From: a virus | Virus genome (UHGV): UHGV-0392477 | DNA length: 39,826 nt | Direction: 5' to 3' (one strand) | In this document: positions 1-39,826 of the stretch, in pieces | Layout of the letters: each line of letters opens with the position of its first letter | How positions within the stretch are numbered: position 1 is the first letter of the stretch | The notes under the pieces: model-generated | The model's input: the letters and a program-made list of their open reading frames with translations, nothing else | Databases searched by the model: none | Told to the model about the DNA's origin: nothing | Position numbers and translations under genes: made by a program

Positions 1-60
1 AAGTAAATTATATCATTCCTGGAGCGTCCTGGCAAGGGGCGTATTTTTTATACCCAAAAA

Positions 61-76
61 GTTGCGATGTCGCAAC
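61..76. promoter_or_regulatory. Palindrome copy A (GTTGCGATGTCGCAAC). One central mismatch. About 20 nt upstream of the integrase ATG, just 5' of its RBS
   Basis: Direct read. It is one of three near-identical 16-bp palindromes in the window; the others are at 2741-2756 and 16786-16801. Confidence 0.5.
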
Positions 77-96
77 AATACAAGGAGGAATGATAT

Positions 97-1302
97 ATGG
101 GACAGTTAAGAACAAGGAAACGCGGATCCACCTGGGAATGGTCCTTTGAAGGGGCCAAAATTAATGGCAAGCGCAACCCCATCAGCCAGGGAGGGTACCG
201 CACCAAGGCCGAGGCCATCACTGCCGGCACCCAAGCCAAGGCCGAATACGACTCTGCCGGCCGCAGGTTTACCCCTTCGGACATTAGCATGTCCGATTAT
301 CTTGACTACTGGTACGAAAACTACGTCAAGACCAACCTTGCGCACAACACCCAGGTGGGCTATGAGCGTTTAATCCGTGTCCACCTCAAACCGGCATTTG
401 GGAAATACCGGCTGGCATCATTGGAGACCGATGTTATCCAAAAATGGATTGATGGAATGAAGCGTCAAGGCTATTCCAGGAGCATGGTTAAAAATACCTT
501 ATCCTGCCTGTCTGGTGCCCTGGGATATGCGGTATATCCCTGTAAATACATCAAGTATAATCCCTGTGATTATGCCAGGATACCGAAGATAGTTATGTCT
601 GAGAAGGCCAAGGCACACACAGAATATATCTGCGTCAAAGAGGACTTTGCAGCCATCATTGAGCGCTTTGGCCCGGACAGCAATTTCTATATGCCCCTCA
701 TGACTGGATACCACTGTGGCACCCGCCTGGGGGAGACTTATGGCATTGACTTGCTACATGACGTAGATTTTGAGCACCACACCATAACCGTCCGGCACCA
801 GCTTGCCAACGAGGGCGGAAAGTGGTATTACCGGCCGCCAAAATATGATTCTGTCCGGACTATAAAAATCCTACCAGAGTACGAGAAAATACTGAAAGCA
901 GAAATCCATAACCGCAAAAAGAACATGCTCCGGTACGGCCAGTATTTTACAAAGACGCATCAAATGGACGATGGCTTAATCTTTCAGGCTCCCGCCAACG
1001 TCAAAATTGTCGGAAAGGAAATAATGCCAATAAGCGCCAAAGAAAACGGCGAGTTGTTGACGCCATACTCTTTCAAGTACTGTGCCAAGGTCATCCATGA
1101 GGAACTGGGAAATCCTCTGTTCCACAGCCATTGCCTACGTCATACTCACGGCACGTTGTTGGCGGAGAATGGCGCCCAGCCCAAGACCGTCATGGAGCGC
1201 CTGGGCCACAAGGACATCAAGACCACCATGGACCGCTATGTGTTTAACACGGAGAAAATGCAGAACGATGCCATTGTAATCCTGGCAGACGCTATATCAT
1301 AG
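97..1302 (+). CDS. int: Tyrosine site-specific integrase with an N-terminal arm-type DNA-binding domain
   Basis: C-terminal catalytic motif HSHCLRHTHGTLLAENGAQPKTVMERLGHKDIKTTMDRYVF, i.e. the R..H-x-x-R..Y pattern of tyrosine recombinases. N-terminus is AP2-like. RBS AAGGAGG lies 8 nt before the ATG. Confidence 0.9.
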   Translation: MGQLRTRKRGSTWEWSFEGAKINGKRNPISQGGYRTKAEAITAGTQAKAEYDSAGRRFTPSDISMSDYLDYWYENYVKTNLAHNTQVGYERLIRVHLKPAFGKYRLASLETDVIQKWIDGMKRQGYSRSMVKNTLSCLSGALGYAVYPCKYIKYNPCDYARIPKIVMSEKAKAHTEYICVKEDFAAIIERFGPDSNFYMPLMTGYHCGTRLGETYGIDLLHDVDFEHHTITVRHQLANEGGKWYYRPPKYDSVRTIKILPEYEKILKAEIHNRKKNMLRYGQYFTKTHQMDDGLIFQAPANVKIVGKEIMPISAKENGELLTPYSFKYCAKVIHEELGNPLFHSHCLRHTHGTLLAENGAQPKTVMERLGHKDIKTTMDRYVFNTEKMQNDAIVILADAIS

Positions 1303-1304
1303 CA

Positions 1305-1600
1305 GCCTTGCCTACCACCCAAAAAAAGCGTAGGCAAATGGTAGGCAAGGCAACCAATATGAGAACAAAGAAGCCTGTCAATCCTTGATTTTACGTGATA
1401 GTTCCACGATGGTCTCCACATTCATGGTTTGTTAACACATAAAAATATACTAACATATTTTTGCACATAGTACCATAAAACAACCTTTATTTAAATGGAA
1501 TAAAGAGAAATACTTTCACATATTGGCACACATAAACCTATACTATCATTTACCAAAACTTGTACAGGGTAGGCAAATTGTAGTCACTGCCTACCAAATA
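1305..1600. other. Putative attP region. Five GGTAGGCA(A) arm-type motifs in two clusters flank an AT-rich stretch
   Basis: A 13-bp perfect inverted repeat, gccttgcctacca (1305-1317) and tggtaggcaaggc (1339-1351), with gcgtaggcaaa in its loop. Further copies are ggtaggcaaat (1568-1578) and tgcctacc (1588-1595). The AT-rich region 1380-1560 lies between the clusters, immediately 3' of int. Confidence 0.45.
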
Positions 1601-1635
1601 GGCGGGCCCGGTCACATCCGGTACCCGCCTTCCTC

Positions 1636-1818
1636 TTACTTCTCTTTCTCCTTCCCTTCCTGTATCCGCTTCCAGATGTTCTCAAACTCATCCGGCTTTG
1701 GACCCGGGATGGGTAAGGGGACGGTCATGCGTTTAACTGCTTCAAACTCCTTCAACAGTTCCTCGTCAGAGTACTCTTCCGCCGGTTCTGGCGGTTCATC
1801 GTTTCGCTTTCCATCCAT
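1636..1818 (-). CDS. Small acidic hypothetical protein (60 aa). Last gene of the late operon
   Basis: ORF with a strong RBS AAAGGAGG 9 nt upstream, directly downstream of the endolysin. Confidence 0.5.
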   Translation of the reverse strand: MDGKRNDEPPEPAEEYSDEELLKEFEAVKRMTVPLPIPGPKPDEFENIWKRIQEGKEKEK

Positions 1819-1896
1819 ATTTATGCGCCTCCTTTCAAGACCATTGTATGCCTTTTACAAAGAGAGCTGCACTGGTAAATAATGTCATTTTATGGC

Positions 1897-2685
1897 CTAC
1901 CACGTAAACACGTACCGTCGATTTACCATGTCGTACTCCTCCGCAATCCGGAGAGCTCCTCTGGCATCCGTAATCATGCACTTCCCCTCGTCAGACCCCT
2001 TGACTGGACAGAGCAGGAAGGCCTCACCAGCAGGGTCCACCTGGTAGCCGGTCAGCATGTACCCTTCGCTGTCAAACAGATACCATCCCCATGTCCTTCG
2101 CTCCATCTCCTGGAGCCAGTACCAGCCGTTGGCCGCATAGCTGCCGTCTGTAAACTGATACCACCAGCGCTGGCCGTCTGCGGCCGACTGGAAGCCCTGG
2201 GTGTATGTCACTGGGACCGGGGTATAGTCGATGTCGCAGAGCTTTAGGACCTTCTGCCAGGGTGTGACCGCCACTCTGGACTTGATGGTCCCGTAATTGA
2301 TGCCCTTGGCCTCAATGCAGTATCCATCACCTATGTATACCCCGATATGCCCCGGCTTCCAGAGCGCCCAGCCGGTCATGGACTCATTCAGGTGGTCGAT
2401 ATCTACCCGCTCCACGGCTGTGTCATGGTAGTTATAGCTGCCGCGGATACGTCCGGTGTACCAGCTGATGAGGCCAGAACAGTCCGTGCAGCGCTGGCCT
2501 ATGTACCTGGCCGCCTTGGCCTTGTAGGCGGATGTGTATGTGCCTGGGTTCTCCCGGGCGAGCCTGTCCAGGATGGTCGGGGTAAGGACCTCGCCTTTGG
2601 CGCCGTAGACATAGGGAGTTCCCAGTTTACCCTTACAGTGCTGTATTAATCCTGCTGATGTTTTACTCATAGTGTTTTCCTCCAA
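1897..2685 (-). CDS. Endolysin: NlpC/P60 endopeptidase with C-terminal cell-wall-binding (choline-binding-type GW/YW) repeats
   Basis: DCSGLISW catalytic Cys motif and a downstream His in WKPGHIGVYIGDG. C-terminal repeats WWYQFTDGSYAANGWYWL and GWYLFDSEGYMLTGY. RBS GGAGGAAAACACT precedes the ATG. Confidence 0.85.
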   Translation of the reverse strand: MEENTMSKTSAGLIQHCKGKLGTPYVYGAKGEVLTPTILDRLARENPGTYTSAYKAKAARYIGQRCTDCSGLISWYTGRIRGSYNYHDTAVERVDIDHLNESMTGWALWKPGHIGVYIGDGYCIEAKGINYGTIKSRVAVTPWQKVLKLCDIDYTPVPVTYTQGFQSAADGQRWWYQFTDGSYAANGWYWLQEMERRTWGWYLFDSEGYMLTGYQVDPAGEAFLLCPVKGSDEGKCMITDARGALRIAEEYDMVNRRYVFTW

Positions 2686-2726
2686 TTAAAAAATAAGGCC
2701 CGGGACCACTCCCAGGCCATGAAAAG

Positions 2727-2756
2727 TTGTGACGTCACAAGTTGCGATATCGCAAC
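2727..2756. promoter_or_regulatory. Two adjacent perfect palindromes, TTGTGACGTCACAA (2727-2740) and GTTGCGATATCGCAAC (2741-2756), in the holin-endolysin intergenic gap
   Basis: Direct read. The 115-nt gap between holin and endolysin is unusually long for a lysis cassette. Confidence 0.55.
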
Positions 2757-2800
2757 ACCCGCTTAACCCCGTGACCGGGAGATATACGGACCACCTTCTC

Positions 2801-3259
2801 TCAGGCATCCATTTTTGTCTTATCCTCCACTTGACCCTTAATCATCTTGGCCAGCGGCATTAAAAACGGTGGCATGGCCACACCGATATCCAGCAGATTC
2901 TCCAGGATAGAAATAATCTCATTACATATTAGCCACACGGCCACGATGGTAGCAACCACGAAGGGCAGTTTAATAGACAGTCCTACATACTGGCTGGCGT
3001 AATTAATCAGCACGTCCATAGCCCATCCTAAACCCACCAATATCCACATACCTATCTTCTTGACGATGCCCCACAGTCCCTTGTCACTGGTCACCAGCTC
3101 ATTGCGCCGTTTTGATGCCAGGATGCCGGTTATGTAGTCTGTGAAATTCAATCCGGCCAGTATCAACACTGGAACTGCCAGAATTCCCAGCCACCCAAAA
3201 ATCATGCTAAATGCTGCAACAAACGCTGCTTTCACCTTATCCATCTTCATATACCTCAC
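2801..3259 (-). CDS. Phage holin. Multi-TM, phi-LC3/holin_4-like
   Basis: Hydrophobic helices FVAAFSMIFGWLGILAVPVLILAGL and IGMWILVGLGWAMDVLI. Sits next to the endolysin. The true start is probably the ATG at 3250 (MKMDKVK), which has RBS GGTGAGG. Confidence 0.8.
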   Translation of the reverse strand: MRYMKMDKVKAAFVAAFSMIFGWLGILAVPVLILAGLNFTDYITGILASKRRNELVTSDKGLWGIVKKIGMWILVGLGWAMDVLINYASQYVGLSIKLPFVVATIVAVWLICNEIISILENLLDIGVAMPPFLMPLAKMIKGQVEDKTKMDA

Positions 3260-3388
3260 CTACTCTGTAATTAGTTCTTCACATTCCAGGTCAACCAGTA
3301 CCTGGCGCACCTGGTCCTTAATTTTATCCGGGACTTGCCCGAATGTTTTCCTCCCCTTTACAATCAGGGTCGCATAAATGACTGCCAT
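3260..3388 (-). CDS. Tiny conserved phage protein (42 aa, MAVIYATLIVKGRKTFGQVPDKIKDQVRQVLVDLECEELITE). XkdX-like class of small genes typically found between tail fibre and holin
   Basis: Not in the ORF track because it is under 60 aa. RBS GAAAGGAGG 7 nt upstream. Resembles small proteins seen next to holins in clostridial prophages. Confidence 0.55.
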   Translation of the reverse strand: MAVIYATLIVKGRKTFGQVPDKIKDQVRQVLVDLECEELITE

Positions 3389-3429
3389 GGTGTCTGCCTC
3401 CTTTCTCAATAATAAAAAGAGCAGCAGTC

Positions 3430-3543
3430 TAAGCATTAAGTACCGCCTCGACTTCCGCCCTTAATTTCTCTGGGACCTGTTCAATCGTTTTCCTGCCCTT
3501 GCGGATAAGGTCCGCATACACAGTTGCCATATAGCTTGCCATA
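3430..3543 (-). CDS. Second tiny paralogue (37 aa, MASYMATVYADLIRKGRKTIEQVPEKLRAEVEAVLNA)
   Basis: Shares the KGRKT..QVP.K...V..VL pattern with 3260-3388. RBS GGAGGTG lies 8 nt upstream. Confidence 0.5.
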
Positions 3544-3545
3544 CC

Positions 3546-3890
3546 TTACACCTCCATTCCTTCATAAATTTCTGTCAGCGCCAGCTGGGCGTTGGTTATC
3601 TCTTCGGCCAGCGCCAGATTGGCCTCATACTGCTCAGTAAGCGCCAACTGTGCTTCTGTGAGCTGGTCACCCAGGACGTTCGTCTGCTTCTGTAGCTTCC
3701 CGATGTCTGACTCGGGCGGGTATACAAATATCGGCTGTGGGTTACTGGTGTCAGTCACGTCAATATAATCCAGCTGAGCTCCATCCGGGATATCCACCCA
3801 CATGCACTGCAACCCCTGTGGTAAAGCTTCCTCTCCATAAATAATTGACCATATACGGCCTGTACTGTCGTATATCACTAATGCTCTCAT
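3546..3890 (-). CDS. Hypothetical tail-associated protein with a coiled-coil C-terminus. AQLALTE is repeated
   Basis: ORF in the tail fibre region. Internal repeat TEAQLALTEQYEANLALAEEITNAQLALTEIYEG. Confidence 0.5.
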   Translation of the reverse strand: MRALVIYDSTGRIWSIIYGEEALPQGLQCMWVDIPDGAQLDYIDVTDTSNPQPIFVYPPESDIGKLQKQTNVLGDQLTEAQLALTEQYEANLALAEEITNAQLALTEIYEGMEV

Positions 3891-3904
3891 AATTTTATCC
3901 CTCC

Positions 3905-4612
3905 TTATAATGGCCTTGCTAAGATGATTCGGTGGATAGAAGCGTCATATGTAGGGAAATAGCCGCTTATACCGATAAATACTACGGGCTGCCTTGTGAT
4001 GCCAAATATGTCTAAAGCCACTTCTCTGACATTGGAACCTACCGAATAACTATTGCTAGTTGAAGCTTCCCATCTACCGTAATCAGCTCCCTGTTCAACT
4101 ACTCCGACAGTTAACGATACGTCAGACGAATATCTAACATATAATCTTCCATAACTACTGAATGATACAGGTGAACTGAATACTACACCTTTCCTAGCAT
4201 TCTGACTAGCGTTTGCTTTGAAAGATATAGTGTTTCCAACATTCACGTAATCTGTATATAAACCATTGTAATTGATTCCGGAAGTATTCCCATCTAAAAA
4301 TATGTTATAGTACAGATCCAACCACCCCTCGAATGTGCCTGCACGTCCAAAGATGGTCACTCCTCTTTTTATATTCCAGGGCTGTAAATTTCCATCACCC
4401 ACGATTGTCTGGTTTCCGGTCAGATACTGGTTGGCGGCTATTACCTGGTCATAGTTCTGCCCGTAGTAGGTTGCAGCTCCTTTTTCAGCCATAGTTCCTG
4501 TCAACGGATTTCCGTCTCTATCAACAATCACTTTTCCCTTGCGTACATCCGACGCGGCCGCTGTTATTACATCCAGGTCAGCTCCTCCACTGCCATGTAT
4601 AATTGCTTTCAA
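3905..4612 (-). CDS. Putative tail fibre or receptor-binding protein
   Basis: Assigned by position downstream of the tail tip genes. Gly/Asn/Tyr-rich beta-type composition. Confidence 0.5.
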   Translation of the reverse strand: MKAIIHGSGGADLDVITAAASDVRKGKVIVDRDGNPLTGTMAEKGAATYYGQNYDQVIAANQYLTGNQTIVGDGNLQPWNIKRGVTIFGRAGTFEGWLDLYYNIFLDGNTSGINYNGLYTDYVNVGNTISFKANASQNARKGVVFSSPVSFSSYGRLYVRYSSDVSLTVGVVEQGADYGRWEASTSNSYSVGSNVREVALDIFGITRQPVVFIGISGYFPTYDASIHRIILARPL

Positions 4613-4615
4613 TCC

Positions 4616-5092
4616 CTATTCCTCCTCTGAGCAACCCCTTAACCATACAGCAAATTCCGTGGCCGGTTTCTTGCTGTAGGAGGTTACCGTCAATATGCCA
4701 TCTGTATTACACTCTGCATCATCAATCATGTTCAGGTATTTTCTTCGTATTTTTATTTTTTCTGCCTTCTGCGCCGCCGTAAGTTCGCTGTCGCTCTTTA
4801 TCAGTCCCGCATACAGCTCAATCGCATCTGTTGTCTTAAGATGTTGCACTTTTATGTCTGCTGTGTATGGCGCAGCGGATTGTGCGAATGCAGGGATGGT
4901 AATTTGTTTGTCATTCCTCAGGGCATTCACTGCCCTATTCGTAGCGTTAATGTCATTCTGTCCAAAACTGTCGCCCTTTTGTGTATAGGTAGTGGCATCT
5001 GATATACCATAGGTGCCATCCTCGTTCTGGGTCAACCTCCATCGTCTGGAACCCTCATACATATCATCCCTATAATCTGTTTTTAAACTCAT
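4616..5092 (-). CDS. Hypothetical tail/baseplate-associated protein
   Basis: ORF tightly packed in the tail module. Confidence 0.5.
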   Translation of the reverse strand: MSLKTDYRDDMYEGSRRWRLTQNEDGTYGISDATTYTQKGDSFGQNDINATNRAVNALRNDKQITIPAFAQSAAPYTADIKVQHLKTTDAIELYAGLIKSDSELTAAQKAEKIKIRRKYLNMIDDAECNTDGILTVTSYSKKPATEFAVWLRGCSEEE

Positions 5093-5493
5093 TACTCAAA
5101 TACACCTCCATTAAGCGTGAAAGCCAGGCGTCTGATTCCTTCGGCCCTTCCTAATATGTTCCTGTATATCTTCAGGCAGGCGGATTCAATACGGTTCAGC
5201 TCTTGCCAGTCAATGAATGGGCCGTTGTCATGATAAAACTGCCTCTCTCCTACATTGAAGGGGAATGTCCCTACGCAGACGTGGTCTATATTGGCCTCAA
5301 AGCGGTTAATTTCATCGGCATAAAACCCATAATCCTGATAGGTCTTATCCTCTCCCATCTCCTCAAACTTAAAGTCCGGCCACAGAGTAAGCGCCTGGGT
5401 CCGTATCTCATTGATGTTGCCCTTGATGCGGTTGTAGTCATCAATATTAAAATAATCACTGGCCTGCCAGTCTGTTTTTGGCTGTTGCCACAT
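5092..5493 (-). CDS. Hypothetical tail-associated protein
   Basis: ORF coupled to its neighbours in the tail module. Confidence 0.5.
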   Translation of the reverse strand: MWQQPKTDWQASDYFNIDDYNRIKGNINEIRTQALTLWPDFKFEEMGEDKTYQDYGFYADEINRFEANIDHVCVGTFPFNVGERQFYHDNGPFIDWQELNRIESACLKIYRNILGRAEGIRRLAFTLNGGVFE

Positions 5494-8218
5494 AACTCAT
5501 GTCCCTCCTTGCCTTGATGGTACCGCTAAGCCCGCCATTAAATTTCAGGGTATGGTCCGTTACCCGTATCAGCAGGTCAGGCACATACTTATTTTCCAGG
5601 AATGCTATGTCGTTGGCATCAATCCGTGGCTCTCCCCGGTATGACAGGTCATATTCCCGGTCTGATTTCATGTAGTCCCCAATCCAATCCGCCAGGTTCG
5701 CGGCATGGACCGTGTCGGACACAAGCGGATTATTCCACGCCTCCAGGCTGCCGGTAGGATTTAGCTGTCTGCTTACCTTGGACTGGGTAGTAACATATTC
5801 CCTGCCTGTCACGACCACCTCTGTCGGCCCTGTGATTCCTGTAAGCTCCACCGTTGCGTAATAGGCACTACTATCTACAATCTCACACCCATATTTCGGG
5901 ATACTTGCAATACCAGTGAAATAGCCGATGAACTTATCACACCACTCTATATCCGGTTCATTCCCGATTCCCCAAGCTGCTGTCAAATCTACCAAAAGAA
6001 GTGAATCTATATAAAGCCTTTTGTTTCCATAGGTATAAATCCTTAGGTCCCACTCTCCTGTTGCCTCAACCGTGTCAATGGCTGATTTGGTATGCCACAC
6101 TCCATCTGGCGCAATAGCCTCTGGACGTAGATTAATATTAAATGATTCTCTATTGGCAATCGCCCTGACCAAATCGCATTCATCATTTCCCGAATACTCA
6201 CCGGGTGATTCCTCCCGCATGAAATTCCCCCGCAAGTAATATTTATGTCCGGATATCATCTGCACAGTTTGTACTATGTGGACTGCGTTTCCATCTTCCG
6301 AGACAACGTATGTGCATTTTCTGGCTGCGTCATACTGTGCGTTGAGCCATCCGGTCACGCCGGTATCAAAAGACCCGTTCTGAACCATATTGGTTGCCTC
6401 CACATAAACCGGGACGTATGTCTTTAAATCATAGGATGGATTAGAAAAATAAAACGTATATCGGTTGTCTAAAGCGGTTACACTTATGGTCTCCCTCGCC
6501 AGCTCCTTTGCATCCTCTGTACTGAGATTGTATATGGTACGTACGACCTGCAGTTCCCTAACCTTGGCCAGCTGCGTGCCCTTTGGTGTCTTGGTCAGCT
6601 CCACACCATATTCCAAGACGTAATCTGTGCTATCCCCAAAGGTTATGTTGTCCAGGGTAACCCGGTTGTTTGGACAGCCCTTGGTAAATTCCAGCACCAG
6701 GTAATCGAACTCCGGGAACTCATGGCTGACCACATAGGTCCGCGTGAGCCCCGAAACCGTGTAGTCCTCCTGCAGCTCACCGTCGTAGTAGGAATGGAAC
6801 ACGACCGTATCCGGCCAGTTCCGACCAAATTCTAGGGTAAGACCGAAGCATTTGTACGCTGCCTCCATGGTAATTCCGACTGTGGGGTTGTCTGCAAACA
6901 ACCCATTATCTCCAGCGACGGCCTCAGATACATAGCCCGTATTGAGATATGTGATTCCATCGGTCTGCCTTGGAAGGAAATATTGTGTACCGGATACACC
7001 TGTATAATCCTGGCCAGACAGGGCATAAGTTTCCTTTTCCGCATGTTCCAGAATGGCTGCCGCATGGGAAAAGTATGTCTCGTTGTCAGATGCCGCTGAC
7101 ATATCCGGCACAAAACTGGATTTAAGGATTATTCTACCAGCCCGGTTCTGATACAGGATACACCTGCCAGCATTAGCAATCAGCTGCAGAGCTTCCTTAT
7201 GCGTTACTACCGGCATCGGATTAACCACCAGAACGTCCTTAAGATATGGATCTATCCAGTAGTCTCGGTAATCCACCTGGGCATCCGCCAGGACGTCCAC
7301 TGCTATGTCATACAGGCTCATACCATTCGGATGGTACTGGCCGCGGTAATATGTACTGTCCATCCCATCAAAACAATCCGATGCCTGGAAATCCATCTCT
7401 GTATCATCAGCTGACCATGATTTCAGTGCGAGTGACGTTCCCGGAATCCACTCAATCGTCCCATCATCCATGGCTTGACCATAAAGGACCTCAACTTGTT
7501 GGCCAATCTCCAAAAAGTTTACCGTGCTCTCCTCATTCTCCACGTCATAGGCCCTGTCCTTGTTATCCACAGTCACATCAAAATCAATAGTAGGCAGCTC
7601 CTCCGATATCGGACTGATATGCTCTTTCTTAGTTGCAGACAATATTTTATTGCTGTCAAAATAGACACCAATACCCATGGTAATCTGATTGATGCGGAAC
7701 CGGCTCCGTCCATTGACCATGGCTGCTGGCACAAACCTCAGATAAGTGGCTCCCTCAAAAATCTCCTCCGTCACATAATGGCCATCCGCATTATTCGTTA
7801 CATTCAAGGTCCGGTTGTCTGAAATGATGGTAAATTCTACGGGATATGCCTTGCCAAATTCCACCGTCAGCCCCTTAATATCATATTGAACGGGAAACCG
7901 GATTTCAATTGCCCCCTGAAGGCCATCCGTCACGATTCCCTGGTTGAGCACCACGTCTGCTGCATCCCTGGGAAGGAAGTACATGCTGCCATCCACCGTG
8001 GTATAGTCCTGGTCACAGGTTGCATATAGCTCCTGTACCTTGTAGTTATCCATGGGCTTCACTAGGTCGGAATAATAAGTATACACATCCGGCTCAGGTA
8101 TGTAGGCGGATGCCTGGGCCTGCTGGTTAATCAGGCCGATGGTGACACGCAGGTGGGACAGCGGGTTCTTCCACTTCCTGCGCATCATGTCCTTATATTC
8201 ATTACTGGCTGCCTGCAT
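5456..8218 (-). CDS. Large tail tip/minor structural protein (Tal-like, about 920 aa) with a carbohydrate-binding-module-like segment
   Basis: Sits two genes downstream of the tape measure. NGSFDTGVTGWLNAQ resembles a CBM_4_9-type motif. The likely start is the ATG at 8218, which overlaps the upstream TAA as TAATG and has RBS GGGGTGA. The longer track ORF (start 8299) runs into the upstream gene. Confidence 0.7.
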   Translation of the reverse strand: MQAASNEYKDMMRRKWKNPLSHLRVTIGLINQQAQASAYIPEPDVYTYYSDLVKPMDNYKVQELYATCDQDYTTVDGSMYFLPRDAADVVLNQGIVTDGLQGAIEIRFPVQYDIKGLTVEFGKAYPVEFTIISDNRTLNVTNNADGHYVTEEIFEGATYLRFVPAAMVNGRSRFRINQITMGIGVYFDSNKILSATKKEHISPISEELPTIDFDVTVDNKDRAYDVENEESTVNFLEIGQQVEVLYGQAMDDGTIEWIPGTSLALKSWSADDTEMDFQASDCFDGMDSTYYRGQYHPNGMSLYDIAVDVLADAQVDYRDYWIDPYLKDVLVVNPMPVVTHKEALQLIANAGRCILYQNRAGRIILKSSFVPDMSAASDNETYFSHAAAILEHAEKETYALSGQDYTGVSGTQYFLPRQTDGITYLNTGYVSEAVAGDNGLFADNPTVGITMEAAYKCFGLTLEFGRNWPDTVVFHSYYDGELQEDYTVSGLTRTYVVSHEFPEFDYLVLEFTKGCPNNRVTLDNITFGDSTDYVLEYGVELTKTPKGTQLAKVRELQVVRTIYNLSTEDAKELARETISVTALDNRYTFYFSNPSYDLKTYVPVYVEATNMVQNGSFDTGVTGWLNAQYDAARKCTYVVSEDGNAVHIVQTVQMISGHKYYLRGNFMREESPGEYSGNDECDLVRAIANRESFNINLRPEAIAPDGVWHTKSAIDTVEATGEWDLRIYTYGNKRLYIDSLLLVDLTAAWGIGNEPDIEWCDKFIGYFTGIASIPKYGCEIVDSSAYYATVELTGITGPTEVVVTGREYVTTQSKVSRQLNPTGSLEAWNNPLVSDTVHAANLADWIGDYMKSDREYDLSYRGEPRIDANDIAFLENKYVPDLLIRVTDHTLKFNGGLSGTIKARRDMSYVATAKNRLAGQ

Positions 8219-8592
8219 TATTCCATCACCCCGCAGTCTATCAGGTTCACCTTGCAGTCCTTGTACATGGTAGGCAGGCCATCCGGACCGGTCTCCCATA
8301 TTTTTGCCGTCCGATTCCCCGGATACATCCGCTCCGTCTTCCAGCAGTTGTTTTTCATGTCGGGAAACTTGACCGTCACCACAAACTCCTCAAACTCTTT
8401 AAGGATGCTGCTCCAGGTCGCCGCATCCAGATAGGACCACTGCAGGCCGTCAATCTTATCCTGGTCACGGCCCACGCGCTGCCCGACGAATTCCCCCAGG
8501 GCATTCTTGCCCTGGTTCACGTTCGTAGCAATGGTAAGGCCCGGTCCCCGGTCATAGTTTGGGTATTCATGTCCATTAATATAAATAGGCAC
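8218..8592 (-). CDS. Small tail component (distal-tail-protein position)
   Basis: Lies between the tape measure and the large tail protein. The probable start is the GTG at 8592 (VPIYINGHEY), which has RBS GGAGGTGG just after the tape-measure stop. Confidence 0.5.
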   Translation of the reverse strand: MPIYINGHEYPNYDRGPGLTIATNVNQGKNALGEFVGQRVGRDQDKIDGLQWSYLDAATWSSILKEFEEFVVTVKFPDMKNNCWKTERMYPGNRTAKIWETGPDGLPTMYKDCKVNLIDCGVME

Positions 8593-8605
8593 TCCGGCCA
8601 CCTCC

Positions 8606-11600
8606 TTACGTTGTGCGCAGCGTGTATCCGTTACGCTTATCCAGTTCAACAAGTTTCTTTTTAATTTCCCGGATATCTATGTTGACCGTTAAATCCATCT
8701 GTTCTATCAGGTCAATGATGCGCTGCAGCAGGTTTGCCATGATGGAAAGATACTGCTCACTCATGCCATTACTGCTTGTTTGGGACGCTAAAGCCACCGC
8801 CCGGTCCACCATTTCCTGCATCTTATCTTCAGGCGCCACAATCTCACCATAGTGCCGGTTATCACCAATCATGGCCAGCTGCGGGGTGTTGGCGCGGACG
8901 AAACCGCCCTGGGCCAGACGTGGAAGGTGGATGTTTGGTATATTCGGGATAAAATCGGCGCCGATGCCCGGTATCTTATCCGCCACCTCATTTACGGCGT
9001 CTATCATGGCATTAATCGCATCAATAACCCTGTTGGCCATGTTCTCCACACCATCAATAATCATGTTGATAATGCCCTTTATATCTGCCCAGATACCGTC
9101 CCAGGTTTCTTTTGTCTTGGTTCTCACCGTATCCCATACGCCTGTAATCGCGTCTTTCATAGCCGTGAACTTCTCATCCACTGCCGTCTTGATTGTATCC
9201 CACAGGCCTGAAACAAATTCCTTGATACTTTCCCATATTTCTGATGTCTTACTCTTAACGTTCTCCCAGGCCGTGCTGATGGTGGTTTTTATTGCATCGA
9301 ATAGGCTGCTGGCCAGAGACTTAAGCCAGTTCCAGATGGTATTCAGGAGCGCCTTGATTCCGTTCCAAATAGTACTGGTAGCCCCAGATATGGCAGTCCA
9401 AGCCATGTTAACAACGTTTTGGATAAATGTTACGGCACCAGATACAAGCTCCTTCAATGCCTCCCAGATACCGGAGAATATCTCCTTGATTCCTTCCCAA
9501 GCAAGACTCCAGTCACCAGTGAATACGCCGACAATGAAGTCAATCACACCACCTAGCGCCGTGAGCAATCCCTCTATGATGCCGGAAACGGATTCCCAGA
9601 ATCCGAAGAATGTGTCAATGGCGCTCTGCAAACATGAAGCTATAACTGGCGCTACATTTGTAATAAACCATTCGATGAATGGCTGTATGGCCCCCGTCCA
9701 CAATTTGGTGACTGCATCAGCCACTTTTCCGCCAAATTCCATAAATTTATCAATTAATGGACTGAGGTACTGGTCTTTGAATTCCACAAATCGTGTGGAT
9801 AGGTTCTGCAATACTGGAAGGAAATATGTGTTATAGACATCAAGCAACAGGGTGCCGATTTCCGTGAACCCCTGTTTGAAGGTTGCCAGCATTGGTGCCA
9901 CATGCTCATCATAATAGACTCTGACCTTTTGAAAATATTCACATATCAAATCTTTTGTAGCCGAAAAAACAGGTTCAACCGCGCTGAATGTATCTTCCAG
10001 CGTTGTCTTAATATAGTCAGCGTTATCAATGAAGGGAGCCGTGATAACATCCATTAAATCAATAGCAAGTGTCCCTATATATTCCGTCACTCCCTTGAAA
10101 GCTTCGAAGAATATACCAATGATATCAGCTGTAATCTGCTTTGCACTGTTACTCCGTAGAGATGAAAATACCGTTGCTAGCGCTTCGGAAAAACTCCCGC
10201 TTATCTCAGCAATCCTAGAACCGATATTGAGCATGGACACAATGTAATCCCTAATCCGTTCACTATTCTGCTGCAGGAACAGGCTAATTCCACCCAGCAG
10301 GTTATCTGCTATGGATGCTCCTATACTGGCGGCAGAGCCGGCTATCTTACCCAGGTTAATAGCTAAGATATTGGCAAACCGGTTGGCAGCCTGTTCCACC
10401 TCTGGAGATGTAAATATCTCCGTCAGACTATCCTTGATGCTTTGGATAGATTCTTTCATGCTGTCCAGGACGCTGGTGTCACCAAATCCAACCTTAAATC
10501 CTGCCATGAATAGGTTTTTGAGTTCCTTTGCCTTCTCAATCAGCCCGGCATATTTACTGTCCATCTCATCCATGGCCGATGTATCAAGTTCGCCCATGTC
10601 GAACTCATCCGCAGAGTACCCACCATCCGCACCGCCTCCGGAACCACCGCTACCGGAGTCTGTCTCCGGGTTGATGATATTGAGTTCATCAATGCCTGTG
10701 CTGACACTTTTCATGTCCTTGGCGGCCTTTTTGGCTGCGCCGCCTGCTCCTCCAGCGGCTGCCCCTGCTTTATCAGCAGACTGGGCCACTGCCTCCATTC
10801 CTGCGGCGGCGGCAGATGCTCCTCCCGAGCCCTTCTTGCCTGTCACCATTTCGGTAAAAGCCTTAAAGGCATTGGCCAGGCTCATCAGCTTGCTGATGAT
10901 ACGGTTGATTACCTGGATGACCGGGGTCAGTACATTTATAAGGCCCTGACCGATTGTGGCTTTAAGACTGTCAAACTGTAACTTCAGGACACGCACCTGG
11001 TTTGCCCAGCCATCCGCCGTCCGGATGAAGTCCCCGGATGCAAGGGACAGCTGGTCCTGCACAAACTTGTACCGCAGGGCCACCTTTTCCATCTCTGACA
11101 TTTTAGCCGTGGTTTTTCCAAAGCCATTGGCGAGAGCATAGCTGTCCAGGGCACTCTGGGTCATAACAATACCCAAGTCCTTCAGGGATTCCGTCTCACC
11201 AGTAAAGACTGATTTCAGCTTGGTATAGGCTTCGTCCTGGCTGATGTTATAAAAGGATGCCACATCACCCGATAGTCCAGTCAGGGCCGTGGCCATCTCA
11301 TAAGCTTGTTGCTCCCCAAAGCCGAATGCCTTGGCCATTGCACCGAAGGTACCCGTGAACTTCTTAGCCATGGTCTCGGACAGGCCGAAGGAGGTTATGG
11401 CGTTCTTAGCAAAGTCATCCACCTGTTTGGACATCCGTGGGAATGTGACGTCCACTACGTTCTGGACCTCGGCCAGGTCAGAACCCAATTCAATACATTG
11501 TGCACCGAAGTCTATGATTTTTTTTACTGCAAAAGCCGCCGCAAGGGCGGCACCTGCCTTTTTAGCCAGTCCCTGAATGCCCGCCATCTGCTGCTTAAAT

Positions 11601-11674
11601 TGATTCTGGTTGACCACAAGGTCAAGGCCAATCTGGCCTACGCTGTCAGCCACGGTACCACCTCCTATCCACAC
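8606..11674 (-). CDS. Tail tape measure protein
   Basis: 1022 aa. Gly/Ala-rich segment and periodic W..IK repeats (WNGIKALLNTIWNWLKSL.. WENVKSKTSEIWESIKEF.. WDTIKTAV..). Follows the chaperone pair. Confidence 0.9.
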   Translation of the reverse strand: MWIGGGTVADSVGQIGLDLVVNQNQFKQQMAGIQGLAKKAGAALAAAFAVKKIIDFGAQCIELGSDLAEVQNVVDVTFPRMSKQVDDFAKNAITSFGLSETMAKKFTGTFGAMAKAFGFGEQQAYEMATALTGLSGDVASFYNISQDEAYTKLKSVFTGETESLKDLGIVMTQSALDSYALANGFGKTTAKMSEMEKVALRYKFVQDQLSLASGDFIRTADGWANQVRVLKLQFDSLKATIGQGLINVLTPVIQVINRIISKLMSLANAFKAFTEMVTGKKGSGGASAAAAGMEAVAQSADKAGAAAGGAGGAAKKAAKDMKSVSTGIDELNIINPETDSGSGGSGGGADGGYSADEFDMGELDTSAMDEMDSKYAGLIEKAKELKNLFMAGFKVGFGDTSVLDSMKESIQSIKDSLTEIFTSPEVEQAANRFANILAINLGKIAGSAASIGASIADNLLGGISLFLQQNSERIRDYIVSMLNIGSRIAEISGSFSEALATVFSSLRSNSAKQITADIIGIFFEAFKGVTEYIGTLAIDLMDVITAPFIDNADYIKTTLEDTFSAVEPVFSATKDLICEYFQKVRVYYDEHVAPMLATFKQGFTEIGTLLLDVYNTYFLPVLQNLSTRFVEFKDQYLSPLIDKFMEFGGKVADAVTKLWTGAIQPFIEWFITNVAPVIASCLQSAIDTFFGFWESVSGIIEGLLTALGGVIDFIVGVFTGDWSLAWEGIKEIFSGIWEALKELVSGAVTFIQNVVNMAWTAISGATSTIWNGIKALLNTIWNWLKSLASSLFDAIKTTISTAWENVKSKTSEIWESIKEFVSGLWDTIKTAVDEKFTAMKDAITGVWDTVRTKTKETWDGIWADIKGIINMIIDGVENMANRVIDAINAMIDAVNEVADKIPGIGADFIPNIPNIHLPRLAQGGFVRANTPQLAMIGDNRHYGEIVAPEDKMQEMVDRAVALASQTSSNGMSEQYLSIMANLLQRIIDLIEQMDLTVNIDIREIKKKLVELDKRNGYTLRTT

Positions 11675-11979
11675 ATGGCTGCGAACATCTTCTCCAGGCC
11701 GGCCATTTCCTTCTCGAAGGTTTTCTCATCCATTTCTTTCATTTCCCGGTTACGCCAGTCATCATATATCCGGCGCTGGTCCTTTGTATAATGCTTGATA
11801 ATGTCCTTATCCGTTTCAGACCGGATGGCCACCACCCGTCCCAAGGCAGTCTCCGGGGACAGGCCGGCAATCAGCGCCTTGAACTCGTCCCAAGAGACTG
11901 ACTCAAATTCCTTCGTTCGTATACGCAACCCGTACTGCGACAGGAAGCTGGAAACTATCAGGTCCCAGTCCTCGAACAT
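11665..11979 (-). CDS. Tail assembly chaperone T segment. Probably expressed as a G-T fusion by frameshifting
   Basis: Its frame stays open for 24 codons upstream of the ATG and overlaps the 3' end of the G ORF. No good SD of its own. Confidence 0.55.
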   Translation of the reverse strand: MFEDWDLIVSSFLSQYGLRIRTKEFESVSWDEFKALIAGLSPETALGRVVAIRSETDKDIIKHYTKDQRRIYDDWRNREMKEMDEKTFEKEMAGLEKMFAAMCG

Positions 11980-11992
11980 GTCGTAGTACGGG

Positions 11993-12295
11993 TCACTGCT
12001 CTCCCCCGGCAGGTTCCTCCGTACCGGAAATAAGCTGGACGGCTTCCTGGACTACAATAATCAGGTCATTGAATCCCAGTTTCATCCTCTCTATCTCTTT
12101 CTTGGATTTTTCTGGGAACATCATGTCGTAGGCCTCCAGGATTTCCTGTGCACCCGGGTCATCCGCCGACATCAGCCCCATGACCTTAAGCATGGTTGGG
12201 GCGTCTGCATTCACTTCTATGGCCTTTCCCTTGATGACCAGGGATGGATTCCCTTCAAAACTCAATTTATCTGTGATGTCTACTTTCCTCGCCAT
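11993..12295 (-). CDS. Tail assembly chaperone G
   Basis: About 100 aa acidic protein between the major tail protein and the tape measure. Confidence 0.65.
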   Translation of the reverse strand: MARKVDITDKLSFEGNPSLVIKGKAIEVNADAPTMLKVMGLMSADDPGAQEILEAYDMMFPEKSKKEIERMKLGFNDLIIVVQEAVQLISGTEEPAGGEQ

Positions 12296-12308
12296 TTTCT
12301 ATCCCTCC

Positions 12309-12761
12309 TTATGCTCCTGGTGTAAATGTTGGGGCGCCATAGCCTGTCACCTCAAATTCCAATGTGTCAATACTTGTCGTGTCACCACCTCCGGGCGTCG
12401 TCACATTAACGACTACGTCACAGGCCAGCTTTGCTCCGCTGACCATGGTCCACTCAAACTTGGTCATCACGTCCTGTCCAAACTTCCACGCCAGGCCGGC
12501 AATATAATCATTCCCCGGGTCCCCAACCGACCGTTTTCCCTTGAAGCTGAACCCAAGTTTCTTACCGGTCATGGCAGCCTTGGCCCATCCGGCAGCATCC
12601 ATGGAATACCACCCCTCAACGGTACCGTCTATGGATGGTGCAAAGTTCTCCAGATCGGCTGGCATCACCATCTGTTCATCTGTACTCTCAAGGCCCGCAG
12701 TGCCAAACTTAAACACATTGTTATGCACGGGATACACTTTTCCCTTTGCTGCATCTGCCAT
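12309..12761 (-). CDS. Major tail (tube) protein
   Basis: 150 aa. Sits upstream of the chaperones. TP901-1/phi13-like composition. Confidence 0.7.
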   Translation of the reverse strand: MADAAKGKVYPVHNNVFKFGTAGLESTDEQMVMPADLENFAPSIDGTVEGWYSMDAAGWAKAAMTGKKLGFSFKGKRSVGDPGNDYIAGLAWKFGQDVMTKFEWTMVSGAKLACDVVVNVTTPGGGDTTSIDTLEFEVTGYGAPTFTPGA

Positions 12762-12771
12762 CTCTTATACC

Positions 12772-13179
12772 TCACTTTCTCTGATATACAAAATCCAGCC
12801 ATATCACATATTCGTAGACACCCTTATCATCCGTCCCCACGTCCACCGGTTCTGGGACCTGGAGGATGATGCAGTTGATGGGTGTATCCCCTATGGATAG
12901 GCTGGATACGTTTTTAAGTTTCTCATATAGTGCATAGGCAGCCCGCTCTGATGCCTGCACATCCCTGTCCCAATGGACCAGCAGTGATATACGCCGGACA
13001 TCATAGCTGCTGTAATCATGGCCACCCAGGGCCATCACGGGAGGACCACTGCCCTGCCGGTGATACACGCCTATGGAATGGTCTTTCTTACTGTTCAGTT
13101 TCCCGATATAGACATTCCTGTCTTCAGCAATGGCCAGACCGGCTATGTATCCCCGGATATCGTCCAGTTTCAGCATCAT
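12772..13179 (-). CDS. Tail terminator/tail completion protein
   Basis: Assigned by position in the neck module. Confidence 0.5.
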   Translation of the reverse strand: MMLKLDDIRGYIAGLAIAEDRNVYIGKLNSKKDHSIGVYHRQGSGPPVMALGGHDYSSYDVRRISLLVHWDRDVQASERAAYALYEKLKNVSSLSIGDTPINCIILQVPEPVDVGTDDKGVYEYVIWLDFVYQRK

Positions 13180-13577
13180 ACACCACCTGCTTTCTTGTAA
13201 AACCTCTTAAATGCGTTCCTGGCAAAATCCTGGCTTACTCCACCAGGTAGCCACGGTTCGTACCATTCACCGCCGGCAAACGGGTTCTCGTCCGTCTGGA
13301 AGTTGTACTCCGGATGATAATACAGACGGCGTGCATAAGGTGTGCTGGACACCAGCGTTACTTTGCCTTGCTTGGATTCACTGTAATCGACAAATGTACT
13401 CTCATTTTGAAGATTGCCAGTCTCAAAAGGCATCACCTGGGCCTGTACAACCTCTGTATGCAACGCCTCCGCTGTCATCTCCAGGGCAGTCACCGCCGCC
13501 TGTGTCAGCTGCTTAATCCGTGGGAAATTCATTTTCACAGTTGATTTTACCTGCATCAGACCACCTCCAGCTGGCAA
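13176..13577 (-). CDS. HK97 gp10-like neck/minor capsid protein
   Basis: Position and size. Start overlaps the next gene. Confidence 0.5.
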   Translation of the reverse strand: MPAGGGLMQVKSTVKMNFPRIKQLTQAAVTALEMTAEALHTEVVQAQVMPFETGNLQNESTFVDYSESKQGKVTLVSSTPYARRLYYHPEYNFQTDENPFAGGEWYEPWLPGGVSQDFARNAFKRFYKKAGGV

Positions 13578-13894
13578 TAGTTCACTGTCCCATCCGGGTT
13601 CCTGGCTTTCATCCCCTGTTCAATCCTCCGTTCTTCCCCAAATACAGTTACGGTACCCCCGCTTAAGGTTGGGAAGTCTGGGGCAATGTCCCCGGGGAAC
13701 AGGGCCGTACCGGTTATCTGCACCAGCTTCTTTTCTGTGGTCAGAATGGTCTTGGCCCGGTCCTGGAAGTTACATTTTAGGTCCAAGTCCACTACCTTCT
13801 CTGGATGGCCGCGGTTGTCTGTATCCTCTGATTCCAGATGGACGTGTATATCCGTCCTGCATAGCCGTTTTGGCACTAAACATGGGTATTTCAT
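13556..13894 (-). CDS. Head closure/head-tail adaptor protein
   Basis: Assigned by position. Confidence 0.5.
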   Translation of the reverse strand: MKYPCLVPKRLCRTDIHVHLESEDTDNRGHPEKVVDLDLKCNFQDRAKTILTTEKKLVQITGTALFPGDIAPDFPTLSGGTVTVFGEERRIEQGMKARNPDGTVNYCQLEVV

Positions 13895-13898
13895 AGCC

Positions 13899-14285
13899 TC
13901 ACCTCGCTAACCGGCAGCACAGACCCGTCTGGGACAGCAGAGCGTACACATCGCGCTTCATGGCTACACCCTTGTCTGTAAATACGTTCCAGCTGCTACC
14001 GAACTGTGCGGATACACCGTTGATGCTGTAGCCCTGCAGGATGGTATTAATCTCGTCCGCGTTCTCATACTCAAAGTCCGCCTGCTGGCAGACCACTTCC
14101 TGTATGGTTTCCTGCTGGAAGGCCGTCAGATTAGAAAATCCCCGGCCTACAATCCGGTTGTAGGTCAGGGAATCAACGTGGCGGCTGGCCTGCTTAAGAG
14201 CCTTGTCCAACTCGTCCATGGGGATTACATTCCCCTTGTATGCGTCACAGTAGTACTCATAGGTGACATAGGGTTCATAAGACAT
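13899..14285 (-). CDS. Head-tail connector (gp6-like)
   Basis: Assigned by position downstream of the capsid. Confidence 0.5.
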   Translation of the reverse strand: MSYEPYVTYEYYCDAYKGNVIPMDELDKALKQASRHVDSLTYNRIVGRGFSNLTAFQQETIQEVVCQQADFEYENADEINTILQGYSINGVSAQFGSSWNVFTDKGVAMKRDVYALLSQTGLCCRLAR

Positions 14286-14295
14286 AAGGCACCTC

Positions 14296-14700
14296 CTATG
14301 TAACAGACCATGTACCGTCTACATTAGTTGCTGTCTTAGGCGTCTCCCCGTCCTTAAATGTAAATGATTCCGTCTTGCTTGGGACGTTCTCAAATACCTT
14401 GTCTTTAGTATTGTAAGCCACTCCAGATAAGGAGATTTCCTTAACTGCTCCCGTGGCGGTATATCCAACAGTAATAAGTCTGTCTGGGAAGTTGCTATCC
14501 CCAGCATCTGGCGTGAGTGTTCCATACCGGACTGTCTCCCGTGCTCTGAGATATGCCCCGTTATCTGCGTCATAAAGGCTATCCTGAATGACGGTCCCTT
14601 TGTGTTGTCCTGTATATTCCCCGGACGTGGACAGCCGCTCCCCGCTGATGGGGGAATCGGAAGGCCAATCCACATTTCCATATTTCATTTCGTTTGGCAT
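14296..14700 (-). CDS. Hypothetical head-associated protein
   Basis: ORF between the major capsid and connector genes. Confidence 0.45.
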   Translation of the reverse strand: MPNEMKYGNVDWPSDSPISGERLSTSGEYTGQHKGTVIQDSLYDADNGAYLRARETVRYGTLTPDAGDSNFPDRLITVGYTATGAVKEISLSGVAYNTKDKVFENVPSKTESFTFKDGETPKTATNVDGTWSVT

Positions 14701-14711
14701 AATGCTCCTCC

Positions 14712-15677
14712 TTACTGCACCTTGATTTTGCGCATAATACCGGCCGCTTTGGTTGCCTTAAGAGCCGCTGTTGCCAGCATCTCTACCTCACCCTTCTTTA
14801 CCGCGCCGGCTTCCTCAAATTTCGGCAGCCACTGCTTAACAGGGAGTCCTCCAGAAGGAGAAACCGCGTGGAATCCATCCAGCCCGATCCTTGCCGCATA
14901 CAGGGATGTCTCTCCTTTTGTGCCGGATGCCGTATCGATGGATACAATCGGATCGTTGGAACCGCTCTTTGCGCCGAAATCTACCAGTGGGATATCTCCG
15001 TAGCTTTCAATCTGCTGGCCGAAATCATTCTTTGTTACCTGGTACATACCGGCTCTGCGAGCGCATGCCCGAATTTTCGCAATCAATTTCAGATTACCGC
15101 CAATAAAATCCGGCTTGCCGTCCAGGCCCATCAGGAACTCGTCCAACTGGTCCAGAAACAGCTGATAATTTTCGGTCACCTTGGCTGTAGTGGAAAGGTC
15201 AATTGCCGCGCTGGGCTTGTACTCTGTGGAGCTTCCAGTTACAGCCACATCCAAACCGTCAAAACTCTTTTCATTCTTGCTGGAATCACCAATAATTAGT
15301 GTCTCTGAAAACAGTGCGGATGCAGACTTTATCTTCTGCTGCATCTGGAAGGTCACCTCATCATCCACGCCTCCCATATCCGCAATCACACGGTCAATCT
15401 CGAATGCGCCTCCAAAAATCTTAATATCTGTGGTGTACTTCTGTTTCTTGGCCTCGTCCGCCGTATATTCCGCATTAACTGCGCGGAAGCTGGCTGTAGA
15501 TGGTGTGATCACGCGGTAATACCCATAAGTCATGGTTGCCCCACTACCTACAGGAGATACGCAGTCATCAAAAATCATATGATCCATTAAAAAACTGGAC
15601 TTACGGAATTCATCAATGACCGCCATAGACAATTTGTCCTGTGTCTTAAGCTTTGCCTGTGCTAATGTTACTGCCAT
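14712..15677 (-). CDS. Major capsid protein
   Basis: 321 aa. Immediately downstream of the scaffold gene. Confidence 0.75.
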   Translation of the reverse strand: MAVTLAQAKLKTQDKLSMAVIDEFRKSSFLMDHMIFDDCVSPVGSGATMTYGYYRVITPSTASFRAVNAEYTADEAKKQKYTTDIKIFGGAFEIDRVIADMGGVDDEVTFQMQQKIKSASALFSETLIIGDSSKNEKSFDGLDVAVTGSSTEYKPSAAIDLSTTAKVTENYQLFLDQLDEFLMGLDGKPDFIGGNLKLIAKIRACARRAGMYQVTKNDFGQQIESYGDIPLVDFGAKSGSNDPIVSIDTASGTKGETSLYAARIGLDGFHAVSPSGGLPVKQWLPKFEEAGAVKKGEVEMLATAALKATKAAGIMRKIKVQ

Positions 15678-15695
15678 ATCCTATACCTCTTTTTC

Positions 15696-16319
15696 TTATT
15701 TTTTAAGTGCTGCTGAAATAGCGTCTTTCAGCGTCATTGGTTCATTGGCTGTCTGTTGCTGCCCACTGGCTACGCCCACCTGGATGAATCCGGTGGTTCC
15801 TGGTGCCTGGGGTTTCAGTGCCGGCACGTCCTCCAGCACCTTGTTCAGGGCTGCCTTAAGTGCCTCATCATTGATTTTCCCATCCTGCCCCATGACCTGA
15901 CTTAAATCAGCCATCTTGAGGACATACGGGATTGTCTTGGCCTCAATTCCCAGGGATACTGCGGCCATGGTTGCCGCGGCCTGCATCTGTGCCTGTTGAG
16001 CGAGGGCCTGGGCTTGGGTGGCCTGCTGCTGTAACGCAGCCACATCTGGTTGTGATGCCGCCTTCTGCTGCTTGAATGCAGCAATCGCCTGGTCCATCTC
16101 TTCCTGGCTAAGTCCCTGCTGCTTGAAGTAGGCTTTCAGAGCCGTATCCTCCTTAGCTGCCAGGGTTCCCTCCAGCATCTGCTGGATTTTGGCATAATCA
16201 ATTATTGGGGATGCCGCCTGCTGGCTGGCCTGGGCCCCCTGCTGCTGGGTCTGTGCCCCTCCCTCGCCGCCTGCGGGCTCTGCAAATAACTGTAAGTTCA
16301 TTGGTAACATGTCTCTCAT
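15696..16319 (-). CDS. Scaffold protein (GP20-type, with the MNLQLFA signature)
   Basis: N-terminal NLQLFAEP is typical of Firmicutes phage scaffold proteins. Gln/Ala-rich and helical. Best start is the ATG at 16319, with GGAGG 8 nt upstream. Confidence 0.75.
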   Translation of the reverse strand: MRDMLPMNLQLFAEPAGGEGGAQTQQQGAQASQQAASPIIDYAKIQQMLEGTLAAKEDTALKAYFKQQGLSQEEMDQAIAAFKQQKAASQPDVAALQQQATQAQALAQQAQMQAAATMAAVSLGIEAKTIPYVLKMADLSQVMGQDGKINDEALKAALNKVLEDVPALKPQAPGTTGFIQVGVASGQQQTANEPMTLKDAISAALKK

Positions 16320-16457
16320 CGTCAATACCTCCATTTTAAGGGTGTCACCCTGTAATTTTTATTGCATCCATTGTCATCAGTGTCGCTGGCCACGCAGCAG
16401 TTTAAAGCCATGCTCGTGTTTGGGCGCAAAAATAGCACCCAGGATAATCCTGCGTGC

Positions 16458-16771
16458 TTATCGCAAATTATAACCCGTCCGTTTCATGTCTCTCGTTACA
16501 GCCTTAATGATTTCGTCTACATCCAGATGTGCTGTAACATCCGTGGAAACTTTCGTCACGGCCGGCTCGTAAGTTGCAAGGAAGATATCCGGCTTACACG
16601 GATATATCTCCCCAGCTATACCACGGATAATGTAATCCCCGATATTGGCTTCGTGTACCCCTTCCAGAGTCCGAATCATGAATTTCACTTCTGGGGTTCC
16701 CTCGTTTTCAAACCAGGCCCTCCCGTCCACTGGAATGCCTCAATTACCACTGGTTTTTTCCTGTACTTCAT
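16458..16771 (-). CDS. Conserved small phage protein (GDYIIRG..GE.YPCKPDIF family). It is split by a 1-nt frame disruption
   Basis: The ATG at 16771 has an excellent RBS (GGAAAGGAGC) and encodes MKYRKKPVVIEAFQWTG before stopping at 16685. The 90-aa track ORF (16458-16730) continues the same family in the -1 frame. The two frames join in the gggaggg run near 16716-16726. Confidence 0.55.
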
Positions 16772-16785
16772 TTATGCTCCTTTCC

Positions 16786-16801
16786 GTTGCGATATCGCAA
16801 C
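16786..16801. promoter_or_regulatory. Palindrome copy C (GTTGCGATATCGCAAC). Sits 14 nt upstream of the ATG at 16771 and downstream of an ACCACC..GGTGGT hairpin plus T-tract
   Basis: Direct read. Confidence 0.55.
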
Positions 16802-16835
16802 AAATAAAATACCACCGGCCATTAATGACTGGTGG

Positions 16836-17159
16836 TTATAATCCCGGTATTGTATCCTTTATTCCTTTTGCAAGGTTTGCTGCTTTCTTCATCAAAGTAT
16901 TTTCTTCCAGATATTCAAGGCCCTTCAACGTAATCTCAGGCCTTGTCAACGCCACCCTGGGGTATCCGCAGTCAAAGGCATTCCATGTCTGCCCACCTGT
17001 AATATACCCTTCATTCAACAGCATGGCCATTATACGGCTCCATTTCGGTACAGACAGTTCAAGTCTTTCAGCAGATAGGATTTCCCTATCTATTTCCTCG
17101 CAGTCCATTGATTTCTGAAGGATGCGGAGTATCTTATAAATCAACCGGAAATCATCCAT
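16836..17159 (-). CDS. YjcQ-family (winged-helix) phage protein
   Basis: MDDFRLIYKILRILQKS...EEIDREILSAERLELS..W.RIMAMLLNEGYI matches the YjcQ pattern. Confidence 0.65.
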   Translation of the reverse strand: MDDFRLIYKILRILQKSMDCEEIDREILSAERLELSVPKWSRIMAMLLNEGYITGGQTWNAFDCGYPRVALTRPEITLKGLEYLEENTLMKKAANLAKGIKDTIPGL

Positions 17160-17177
17160 ACATACCCTCCTTTATGG

Positions 17178-17375
17178 TTACTGGGATTTTTCATGCTCCT
17201 CGACAATTTTCCTTAACTGCTCTTTCCATTCCTCCAGGGTGTATTTTCCACCAAGGCAGAAAGAAATATCCTTAAGCTGTCCGGTAATTGCGTATACCTT
17301 CCGTCTTAATGCCTGAAGTTCCTCATCGTTCCGCATCCGGTTCTTGAATTCTTCCTTCATCATTGCTTTATTCAC
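17178..17375 (-). CDS. Small charged coiled-coil protein (65 aa). Candidate immunity partner of the MuF C-terminal domain
   Basis: ORF overlaps the MuF stop by 8 nt, so it is translationally coupled. Confidence 0.45.
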   Translation of the reverse strand: MNKAMMKEEFKNRMRNDEELQALRRKVYAITGQLKDISFCLGGKYTLEEWKEQLRKIVEEHEKSQ

Positions 17376-19101
17376 CTACAACTTTCAAAAATGCAAGATA
17401 TAATTCACCCAACTCCTCTTTGAGGAATTTAACCGTTACATCATCCCCTTGGTAAAGGGCAGTGAACACGTTTGCAAACACTTCCAACTCTGAATACCCT
17501 GGGATACCAATATATTGTGATTCATGATAGGCATCGCCCACTATCACATTATCTGTCAGGCACCCCAGTATATCGCTGATGAGGTTATTATACTCCAGTT
17601 CTCCTCCAGGAGCAAATAATTTATTATATCTATCCGCATCTTTCAGCAACCTTTTCTCTGATTCTAAAATAGCATCCGTAAACTGTACATTCATTGGGCT
17701 TCCAAACTCGTTGTGGTCAATCCGGTGCGCCAATTCATGTATCATGACCTCTCTATAGTCATAATATTCATACAACGGATGAGCTGGGTTAACTACAATT
17801 GTGTCTGTATCCGGGTCATACGCATACGCATGTTCAGCCGTCTCCTTAAGCACAACAAATTCATCCTCCGTGTATTTATCGACTAAATCTATCATTTTCT
17901 CAGGTGTATCATCCCGATACACCTTTATCTCATCTGAAACCGTGTATCTCTTCCCTGCCTCCCCCTCCCATTTCTCGGATTTCTGTTTATACTGCTTCTG
18001 ATTTTCTGGTGACAAAGAATATTCCGCCAGCCGCCCATATTTCTCTACCTGCCTTGAAGCATACTTCCGTTCAGCCTCCTGCTGATTGGCCTGGCCGATG
18101 TCTTCCAGTTCCTTTTCACTCCAGATATCGTCCGCCGTGGAAATGCCGGGGAAGTACGTTGTGTGGCTGTCCTTGCATCTGGGATGATACAGGCCGGCCG
18201 CAACGGCCTTGCTCATGAGGGGATACGGACCATCGGATTTCTTTCCGCCGGACCAGACGTCGTCAATCAGGACCTTACCGACAAATGGCAGGCACTTCGG
18301 ACACGGGTTCCCGCGCTTGTTGACAATCACGGTAGTAATCCCCCATTCTTGACGCTTCTCTCCTTCTCCTTGCAGATACGCCCGCTTGGATGCCGTCCGG
18401 ATGGCCATGCCGGCATAATCTGCCAGGGTATGACGGGCACCATTGGCATACTCTACACAGTTAAGGCCCCGTGAGAGCATATCCCTGGTGGCCATATCCA
18501 CGGCTTTTTCATAGGTGCCAGCGCCGGAATTGGCATACACCTGAGCATTAAAGATAGCCTTTCGGTATTGGTCGTTGGCCATCCTGAGAACTGCTGTTTC
18601 TGCCTGCTGCATATCATTGGTGGTTGCCTTAATCAAGGCCTCCAATTTTCGGTCATTGAGCCGGAAAAACTCTGCGGTGGCTTGAGTTGCTTCCCTGCCC
18701 TTAAACATCTTAAGCAGTGATGATGCTTTTTGACGGAAGTTCTTCCCATCCATATTCTCCAGCAAGTTAAACAATCGTTTAGGCATGTTTGGAAAGCGAT
18801 ATCCCCTCTGTATAGCTTTCAATATCTGTATTTCCTGCTGCATGTTCCCACGCTGCCTGGACATCCTGATAAGTTCACCTATCTTTTTGTTGAGATTCTG
18901 AAACTGCTTTCCATACCGTTTTCGATTTTCCCGCTTGTACTTTTCCAGAGCCTTTAGTTGTTCGGCCTGCCACATGGACCACTCAATGCCTTCCTTCGTT
19001 TCCTCGGCACGGTGGTGGTCCATGTTCCGTATCATAGACTTGATAAGTTCATCCTCTATGGCCTGGAAGGCAGCACCTATATCATACTCATTATGTCGCA
19101 C
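17368..19101 (-). CDS. MuF-family (SPP1 gp7/Mu F) head morphogenesis protein fused to an extra C-terminal HExxH domain of about 150 aa
   Basis: Mu F core NCVEYANGARHTLADYAGMAIRTASKRAYLQGE..NPCPKCLPFVGKV. C-terminal extension carries VMIHELAHRIDH and a later SELEVFANVF. GTG start with RBS GGAAGGGG. Confidence 0.8.
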   Translation of the reverse strand: MRHNEYDIGAAFQAIEDELIKSMIRNMDHHRAEETKEGIEWSMWQAEQLKALEKYKRENRKRYGKQFQNLNKKIGELIRMSRQRGNMQQEIQILKAIQRGYRFPNMPKRLFNLLENMDGKNFRQKASSLLKMFKGREATQATAEFFRLNDRKLEALIKATTNDMQQAETAVLRMANDQYRKAIFNAQVYANSGAGTYEKAVDMATRDMLSRGLNCVEYANGARHTLADYAGMAIRTASKRAYLQGEGEKRQEWGITTVIVNKRGNPCPKCLPFVGKVLIDDVWSGGKKSDGPYPLMSKAVAAGLYHPRCKDSHTTYFPGISTADDIWSEKELEDIGQANQQEAERKYASRQVEKYGRLAEYSLSPENQKQYKQKSEKWEGEAGKRYTVSDEIKVYRDDTPEKMIDLVDKYTEDEFVVLKETAEHAYAYDPDTDTIVVNPAHPLYEYYDYREVMIHELAHRIDHNEFGSPMNVQFTDAILESEKRLLKDADRYNKLFAPGGELEYNNLISDILGCLTDNVIVGDAYHESQYIGIPGYSELEVFANVFTALYQGDDVTVKFLKEELGELYLAFLKVVGE

Positions 19102-19369
19102 TCATCAGCGCCCCTTCCGCTCCATCAGCTCCACCCTCCATCAGTTGGCCACCTTTGTTGGAATACACTCTGTATCCCTGCGTCTTAAACTGCCGTGTCA
19201 GACTCTTAAGCTGTGTGACGCTGCTACACTTATCACAGCGCAGCTCTGCATATCCCTGCTTTTCAATGGCGTATATCCCGAATGGCACCTGCTCACTTGC
19301 CACCTGCAGCAGCCCCTGGTACTCCTTCTGGTTCATCTGGTACAGACGGTTCATTACCTTGACCTTCAT
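19091..19369 (-). CDS. Hypothetical protein (92 aa) between portal and MuF
   Basis: ORF overlaps the 3' end of the portal gene by 77 nt in another frame. RBS AGGAAAGG. Confidence 0.35.
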   Translation of the reverse strand: MKVKVMNRLYQMNQKEYQGLLQVASEQVPFGIYAIEKQGYAELRCDKCSSVTQLKSLTRQFKTQGYRVYSNKGGQLMEGGADGAEGALMSAT

Positions 19370-20885
19370 CTGCCTTTCCTCCCTTCGTGTTCAGTTGGAA
19401 GCCGCCGGCAGACGTACTAATCCCGGGTTCCTCCACTTCCGCAATGCCCTGCTCCGCTTTCAGCCTGGCAATTTCCTCCTGCTTCCACTTCTCGTCCTTG
19501 GTATCCCCATACAACTCCTCTACCTGGGCCTCAATACTCATCATGGGGGCACCAGGCCGAGCCTTGGCCAGGGTCTCCACCTGGCTCTCAAAGGATGGGT
19601 TTGCATACTCACCGAAGGGGATATCCACTTTGACCTCCTCCACCCCCTTACCATGAAGGATATTGCAGGCGTTGATTGCCGCACTGACCAGCTCCGGAAG
19701 AGTCTCCTGCAGAGCCTCCACAATAGCATTCCGGGTGTACAGGGTAGCTTTTTCCTTTTCGCGCTGCGCTTCGGCGTTGTCCAGCTTCTTGACATCAATC
19801 CCCAGAGTGGATGGGCTGATAACGCCCTGCAGGCACAGGTCCAAAGCTGTACAATAGGACGCCAGATAACTATCGTGGGGGATAGTTGGCTGCACCACAT
19901 TGACCTTGTTATCTGCATTCTCTGACATATCATTATCAGAAGCAAAATATCGGTCGTCAAATGGGTTCGGCCGGATGACCTGACCTGTCTCCGGGTCATG
20001 CGGTACCAGACAGTCCGGTATGTACGTCTTGGCCCGACCAGCACGCAGCGCATCCATCCACTGGGACCAGGCCTCGTCAAAGGCATCAAAACTGTCCAGC
20101 TTACCGTCAAAGATGCTGCCACCGCGTCCCTCGTATTTGGTGGATTCATAGACTTGCAAGGGTACGGCCAGCATGACTGTATCATCAAACTTCGTATCTT
20201 TTATTCCCTTTGTGGCATCGATGGCATTAAGGGGCACTGGCGTGTCACCCTTATACAACTCGTTACGTATATAGCCGTATCCATAATGCTCATACAGGAC
20301 ATACTGTTGATGCCCGGCCTTATATGGCGTCTTGAACACAACTTCCTTCACACGGTCCCGGTTCCGGACAATCTCAACCCGCTCCCCAGGGTACCACTCA
20401 AGAATAGGGTACTCACTGACAGTCGTATCAATCGTGACCTTAAAGGCCCCATCCCCGATGTACAGGACCTCCTTCAAAGCCTTCTCAATTTTATGGATGA
20501 ACTTATTATCCTTTGCAATGTCCTCCCACAGCTGCCGCTGCTGGTCGTTACCTGCAAAATCAAAATCATTCATGTCATCCAGGACAATGCTTGACAGGAT
20601 GCGGATAATTAGCCCGGGCAGACCGGTATGTATCTTGCGCATCTCCATACCCGGGGTGCATTTGCTGGCCCAGAACTTGTATCTGTCAGCGTACTCCGGG
20701 GTCTGCTGGTACATCTGTTCCAGTTCGTTGCTGTCCCCGCGGTACCAGATGCGGTTCCGGATGGCGTTCGCCTCAAAGTCCAGGACCTCGTTAATCTGGA
20801 TGCAGTTCCCGCTGGCCGGTACCACATTCAGCCAGCTGCGGATGCCCCGCTTGATAGTCTCACTCATGTTGTTCAGCCACCTCAT
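19293..20885 (-). CDS. Portal protein (SPP1 gp6-like)
   Basis: 530 aa. Sits between terL and MuF. IWYRGDSNEL-type motif. Confidence 0.85.
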   Translation of the reverse strand: MRWLNNMSETIKRGIRSWLNVVPASGNCIQINEVLDFEANAIRNRIWYRGDSNELEQMYQQTPEYADRYKFWASKCTPGMEMRKIHTGLPGLIIRILSSIVLDDMNDFDFAGNDQQRQLWEDIAKDNKFIHKIEKALKEVLYIGDGAFKVTIDTTVSEYPILEWYPGERVEIVRNRDRVKEVVFKTPYKAGHQQYVLYEHYGYGYIRNELYKGDTPVPLNAIDATKGIKDTKFDDTVMLAVPLQVYESTKYEGRGGSIFDGKLDSFDAFDEAWSQWMDALRAGRAKTYIPDCLVPHDPETGQVIRPNPFDDRYFASDNDMSENADNKVNVVQPTIPHDSYLASYCTALDLCLQGVISPSTLGIDVKKLDNAEAQREKEKATLYTRNAIVEALQETLPELVSAAINACNILHGKGVEEVKVDIPFGEYANPSFESQVETLAKARPGAPMMSIEAQVEELYGDTKDEKWKQEEIARLKAEQGIAEVEEPGISTSAGGFQLNTKGGKADEGQGNEPSVPDEPEGVPGAAAGGK

Positions 20886-22231
20886 TTCTTCTCAGCCTCC
20901 TCGAATCCAATCAGGTTCCGGTATGGTATCCAGGCATACTGATTGGCATTAATGGTATGGTCGTTCCTGTCCTCCGGCTTGTCCTTCTCGTCATCCCAGG
21001 AGTACCGGTCCAACTCGGACAGATGCTCCACACAGGTATCCACTACCAGGTAACACCCCTGCTGTATCCAGCCCAGCTGCAGGTTGATACGGTCGATGAT
21101 TCCCAGCTGCTTGTACGCATCCCAGAAGTTATACAGACAGCCCTTAAGCCGCTTGTATTTGCGTAGCTCCGTGATGGTCGCCTGGTCCGCATTGTCTATG
21201 TATATATCTTTCGCAAAACCCCAGTCCTTGCGGCACTGCTCCAGAAAGGCCACGAACTTGACTGCTGTGTCACTAGGGGCCAGTGGGACATCCAGTTTGG
21301 CGTTGTTGTAGACCTTCTCAGCCAGGGTAACAAGCTTTCTGTCCTCCGTGATGCCCTGGAATATCATAGCTATGGTATCTGGGGACTTAGAGGAGTAGGA
21401 TGTGTCCAGGGCGGCAGTGAACTTTTTGAATTTCAGTGCCTTGGCCTGCTTGACTGTGATGACATGCTTAGACCGCTCGAAGTTGCTGAAGATCAGGCCG
21501 GTTGCCTTGCCTCTCAAGCCCTGGATCTTGTTTTTCCAGATCTTTGTGCCCTTCGGCGTGTTCGTCATAATCTGGTCCAGCTTCTCCTTACTCAGGCCCA
21601 GATTATGGGCAAAAGAAAAGAACCAATGCACCCAACCGGGTTTTGGTTCCTCCTGTAATTCATCCATTATCTCTTTTGGTGTTTCATCTTCCCACTCAGG
21701 CAGTGGCCTGGAACAGTTGATATACTCCTTATACACATCCAGGCCCGGGTCATCCGGGTTGAGCGTGGCCATCAGGTAATCGCTTCTCATGGCGGCCTCA
21801 CGCACAAACTCAATGTCTGCCGTGTTAATCTCATCAATGTACAAGCATCCGTACTGGCCGCCCAGGGCATCCTTCCACTTGCGCTTGTTGCCGTAGCCGA
21901 CAACAAAGATTATCTTATCGCCGCCGGATGTGTGGAATAGGATGTGAGGCATGTTATATCCACCGCCGCCGTTGCCTTTGTACTCCACCAGCACGCCGAA
22001 GTCATCCAGGATGCCCAGGTCCTTCTGGATGATGTTCTTCTCGGCGGCGCCGGTGTCATCCGCAGCCAGGATGTGCAGCTTTTTGGGCGATTCCGCTACC
22101 TTTAGCATGAATTTGAATAACCCCACCGTGGTCTTGCCGGCCGCCGTGGTACCCTCCAGGAACTCCATCGGGGCATCACAGCGCAGGAACGCCTTGTACT
22201 TATCCGACAGCAGTAATCTACCCGCGCTCAT
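20882..22231 (-). CDS. terL: Terminase large subunit
   Basis: Walker A GTTAAGKTT. 449 aa. Overlaps terS and portal. Confidence 0.9.
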   Translation of the reverse strand: MSAGRLLLSDKYKAFLRCDAPMEFLEGTTAAGKTTVGLFKFMLKVAESPKKLHILAADDTGAAEKNIIQKDLGILDDFGVLVEYKGNGGGGYNMPHILFHTSGGDKIIFVVGYGNKRKWKDALGGQYGCLYIDEINTADIEFVREAAMRSDYLMATLNPDDPGLDVYKEYINCSRPLPEWEDETPKEIMDELQEEPKPGWVHWFFSFAHNLGLSKEKLDQIMTNTPKGTKIWKNKIQGLRGKATGLIFSNFERSKHVITVKQAKALKFKKFTAALDTSYSSKSPDTIAMIFQGITEDRKLVTLAEKVYNNAKLDVPLAPSDTAVKFVAFLEQCRKDWGFAKDIYIDNADQATITELRKYKRLKGCLYNFWDAYKQLGIIDRINLQLGWIQQGCYLVVDTCVEHLSELDRYSWDDEKDKPEDRNDHTINANQYAWIPYRNLIGFEEAEKK

Positions 22232-22671
22232 TACCCACCACCACGCATCTGCTCAAGAAGGTCATCCAGTTTGGTTTTCTCGGTGTTAAGCCCACCGGAC
22301 AAATTATTTTCTACCTTCGTCGTATAGCCATATTTGCTCATCCACAGCCCCGCCAGCTGCGACGGGATTATCTGTAGCTCAAATTTCTTCCTAGCATCAG
22401 CTTCGCACTCCTCTCGTATGCGCGTGACGATGTCCCCATACCTCTTCCTATTCGCATAAGTCTCGTAAAATTTCGACCTTGCAATCCCAAGATATACACA
22501 GAATCCCTCAATGGTGTAGGTAATGCTCCGCTTAAGTTTGGCTGACACAAATTCACTGTTCTTTGAACTAAAGTCATGGGTAAGCACTTCCTGGTTATCA
22601 CATTCCTGTTTGTACGCTTCCCAAAACTGCTCCATTTCTTCTGGGGATTTAATCTTCAATGGTCTTCCCAT
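22231..22671 (-). CDS. terS: Terminase small subunit
   Basis: 146 aa with an N-terminal HTH-like region. Directly upstream of terL. Confidence 0.75.
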   Translation of the reverse strand: MGRPLKIKSPEEMEQFWEAYKQECDNQEVLTHDFSSKNSEFVSAKLKRSITYTIEGFCVYLGIARSKFYETYANRKRYGDIVTRIREECEADARKKFELQIIPSQLAGLWMSKYGYTTKVENNLSGGLNTEKTKLDDLLEQMRGGG

Positions 22672-22772
22672 CCGTGCTCACCTCCTTGCGTCAGTCAAAG
22701 AAAAGAACCCCAGACCTATAATAGCCTGGAGTCCCAGAAAGGAATTTACAATGTCAAATGTATCTGTCTGAA

Positions 22773-22846
22773 TAGCGGGGGCAGGATTTGAACCTGCGGC
22801 CTCCGGGTTATGGGCCCGGCGAGCTGCCAGACTGCTCTACCTCGCA
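22773..22846 (-). tRNA. Initiator-like tRNA-Met (anticodon CAT) with non-canonical positions
   Basis: Minus strand reads TGCGAGG-TA-GAGC-AGTCTGGCA-GCTC-G-CCGGG-CCCATAA-CCCGG-AGGCC-GCAGG-TTCAAAT-CCTGC-CCCCGCT-A. Three consecutive G:C pairs close the anticodon stem. There is a 1:72 mismatch. Strong identity to bacterial tRNA-fMet, but with C33 and an A5:C68 mismatch. Confidence 0.7.
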
Positions 22847-23141
22847 TCAATACCGGCCTATCGCCGGTATGGTCCAACTCACGCCGCGGTTGGCTTACGG
22901 ATACCTTGCACCAGTATGGTATCAACTGGGAGCTGCTCTCTATCCGATTTGCGAAGCTATGAAGAGGCAGGAGAACGTCAGCTTCTAATTAGCCACCAGG
23001 CTGTAACGCCTGGTAGCCGTTATTTGTGGGGAGGATGCAAAATCAATCAGCTTTCCGCTTCATCCAATTCTGCATATTACAATTATAAATCGTCCAAAAG
23101 GACTTATCAAGGACATCATTTTGACGCAGTTTGTCAAGCCC

Positions 23142-23726
23142 TTAATCAAGCATAATTGCATCCGCTCCAAACAGATATATGCTCAGTATCCCAGTGAGCT
23201 CCGTCACCCACCGTCTTGCCGTTCTATCTGAACAATTCAAAAGCTCTCCAATTTCGTTAGGCTCCATACCATCAAAGTACCTATACTTAAAAGCCAGATA
23301 CTTCTCATGCGTATTCTTCCGACACTCCTCATCCTCCAGGAGCTTCAAACACTTGTCTATGTGTCCTATCATGACAATACTCCGGAGCTTGCTCTTGAGG
23401 ATACTGTTGATAAAGATATCTTCCTCTGTGAACTCCTCCAGTTCATCGCCATTATCCATGTCGGACAGTTCTGCCACTCCCTCCTCCACGCTCTGACAGA
23501 TGCGGTTATAATTCTCCATCAGCTTCTTGGTGTTCTGGAATACCTTTATTCTCTTTTCCCTCCGGAGTTGCTTCTCATGCTCCTTAAGGGCTTCCCTTGC
23601 GGCCAGCCTGGCCACTTCCTCCAATGCTACCGTCTGTTTCACCGGCATCACCTCCTCCCGCATCCAGGTACGGGCACGCCCAGCACCCGTACCGTATCCT
23701 GCCCTTGTTGTTGCGCTGGCCATCAC
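23142..23726 (-). CDS. ArpU-family (sigma-70 region-4-like) late gene transcriptional activator
   Basis: Sits upstream of terS. C-terminal EPNEIGELLNCSDRTARRWVTELTGIL is an HTH. The real start is probably internal (ATG at about 23648-23663, preceded by GGGAGGAGG). Confidence 0.65.
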   Translation of the reverse strand: MMASATTRAGYGTGAGRARTWMREEVMPVKQTVALEEVARLAAREALKEHEKQLRREKRIKVFQNTKKLMENYNRICQSVEEGVAELSDMDNGDELEEFTEEDIFINSILKSKLRSIVMIGHIDKCLKLLEDEECRKNTHEKYLAFKYRYFDGMEPNEIGELLNCSDRTARRWVTELTGILSIYLFGADAIMLD

Positions 23727-23944
23727 ACCCGTGATGCCCGTTGTCTATGTAGCATTGTCTCATAGTACCGTATCACTCCCTTCGGCGGCCGGCGCAGTCC
23801 CGGGACCGGGCACAGGCTGGTATACGTGTAGGCCGGCGCCGTCCGGATGCGCTCCCGGATGGCCTCGTCGGCCTGAGCGGCCAGGGCCTTGCTGCGGTCT
23901 ATGCGACTGACCTTGGCCTGCTTACTGTCTGCTTTCTTTCTCAA
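23723..23944 (-). CDS. Small basic hypothetical protein
   Basis: TTG start with RBS GGGAGG 7 nt upstream. Confidence 0.4.
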   Translation of the reverse strand: MRKKADSKQAKVSRIDRSKALAAQADEAIRERIRTAPAYTYTSLCPVPGLRRPPKGVIRYYETMLHRQRASRV

Positions 23945-23972
23945 TCAGGTACCTCCCTTCGTAGCACAAATA

Positions 23973-24155
23973 TCAGTTCGGTTGATTAGATACTATCCTG
24001 TGCGTTGCAGCATCCATATCCTTAATCATATCTAATAGCGGCCGCTCTGTCTCACTTTTCGCTATCGCTTTCCAGCGATATGTATATACCGGTTGTGAGC
24101 AATTTCCTAAAATATTTGGCATTGCATAGCTTTCTTTTCTCTCCAAGAAAAACAT
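23973..24155 (-). CDS. Hypothetical protein (60 aa)
   Basis: RBS GGGAGGTAAGAG precedes the ATG. Confidence 0.5.
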   Translation of the reverse strand: MFFLERKESYAMPNILGNCSQPVYTYRWKAIAKSETERPLLDMIKDMDAATHRIVSNQPN

Positions 24156-24172
24156 CTCTTACCTCCCTAATG

Positions 24173-24427
24173 TCAGTTTAGCTTAATGATAAATGACCAT
24201 GTAAACCATCCAAATTCCAACAATCTTTTTTCCCTGTGCCATAATACTGCTGGTAATATTTTCAATATTCCCGTTGTATTACAAATATCCCAAATCATAT
24301 TCCACCTCTCTATATCCGGTTGGCTATCAATCAGCAATTTCGCAGCTTCTCGTGCATCTCTCGCAAAATCAGATGCACCGACAAAAACCTCGCTAAAATC
24401 CACCTTATCCGCATCTATCAGTCTCAT
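24173..24427 (-). CDS. Hypothetical protein (84 aa)
   Basis: ORF with a plausible RBS. Confidence 0.45.
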   Translation of the reverse strand: MRLIDADKVDFSEVFVGASDFARDAREAAKLLIDSQPDIERWNMIWDICNTTGILKILPAVLWHREKRLLEFGWFTWSFIIKLN

Positions 24428-24465
24428 AATCTGTCCTTTCCTCCGGTTCTCCCGGAAATGCTAAT

Positions 24466-24954
24466 TTACGTTGCTGGATGCAATACCGGCAACGCCGCAC
24501 CCTGGGCAGCTTTGGCTCCGGCTTCTCGCGGTGCCTCTGGCCTGTACGGCTCCGGTAATGGCATCCAGGCAACGATATCATCATGAGTAATCCCCGTTGG
24601 AGTTATGTGCCAACTTTGTCTATTAATACCATACCAAGCTACCAAAATCCATCCGTTACCCGTACATACCAAGACATCCTCACCGCCTTCTGGCAGCCGC
24701 TCCTCCACCGGAATCCATCCAGTCAGCATCTTGCCATCAAGAATCTCCTCTGGCTCCAGGCCGGTATCCTCATAGGCTTTCAATCTAACAGATATGCTCT
24801 TGAGTATTTCAGCGCAATCTTCCTGGCCTTCAATTCCATATTCATTTGCTAGGTCCAATATGTTATAAACTCCTTCTGGGTCGTATGAAACACTGTACAA
24901 TATCTCTTCCCAAGCATCCCACCCCATATCTGTTTTATGGGTCAATCGTTCCAT
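24466..24954 (-). CDS. DUF551-domain phage protein
   Basis: C-terminus WIPVEERLPE..VLVCTGNGWILVAWY...DDIVAWMPLPEPY matches the DUF551 pattern. Confidence 0.65.
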   Translation of the reverse strand: MERLTHKTDMGWDAWEEILYSVSYDPEGVYNILDLANEYGIEGQEDCAEILKSISVRLKAYEDTGLEPEEILDGKMLTGWIPVEERLPEGGEDVLVCTGNGWILVAWYGINRQSWHITPTGITHDDIVAWMPLPEPYRPEAPREAGAKAAQGAALPVLHPAT

Positions 24955-24986
24955 GTTTCTCCTTCCTCCTGTTCAACCAGAAAATT

Positions 24987-25409
24987 CTAATTTTGACGAG
25001 TAAGCAAATCCGGATTATCAAAGATGTTTCCGATAATCTCATATTCGTTTAAATCGCTCCTTAAATTAAACCGTCTCCATTTGCTGAATAAAGCAAAACC
25101 GCCATCATTCCACCTGACAGAAAACGCATCAAACCCTGCGAAATTATGTCCTTTCCCATCGTCTTTTCCGTATTTGCTCGTTCTTACAATATCATTCTCC
25201 CAAATCTTCTGGACGTTCTTATCTTGCAGTCCGGTATACTGACAGACGGTTTCTGGAACTATTTCAACCCATTCCGCATAACGCTCGTCATATCCATGGC
25301 CATCATCATATACCGGCAAGATATAGTGATGTCCTCTACATTTTACATAAAAACCTGTCTCCCACTCGCCATTGTCCAATCTCTTTGCCTTAAATGAATA
25401 TCTGTCCAT
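24987..25409 (-). CDS. YopX-family protein
   Basis: C-terminal IIGNIFDNPDLL and overall YopX architecture. Confidence 0.65.
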   Translation of the reverse strand: MDRYSFKAKRLDNGEWETGFYVKCRGHHYILPVYDDGHGYDERYAEWVEIVPETVCQYTGLQDKNVQKIWENDIVRTSKYGKDDGKGHNFAGFDAFSVRWNDGGFALFSKWRRFNLRSDLNEYEIIGNIFDNPDLLTRQN

Positions 25410-25433
25410 ATCTCCCCATCCTAAAATTTCGAT

Positions 25434-25709
25434 TTAATCGTAAGAAGCTGCACTTGCATCCAACTCAATACCCTCCATCACTGCCCTGGCTTCAAGAACT
25501 GCAATATAATCAGTCATGGCAGAAATCTGCATGTTATATGTACTTCGTGGGCAGGTTGGAACAAACCCAAGCTCTATTCCCCTGTCCCATTTATTCAGCA
25601 TATTAGCCAATCCTCTGTATCTGATAACTAACTGCTGATACTCTGCAATAAATCTCTTTTTGTAATCTGCACTATTCATTCCTTCTACTGTATCCGCTAA
25701 TTTCATCAT
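25434..25709 (-). CDS. Hypothetical phage protein (91 aa)
   Basis: ORF in a tight array of accessory genes. Confidence 0.5.
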   Translation of the reverse strand: MMKLADTVEGMNSADYKKRFIAEYQQLVIRYRGLANMLNKWDRGIELGFVPTCPRSTYNMQISAMTDYIAVLEARAVMEGIELDASAASYD

Positions 25710-25757
25710 GTCTTCCTCTTTTCTCCCACACTTAGCAGTGGGCGGCTAAATAACGAT

Positions 25758-26027
25758 TTATGATATCATCCTATCCACGTAACCTAAGACACATACATAT
25801 TTTTCCGCCAGCTTACAAGATGCCTTACTTCCTCTCGCCGCCTCGTTTTTCTCCCTCCGGATCTGTTCCTCAAGCCATTCACGTATTTCCCGCACCTGCT
25901 CCTCATTCGGCCAGGAATGGCTAAGCTGCTTAAGCATTTTACGTATCTGGCTCTTTCCCGCACCGGGGAGGAATGTATCCAGGTCTATCTCCATCCACCC
26001 ATTAGGAATGCAGAATCTAATTACCAT
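25758..26027 (-). CDS. Hypothetical protein (89 aa)
   Basis: ORF overlaps the helicase start. Confidence 0.5.
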   Translation of the reverse strand: MVIRFCIPNGWMEIDLDTFLPGAGKSQIRKMLKQLSHSWPNEEQVREIREWLEEQIRREKNEAARGSKASCKLAEKYVCVLGYVDRMIS

Positions 26028-27402
26028 CCTTTATCCTCCTTATCCTCGCCTTAAGGCTCTCCATCACCCAGTTCTGCACGTCATCCTTGCGCTGCAGGGC
26101 CTGCATTACATCCTCATCGCGCGTTCCGCTGCACACCAGATGGTGAATAATCACTTTCTCTGTCTGCCCCTGGCGGTGCAGGCGCTTATTGGCCTGGGTG
26201 TATAACTCATAGTTCCATGTAAGGCCGAACCAGATGACGTGGTTCCCGCCCTGCTGCAGGTTCAGGCCGTAGGCGCTGCTGGCCGGATGGGTCAGCAAGA
26301 TGTCAATCCTCCTGGCGTTCCAGTCATCCTCATCCCGTGGTGTCTTAAGCTCCCTCGCCCTCAATCCTGTTTTCTCCAGGGCCTTAAGGATTCTTGTCCT
26401 GTCGTGCTGGTAGTTGTAGAACACCAGTGCCGGCTTCCCCTGAAGGGATTCTATCAACTCCGTAAACGCCTCCAATTTGCAGCCGTGAACCTCATGGACC
26501 TGCCTGTCCTCGTCGTAAATGGCCCCGTTGGCCAGCTGCAGCAGCTTATTACTCAGGGCCGCCGCACTGGTTACGCTGATGTCATCCCCGTCCTCCGGCA
26601 GCTGCAGGACCATCTCGCGTTCCAGCTCACAGTAGGCTTTAAGAGCCTTTGCGTCCAACTCCACCGGTACCTCATGGTACGTGATGTCCGGAAGCTGCAG
26701 GTAATCCTCAGCCTTCATGCTGATGCAGATGTCGGATATCTTCTCCAGGATACCATCCTCGCTCCCAGGCTTAGCCTCGTAGCTGTACACCATGCCGTCT
26801 GCTCCGCGCTTGTCCGGTTGGAAATACCGTTCCCTGAAGTGGGTGTACCGCTTTCCCAGGCGCTCACCGCCGTCCAGCAGGAATACCTGGGCCCACAGGT
26901 CATCCAGACCATTGGGGGACGGGGTGCCTGTCAGCTCCACCATCCTTTCGATGCGCTCTCCTACGCTGGCCAAAGCTTTGAAGCGTTTAGCGCTGTGGCT
27001 CTTAAAACTGCTGCTCTCATCCACCACCACCATGTCAAAAGGCCAGGCATTCCTGTAATAATCTACCAGCCACACCACGTTCTCGCGGTTGGTGATGTAG
27101 ATGTCTGCCGGCGTGTTCAGGGCCTTCACCCGCCTGGACTGGCTCCCCAGTACCTGGGATACCCGCAGCATCTTTGTATGGTCCCACTTGGCGGCCTCCC
27201 TTGTCCAGGTCCCCTCCGCCACCTTCTTGGGGGCTATCACCAGCACCCGGCGTACCTGGAAACGGTTATACTTAAGCTCCTTAATGGCCGTCAGTGTGGT
27301 GACCGTCTTGCCTAATCCCATATCTAAAAACAGACCTAACTTTTTAATCTCAATGATTTGATTAATACAGTGCTGCTGATAGGCGTGCGGCTTAAATATC
27401 AT
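26017..27402 (-). CDS. SNF2-family helicase
   Basis: LDMGLGKTV motif I and VVVDESSSFK DExx box. Confidence 0.85.
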   Translation of the reverse strand: MIFKPHAYQQHCINQIIEIKKLGLFLDMGLGKTVTTLTAIKELKYNRFQVRRVLVIAPKKVAEGTWTREAAKWDHTKMLRVSQVLGSQSRRVKALNTPADIYITNRENVVWLVDYYRNAWPFDMVVVDESSSFKSHSAKRFKALASVGERIERMVELTGTPSPNGLDDLWAQVFLLDGGERLGKRYTHFRERYFQPDKRGADGMVYSYEAKPGSEDGILEKISDICISMKAEDYLQLPDITYHEVPVELDAKALKAYCELEREMVLQLPEDGDDISVTSAAALSNKLLQLANGAIYDEDRQVHEVHGCKLEAFTELIESLQGKPALVFYNYQHDRTRILKALEKTGLRARELKTPRDEDDWNARRIDILLTHPASSAYGLNLQQGGNHVIWFGLTWNYELYTQANKRLHRQGQTEKVIIHHLVCSGTRDEDVMQALQRKDDVQNWVMESLKARIRRIKDGN

Positions 27403-27424
27403 AGGACGTCACCTCCTTTTGCGC

Positions 27425-27757
27425 TTATTTTCCATCGGACTGGACCTCTTTTTCAAACTGCCGTAACTTCATTCCGCAGTCACAATCCTCTAAAAACTGC
27501 TCCACTTCCCGAATTCCTCTAAGCACCCTTACGTCCTGTCCCATATCCAAGAGGCGTCTTATCTGCACCTTCTGCAGGGCACTCAGTTTCCCACTCTCGG
27601 CCTTAAGCTCCACGAACACCGGTCGCATACCGGGCAGTATCACTATCCGGTCCGGCACCCCATCGTTGCCAGGACTTACCCACTTATAGGCTCGACCCCC
27701 CAGTTTTCTTATCTCCGTCACCAGGACCTTCTCAATATCTTTTTCCAGCATCCTCAA
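27425..27757 (-). CDS. VRR-NUC domain nuclease
   Basis: GVPDRIVILPG...VFVELKAESGKLSALQKVQIRRLLDMGQDV. Confidence 0.75.
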   Translation of the reverse strand: MRMLEKDIEKVLVTEIRKLGGRAYKWVSPGNDGVPDRIVILPGMRPVFVELKAESGKLSALQKVQIRRLLDMGQDVRVLRGIREVEQFLEDCDCGMKLRQFEKEVQSDGK

Positions 27758-28008
27758 TTCCTCCTGTCTACAAACTTCCCTCGCGCGTGTATGTGTGTAT
27801 GTATATAGGTGCGTTAGGCGTTATATGCGTGTACCTATTCTATCTATTTTTATACTTATATAGATAATTGGTAGTCATAGTAGTTAGATATTAGAAAACC
27901 TTGTATCTTCAACGTTTTCCACGTCTACCGTGGTCTACTACTATCCGTCTACTTGGCTACTTACTGCATGTCTACCAACTACCATCTGACTATTTTCGTT
28001 CTATCAGG
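27758..28008. other. Candidate replication origin: a non-coding AT-rich block plus GTCTAC iterons
   Basis: 250-nt gap in an otherwise compact genome. GTGTATGT x2 and gcgtta repeats. tatcta..tagata inverted repeat. GTCTAC at 27923, 27933, 27947 and 27970. Confidence 0.4.
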
Positions 28009-30414
28009 CTAAGTAGTCAGACGCTCAAACCCTTTCTGGTTCCCGTAAGTACCGAACCTTCTGGGTGTCTTTATCCGTTTCCAGCCTTTTAAGCCCAGCA
28101 GGATATTGTTGATTTCTGTACTGTCACTGCGTTTCATGTACCGTTTCTCACTCCCAAAGCATTCCTCCCATATCTCTACCGCGCATACCTTATCCCTCTG
28201 GACAAGCCCCACACTTTCATCATATTGGAGGTTACCATTCAGGAACTGACGGCGTTGTCCCAGGCTCATCTGGCCCCAATTAGGCAGTACTGGTTTCTCC
28301 AGAAAGTCCTGTATAATTCCCTCTTTCCCCGACAGCTCTTTGTGGCTCTCCTGCTGCTCCATGGCCATGGCCTCTATCTCTTTAGACAGATACAGCGGTT
28401 CCCCCATGGCCCAGTACATATATGCCTCGGCCCATATCTGGTCCACCTCCTGCGGCATATCGGCCCAGATGGATTTCTGTGCCGGATGCAGGCCCACATC
28501 CACCGGCCAGAACCGACGGTTCCCGGTCGCGTCTTTCAGAAACTCATTGTCGTTACTGGTCCCGAAGAACACACAGCGCCTCGGGTGCTTCTCCGTCTGC
28601 CTGCCGTAGGCCGCCCTGTAGATGTCATAGCACTTGCTTAAAAACTGTTTGATGGCGGACGTCTCCTGTTTCGTAAAGGCCGTAAGCTCCCCCACCTCAT
28701 TAATCCAGGTTCCCTGTATCAGCTCCGCGGCATCCTTGCCCTCAAATGACGTAAGGCTGTCTGAAAACCATGCTTTTCCCAGATTGGCCAGAAACGTACT
28801 CTTGCCTATCCCCTGCGGTCCCGTAATGATGGGCATGTTATCGTACTTTACGCCGCCCACGATCGCCCTGGCCACAGCCGCGCACAAAGATTTACGCATG
28901 ACTGCTCTTGTATAAGGCGCGTCATCGGCTCCCAGGTAGACACTCAGCAGGGTATCCACCCGTTTTACACCGTCCCATGTAAGGCCCTGAAGGTACCGCT
29001 TGACCTCATTAATCTTGTTCTGCTCGCCCACAATGGCCAGGGCGTCCGTCATGTTGTTCCGGGCCGTGATGCCGTAATAGGTCTCCATATACCAGTAGAA
29101 GCCGGAAATGTCCGTATCTGTCCACAACCGTTTCTCAGTCTCCCTGTTCCATGGCACCGCGCCTAAGACCAGCCCCCTGCCTGCGAATTCATCTGTGACA
29201 ATCCTGCCTTTCAGCAGGGGGTCATTCTGCAGCACCAGGATGATGTTGTTCACGGTCTTTTTGTAATTCCCGTTCCCGTCCACTGCCAGCTGGCTCATCC
29301 ACGTGAGATCATCAGCTTCCTGGCTTTCATTTCCCGCAGAGGCGAACGCCGTCATAGCCTCCTCATGTTTCTCCCGTGCCATCCGGTCAGCCACGGCCTT
29401 GTCAGCCACCGCCAGCTTGCTCATGGCCACGAAGGACGGCAGCTTGTTTACTGGTGTTCCTTCTTTGGCTGCAGCATCCTTATCGCCGTACATGTGCAGC
29501 CGGACCAGGTCGAACGCGTTGACCAGCTGGCCGCAGCAGGGGTCGTGGGAATGATGGGAGTACAGGAACAGGCCGCCGTCATATACGATGGCGCCGCCGG
29601 TTGTCTCGCCCCCGGTGTATGTGTAGCGCCCTGTTGTGGCCGTCTCCTCATACATCCCCGGTATGAACCGCTCCATTGCCTCCACGATGCCGTACGTCCG
29701 GCAGAATGCGCCTATGATACCCCGTTTTATTGTGGGGTCCTCCTGCTTGGCCAGCCTGCGCCGCTCCATTGCCTCCGCTCCTGGCACCTGGGGCCACTGG
29801 GTGACGTCCTTCCAGTCCCCGTACATCCCCAGCAGCCCGTCCAGGCTGCAGAACGGCTTGTCATATACCTGATATACGTATTGACTGTCGCTGCAACAGC
29901 TTGGCCAGTACATGAGCCTGTGGGGTTCAAACGTGGTCGGGTCGCAAAATTCAATTCCCAAAAGGGATGCCAGTTTTCTTGCTGCCGGCTCATATTCGTC
30001 CGCCGTTGCTGTCCTGTCCACCGGTACGATGACACGCAGCCTCGGGGCATACCCACTGTGTTTCCGGGTGCTGTACACGGCCGCGGCGCACCCCAGCCCT
30101 CCCACGCGCCTCAGGATATCGTCCGTCTGCCCCGCGGGAATATTGTCCAGGTCCAGTGTGAGCAGGTCTCTGCCCTCCACATGGTCCTGCTTCCTGCGGT
30201 TTTCCCGAAGAGTACCGCCTACGAACCCGCCTATGTCCTTAAGTTCATCCTGCTGCACTTTCGGAAAAGCAAGGTACTGCTCCAGTGTCTCGTCGCCCCT
30301 TACCGGAGTGCTGAGCTTTTCTGTAAACTCGGACCACATGATGGTGCTTCCCGGCCACTGTATTGCCTTACGGCTTCCTGCTGTGCTTATATGCAGCATC
30401 CTGTTATTCTGCAC
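28009..30414 (-). CDS. DNA primase/helicase (primase-polymerase N-terminus plus VirE/D5-like P-loop C-terminus)
   Basis: 801 aa. P-loop GPQGIGKST. Position in the replication module. Confidence 0.8.
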   Translation of the reverse strand: MQNNRMLHISTAGSRKAIQWPGSTIMWSEFTEKLSTPVRGDETLEQYLAFPKVQQDELKDIGGFVGGTLRENRRKQDHVEGRDLLTLDLDNIPAGQTDDILRRVGGLGCAAAVYSTRKHSGYAPRLRVIVPVDRTATADEYEPAARKLASLLGIEFCDPTTFEPHRLMYWPSCCSDSQYVYQVYDKPFCSLDGLLGMYGDWKDVTQWPQVPGAEAMERRRLAKQEDPTIKRGIIGAFCRTYGIVEAMERFIPGMYEETATTGRYTYTGGETTGGAIVYDGGLFLYSHHSHDPCCGQLVNAFDLVRLHMYGDKDAAAKEGTPVNKLPSFVAMSKLAVADKAVADRMAREKHEEAMTAFASAGNESQEADDLTWMSQLAVDGNGNYKKTVNNIILVLQNDPLLKGRIVTDEFAGRGLVLGAVPWNRETEKRLWTDTDISGFYWYMETYYGITARNNMTDALAIVGEQNKINEVKRYLQGLTWDGVKRVDTLLSVYLGADDAPYTRAVMRKSLCAAVARAIVGGVKYDNMPIITGPQGIGKSTFLANLGKAWFSDSLTSFEGKDAAELIQGTWINEVGELTAFTKQETSAIKQFLSKCYDIYRAAYGRQTEKHPRRCVFFGTSNDNEFLKDATGNRRFWPVDVGLHPAQKSIWADMPQEVDQIWAEAYMYWAMGEPLYLSKEIEAMAMEQQESHKELSGKEGIIQDFLEKPVLPNWGQMSLGQRRQFLNGNLQYDESVGLVQRDKVCAVEIWEECFGSEKRYMKRSDSTEINNILLGLKGWKRIKTPRRFGTYGNQKGFERLTT

Positions 30415-30425
30415 CCTGTTCCCTC

Positions 30426-32405
30426 CTAGTCCTTCATGTAGTAGTCATTTTCAAACCCCGCGCCTTTAAGCACCAGCCCCGGCGCCCAGGGTATCGGTTC
30501 GGCCATCAGGCCACATATTTCGTCCACTGTCGTTTCCATGGGCGCGTCAATGATAACCTCGTCATGCACGTGGAACACCACCTGCAGGCCTCTGGCCGCA
30601 ATCCGTTCCAGAGTCACAGCCAGACAGTCCCTGGCGATGGCCTGGACAATGTTCTCGGTCATCTTTCCGCCATAGGTCGATGTAACCTCCCACTTTCGGG
30701 TCTGCTGTCCCATCGTGTGGTAATGAATGGCTGTTTTCCCGAATTGGTTCTCCTTTAGAAATGGTCTGCAATAGTACAGCTTCCGCCCGCTTGGTAACTG
30801 CACAGTAAGGAAAGACTGGCCGTAAATGAGGTCCCCTTCCAGCGCGAAAATGAGTCCGTTGATACCCTGCGGCTGCGCCGTCTCCATGACGGTGAGAGCC
30901 GCGTTCTCCACGGCGTACCACAGGCCACATATCTGTCGGTTCGCCTGGCGCCACCGCTGCACAATGTCCGGCAGCTCCTCTTCGGTTAGCCCCATCTTAA
31001 GCGCGCCCATGCTGACCAGGGAATGGGTGCCTCCCTGGTACCCCAGGGCCAGCGTGGCCACCTTTCCCTTCTGTCTCAGGGCATATTCAGGGTTTCCTTT
31101 CACAATCCGTTCCACCGGCACCCCGAACATCTGGGCCGCCGTGGCCTCGTAAATCTTCCCATGGGTGGCAAACACCTCGTTCACCCATTGCTCTCCGGCC
31201 AGCCATGCAATCACGCGGGCCTCTATGGCGCTGAAATCAGCCACCACGAACTTATGACCTTCAGACGGGATAAAGGCTGTCCTGATAAGCTGGGAGAGTG
31301 TGTCGGGCACATTTCCGTAGAGCAGCTTAATCCCGTCATAGTTCTTAGCCTTCACCAGCTTCCGGGCATAGTCCAAAGTCTTGATATAATTTCTGGGGAG
31401 GTTCTGCAGCTGTACCAGCCGTCCGGCATACCTCCCGGTACGGTTGGCTCCGTAGTACTGTGTTAATCCACGTACCCTGTCGCCCTCTCCGCGAGCCGTG
31501 TCCATGGCCACGTATTTCTTGATGGAGGTCTTACCCAGCTGTTGCCGGATTTCAAGCACGCGCTGGATCCGTTCCTTCGGCTGGTCCTTAAGTAGGTCCG
31601 CCACTGTATCCTTTTTAAGGTTTTCCGCTTCCGTGCCGTTATCCCTGAGCCACTTGAGGAGCTGCTGCTGGCTGTTCGGGTTCTGCAGTCCGGTCAGGCC
31701 GATGGCCTCGTCCGTCAGCTTCTGGGTGCTGACGCCGTCTATGTACAGCGCCCCCTCAATCAGCCCTGTATCCACCCGGACACCATAGGCATTCATAAGG
31801 ACATCCATCTGCCACAGGCGCTCCTCTTTCTCCGGCATCGGGAACGGGTCCAGGCGCTTCAGTATCTCATGCTCCGTGACCACATCCTGTTTGCAGTATT
31901 CCTTGAACAGGGCCCATTTGTCTGCATCATGCCATGGCTGGTTCCACGTCCGCCCCCCATTGGTCCTGGTTGGCTTGCAGGGAACACAGAAATACCGTAT
32001 CAGCGCCTTGCCGACCGCAAGCTTCTGCTTGTCCTGCGGCAGCCCGATGGCCCTTCCCGTGGCATCCAGGCCGGCGGTGTATCCGCAGTACAGGCCGTGC
32101 GCCATGGTACAGCGCCACTGCTGAATCGGTGTCTCATAACCGGCGCGGTTCAGACAGTACCACTCGAAAGCCGCGTTATAAGCGTGCTTAATTACATTGG
32201 GGTCCCTCAGGGCATCTTCCCATATCTCTGGTGGAAATGATTCATCTGCCGTAAGGTCTATGACTTCCACCGGCCCGTCATCCCACTGGTACGCAAACAG
32301 GAGGATTTTAAAATCCGGGGACTGGGCGTATTTGTAAGCCCCGGCCTTGCTGATATCCACGCTGCTGCGTGTCTCTATGTCTATGCTGAGATGATGTTTC
32401 GCCAT
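30426..32405 (-). CDS. Family A DNA polymerase with a 3'-5' exonuclease domain
   Basis: Exo I LSIDIETRS. Motif B KGKVATLALGYQGG. Motif C VHDEVIID. Confidence 0.85.
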   Translation of the reverse strand: MAKHHLSIDIETRSSVDISKAGAYKYAQSPDFKILLFAYQWDDGPVEVIDLTADESFPPEIWEDALRDPNVIKHAYNAAFEWYCLNRAGYETPIQQWRCTMAHGLYCGYTAGLDATGRAIGLPQDKQKLAVGKALIRYFCVPCKPTRTNGGRTWNQPWHDADKWALFKEYCKQDVVTEHEILKRLDPFPMPEKEERLWQMDVLMNAYGVRVDTGLIEGALYIDGVSTQKLTDEAIGLTGLQNPNSQQQLLKWLRDNGTEAENLKKDTVADLLKDQPKERIQRVLEIRQQLGKTSIKKYVAMDTARGEGDRVRGLTQYYGANRTGRYAGRLVQLQNLPRNYIKTLDYARKLVKAKNYDGIKLLYGNVPDTLSQLIRTAFIPSEGHKFVVADFSAIEARVIAWLAGEQWVNEVFATHGKIYEATAAQMFGVPVERIVKGNPEYALRQKGKVATLALGYQGGTHSLVSMGALKMGLTEEELPDIVQRWRQANRQICGLWYAVENAALTVMETAQPQGINGLIFALEGDLIYGQSFLTVQLPSGRKLYYCRPFLKENQFGKTAIHYHTMGQQTRKWEVTSTYGGKMTENIVQAIARDCLAVTLERIAARGLQVVFHVHDEVIIDAPMETTVDEICGLMAEPIPWAPGLVLKGAGFENDYYMKD

Positions 32406-32456
32406 CCGTCTTACCTCCTGTCAGGTTGAGGGGCCACAGGGCCCCTCTTGTGGTCA

Positions 32457-33140
32457 TCAATATGGCATCCCCGTGATTGGGTTGACAGCAGCAGGCGTCT
32501 GCGCCCATGGAGCGGTTTGTGGCTGCGGAGCATAACCTGCGGCTCCTGAGGTTGCCGGCATGGCCGCTCCATACTGCGGCGTGGTTGCCTGTGGTACTGG
32601 TGTCCCAAAAGCCTGTGCGGCACTTGGTGCGCTGCCTCCCAGGGAATCACCGTCTCTCAGCTTCTGTACCGGCCCCAGACCGCAGCCAATTCCCTTCTTA
32701 CCGCCAAAGGCATAAGGATAGAAGGATACATTCACGCGCCCATACATACCGCTGTATACCTCTGACTGGTTGATAATGGGGTTCCCCATTTTGTCAACTA
32801 TCTCAGGTGGATAGTCTGCCTTGGCGCTGGCTGTGAACACCCAATGGCCTTTGCACTCAGGCCCGAAGGCCATGCCATCGGATGGCCTTACGCCATCCCC
32901 GTCATAGACCGGCACTGGGACAATTGGCGGGCACTGCCCGTTCCATTTCTCGCTGATGCCCCGCTGCTTCGCGGCCTCAATGGCCGCATTAATCCTTCCC
33001 ATGGTGTCCGTGTCAGTCTTCGGCACCAGCACAGTCACCTGGTACTTCTCCTCCTGTCCTGGCTGATAAGCGTAGGGTTTAAACAGGTGCACATAGGACA
33101 GCCTTACTTCTCCGGTTGTTACATTCGTTAATTCATTCAT
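32457..33140 (-). CDS. DUF2815 (phage SSB-like) protein
   Basis: TGEVRLSYVHLFKP N-terminal signature. Partners DUF2800 and PolA. Likely start is the ATG at 33140, after AAAGGA. Confidence 0.7.
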   Translation of the reverse strand: MNELTNVTTGEVRLSYVHLFKPYAYQPGQEEKYQVTVLVPKTDTDTMGRINAAIEAAKQRGISEKWNGQCPPIVPVPVYDGDGVRPSDGMAFGPECKGHWVFTASAKADYPPEIVDKMGNPIINQSEVYSGMYGRVNVSFYPYAFGGKKGIGCGLGPVQKLRDGDSLGGSAPSAAQAFGTPVPQATTPQYGAAMPATSGAAGYAPQPQTAPWAQTPAAVNPITGMPY

Positions 33141-33216
33141 AATAAAATGTCCTTTCATCTTTATATTGTGGGCTCCGCCCCCCTTGGTTTATAATCAAGG
33201 AAAAGGAGGCGTTTTT

Positions 33217-33507
33217 ATGAGACAAATTGATAAGCTTCTACAAACCCTTGGCGAACCATATGATATCCAGGGGTTTGATGGTGAGGACTGCATCCATAGG
33301 ACATTCGGCAACTACGAATTTGAGGTTTCTGGTACAAACCGCAAACGCTGTATTTTATATGTATGGACAGTCTCGCCTAAAGAAGTGGTAGCGATATATA
33401 AGAATATCCCAACCGAACACCTTAAGGATGTCCTGGGCTATTATGCTTCCATATACCAAAACATTCCGGACCAAATCCAGGTCGAACGCCAAGATATAAA
33501 AGTATGA
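33217..33507 (+). CDS. Opposite-strand hypothetical protein (96 aa) with its own promoter, embedded in the replication module
   Basis: Strong RBS AAGGAGG 7 nt before the ATG. Upstream TTGTGG-18 nt-TATAAT. Opposite orientation to all surrounding genes. Confidence 0.5.
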   Translation: MRQIDKLLQTLGEPYDIQGFDGEDCIHRTFGNYEFEVSGTNRKRCILYVWTVSPKEVVAIYKNIPTEHLKDVLGYYASIYQNIPDQIQVERQDIKV

Positions 33508-33658
33508 CCCCCAAATCCCTTCTGGAAAGTTTCCTTTCTTCGATGACCCGGTCAAGTTCTTCGATGTCCTGAGGGTCATCCGTTTTCAATTCAAATCTCC
33601 TAAGCTCGCCCAGTGTACGGCTGCTGGGCGGGCTTATCTTAGCCTCATCCATAATCAA
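33422..33658 (-). CDS. Small hypothetical protein (78 aa). Overlaps the 3' end of the plus-strand gene
   Basis: RBS GGGGAGGAAAG. Start overlaps the DUF2800 stop as ATGA. Confidence 0.4.
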   Translation of the reverse strand: MIMDEAKISPPSSRTLGELRRFELKTDDPQDIEELDRVIEERKLSRRDLGVILLYLGVRPGFGPECFGIWKHNSPGHP

Positions 33659-34845
33659 CTTTCCTCCCCAAACGCCTCCGCGGCACTTACTTTATTTGTG
33701 ATTGCTGGTCGATTATCTGTTTCTTCTACTAATGCCGGCTTCCCTGGCTTCTTGATGACCAATTCGCCTACAAGCTCCTGAAAATCCTTCTTACCTACCA
33801 CCTTCTCCACCTGGGCCAGCGAGAGCGGCTTACGCTCCCATAGGATGGTTTCTGATATCCCGTTTGATGTAAGGGCACTGAACGCCTTATCCATGTCGGT
33901 CCAGTCCCTGGAGCCGCGTCCCTCCACAGCCTTCCAACCGGGCACTTCTTTCCCGGCCAGGCAGTCCGCCAGGGCAACATCCTGGGCATCACTGAGCCAC
34001 TTCGCCACGTCCCTGCCCTTAAGCAGGTACCGGCCCAGCTCTTCATTTGTGAGGAGTTTTGGGTCTGTCCCTACCAGGAAGGCCAGTTCCACGTTCTTTT
34101 CCGCACGGGCCTTGCATCTTCCTCTGGCCCTGCAGTACTTACAAGTCTTTGGTGCCGGCGCGAACTCTCCCTCCCCCCTGATGGCCAGTGCTGCCCGCTC
34201 CCTGACATATTCCCCGAACTGCAGCATCTCATCCAAGGTACACTCCCATTCGGATATGCCGTCCGGAAGCCGTGGCTGTACAATAGACAGCCTCACGGTC
34301 CTGACCTTGTACAGCAGACGGTATGCTTCGTAAGCCCCTAAAGCGTACAACAGCATTTGGGGATTCCACTCCGCCTTCACGCGGCCGTCCGGACTCTTCC
34401 CATACTTGAAGTCAATGACGTGCAGGATATCCGCGCCAATCAGGATACAGTCGGCTGTCCCGAATCCCTCCGGTACGTATGTACTGAGGTCCACCTGCTT
34501 CTCAATCGCCACGTAAGGGCTGGATGGGTATTTCATGGCCACAGACTTGATGTAGTCCAGGTAATCATCCGTATAGCCTGTCATCTCTTCATCCCACCGT
34601 TCTTTTTTCTTCAGCTTGTTGATAGCCGCCGTCAGCTTTCTCTTTCCAAAATCAACCGTGTAGAAGTAATTCCTTACTTTAAGTTCCGCCAGCTCGTGGG
34701 CCAATGTCCCTTCCGCCGCGGCCGTCCCTGAGGGGTTGTCCGGGAATTGCTCTTGGAGCCTGGCGCTTGGGGTGCAGGCCATCCACTGATAGGCACCCGA
34801 AGCACTCAGGAGTGCGTGGGCCCTCTCTGCGTGTCCCCCCATCAT
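33655..34845 (-). CDS. DUF2800 (PD-(D/E)XK-type) nuclease
   Basis: N-terminal LLSASGAYQWMAC signature. Motif DFKYGKS. Confidence 0.7.
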   Translation of the reverse strand: MMGGHAERAHALLSASGAYQWMACTPSARLQEQFPDNPSGTAAAEGTLAHELAELKVRNYFYTVDFGKRKLTAAINKLKKKERWDEEMTGYTDDYLDYIKSVAMKYPSSPYVAIEKQVDLSTYVPEGFGTADCILIGADILHVIDFKYGKSPDGRVKAEWNPQMLLYALGAYEAYRLLYKVRTVRLSIVQPRLPDGISEWECTLDEMLQFGEYVRERAALAIRGEGEFAPAPKTCKYCRARGRCKARAEKNVELAFLVGTDPKLLTNEELGRYLLKGRDVAKWLSDAQDVALADCLAGKEVPGWKAVEGRGSRDWTDMDKAFSALTSNGISETILWERKPLSLAQVEKVVGKKDFQELVGELVIKKPGKPALVEETDNRPAITNKVSAAEAFGEES

Positions 34846-35276
34846 ATCTGTGCCCCCAATCCCCGGAGCGCGGTTGCGAACGCACCATACTGTTCCGGCT
34901 GCAGGGACGGCAGCGCCTCCACCCCGAAGCTCCGGATAAGCTGGAGCAATTCCGGCTGCTTGCCTGAGTCCATGAGCGGGATAGCTGCCCTTGTCAGGTC
35001 ATCCAGCGTGTAACTGGGTGCCGTTGTTGGAACCGGCTGCGCGGGTGGGGTGACAGGGGCCTGCTGTACGGGCGCTGTGTAGACCGGTTGTTGTACCGGT
35101 GGGGTGACGGGGGTCTGCTGCACAGGAGCCGGTGCCAAGGTTTCCGGGGTAACCCCCAGTGTACTCTCCGCCGTAGCCCCCTGGGATGTATTACCGCCGG
35201 AAGGAGCCTGCCCCATCAATCTCCTTGCAAATTTCATCATGTCCTCATAATCTTCAAATACTACTGTCATTGTCAT
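34842..35276 (-). CDS. Hypothetical protein with a Pro/Gln/Thr/Val-rich repetitive linker
   Basis: PVTPPVQQPVYTAPVQQAPVTPPAQPVP. RBS AAGGAGG. Confidence 0.5.
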   Translation of the reverse strand: MTMTVVFEDYEDMMKFARRLMGQAPSGGNTSQGATAESTLGVTPETLAPAPVQQTPVTPPVQQPVYTAPVQQAPVTPPAQPVPTTAPSYTLDDLTRAAIPLMDSGKQPELLQLIRSFGVEALPSLQPEQYGAFATALRGLGAQI

Positions 35277-35280
35277 AGTC

Positions 35281-35916
35281 TTAATCCTCCTTGTTTTTAC
35301 GGTTTTTAGCTAACTTCTCTATGTAGATGGTTTCACCCAATCGATAGACATTAAAATCATTCCGGTTATTATTCTTTTTCCAGCTCCGCATGGAACCAGC
35401 CTTAGATGCCGCCTTTTTGACATCCGGGTATGAAAGGCACATTGTCCTGTGTGTGGATGACAGAAATTCCAGCAGGGCCTCCATTTCTACGCTTAATGAT
35501 GCCCTCATCTTTGCCGCTTCCGGAATCTTGACATCGAACTTTACTTCCATAGCATACTTCTCCTTTTCATCCATGTATCTGATATTTTCGCTGGTAATCA
35601 TATCCCCATAGGTCAGGCCGTCCGTGCCAGGGATTTCCGCATCCAGGCTTACTGTCTGTATTCTTGTCGCCTGCTTGCTGCGTTCGTTGTAAATGTGGCT
35701 GCGGATAGTCTGGTTCACGATGGTACGGAATGACCACTTGTGCAAATCCGGCCTTGCAAACCATTTTTTAACGGCATGAACATATCCAAGCGCTGCTATG
35801 TCCGTCAGTTCTCTATCCAGGCACTGTTTCCGGATGGCCCATTGCAAGCAGTCATGGTTGTCTGCCGCAAACCGCTGCTCTTCGGGGGTGAGCGGGGTGA
35901 GCATGACACGTTCCAT
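35281..35916 (-). CDS. Hypothetical early protein, possibly regulatory
   Basis: 211 aa. No SD. A G12 tract lies 14 nt upstream. Confidence 0.5.
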   Translation of the reverse strand: MERVMLTPLTPEEQRFAADNHDCLQWAIRKQCLDRELTDIAALGYVHAVKKWFARPDLHKWSFRTIVNQTIRSHIYNERSKQATRIQTVSLDAEIPGTDGLTYGDMITSENIRYMDEKEKYAMEVKFDVKIPEAAKMRASLSVEMEALLEFLSSTHRTMCLSYPDVKKAASKAGSMRSWKKNNNRNDFNVYRLGETIYIEKLAKNRKNKED

Positions 35917-35930
35917 AGTTTAATCGTGCA

Positions 35931-35942
35931 CCCCCCCCCCCC
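35931..35942. repeat. Homopolymeric C12 tract (G12 on the coding strand) between two early genes
   Basis: Direct read, cacccccccccccgc. Confidence 0.8.
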
Positions 35943-35943
35943 G

Positions 35944-36183
35944 CTATTTTGCCTTTTTTCTCAGATCATCCAACGCAGTAAGGTATAACGCCTGAAGGGT
36001 CGAAGCCTGGTCTTCTATATCATCACTGGATAGCGCTTTTGAAACACCTGAAAGAATAGTAACTGTAAGAGCAACGACGTCTACATAATTGCCCCGTATC
36101 GTTGTCTCAGCTTTCTCCCCGTGCGCTTCAATCCCTACGGTGGGTACATTCTTTTCAGCTTTAATCATTGATTTTTCCTCCAT
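35944..36183 (-). CDS. Hypothetical protein (79 aa)
   Basis: ORF. Confidence 0.45.
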   Translation of the reverse strand: MEEKSMIKAEKNVPTVGIEAHGEKAETTIRGNYVDVVALTVTILSGVSKALSSDDIEDQASTLQALYLTALDDLRKKAK

Positions 36184-36303
36184 AATCCCTTATACTAAGG
36201 GTGATTAGATTATCTTGCTATTGGACCTTCGGACGGCTCCACCCGTCTGGGGTCCATTTTTTGTATGACCGGCACACATCCCCTATCATCGTCTGACACC
36301 TCC

Positions 36304-36489
36304 CTACTCTTTGACATAGACAGACTTGGTATCGTTGTCATATACCAGCCACAGCGTGTCGCCGGCACTATCCACAATCATGGCCTCGTTGTTATGTACG
36401 GTCAATTTAAAATAGCGCATTTCAAAACCTTCTGACTGCAGCCACTTGCGGATTGCGTACTCCGCAATGCTCTTTGCACCTTTAATCAT
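36304..36489 (-). CDS. Hypothetical protein (61 aa)
   Basis: ORF. Confidence 0.4.
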   Translation of the reverse strand: MIKGAKSIAEYAIRKWLQSEGFEMRYFKLTVHNNEAMIVDSAGDTLWLVYDNDTKSVYVKE

Positions 36490-36505
36490 TTTCCCTCACC
36501 TCCCA

Positions 36506-36775
36506 TCAAAGTCTCACGCCCATGGCCAGCGCCATGACCACAGTTGCTGCAACCACCATTCCGAACATCCAAAAAGTTGCTATGATAATCCATCTCGCTG
36601 CCGTCATTAGGGGATGCTCGTCCCGGCGTCTCCTGCGCTGTCGGAAGGTCACCATACGCCTGTGCCCCATGATGTTGGTGAGTACCGCTGTTCCTGGCCC
36701 GGTGATGTCCACACGCCAGCCAGGATACTGGACCGCTGCTTTGGCGCGGATGGCTAACTCAGTTACTTTTGTCAT
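36506..36775 (-). CDS. Small membrane protein (C-terminal TM helix after an Arg cluster)
   Basis: Start at 36775 with RBS GGGAGGG. RRRRRDEHPLMTAARWIIIATFWMFGMVVAATVVMALAMGV. Confidence 0.5.
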   Translation of the reverse strand: MTKVTELAIRAKAAVQYPGWRVDITGPGTAVLTNIMGHRRMVTFRQRRRRRDEHPLMTAARWIIIATFWMFGMVVAATVVMALAMGVRL

Positions 36776-36971
36776 TGGCTTGTCCCTCCCCTTGGAATAC
36801 TGGATAATCTTCAATGAATTGCTCCAAATCGCTTCCCCGAATCTTTATCCGCCCCAGTTTTAATGCTCGCAGGCTCCCTTTTCTAATCAGGCTATACACG
36901 GTATCCGTGTTCGTCATAAGTACGGTTGCTGTTTCCTCCACCGTGTACAACGGTTTGTATGGTTCTACCAT
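36759..36971 (-). CDS. Excisionase/MerR-type HTH DNA-binding protein
   Basis: YTVEETATVLMTNTDTVYSLIRKGSLRALKLGRIKIRGSDLEQFIE. Start at 36971 with AAAGGAGG. Confidence 0.6.
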   Translation of the reverse strand: MVEPYKPLYTVEETATVLMTNTDTVYSLIRKGSLRALKLGRIKIRGSDLEQFIEDYPVFQGEGQANDKSN

Positions 36972-37031
36972 TTTCCACATCCTCCTTTCTTTTCCCATTG
37001 ACACACGCATGTGATAGTGGTATAGTTGCTT

Positions 37032-37280
37032 TCATCGAACATGCGTTTGTTTTTTGTAATTGAGCAAGAACTCAAAGGATACTTCAAGGGATTTGCAAAT
37101 TGTTGCTACTTCATCCGCATATATGCGCCTTCCTCCACTTAAAATTCTGGAAAAAGTATCTCTTCTTATGCCTGATTTATCTGCTACCGAAGTGCTTTTA
37201 ATAAGCTTATCTTTCATGTATAAATTCAGGCCATCTCTAAATTCTTTTTCGTAGATTTGCACATCCTGCAATTTTTTCAC
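37032..37280 (-). CDS. Cro-like XRE-family HTH regulator, the first lytic-direction gene
   Basis: HTH LIKSTSVADKSGIRRDTFSRILSGG. Divergent from the repressor gene. Confidence 0.7.
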   Translation of the reverse strand: MKKLQDVQIYEKEFRDGLNLYMKDKLIKSTSVADKSGIRRDTFSRILSGGRRIYADEVATICKSLEVSFEFLLNYKKQTHVR

Positions 37281-37291
37281 CTCCTTCTAAA

Positions 37292-37402
37292 CAACATTTT
37301 GTTGTGTAAGCCAATATTACTACACGTTTTGTTGTTTGTCAAGCATCAACTCAACATTTTGTTGTTTTTATTATTGACGTTTCAACATCAATGTTGTATA
37401 AT
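37292..37402. promoter_or_regulatory. Genetic switch: divergent promoters with four CAACA-N3/4-TGTTG operator palindromes
   Basis: Operators at 37292-37304, 37322-37334 (imperfect), 37352-37364 and 37383-37396. Plus-strand promoter TTGACG (37374-37379), 17 nt, TATAAT (37397-37402). Minus-strand promoter TTGACA (37336-37341), 17 nt, TAATAT (37313-37318). Confidence 0.6.
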
Positions 37403-37426
37403 TTATCAATATAAGGAGGTTCTAAG

Positions 37427-37753
37427 ATGTCTAAGGAAGAGATTGCTTCAAAGTTAAGAACAGCACGAGAAAAGGCAGGATATAAGCAAGAAGATATAGC
37501 CAATATTTTGGGCGTTACACCGCAAAAAGTCAGTAGCTTTGAGACTGGCAGAACGCGCGTGGACGTTGATACTTTGGTGACATTATGTAAGCTATACAAT
37601 GTGGACGCCAATGATATTATGGGCATAGCTCCACCAGAAAAAAATCCTCTTGATAGGCTTATCACTGTGTATACTCGTAGTAGGAAGAACCTCTCTCAAG
37701 AAGAAAAAATGAGACTTGCTCGTATCATATTATCAGATGATGACGAGGAGTAA
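37427..37753 (+). CDS. XRE-family repressor (ImmR/cI-like, no peptidase domain)
   Basis: HTH KQEDIANILGVTPQKVSSFETG. Followed by ImmA. Confidence 0.75.
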   Translation: MSKEEIASKLRTAREKAGYKQEDIANILGVTPQKVSSFETGRTRVDVDTLVTLCKLYNVDANDIMGIAPPEKNPLDRLITVYTRSRKNLSQEEKMRLARIILSDDDEE

Positions 37754-37759
37754 TATCAA

Positions 37760-38449
37760 ATGGATTATCAAAGCCTATATGACAGTATTTTATACGCATA
37801 TACGTTTTTTGGCATTGACTCATTTCCAGTAGACTGCTTCGAATTAGTGCGGAAATGTGGTTTCAGAACTGTGAAATATACGGACTTAAGTGATAAGAAG
37901 AGAATAGCCTGTCGAACCCTTAGCGAAGATGCCTGCCTTTTGGATGGAACATTGTTTTATGAGGCTAAAGCCCATTCGCGACGGATACAATTTACAATAG
38001 CACATGAATTTGGGCATGTGTTCTTGAAAACAGACAATGAGGACAAAGCTGATGAATTTGCCAGCCATTTTTTAGCACCACGTATTCTTATTCACAAATA
38101 TAAATGTCATGACGCAATCCAGATACATGATACTTTTGGTCTGTCCTATCAGGCATCTAACAGAGCCTTGATGTCCTATAAGGAATGGTTCCGCAATATT
38201 TCCTACAGCGCAACGAGGAATCCCACGGAGCCAGAGTTGGAGCTGGAGCAAATATTCTTCCCGGAGCAGGAAGAAGCACCGGCCATTATGGTTGAGAAGC
38301 AGATGAAATCTGTCAAGAGCTGCCGTAGACAGCGACTACGCAGGGAATTGGATGAGCGTTCTTCCTTTATGGAATACTTGCGTAATCAACGTGAAAACTA
38401 TGATTTTGAGCTGGCAGAACGCCAGTATCTATATGGAAATGACTTATAA
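37760..38449 (+). CDS. ImmA/IrrE-family metallopeptidase (anti-repressor protease)
   Basis: HEFGHVF HExxH motif. Sits next to the repressor. Confidence 0.75.
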   Translation: MDYQSLYDSILYAYTFFGIDSFPVDCFELVRKCGFRTVKYTDLSDKKRIACRTLSEDACLLDGTLFYEAKAHSRRIQFTIAHEFGHVFLKTDNEDKADEFASHFLAPRILIHKYKCHDAIQIHDTFGLSYQASNRALMSYKEWFRNISYSATRNPTEPELELEQIFFPEQEEAPAIMVEKQMKSVKSCRRQRLRRELDERSSFMEYLRNQRENYDFELAERQYLYGNDL

Positions 38450-38508
38450 TTAAAATAGCCCATAGCTTTTTTAATAGAACGACATAGAAAATCTAAGGAG
38501 GAAGTTGT

Positions 38509-39090
38509 ATGGGGATATTGAATTTTTTAAAAAAAGATTCTTTTAATATGGATACATTGGAAGGAATTGAGAAAATAAAAATTCCAAAGTATCCACCAAT
38601 AAAGGGACTGGAATCTCCAATTAAGAACATTGAGTATATTTTACAAAGAAAAGCGACAGAACATAAGAAAAATGGTCGAATGGATTTAGCCATAGCTTGC
38701 CTGAAAAAATCCAACGAACTTATGCCGCATTCTAATTTCCAGTATCAGGCCAGTGATTATATGAGATACATAAAGTATCTCCGACAAAATGGACAAGAAG
38801 ACATTGCTGATTCCGAAGAAAATCGATTACATCAAGAGCATCCAGAACTTTTCGACAAGCGAATCGGAAACCGTAAACGTATTATAGAAAGTATTGAAAA
38901 ATGTAAACAATATCATACTGACTTGATTTATATAAAAACAAACGGCAAATGCCCACTCTGCAAAAAATACAATAATAAAATTTTTTCCATAAGTGGAAAG
39001 TCAAAAAAATATCCGCAATTACCAAAAGAATTTTTGACCGAAGGCGGATTTGATAAAGATTGTTTCGTTGGTGTATCAATAAAGTTATAG
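38509..39090 (+). CDS. Hypothetical moron protein (193 aa) in an AT-rich island
   Basis: ORF with RBS AAGGAGG. Composition is visibly AT-rich relative to the flanks. Contains CPLC. Confidence 0.55.
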   Translation: MGILNFLKKDSFNMDTLEGIEKIKIPKYPPIKGLESPIKNIEYILQRKATEHKKNGRMDLAIACLKKSNELMPHSNFQYQASDYMRYIKYLRQNGQEDIADSEENRLHQEHPELFDKRIGNRKRIIESIEKCKQYHTDLIYIKTNGKCPLCKKYNNKIFSISGKSKKYPQLPKEFLTEGGFDKDCFVGVSIKL

Positions 39091-39102
39091 GGAGGTATCA
39101 AT

Positions 39103-39735
39103 ATGAAAAAAAATAAAGTACTATTATTAAGTGTGTGTATCTCTGCTTCTATGGGTATTACCGCTCTTGCTGGTCAATGGACACAGGATGCTTCCGGTTG
39201 GTATTACCAAAACGATGATGGAAGCCATCCAACTAACCAATGGTTCCAGGACTTTGATGGAACGTGGTATTACCTGAATGAATCCGGTTATATGCTCACA
39301 AACGGCGCTGCTCCTGACGGCAGAACCGTGGGGGATGACGGAGCATGGGTACAGCCTGTTACCGGAGAGACAAAGACCGTGTTACGTGAAATAAACAATT
39401 GGGTTATTGGTGATGTCTGGAATCACGGATATTGCGACTTCTATCATTATGAATATGACGGCAAGGACAGCACTGGACAGTCAATTGATATTGATTATGC
39501 GCTTCAATTGTTCAAGGATTCCTACAAGAAAAAAGCAGGGTATAATGCCTACATCAATTCCCTTTCGGATGATTATGCCGCCTTAAAAACCGCTTGGGGT
39601 AAGTTAAGTGGTGAATCTGACAAATTATATAAGCATTTTGAATCTGGTGTACAGCAGACTGGGAATGATACCGATACGGCAATCTTCGTTCAGTATAGAG
39701 ACGCATTTTCCAAGAGCGTTTCTGAGAAAAAATAA
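39103..39735 (+). CDS. Secreted or lipoprotein moron with cell-wall-binding repeats
   Basis: Signal peptide MKKNKVLLLSVCISASMGITALA. Repeats GWYYQNDDGSHPTNQWFQDFDGTWYYLNESGYMLTNG. RBS GGGAGGT. Confidence 0.65.
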   Translation: MKKNKVLLLSVCISASMGITALAGQWTQDASGWYYQNDDGSHPTNQWFQDFDGTWYYLNESGYMLTNGAAPDGRTVGDDGAWVQPVTGETKTVLREINNWVIGDVWNHGYCDFYHYEYDGKDSTGQSIDIDYALQLFKDSYKKKAGYNAYINSLSDDYAALKTAWGKLSGESDKLYKHFESGVQQTGNDTDTAIFVQYRDAFSKSVSEKK

Positions 39736-39744
39736 ATTATAAGC

Positions 39745-39780
39745 AAAAAGCCCCTGTGCTGGTAACACAAGAGCTTTTCA
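39745..39780 (+). terminator. Putative intrinsic terminator after the moron genes
   Basis: AAAAGC..GCTTTT stem around an internal stem, then a T-rich tail. Confidence 0.4.
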
Positions 39781-39826
39781 CATAATTCTCTTACCGGACT
39801 GCTCCGGAAGATATAATACCTTAAAC

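Follow-up and report, generated by a model that had tools for sequence, protein, structure and literature searches.

A 16-bp palindrome, GTTGCGATATCGCAAC, is repeated in the 39,826-nt viral genome UHGV-0392477 (the window, meaning the whole stretch of DNA that we analysed), and the same site stands in front of unrelated genes in many prophages of Lachnospiraceae. A plausible, still tentative, reading is that the 16-mer is a portable operator-like site, with core TTGCG-N4-CGCAA, for a dimeric sequence-specific DNA-binding protein. Here we document its distribution, architecture, conservation pattern, reassortment and presence/absence polymorphism, and we infer that it is read at the DNA level with a roadblock or repressor effect.

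A search of the window with up to three mismatches returned exactly three matches to the 16-mer against an expectation of 0.10, and three were reached in none of 100 shuffles, so that the statement of a first-pass annotation that three copies lie far beyond chance is borne out. The palindrome is perfect at 2741-2756 (copy 2) and 16786-16801 (copy 3), and copy 1 (61-76, GTTGCGATGTCGCAAC) carries a single central mismatch that makes its centre ATGT. A related palindrome, TTGTGACGTCACAA (pal2, 2727-2740), abuts copy 2 and has the half-site TTGTG rather than TTGCG; beside the 16-mer it is found in 16 unique contexts. A relaxed scan of the whole window for TTGYR-N4-YRCAA gave no sites beyond these four. 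All of them are intergenic, which makes this a multi-copy short conserved motif across the phage genome. The genes adjoining copies 2 and 3, along with nearly all others between 1897 and 37280, lie on the minus strand. Read in the direction of the gene, copies 1 and 3 are arranged alike, with terminator-like hairpin and T-run, palindrome, SD and ATG in that order. The earlier annotation had placed all copies next to gene starts. This is correct for copies 1 and 3, including the distances given (20 nt to the int ATG and 14 nt to a minus-strand ATG), but the endolysin ATG lies 70 nt beyond copy 2, on the far side of a terminator. The centre GATATC occurs 24 times in the window against 24 expected and GACGTC is likewise at its expected frequency; a restriction-site artefact, which the annotation had raised as one way to dismiss the motif, was therefore rejected, GATATC being neither avoided nor enriched. 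GATC, by a maximal-order Markov estimate, is strongly avoided in the window (16 observed, ~151 expected).

The window is the genome of a temperate siphophage in circular permutation, and its two ends run together in a Clostridium sp. contig and in an IMG/VR contig. Positions 1-96 and 39736-39826 together form one 187-nt intergenic region, contiguous in loci L125 and L048, and copy 1 lies within it, upstream of the ATG (97) of the tyrosine integrase gene int (97..1302, plus strand, from the ORF listing and Pfam scan). Upstream of copy 1 is a terminator-like hairpin (24-42) with a T-run (24..51 as a unit, plus strand). The hairpin also carries the -35 box of a strong sigma-70-like promoter, TTGCCA-17-TGaTATAAT (35..7, minus strand), which forms part of a conserved block with copy 1. 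It is the only strong promoter nearby and is directed away from int; it is kept in relatives that do not have the palindrome, and the spacing from palindrome to -35 box varies from 24 to 31 nt. Given this variable spacing, and a palindrome centre just 21-30 nt from the ATG, a class I or II activator site for either the divergent promoter or the downstream gene was rejected. The divergent promoter would yield an RNA of ~85 nt (7-35 on the minus strand and 39743-39826) ending at a bidirectional terminator (39781..39743), and both its hairpin CTTCCGGAnnnnTCCGGTAAG and this terminator are conserved in L125 and L048. The RNA is a small-RNA candidate, antisense to any read-through of the lysogeny operon into int. 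It had no Rfam match, and pairing with the palindrome-bearing leaders was discarded since the duplex energies were inside the shuffled range. On the other side of int, attP is probably located within 1303-1620, where GGTAGGCAA motifs are repeated, and a 12-bp inverted repeat, gccttgcctacc/ggtaggcaaggc, immediately follows the int stop codon.

Copy 2 lies in the gap between the holin gene upstream (Phage_holin_4_1 by Pfam scan; 2801..3259, minus strand) and the endolysin gene downstream (1897..2670, minus strand; ATG 2670-2668). This gap measures 130 nt rather than the 115 nt first given. The order of elements is holin stop, a conserved 44-nt element, palindrome, pal2, a strong intrinsic terminator, SD and endolysin ATG. 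The terminator (2687..2718, minus strand) consists of a 9-bp stem with 7 GC pairs, TTATTTTTT (2718..2697), and a T-run, and it separates pal2 from the endolysin SD (2683..2679); copy 2 thus does not adjoin an SD as had been proposed. Across eight phages, the terminator stem shows compensatory changes between GC and AU at two pairs, and both palindromes are invariant in the same alignment. The 44-nt element (2757-2800, minus strand), which runs from the holin stop to the palindrome, is non-coding, conserved and common to ~10 phages. It contains an SD-like GGAGGTGG whose predicted pairing partner is ATATCTCC; a small hairpin, showing some covariation, comes next.

Copy 3 precedes the ATG (16771-16769, minus strand) of a gene of the phrog_419 family (16458..16771, minus strand). 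Directly upstream of the palindrome is a terminator-like hairpin, ACCACCAGTC..GGCCGGTGGT (16835..16811), with a T-run (16810..16802; 16802..16835 as a unit, minus strand), and the hairpin is conserved as part of a ~55-nt unit. The gene had been described as a frameshifted head-module gene. It is actually an accessory cassette that has lost 55 nt between short direct repeats relative to the intact 113-aa homologue in L012, which makes it a pseudogene and not a case of programmed frameshifting. Its 3' terminator (16428..16457, minus strand; hairpin 16457..16435, T-run 16434..16428) is the sole element left at "empty" hot spots such as that of L343. Terminators flank the cassette on both sides (16835..16802 and 16457..16428), and a promoter search of the cassette found none. 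The scaffold gene follows the cassette, and a YjcQ-like gene (16836-17159, minus strand, from the ORF listing and Pfam scan) lies upstream. No HTH regulator co-encoded downstream of copy 3 in the same operon was found.

The annotation had set each copy between its likely promoter and the SD. No sigma-70-like promoter was found on the gene strand between the upstream terminators and the SD at any copy, and thus none between the terminator-like hairpins and the palindrome; this part of the description is not supported. Nor does the palindrome itself resemble either signal. Its centre GATATC has C at -7, and no -35 is conserved among the contexts. By terminator criteria only copy 1 fits, and on the minus strand only, where TTTTTGGG follows it antisense to int; what follows copies 2 and 3 is pal2 or GGAAAGGAG. 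Int is the last gene in an ImmR-ImmA-...-int array, comparable to the immR-immA-int array of ICEBs1, and the cassette and endolysin belong to the late operon. Every copy is thus found next to terminators, at a junction internal to a polycistronic unit.

The immunity region encodes an ImmR-like XRE repressor (37427-37753), ImmA (37760-38449), a Cro-like HTH protein (37032-37280) and an HTH_17 excisionase-like protein (36759-37010). Its operators are CAACATTTTGTTG at 37292 and 37352, with variants at 37323 and 37376, and they lie between the divergent promoters of the switch (37290-37400), TTGACG-17-TATAAT on the plus strand and TTGACA-17-TAATAT on the minus strand. The ImmR/Cro region contains no palindrome copy, and the claim that the palindrome is distinct from the cI/cro operators holds. 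Further along the genome, a 194-aa sigma-like protein (phrog_1558, 23142-23726) is encoded just upstream of terS. A near-consensus promoter, TTGATA-17-TATAAT (23110..23082, minus strand), also lies upstream of terS; behind it come a structured leader, tRNA-Met (22773-22846) and a terminator with a 13-bp stem (22735..22704) that abuts the terS SD. This layout is similar to that of lambda PR'-tR' and suggests that late transcription depends on antitermination, which would account for terminators being tolerated within the late operon. A run of ~12 G at ~35945-35956, between two early genes and after the stop of a 79-aa gene, could be slippage-prone or an assembly artefact.

Outside the window, the exact 16-mer is present in at least 120 IMG/VR stretches and at least 120 stretches of a species-dereplicated genome set. 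Roughly 44 of 120 sampled genome matches belong to Enterocloster, Hungatella, Lacrimispora, [Clostridium] clostridioforme and other Lachnospiraceae/Clostridia, and all of these are prophage-like and in phage-type layouts. The other sampled matches are scattered in unrelated, mostly high-GC taxa without a phage-type layout. By chance, a scan of ~596 Gb should return 596e9/4^16, or ~139-140, matches in the genome set. A common host repeat, the other ground on which the annotation would have set the motif aside, was rejected for the exact 16-mer, since the matches in unrelated taxa come to about the chance number and those in Lachnospiraceae all look prophage-borne. The motif scan of relatives that it had advised thus finds the 16-mer widespread in related prophages. 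The motif is absent from the cultured phages of INPHARED and was not found in the literature searched. Rfam 15 returned nothing at the palindrome sites even at E <= 1, and only tRNA-Met in the window.

Layouts were classified for the 98 unique IMG/VR sites with enough flank. The order palindrome, SD and start within 32 nt is seen at 44, and 27 of these have a terminator-like hairpin and T-run directly upstream. Another 25-32 sites have the palindrome or palindromes followed by terminator, SD and start, 8 lie inside long ORFs (coding VAISQ), and 14 are of other types. Genes behind the palindrome include those for the phrog_419 protein, DUF4406 (nucleoside deoxyribosyltransferase-like), DUF6275 and an ORF6N protein, as well as a 25-aa hydrophobic peptide and a tail-fibre gene pair. 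One cassette family is Tad2-like (PF11195, 2e-21), and most other cassettes have no assigned function. The palindrome unit precedes at least seven integrase families, and in the lysis gap, behind a terminator, at least six endolysin families. The 25-aa peptide, MTPAVQITAIICLTLIILCWNGKKK, recurs behind the palindrome in L251, L255, L257, L261, L267 and L006, has an apparent ATA start in L056/L118, and may be a small membrane toxin or exclusion peptide.

The site is also found in a satellite-like module (L118/L063) with the order promoter, Cro-like gene, 110 nt, pal2, pal1, SD, 60-aa gene, HTH_17 and primase. The module is PICI-type (L118 1684-6054, L063 2625-5655), adjoins head genes and includes an integrase, an XRE repressor and a 620-aa primase. 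On contig 119806, the late operon seems to stop at the head-tail genes, and this may be a capsid-forming satellite. Relative to transcription, the main palindrome (pal1) precedes pal2 in the holin-endolysin gap and follows it in the satellite-like module. As the pair occurs in both orders, its function is independent of orientation.

The genes on either side of the site are reassorted. When 56 head-type sites were clustered by 100 nt of the upstream gene and 100 nt of the downstream gene, 18 upstream and 12 downstream clusters were found in 27 combinations, and one upstream gene joins four different cassettes. Breakpoints of the mosaic fall inside a 31-nt identical stretch made up of the T-run, the palindrome and GGAAAG. 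DUF4406 cassettes are found at both head and lysis hot spots. We also sampled loci without reference to the motif, choosing relatives by minor capsid protein (53-90% identity), endolysin or integrase. The site is present at the homologous hot spot in 55 of the 72 relatives chosen by minor capsid (one mismatch at most), upstream of 44 of 69 endolysin relatives and in 16 of 33 relatives of this integrase (both with up to two mismatches), and in such loci it persists at protein identities as low as 55%. Where a hot spot has no cassette, the palindrome is missing too, with the 3' terminator alone remaining, and integrases that are 95-97% identical occur both with and without the site. The empty hot spots and the integrase polymorphism indicate that the site is associated with the cassette and dispensable.

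The pattern of substitutions bears on whether the palindrome is read as DNA or as RNA. Across the motif-blind samples, the arms TTGCG and CGCAA are conserved in sequence, and the variants seen are single uncompensated changes (G1->A/T, C16->T, G6->A, G12->A, C11->T, A15->G). On the sense strand, the arm variants at positions 6, 11 and 12 create an A.C mismatch twice (G6->A, G12->A) and a G.U wobble once (C11->T); GTTGCAATATCGCAAC, GTTGCGATATCACAAC and GTTGTAATATCACAAC are examples that create A.C. The centres seen are ATAT, ATGT, ACGT and AGAT, and dyad symmetry is not strictly kept there. An argument that a self-complementary centre proves a DNA dyad was weakened accordingly, as motif-blind sampling gave ATGT and AGAT beside ATAT and ACGT. 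Related palindromes differ by transitions at arm positions 4-5 (TTGTG-ACGT-CACAA, TTGTA-ACGT-TACAA and TTGCA-CCGG-TGCAA), with asymmetric mixtures such as GTTGTAATATCACAAC; they stand in tandem with the main one at a centre spacing of 15-18 bp and have the half-site TTGYR in common. The conserved arms, the uncompensated variants and the tandem TTGYR half-sites favour a dimer that reads duplex DNA with 5-4-5 geometry.

The first-pass annotation had offered both an operator for a dimeric regulator and a role at the RNA level. The conservation pattern fits the dimeric sequence-specific protein of the former, but not with the promoter that an operator at these copies was thought to accompany, since no sigma-70 promoter was found there. 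An RNA-level element, whether a hairpin 5' of the SD that acts as a 5' stabiliser after cleavage in the U/A tract or a target of a translational regulator on the model of Aca2 or lambda N/boxB, seems to us rather unlikely, though it has several features on its side. The 6-bp hairpin with its tetraloop is indeed predicted in all three contexts (-6.9 kcal/mol alone), the region of copy 3 has a folding z of -3.7, and at 44 of 98 sites the palindrome is 3-12 nt from the SD. RNase Y-type processing sites likewise have the order AU-rich tract, hairpin, SD. However, more than 170 motif-blind loci include no compensatory arm changes, which the adjacent terminator does have, and A.C mismatches arise from several of the sense-strand variants. 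At the lysis junction, over 50 nt, terminator included, separate the hairpin from the SD, and there is no Rfam family match. Strict sequence conservation would also result from an RNA hairpin bound by protein, as with boxB and the 5'UTR hairpins of Aca2, and HTH regulators that bind both an inverted repeat and a 5'UTR hairpin are documented (PMC13551039).

The reassortment raises the possibility that the ~55-nt unit of hairpin, T-run, palindrome and SD serves mainly as shared homology for exchanging cassettes, integrases and lysis genes among co-resident phages and satellites or, less likely, as the target of a site-specific enzyme. The 27 combinations with breakpoints in the 31-nt identity agree with such a recombination linker, as do the joining of the same upstream block to at least seven integrase families, the variety of endolysins behind the lysis-gap palindrome, the DUF4406 cassettes at two hot spots, the empty sites without a palindrome and the polymorphism among close relatives. 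The phage also encodes a single-strand-annealing-type recombination module (Enc34 SSB, DUF2800 nuclease and VRR-NUC). Nevertheless, we consider this explanation unlikely. Sixteen bases are very short for homologous exchange, no dedicated recombinase co-occurs, and since homology extends beyond the palindrome on both sides, crossovers need not fall in it. Selection for evolvability alone does not explain the conservation of a letter-perfect palindrome. An integron attC site is a 57-141-nt imperfect palindrome with RYYYAAC ... GTTRRRY cores, recognised by an IntI-type integrase. That identity was rejected, as GTTGCGA of the 16-mer has C at an R position and the integrases are ordinary phage types of several families. 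It is very unlikely that the palindrome is instead a promoter element for a non-sigma-A holoenzyme or an activator, with the centre TGcGATATC taken for a -10-like box of the extended type (in SPO1, the late -10 box is GATATT) and a start a few nucleotides past the palindrome. Such a start would leave a 12-20-nt leader containing the SD, terminators, and no sigma-70 promoter, precede the genes behind the site, and a sigma-like protein is encoded just upstream of terS. Yet C at -7 is incompatible with sigma-A, the contexts share no conserved -35, and the sigma-like protein is missing from several palindrome-bearing phages. Moreover, a terminator immediately follows the site in the lysis context, and the site is not upstream of terS, where a late promoter would be expected.

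We sought the protein that would bind the operator-like site among the products of these phages. YjcQ, named as a candidate from its adjacency to copy 3, is not favoured by that adjacency, as it is the upstream gene in 1 of 18 upstream clusters, and 11 of 69 homologous hot-spot regions contain it. ImmR was rejected because its operator CAACATTTTGTTG differs from the palindrome and palindrome-bearing phages carry unrelated immunity genes. The sigma-like phrog_1558 protein is probably not the binder; it is absent from several palindrome-bearing phages with ample sequence upstream of terL, and no motif was found upstream of terS. HTH_17 as a shared binder was set aside because the window and satellite copies are not detectably similar, and a ParB/parS system because no ParB is encoded. 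The binder may be a protein of the host or one that these phages encode elsewhere.

The operator-like site is common to many Lachnospiraceae prophages and at least one satellite-like element, and it forms part of the 5' boundary of exchangeable modules, namely accessory or counter-defence cassettes, integrases and the lysis cassette. In the mechanism that we propose, placed inside polycistronic operons, beside intrinsic terminators and just upstream of the SD, it would be occupied by a protein that acts on transcription crossing the junction. This protein might serve as a roadblock or insulator working together with the adjacent terminator, or a weak, unrecognised start site might be overlaid by an operator here. 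In both cases, control of the downstream module would be separate from that of the surrounding operon. Against this mechanism count the dispensability of the site, the variation at its centre and its copy number, which is well below that of stoperators or SPBRE, and no promoter was recognised near it such as a classical operator would accompany. The same site being kept in many phages, it may double as a preferred crossover point and so give rise to mosaic junctions. A bolder proposal, which we regard as quite improbable, is that gut Lachnospiraceae phages have a cassette system whose cis signature is the palindrome, and that one shared host or helper-phage factor reads TTGCG-N4-CGCAA, controls and perhaps mobilises the modules, and couples satellite-like elements (L118/L063) to their helpers. 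Were that true, new counter-defence genes could be searched for by "palindrome + SD". Should the site be a shared control point, a single factor would tune integration, lysis and counter-defence across prophages and satellites in abundant human-gut Clostridia, and would offer a handle on prophage induction and phage-satellite cross-talk. Whatever the mechanism, the motif with an SD marks the starts of exchangeable accessory genes, one of them Tad2-like, and can therefore be used to mine metagenomes for counter-defence and host-interaction genes as aca genes have been for anti-CRISPRs. The palindrome unit is also an unusually clean natural case of a conserved linker at phage mosaic junctions.

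Several known systems resemble the palindrome in part. In Aca-controlled systems, small counter-defence genes inserted among structural genes have inverted repeats near their SD. Some of these repeats are recognised as DNA and also as hairpins in the 5'UTR, and counter-defence operons nearby bear the motifs too (PMC9410906, PMC13551039). Aca sites overlap a strong promoter and have the regulator gene downstream in the same operon (PMC9410906, PMC13551039). The position near the SD is shared by the palindrome, and a Tad2-like gene is among the cassettes here. The palindrome, however, has neither an overlapping promoter nor a co-encoded regulator, and it also precedes integrases and lysis genes. 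Morons are extra genes between late genes with their own promoter and terminator, reportedly described by Hendrix and colleagues, and Arbiol et al. are said to have found in 2010 T4 PeSL cassettes, conserved short promoter/stem-loop units at mosaic junctions. Extra genes among late genes with regulatory signals and terminators around them are what we see as well, but the moron and PeSL units have a recognisable promoter; here none is detectable and the conserved element is a perfect palindrome. CRP/FNR-type proteins use 5-4-5 operators such as TTGAT-N4-ATCAA. The TTGYR-N4-YRCAA geometry, a 14-bp dyad with a tolerant centre, is the same and serves as a lead only. No such protein is encoded in the window, and a class II activator centred at -41.5 is incompatible with where the palindrome lies before gene starts.

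Closer are the dispersed repeats of temperate phages. SPBRE is a short conserved element repeated in intergenic and promoter regions of SPbeta in ~10 copies and bound by the master repressor MrpR, and computational analysis had picked it out long before the binding protein was known (PMC10516654). Both are short elements of Firmicute prophages that lie in intergenic regions upstream of several unrelated genes. The palindrome, by comparison, has 3-4 copies per genome and no recognisable promoter, differs from the immunity operators, and is common to phages with different immunity modules. Stoperators of mycobacteriophages are repressor sites scattered in operons, often in short intergenic gaps, that stop elongating RNA polymerase (PMC9283540). 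They are asymmetric 13-mers read by a monomer, depend on orientation, number 20-30 per genome and match the early-promoter operator (PMC9283540). Halting of elongation is the mechanism proposed for the palindrome too, although it is a symmetric 14-16-mer in few copies and unrelated to the immunity operators. The palindrome thus has the multiple copies typical of the class that holds phiC31 CIR, SPBRE and the stoperators, and it does not have the identity with the immunity operator. By analogy, the closest kind would be the dispersed phage operator repeats, of which the palindrome may represent a portable operator-like version situated at module junctions.

Follow-up and report, generated by a model that had tools for sequence, protein, structure and literature searches.

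A MuF minor head protein with an exchangeable zincin-like domain and a linked small partner gene: a candidate toxin/immunity pair in a temperate phage

Why should a minor head protein of a phage carry a C-terminal domain that looks like a metallopeptidase, and what might be the role of the small gene that adjoins its stop codon? The question is raised by the ‘window’ analysed here, the whole 39,826-nucleotide stretch of virus genome UHGV-0392477, in which the ORF list has a 577-aa reading frame with a GTG start (the MuF gene; 17368..19101, minus strand) followed by one of 65 aa, also starting with GTG (orf65; 17178..17375, minus strand). The two had been put forward, from the letters of the DNA, as a candidate MuF toxin/immunity pair (the original prediction); comparative support for this now comes from the polymorphism of the C-terminal ‘slot’, the zincin fold of its occupant and the linkage of that occupant to orf65, and we infer from these a possible toxic function for the one and immunity function for the other.

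The setting is that of a head module. On the minus strand, TerL (20882..22231) and portal (19293..20885) are followed by orf92 (19091..19369), the MuF gene and, further downstream, the scaffold gene (15696..16334), which places the MuF gene downstream of the portal; a single conserved ORF of 73-92 aa separates these two. The phage has a complete, siphovirus-type gene set and is temperate, a prophage, as evidenced by its integrase (97..1302; phrog_1, E = 4e-62). Its probable host genus is Enterocloster, of which cultured isolates exist; the exact orf65 peptide is present in Enterocloster genomes.

The N-terminal module (residues 1-378; 17968..19101, minus strand; GC 0.50) is readily placed, with Phage_min_cap2 (PF06152) matching residues 10-360 (E = 3.4e-31; 108.9 bits against a cut-off of 26.3) and phrog_581, minor head protein, matching the N-terminal part of the protein at E = 4.7e-78. 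Its parts are the Phage_min_cap2 core, a cysteine motif (CxxC...HPxC) and a charged linker terminating in a conserved junction, ...RLAEYSLSPENQKQYKQKSEKW, with the consensus ...ENxKxYxxKxxxW. In a cross-type alignment of all 16 payload types, the module is conserved as far as W378, and divergence sets in straight after it. The MuF core had been taken to end at about residue 300, leaving an extension of more than 250 aa, but the conserved module reaches W378 and the variable part amounts to 199 aa. Loci L010-L019 (payload 100% and N-module 85% identical) were also considered as markers of the junction; the DNA alignment puts their breakpoint at around 18600, inside the N-module, and the cassette boundary therefore rests on the cross-type alignment and not on these loci.

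What lies beyond W378, that is, residues 379-577 and the stop codon in the window (17368..17967, minus strand), is a swappable payload. Across 79 IMG/VR phage loci whose MuF N-modules are 65-85% identical to that of the window, the sequence after W378 is of at least 16 unrelated types, or absent, rather than a single domain conserved among MuF orthologues; the window has the zincin type. The slot is occupied in sister phages by the accepted toxin domains CdiA_C (E = 2.7e-19), ADP-ribosyltransferase (ADPrib_exo_Tox, 4.8e-18) and PBECR2 (6.9e-18), and also by JAB-like and several HExxH types. Most payload types come with an adjoining small ORF of their own, in pairings that hold at every locus counted (E0-D0 10/10, E1-D1 9/9, E3-D2 8/8, E5-D3 7/7, E6-D4 6/6 and E7-D5 5/5). 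Short MuF proteins are encoded at five related loci, with the same scaffold gene in three and no scaffold match in two, from which it follows that head assembly is independent of the payload. Nor is a metallopeptidase the less common variant that it had been thought to be, given that, among the 191 MuF toxins of Jamet 2017 (PMC5576092), 20% have a metallopeptidase domain, and that HExxH is found in at least 8 of the 16 payload types of this MuF lineage; counting the JAB-like types as well, peptidases make up at least 10 of 16. Such a dominance of the slot by peptidases would also fit a non-toxic role, for example in processing or host takeover.

The presence of a C-terminal HExxH domain on the MuF protein is confirmed, with HELAHRIDH beginning at residue 455 and SELEVFANVF at residue 537. 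A single HExxH is no rarity in a protein of 577 aa (a chance of about 0.02, as a rough estimate), and the motif carries meaning here because it is conserved across relatives, being present in 151 of the 163 family sequences retrieved. In both 32 diverse domain sequences and 83 full-length relatives, H455, E456, H459, D510 and H526 are invariant, and D462, Y530, E540 and A543 are at least 90% conserved; the catalytic residues are kept in sequences just 23-38% identical to the window. These positions fall into three segments of the minus strand: the HELAHRID motif (17716..17739), with H455 and H459 as putative zinc ligands, E456 as putative catalytic base and then D462; D510 (in SDILG), H526 and Y530 (17512..17574), presumably also in the active site; and the ExFA motif, E540-V-F-A543 (17473..17484).

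A confident structure is predicted for residues 379-577 (pLDDT 95, modelled from alignment A2), which replaced a first model built from a shallow alignment of 12 close sequences (A1; pLDDT 64.7, with the HExxH helix below 50). As modelled, the payload has a zincin fold, its nearest neighbours being anthrax lethal factor, the Pro-Pro endopeptidases and ArdC, and the core layout of zincins is present, with HExxH on one helix and a predicted zinc-binding glutamate on a later one. Profile alignment sets HELAHRID against HETAHAID of PPEP-1, and E540 against E185 in the EEFFAE segment of that protein; the equivalent glutamate of lethal factor and PPEP-1 (family M34) binds zinc. E540, the candidate third-ligand glutamate that had been picked out in SELEVFANVF, is on the basis of its conservation and this alignment the probable third zinc ligand.

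Sequence libraries give the family no such placement. No Pfam-A or NCBIfam model was reached at threshold, and no Pfam toxin or zincin model among them: MPTase-PolyVal (PF18818) scores 16.9 bits with the full protein and 19.0 bits with the domain alone, below its gathering cut-off of 27.5, and matches none of the 83 relatives at 1e-3, and Pfam ATLF does not match the payload. The best profile match among PDB sequences is PPEP-1, at a non-significant E = 0.29, and a direct sequence search of PDB with the full protein returned chance matches only. A kinship with DUF4157, one of the families against which a comparison had been suggested, finds no echo here, with no DUF4157 among the matches listed, MPTase-PolyVal sub-threshold and a fold that is closest to the M34/ATLF zincins. 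In the libraries searched, then, both the payload family and its partner are without model or name. The family is nevertheless large, with 327 clusters at 50% identity in an exhaustive search of representatives, which was used in place of word-indexed protein searches that had given just 15 and 24 proteins, mostly fragments. Among 83 long members, 77 are MuF fusions, of two MuF subfamilies (PF04233 and PF06152), and the payload was not found in other polymorphic-toxin delivery contexts in this set.

We turn to the partner gene, which adjoins the MuF stop codon, in the position expected of an immunity gene. The listed ORF of 65 aa, from the GTG at 17375, does share 8 nt with the MuF gene (17368..17375), as originally described; the overlap is unlikely to belong to the gene itself, which is more probably one of 61 aa (17178..17363, minus strand) that starts at the ATG at 17363, 4 nt past the MuF stop. 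This start is favoured because homologues are 61-62 aa long and begin ML or MM, because the 61-aa form of the protein is the one found in NCBI, JGI and UniRef, and because a Shine-Dalgarno sequence, AGGTGA (17372..17377, minus strand), lies 8 nt upstream of the ATG. Neither Pfam nor PHROGs nor NCBIfam offers a family for the product, which also lacks a recognisable fold, and the window encodes no paralogue of it at any other place. In a scan for promoters and terminators around orf65 there was no excess over shuffled sequence, and no sign of its own expression in lysogens, which leaves a role in protecting lysogens from superinfection unsupported.

Linkage between payload and partner holds from both sides: an orf65 homologue lies directly 3′ of the payload in 6/6 and 36/36 loci (42/42 close loci), a search with orf65 led to loci of which 78/78 have a zincin immediately upstream, and each of the 134 jackhmmer matches to orf65 in a set of 14,460 ORFs has a zincin ORF as its 5′ neighbour, these counts being drawn from related contigs and not from independent events. 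Among the sister phages, an orf65 homologue occurs in 9/9 loci with payload type E1 and in 0/69 others, which is not the distribution of a head-module gene that is present regardless of the C-terminus. Payload identity and orf65 identity are correlated (rho = 0.91, for loci from the orf65-side search). Payloads 29% identical pair with partners 33-35% identical, and behind the more distant members of the payload family come ORFs of 63-78 aa that are weakly related. By these comparisons, payload and orf65 are exclusively linked and co-diverging. Neither of the two outcomes that had been set out as refuting the original prediction has come about, be it a C-terminal region conserved as a structural domain without zincin fold and HExxH, or an orf65 that is present whatever the C-terminus. 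YjcQ was considered as a third member of the module and set aside, as it is found behind three different payload types and is missing at most loci that have the payload of the window.

With such conservation of H455, E456, H459, D510 and H526, and nearly so of E540, down to 23% identity, a confidently predicted zincin fold and an orf65 that occurs only beside the zincin domain, the idea of an inert structural or DNA-binding extension with an incidental HExxH and an unrelated small head gene, for which it might be said that one HExxH can be chance and that peptidase-family matches are sub-threshold, runs counter to what conservation and linkage already show and can be given next to no weight.

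We propose instead that the MuF-zincin protein is a packaged and injected effector peptidase and that orf65 encodes its inhibitor, a reading that we put at a probability of roughly 0.6. Residues 1-378 are a minor head protein of the MuF/SPP1 gp7 type, a few copies of which would, by analogy with gp7, be anchored to the portal inside the capsid, and residues 379-577 would form an exchangeable, M34/ATLF-like gluzincin metallopeptidase, with zinc held by H455, H459 and probably E540, and E456 serving as catalytic base. We infer that the fusion would be packaged and would pass with the DNA into the next host cell, where it would cleave one or more host proteins. In the producing cell, the orf65 protein would most probably bind and silence the peptidase, in the manner of IapK, which neutralises the MuF toxin Apk2, whose toxicity has been tested, via protein-protein contact (PMC12226406).

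Two further accounts share the peptidase with this proposal. The first makes the zincin a protease that acts in cis or in assembly, cutting MuF from the portal or trimming it, either before packaging or afterwards, or cleaving scaffold or capsid; orf65 would then be a timing regulator or chaperone, and there would be no host target. Sister phages with N-modules 65-85% identical to that of the window, most of them with a related scaffold, carry an ADP-ribosyltransferase, CdiA_C, PBECR2 or nothing in the slot, and the head pathway cannot, as a consequence, depend on the zincin. [quoted passage not shown] Moreover, recombination as a cassette that brings its own partner gene along, and orphan tips left behind, are not what one would look for in a housekeeping protease.

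The second account keeps the payload as an injected peptidase and casts orf65 as a folding or packaging chaperone, or as a co-packaged adaptor that aids its action in the new host. Linkage and co-divergence prove a specific functional or physical coupling of the two, not its direction of effect, and both the near-neutral character of the orf65 protein (pI 7.9; many other slot partners are acidic) and the outcome of the promoter scan would suit a protein of this kind. However, the small neighbour in the MuF system that has been tested is an immunity protein that occludes the active site (PMC12226406). One contig (L045) has an orphan zincin C-terminal fragment that lacks HExxH, together with a second partner gene, and the retention of a partner beside such a catalytically dead ‘tip’ is typical of immunity genes; the pair has also stayed together in several prophage remnants. 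We hence regard a chaperone or adaptor as improbable, and favour orf65 as the inhibitor of an injected peptidase.

How does this arrangement compare with known systems? The layout of MuF toxins is already known, and the locus is much as one would expect of a system that was described between 2012 and 2017: a MuF domain stands at the N-terminus of a protein whose gene lies just past the portal, the enzymatic domain at the C-terminus varies, a small cognate ORF comes next (orf65, 61-65 aa; 89% of MuF toxins are followed by an ORF of less than 150 aa, PMC5576092), the phage is a temperate one of (gut) Firmicutes, and classic toxin domains occupy the slot in sister phages. Where it differs is that the zincin payload lies below every Pfam-A and NCBIfam threshold and that its partner family is unnamed; in a census by domain models in the style of Jamet 2017 it would presumably have been counted as an ‘extension without known domain’.

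With MPTase-PolyVal (PF18818; ArdC, 6sna; PMC5512222) the payload shares the zincin fold, HExxH, a downstream glutamate on a later helix and fusion to virion-associated modules, MuF included, as well as an aspartate three residues past HExxH, which is typical of a widespread phage clade (PMC5512222) and is represented here by D462, at least 90% conserved. The histidine conserved at the end of strand 2 in that clade (PMC5512222) has no conserved counterpart on the strands here, however, where Y428 and N438 are conserved, and the window protein has two domains and a dedicated partner gene rather than being a large polyvalent protein. The M34/ATLF group (lethal factor, PPEP-1, -2 and -3), of which lethal factor is listed as Tox-ALFMetallopeptidase (Zhang 2012), has in common with the payload the alignable HExxHxxD and E-x-F-A motifs (HETAHAID and EFFAE in PPEP-1) and a conserved tyrosine shortly before the third-ligand glutamate. 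Identity is nonetheless 12-20% over aligned residues, with no significant match (E about 0.3), the payload has an extra helical insert of some 40 residues between the two catalytic helices, and it is predicted to be intracellular and capsid-borne, not secreted.

As regards delivery, the T4 Alt ADP-ribosyltransferase, P1 Dar/DdrB and the N4 virion RNAP resemble the proposed system in being head-carried enzymes with DNA-coupled delivery and early action; they are not fused to MuF, however, rely on different packaging signals and have no known dedicated small inhibitor gene, and for MuF payloads capsid delivery is a proposed route. The CDI (CdiA-CT/CdiI) and Rhs systems offer a parallel for the sharp junction, the variable C-terminal domain and the small cognate gene directly downstream, and also for the displaced, truncated tip with its own partner gene seen on one contig (L045), an arrangement known from CDI and Rhs loci. 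They differ in using a surface filament rather than the phage capsid proposed here, and in their junctions (VENN or PxxxxDPxGL, as against ...ENxKxYxxKxxxW), and a single orphan array is all that was seen in our set.

MuF toxins are abundant in human-gut prophages, and those payloads tested so far are, to our knowledge, only nucleotide-modifying: an ADP-ribosyltransferase and the (p)ppApp synthetase Apk2. The locus provides a clean and widespread test case, namely a predicted protease of 199 aa with a confident model, defined putative catalytic residues and a partner of 61 aa, in natural sister phages that differ mainly in payload, and in a probable host genus, Enterocloster, that can be cultured. 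A fold can now be given to one class of the MuF ‘extensions without known domain’, and profiles A2 and A4 could serve to annotate hundreds of phage proteins.

Finally, and more tentatively, zincin and orf65 could represent a large, unmodelled two-gene family of capsid-delivered, lethal factor-like proteases with dedicated small inhibitors, which would cleave a specific host protein rather than act as a general poison; we rate this as possible, if short of an even chance. Were it true, the host protein, cut at the very onset of infection, might for instance be a defence factor or one that governs the choice between lysis and lysogeny, and, since peptidases fill most of the payload types of this MuF lineage, proteolytic takeover of the host would be the main use to which the MuF slot is put in Lachnospiraceae phages of the gut.

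The MuF gene (17368..19101, minus strand; 577 aa from a GTG start in the ORF listing) encodes a protein that opens with a minor head protein module of the MuF superfamily (Phage_min_cap2, PF06152, E=3.4e-31, residues 10-360; phrog_581, E=4.7e-78) and continues into a C-terminal domain that is exchanged between related phages. In 79 IMG/VR loci (L046-L124), fetched with MuF N-modules 65-85% identical to that of the window, sequence is shared through ...RLAxYSLDxENxKxYxxKxxxW, the last residue of which is W378 in the window, and diverges completely from the next residue on; we therefore place the ‘payload’ at residues 379-577 (17368..17967). The original prediction, of an extension of more than 250 aa after about residue 300, thus stands as to its presence but not its limits, and the comparison of C-terminal ends that it had proposed finds them polymorphic, with at least 16 unrelated extension types beyond the shared junction and five short MuF proteins without any extension. 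Pfam assigns CdiA_C (E=2.7e-19), ADPrib_exo_Tox (E=4.8e-18), PBECR2 nuclease (E=6.9e-18), Peptidase_Mx1, and Peptidase_Mx together with an ADP-ribosyltransferase; judged by motif, HExxH is present in at least 8 of the 16 types and two look JAB-like (HNHPxGxxxPSxxD). The JAB-like motif also occurs in the C-terminal extension of Anaerostipes phages AC844P1-3, which among cultured phages in the collection are the nearest relatives. As sister phages have bona fide CDI and ADP-ribosyltransferase toxin domains at this very position, we identify the site as the MuF polymorphic-toxin slot (PMC5576092; PMC3482391). Both this slot and its metallopeptidase payloads were already known, the latter carried by 20% of 191 MuF toxins in Jamet 2017 (PMC5576092), a figure that does not bear out the description of such a payload as ‘less common’. 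Across these 79 loci the slot is dominated by peptidases, not nucleases. Within the window, GC content is 0.50 in the MuF N-module, 0.41 in the payload and 0.42 in the partner gene orf65, against 0.49-0.56 in the flanking head genes.

Known peptidase families give only sub-threshold matches to the payload, all centred on HExxH, with none reaching its own family threshold in Pfam-A or NCBIfam; MPTase-PolyVal (PF18818) scores 19 bits against a cut-off of 27.5, and M78, M76 and an NCBIfam HExxH family likewise fall short. An exhaustive profile search nevertheless matches the domain in 327 clusters at 50% identity (E<=1e-3; 136 at E<=1e-10), nearly always at the very C-terminal end of a protein of some 450-620 aa. 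Phage_Mu_F (PF04233) is present in 57 of 83 long members and PF06152 in 20, whilst none matches a Pfam zincin model at 1e-3; the family is essentially dedicated to MuF proteins. In alignments of sequences just 23-38% identical to the window, H455, E456, H459, D510 and H526 are invariant, and conservation is at least 90% at Y428, N438, D462, Y530, E540 and A543; the invariant positions include the HExxH residues first noticed in HELAHRIDH, which starts at residue 455.

Searching the PDB with Foldseek leaves the ranking of nearest folds unchanged (anthrax lethal factor, Pro-Pro endopeptidases and ArdC) at weak E-values, and the top matches among viral models are ‘minor capsid proteins’. PPEP-1 is also a marginal match in a profile search of PDB sequences (E about 0.3), its HETAHAID aligning with the payload HExxHxxD and its E185-F-F-A with E540-V-F-A; fold and motifs are common to the payload and the M34 peptidases, yet sequence similarity is not significant. 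The glutamate of this PPEP-1 block is the third zinc ligand in family M34, so that the candidate Glu originally picked out in SELEVFANVF (residue 537 onwards) is probably correct, and H455, H459 and E540 probably form a zinc site, with a geometry read from the alignment. An Asp three residues after HExxH also marks a widespread phage clade of polyvalent-protein metallopeptidases, a group linked to lethal factor (PMC5512222). On sequence and a predicted structure, we regard the payload as a lethal-factor/MPTase-type gluzincin that looks active.

Directly 3' of MuF lies orf65 (17178..17375, minus strand; 65 aa), which, as called from GTG starts, shares 8 nt with the MuF ORF. Its homologues are 61-62 aa long with N-termini ML or MM, a good Shine-Dalgarno sequence lies 8 nt upstream of ATG 17363, and the gene probably starts at that ATG, 4 nt past the MuF stop; the adjacency originally noted stands, the overlap probably does not. 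The exact peptide recurs in Enterocloster bolteae and E. clostridioformis genomes and in at least 1000 contigs. In the 79-locus set most of the common payload types (E) come with a small ORF (D) of their own, usually one that abuts or overlaps the MuF stop (E0-D0 10/10, E1-D1 9/9, E3-D2 8/8, E5-D3 7/7, E6-D4 6/6, E7-D5 5/5); the main type without a tightly coupled one is E2, the PBECR2 nuclease.

For E1, the type in the window, an orf65 homologue follows the payload in 6/6 genome or metagenome loci, 36/36 IMG/VR loci and 9/9 loci of the MuF-N set, against 0/69 of the remaining loci of that set, and from the orf65 side a zincin domain ends the ORF directly upstream in 78/78 loci; the counts are drawn from related contigs and are higher than the number of independent events. 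On this exclusivity orf65 belongs to the payload; it is not the general head-module gene that would have refuted the original proposal. A jackhmmer search with orf65 over the complete set of six-frame ORFs from the fetched loci (14,460) gave 134 hits, of which 130 fall between -40 and +60 nt from the end of a zincin ORF; the other four occupy the same position in four loci already known to carry the pair, and lie outside these limits only through an ORF call at an upstream start. Identities of payload and partner to the window pair covary (Spearman rho 0.91 over 27 distinct, phylogenetically non-independent pairs): payloads 29% identical to that of the window go with partners 33-35% identical, and beyond these, at greater distance, the ORF after the payload is 63-78 aa long and resembles orf65 weakly. 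No promoter signal for lysogen expression was found around orf65.

The window is a temperate siphovirus-type prophage, encoding an integrase (97..1302), tape-measure protein, DNA polymerase, primase-helicase and ImmA-like protein. Its head module runs on the minus strand from the large terminase (20882..22231) through the portal (19293..20885), a small conserved ORF (phrog_25639, 19091..19369), MuF, orf65, a YjcQ-family winged-helix gene (16836..17159; PF09639, E=1.3e-26), orf90 (16458..16730; phrog_419, E=7.8e-21) and the scaffold (15696..16334) to the major capsid protein (14712..15677). The small ORF overlaps the portal by 77 nt in a different frame, as also in the related locus L001, and runs 11 nt into the MuF start; orf90 looks 5'-truncated, its 83-113-aa homologues (L066, Streptococcus phage Javan351) starting with MKYRKKPVVIEA..., a segment absent from the window copy. 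The ImmA/IrrE-like metalloprotease gene (phrog_87; 37760..38449, plus strand), in the low-GC right prophage end (GC 0.37), is presumably part of the lysogeny switch and has no relation to the payload. YjcQ shares the low GC (0.43) of payload and orf65; we reject it as a module member, since at 91-100% identity it follows three payload types (E1, E3 and E15) and most E1 loci lack it; it has the look of a mobile accessory gene of the head module, independent of the pair. In its N-terminal third (18600..19100), which has a variable insert near residues 100-140, MuF shows only 74-78% DNA identity to phages (L010-L019) otherwise ~100% identical to the window from 18600 to 16800, a jump that marks a recombination breakpoint inside the N-module.

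The pair is also kept in prophage remnants flanked by bacterial genes (L002, L008, L204/L205 and L206). These hold the zincin or its 3' part plus the partner gene (at 1-2000, 5950-6400, 3500-5000 and 1400-2600, respectively), most of the phage being gone and the flanks comprising a dlt-like operon, MatE, ABC-F and others; this could reflect chance decay or selective retention. One contig (IMGVR_UViG_3300045988_111611; L045/L154) carries, at L045 positions 65-972, a payload end, a partner, an orphan zincin fragment of a different subtype (profile positions 106-197, without HExxH) and a second partner of matching subtype. The orphan and second partner look like a displaced toxin tip with an immunity-like gene, an arrangement known from CDI and Rhs loci and seen here in this contig only.

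In architecture, then, the locus is that of a MuF polymorphic toxin: a temperate phage here joins a MuF anchor to an exchangeable zincin with intact catalytic residues, next to a private partner gene that diverges along with it. Comparative genomics and the predicted structure lead us to infer that the fusion would be packaged through the MuF-portal interaction and enter the next cell along with the DNA, where the peptidase would cleave one or more host proteins. In the producing cell orf65 would bind and block it, by analogy with Apk2/IapK, the only MuF system tested for its small partner, in which IapK closes off the Apk2 active site and acts largely on its cognate toxin (PMC12226406). The main rival reading makes the payload a protease for assembly or self-processing; it loses ground because payloads other than proteases, or no payload at all, are found in sister phages, most of which have related scaffold genes.

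What this adds is modest, namely the placing of one MuF extension class in a lethal-factor-like zincin family, with a definition of the family of its partners and of the junction motif. As for its role, the payload may be a growth-arresting toxin, or a protease with a narrow target that serves takeover or anti-defence; peptidase payloads, as Jamet et al. have suggested, might be just mildly toxic, and might bias the lysis-lysogeny decision (PMC5576092).

Follow-up and report, generated by a model that had tools for sequence, protein, structure and literature searches.

The tRNA gene and its surroundings

The window, i.e., the whole 39,826-nucleotide stretch of UHGV virus genome UHGV-0392477 that was analyzed, is a temperate siphovirus-like prophage in which nearly all genes lie on the minus strand. 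An integrase (97-1302) is encoded on the plus strand, a Cro/CI-type HTH protein and an ImmA/IrrE-like peptidase are found at the right end, and the replication genes comprise DNA polymerase A, a primase-helicase, an SNF2 helicase, a DUF2800 nuclease, and an ssDNA-binding protein. The first packaging gene downstream of the tRNA considered here is terS (22231..22671, minus strand; phrog_606, E=6e-17; PF16677 GP3_package on an identical protein), which is followed by terL and portal. Upstream of the tRNA lies the gene for a 194-aa protein (23142..23726, minus strand; phrog_1558, E=7e-44, unknown function). This protein may be a late regulator and weakly resembles sigma-70 region 4: Pfam returned Sigma70_r4_2 at 20.7 bits, below the cut-off of 25.7, and NCBIfam at E<=0.01 returned two sub-threshold sigma-70 models only, TIGR02937 (23.9 vs 42.9 bits) and TIGR02999. 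An earlier note on this DNA had located the tRNA in an ArpU-terS gap; the placement between a putative late regulator and terS stands, whereas the ArpU label is not supported, no curated ArpU-family model having matched the protein in the NCBIfam scan at E<=0.01 or in Pfam. Among the 29 window proteins scanned against PHROGs, Pfam, and NCBIfam (packaging, replication, lysogeny, and small early genes), the recognized functions are confined to replication, lysogeny, and packaging, several small ORFs have no match, and no tRNA-related partner (tRNase, formyltransferase, deformylase, MetRS, or modifying enzyme) is recognizable.

ARAGORN, applied to the whole window, called a single tRNA, a 74-nt tRNA-Met(CAT) at 22773-22846 on the minus strand. 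Rfam RF00005 matches the same coordinates over model positions 1-71 of 71 at 56.3 bits (E=1.1e-9), far over the gathering score of 29 bits; tRNA membership was taken as a full-length cloverleaf at or above that score, and the covariance scoring bears out the tRNA that the earlier note had proposed. The RNA strand reads UGCGAGG-UA-GAGC-AGUCUGGCA-GCUC-G-CCGGG-CCCAUAA-CCCGG-AGGCC-GCAGG-UUCAAAU-CCUGC-CCCCGCU-A. In the acceptor stem (UGCGAGG/CCCCGCU), a U1•U72 mismatch, G2:C71, C3:G70, G4:C69, an A5•C68 mismatch, G6:C67, and G7:C66 follow one another, such that 2 of the 7 positions (1:72 and 5:68) are unpaired. The D stem (GAGC/GCUC) provides A11:U24, the anticodon stem (CCGGG/CCCGG) provides G29:C41, G30:C40, and G31:C39, and the anticodon loop (CCCAUAA) consists of C32, C33, the anticodon CAU (C34 A35 U36), A37, and A38. 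The T loop is UUCAAAU (U54, U60), and the 3' end bears the discriminator A73 followed by the trailer UUCAGAC, CCA not being encoded. The earlier note was silent on the minus strand and on 1:72 being U•U. Tertiary contacts in tRNAs are assigned to U8, A14, G18, G19, G15:C48, and the T loop; here U8, A14, G18, G19, and the T loop are intact, and a G15:C48 pair is possible. The MFE fold is the cloverleaf, with shuffled sequences reaching comparable energies (z=-0.06), and the evidence for a tRNA is therefore the covariance model and the comparison with relatives.

The tRNA abuts a structured leader of ~200 nt (22847..23046, minus strand), which was characterized by conservation, nhmmer, MFE folding, and RNAalifold. 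The leader is present at full length in ~36 loci examined (nhmmer), is 88-96% identical in relatives, even where the sequence further upstream has been replaced, and is directly followed on its 3' side by a tRNA of the window's family wherever the adjoining sequence is readable. It folds better than its shuffles (MFE z=-2.94), is predicted by RNAalifold to contain 49 pairs with compensatory changes at 8, and includes an 8-bp hairpin directly 5' of where RNase P presumably cuts. Neither an Rfam match at E<=5 nor a credible ORF was found in the leader; likewise, in the 300-nt gap as a whole, the tRNA was the sole Rfam match, whether at the gathering threshold or at E<=5, ruling out another known RNA, and no small ORF was credible.

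About 235 nt upstream of the tRNA lies a candidate sigma-70-like promoter, TTGATA-17-TATAAT (23082..23110, minus strand; 11/12 matches in a consensus scan), which is a consensus match only, with shuffled sequence also yielding one such site. Twelve relatives likewise have a promoter-like site (TTGATA or TTGTCA, 17-nt spacer, TATAAT), its offset being the same where the upstream type is shared and close to it in two others. On the 3' side, a trailer of ~24 nt (UUCAGACAGAUACAUUUGACAUUG; 22749..22772, minus strand), recognized by conservation, stays aligned at 92-96% identity in relatives with different downstream sequence and terS. The consensus scan also returned a terminator-like hairpin of 13 pairs, 6 of them G:C (22735-22704), followed by UUUUCUUU (22694..22735 for the whole element, minus strand); this element between the tRNA and terS is likewise a consensus match only, and in every relative a GC-rich hairpin with a U-run separates the tRNA from the first packaging gene, these hairpins being non-homologous. 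Read along the minus strand, the order is promoter-like site, leader, tRNA, trailer, hairpin, and the terS RBS and start codon at 22671, an arrangement that suggests a short transcription unit of its own.

The position of the tRNA is preserved across considerable divergence. In phages with a terL 95-99%, 79%, ~61%, and ~23-26% identical to that of the window, the tRNA precedes terS/terL at close range, and this holds even where terS has been replaced. Window-family tRNAs are also found in prophages of Enterocloster aldenensis and Clostridium sp. OF09-36, directly upstream of a terminase, portal, and head module that PHROGs showed to be a different one, tblastn with the window proteins having revealed no window-type terminase beside them; these occurrences point to a Lachnospiraceae-like gut Firmicutes host.

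Initiator signature and the C33 class

A bacterial initiator-type tRNA-Met(CAU) was assigned to 22773..22846 (minus strand) from ARAGORN, Rfam, position-by-position reading, and identical copies, and every bacterial-initiator sequence hallmark that was tested is present. The determinants of bacterial initiators are three G:C pairs (29:41, 30:40, and 31:39), a 1:72 mismatch, and the 2:71 and 3:70 pairs, and those of formyltransferase are a non-Watson-Crick 1:72 together with G2:C71 and C3:G70; the window tRNA has them all (PMC5389676). The same reading recovered each feature by which the earlier note had described an initiator-type tRNA-Met, namely the three G:C pairs, the 1:72 mismatch, C33, and the A5:C68 mismatch. 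MetRS identity is conferred by the CAU anticodon and A73, and C34 A35 U36 and A73 are present; an A11:U24 pair in the D stem, as seen here, marks initiators, while elongators have Y11:R24. U33 is near-universal in tRNAs, and at this position the window tRNA has C33. As U33 is a conserved tRNA feature and not an initiator identity element, C33 defines a variant and does not exclude initiator function.

The window tRNA shares with bacterial initiator tRNAfMet (E. coli metZWV/metY and Firmicutes chromosomal copies such as those of L440 and L441) the CAU anticodon, G29-31:C39-41, a non-Watson-Crick 1:72, G2:C71, C3:G70, G4:C69, A11:U24, A73, and the T loop UUCAAAU; CCA is encoded neither in the Firmicutes chromosomal copies nor in the window tRNA. 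It departs from the bacterial initiator in having C33 rather than U33, U1•U72 rather than C1•A72, and A5•C68 rather than G5:C68, as well as in A9, C27:G43, and the D loop, and it is phage-borne and solitary, whereas bacterial initiators reside in host tRNA/rRNA clusters. The comparison with the host initiator that the earlier note had envisaged was made with Firmicutes stand-ins for the actual host: the Enterococcus and Listeria host-type Ser-fMet-Asp-Gly-Ile clusters have C1•A72, G5:C68, and U33 without an encoded CCA, and ~11 positions differ from the window tRNA. To these stand-ins, the contrast at position 33 adds the initiators of E. coli, S. aureus, A. aeolicus, and B. subtilis, all of which have U33 (PMC8887486).

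The presence of C33 does not place the window tRNA among eukaryotic initiators. Initiators of the eukaryotic and archaeal type have an A1:U72 pair, and those of eukaryotes also have A54 and A60; the window tRNA, with U1•U72, U54, and U60, is of the bacterial type, and a eukaryotic/archaeal-type initiator is ruled out. Human tRNAiMet, a cytoplasmic initiator of multicellular eukaryotes, combines C33 with three G:C pairs, both of which are common to the window tRNA (PMC8887486). The shared C33 is a parallel, not joint membership.

C33 is not a peculiarity of this genome. A scan of IMG/VR for the C33 anticodon arm (CCGGGCCCATAACCCGG) gave at least 120 matches; ARAGORN called tRNA-Met(CAU) in 109 of the 120 listed, corresponding to 72 distinct sequences, and in 85 of these 109 loci the C33 tRNA is the sole tRNA of the fetched stretch. 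Structural parsing of all viral loci gave 74 unique C33 sequences, 59 of which have a non-Watson-Crick 1:72 (U•U in 22, C•U in 13, A•A in 7, A•C in 6, and C•A in 4), while G2:C71 is present in 71, C3:G70 in 69, A11:U24 in 56, and A73 in 72. That the 1:72 mismatch is kept while its identity drifts is the pattern predicted by selection for initiator function. For 40 of the 74 sequences, RNAalifold yielded a cloverleaf with 1:72 unpaired and compensatory changes at 13/20 pairs.

A scan that left position 33 free (CGGGCNCATAACCCG) recovered ~121 initiator-type arms in a sample of viral contigs, ~15 of them with C33 (~12%) and 103 with U33; neither A33 nor G33 was found inside a tRNA among these ~121 matches. 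When sequences outside the anticodon arm were clustered by similarity (<=4 differences over the 43 positions compared), phage initiators with C33 were intermingled with those having U33: 48 clusters contain C33, and 6 are mixed. C33 is hence not a single clade and arose or was exchanged repeatedly, a pattern that fits neutral toggling as well as repeated selection.

Initiator-type tRNAs are not, as the earlier note had supposed, an unusual possession for a phage: they are carried by more than 200 IMG/VR contigs, and 308 phage records match the window tRNA, several of those examined being of initiator type (D3, Donnerlittchen, and mycobacteriophage Erdmann). C33 occurs in the cultured Pseudomonas phage D3 (AF165214.2, tRNA-Met 53398-53473), its relative BUCT566, and Janthinobacterium phage Donnerlittchen, where the genes are annotated merely as "tRNA-Met", and U33 occurs in mycobacteriophage Erdmann, Bordetella phage PHB04, Nocardia phage NTR1, and Pseudomonas phage pf16. 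The initiator-type tRNAs of D3, BUCT566, and Donnerlittchen share with that of the window the CCGGG-CCCAUAA-CCCGG arm and a position between the late-regulator/nin-type region and the late/packaging genes; they differ in their very different acceptor, D, and T arms, their Proteobacteria hosts, and an encoded CCA, with the D3 copy having C1•U72 and the D arm GAGA/UCUC and lying within a four-tRNA cluster. In a scan of genomes for the C33 arm, many of the matches listed were apparently native initiators of DPANN archaea and CPR/Patescibacteria, which indicates that C33 is compatible with initiation in cellular systems.

On the basis of these sequence comparisons, the window tRNA is a member of a large and hitherto unremarked class of phage initiators that have C in place of U33. 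Phage-encoded initiator tRNAs, anticodon-loop variation in phage tRNAs, and the C33 initiators of multicellular eukaryotes were already known; no description of the C33 phage class was found in the literature on C33/U33C, initiator tRNA, and phage, a body of work within reach that excluded the D3 genome paper. The individual gene is ordinary within the class, and the class is the finding.

Proposed function and a possible role of C33

The gene is likely to encode a working initiator tRNA (tRNAfMet type) of a temperate siphovirus that infects Lachnospiraceae-like gut Firmicutes. It would be transcribed from the minus strand as a short unit ahead of terS, running from the promoter-like site (23110-23082) through the leader and the tRNA to the hairpin (22735-22704). 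The 5' end would be cut by RNase P and, because CCA is not encoded, the 3' end would be formed by an RNase Z-type cut after A73 and subsequent CCA addition. Host MetRS would then charge the tRNA (CAU, A73), host formyltransferase (Fmt) would be expected to formylate it by virtue of the 1:72 mismatch, G2:C71, C3:G70, and A11:U24, and the three G:C pairs would permit entry to the 30S P site.

Why such a tRNA should carry C33 is a separate question, for which our preferred answer is put forward tentatively and with low confidence: C33 may be a selected counter-defense or takeover device, whereby the phage initiator is a poor substrate for, and goes unrecognized by, anticodon-loop enzymes that inactivate or modify the host U33 initiator. 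We know of no tRNase or other nuclease that discriminates at position 33. Candidate enzymes would be VapC-type or other anticodon-loop tRNases, or the machinery for t6A37. With regard to the latter, TsaBCDE no longer forms t6A37 in vitro on E. coli initiator tRNA that carries U33C (PMC8887486). With regard to the former, it has been proposed that phage tRNAs evade host tRNases through altered anticodon loops, and VapC cleaves tRNAfMet; the same study finds that Shigella phages mostly avoid encoding tRNA-fMet and leaves C33 unmentioned (van den Berg et al. 2023, PMC10264068). T5 tRNAs have been set against PARIS and retron effectors, to judge by the titles of that literature. Like the phage tRNAs proposed to evade nucleases, the window tRNA has an anticodon loop that differs from the host-type isoacceptor at one conserved position, i.e., position 33 when the Enterococcus and Listeria initiators stand in for the host; the initiator is moreover a known toxin target (VapC), while evasion by the window tRNA is hypothetical. 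Were evasion to occur, phage translation could go on initiating while the host pool is shut down and, given its own promoter-like site, the cassette might also protect lysogens.

The same data are accounted for if position 33 is simply under less constraint in a tRNA that takes no part in A-site decoding. The pyrimidine-only pattern at this position and the interspersion of C33 with U33 both fit such relaxation.

Other readings of the gene and its significance

Whatever the reason for C33, the tRNA might serve mainly as a non-translational RNA-processing or punctuation element, in which RNase P and RNase Z cuts release or stabilize the leader or set the 5' end of the late packaging mRNA, or in which the tRNA and terminator gate late transcription in the manner of lambda PR'-6S-tR'. 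The constant fusion of the tRNA to a conserved, co-varying ~200-nt leader without an Rfam match speaks for such a role, as do the hairpin and U-run that follow the tRNA in all relatives despite their differing sequence and the recurrence in unrelated phages of a position at the head of the late/packaging operon. The ileZ-argN-argO tRNAs of Stx phage 933W and the PR'-6S RNA-tR' unit of lambda are what we take to be the lambdoid late-leader precedents: these units are likewise short, promoter-proximal, and situated between the late regulator and the first late genes, and they end in a terminator before the packaging or late genes begin. The 933W tRNAs are elongators, however, whereas the window tRNA is of initiator type, no Q/qut-type antitermination is known for the window, and its structured leader has no known counterpart. 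Moreover, CAU, the three G:C pairs, the 1:72 mismatch, G2:C71, C3:G70, A11:U24, and A73 would be unneeded for processing, yet are kept across 74 diverse sequences, and most C33 initiator tRNAs of other phages lack the leader. Processing as the main role is accordingly judged rather unlikely; the processing/punctuation and translation roles may coexist, but processing alone cannot explain the full initiator signature.

A second alternative, that a captured host initiator has fallen out of use and is gathering damage (C33, A5•C68, and U1•U72), corresponds to the decaying copy that the earlier note had set beside a functional gene. It draws on the three departures from the Firmicutes-type initiator of L440 and L441, on the two unpaired acceptor positions, and on genuine wrecks within the family, such as L386 (chimeric anticodon arm) and L412 (mutated loop). 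Nevertheless, the Rfam score is nearly twice the cut-off, the expected tertiary-contact residues are intact, and the identical tRNA is present in 14 other contigs, eight from IMG/VR and six from Logan/ENA (L001-L006), the latter six being near-identical phages from independent samples. Further evidence comes from the D-arm family, which was assembled by scanning for the D arm alone (GTAGAGCAGTCTGGCAGCTC) with the anticodon loop unconstrained, 105 viral contigs being returned. Within this family, 17 contigs have G:C at 5:68, 20 have A•C, and 7 have A:U, with A•C found on five different sequence backgrounds; A5•C68 is thus a persistent, tolerated, polymorphic state of a co-varying acceptor pair and not a private lesion. 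As for C33, ~44 of the ~46 members with a GGG:CCC anticodon stem have it and 2 have U33, and it recurs in very different phage tRNAs. Owing to the identical contigs, the 5:68 states, and the near-fixed C33, the window tRNA is probably functional; conservation and covariation lead us to reject decay as very improbable, and of the two possibilities in the earlier note it is the functional one that stands.

Nor is it more credible that the gene encodes an elongator tRNA-Met, or a tRNA-Ile2 with CAU modified to lysidine, that offsets codon usage. ARAGORN output, being limited to "Met (CAT)", is compatible with this reading, and in sister phage tRNAs whose acceptor and D arms are unchanged, the anticodon stem lacks the three G:C pairs. 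Against it, the 1:72 mismatch, the three G:C pairs, and A11:U24 jointly define initiators (PMC5389676). In E. coli, tRNA-Ile2 has a paired 1:72 and the TilS determinants C4:G69 and C5:G68; the window tRNA, with U1•U72, G4:C69, and A5•C68, has none of these and is not a tRNA-Ile2. A 1:72 mismatch also disfavors EF-Tu binding, which counts against an elongator.

Finally, although the phage is temperate with an integrase and many U33 matches lie at viral contig ends, as att-site tRNAs would, the earlier note's proviso that the gene might be a host tRNA fragment or duplicated att-site copy left by integration is dismissed as having next to no probability: an att-site fragment is a partial tRNA, usually the 3' part, at a prophage boundary beside the integrase, whereas the present gene is a complete 74-nt cloverleaf at 22.8 kb, between regulator and terS and ~21 kb from the integrase (97-1302), is syntenic across many phages, and departs from the host-type initiators of Firmicutes at ~11 positions.

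A working phage initiator tRNA with C33 is hence the reading that we prefer, and its interest lies in the class to which it belongs. U33 is among the most conserved nucleotides in tRNAs, and its only well-known exception, to our knowledge, is the cytoplasmic initiator tRNA of multicellular eukaryotes. To this may now be added a sizeable, sequence-diverse set of phage initiators in which C33 stands alongside the bacterial initiator determinants and which includes both a gut prophage and the classical phage D3, while C33 appears to be the native state in CPR bacteria and DPANN archaea. The annotation of such genes, which have been labeled just "tRNA-Met" or missed, is corrected as well. In summary, these tRNAs offer a natural, testable system for the role of position 33 in P-site initiation, for whether the initiator tRNA may be a battleground between phages and tRNA-targeting defenses, and for why single-tRNA temperate phages so often carry an initiator.

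Leader RNA and possible tRNA-Met recombination

In the window, the tRNA-Met(CAU) is preceded by a conserved, co-varying structured RNA leader of ~200 nt (22847-23046, minus strand), which adjoins the tRNA 5′ end without a gap both here and in other loci that carry this tRNA family (L107, L023, L047, L010, L079, and L018, among others). This leader has no Rfam match and contains no ORF, and is possibly a candidate for a new RNA motif of phages. A second leader type (L037, L102, L015, and others) shares only its first hairpin with that of the window. In three further loci (L387, at 10467-10540, L419, and L433), the window-type leader and acceptor-5′/D arm precede anticodon and T arms that both differ from those of the window's tRNA, the substituted anticodon arm (AUGGC-CUCAUAA-GCCAU) having U33 and lacking the three G:C pairs, and the tRNA of locus L386 is a chimera whose junction falls within the anticodon arm, the stem of which is broken. 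Because the same leader and D arm are thus joined to different anticodon and T arms, and because L386 is chimeric, these comparisons suggest that two phage tRNA-Met types have recombined with each other. Separately, scanning IMG/VR for the D arm alone returned an abundant phage tRNA-Met (CGCGGAGTAGAGCAGTCTGGCAGCTCGCTAGCCTCATAAGCTAGAGG...) in ~30 contigs; its acceptor stem is initiator-like (1:72 mismatch) and A11:U24 is present, while its anticodon stem, CUAGC/GCUAG, is without the GGG:CCC signature.

C33 tRNAs and possible tRNA-like elements

Viral C33 and U33 initiators differ at pair 1:72 in raw counts that ignore kinship, taken among the matches listed (74 C33 and 62 U33 sequences): U72 is commoner in the former (42/74 versus 19/62), whereas canonical C1•A72 is rare there (4/74 versus 19/62). 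The CCGGG-CCCAUAA-CCCGG arm also occurs in GC-rich viral contigs, embedded in a longer hairpin-like element with a closing stem of ~10 bp (L008, ~5500-5600; L017, ~5750-5850; L109, ~7750-7850); neither ARAGORN nor Rfam calls a tRNA in these elements, which may be tRNA-like or mimic an anticodon arm.

Among the matches listed, C33 initiators are likewise found in many MAGs (loci L241-L352) of DPANN archaea (Woesearchaeota, Pacearchaeota, and Nanoarchaeota) and CPR bacteria (Falkowbacteria, Uhrbacteria, and other Patescibacteria), where they appear to be native cellular initiators; we found no literature account of such native C33 initiators in either group. One near-identical C33 tRNA (UGCGGGGUGGAGCAGUGGUAGCUCG...GGCCGUUCAAAUCGGUC...) recurs in MAGs assigned to different phyla (L244, L270 (Vermiphilus), L280, L305 and L316 (Omnitrophota), L309, and L337), and either a phage or mobile element or an artefact of binning could account for this.

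Right end and packaging-module head

The right end of the window (37000-39826), with a markedly lower G+C content (~37% versus ~50%), encodes on the plus strand an ImmA/IrrE-like peptidase, a 193-aa protein of unassigned function, and a choline-binding-repeat protein; it resembles a module of separate origin that serves lysogeny or carries cargo genes.

Initiator-like tRNA-Met genes, unannotated in the GenBank records, lie directly upstream of the terminase genes in Xanthomonas phage Elanor (L436, ON189045.1; ~4037-4113), Pseudomonas phage PaMx74 (L437, JQ067093.2; ~3357-3429), and Clavibacter phage CN1A (L438). Across unrelated phage groups, the packaging module repeatedly has an initiator-type tRNA at its head.
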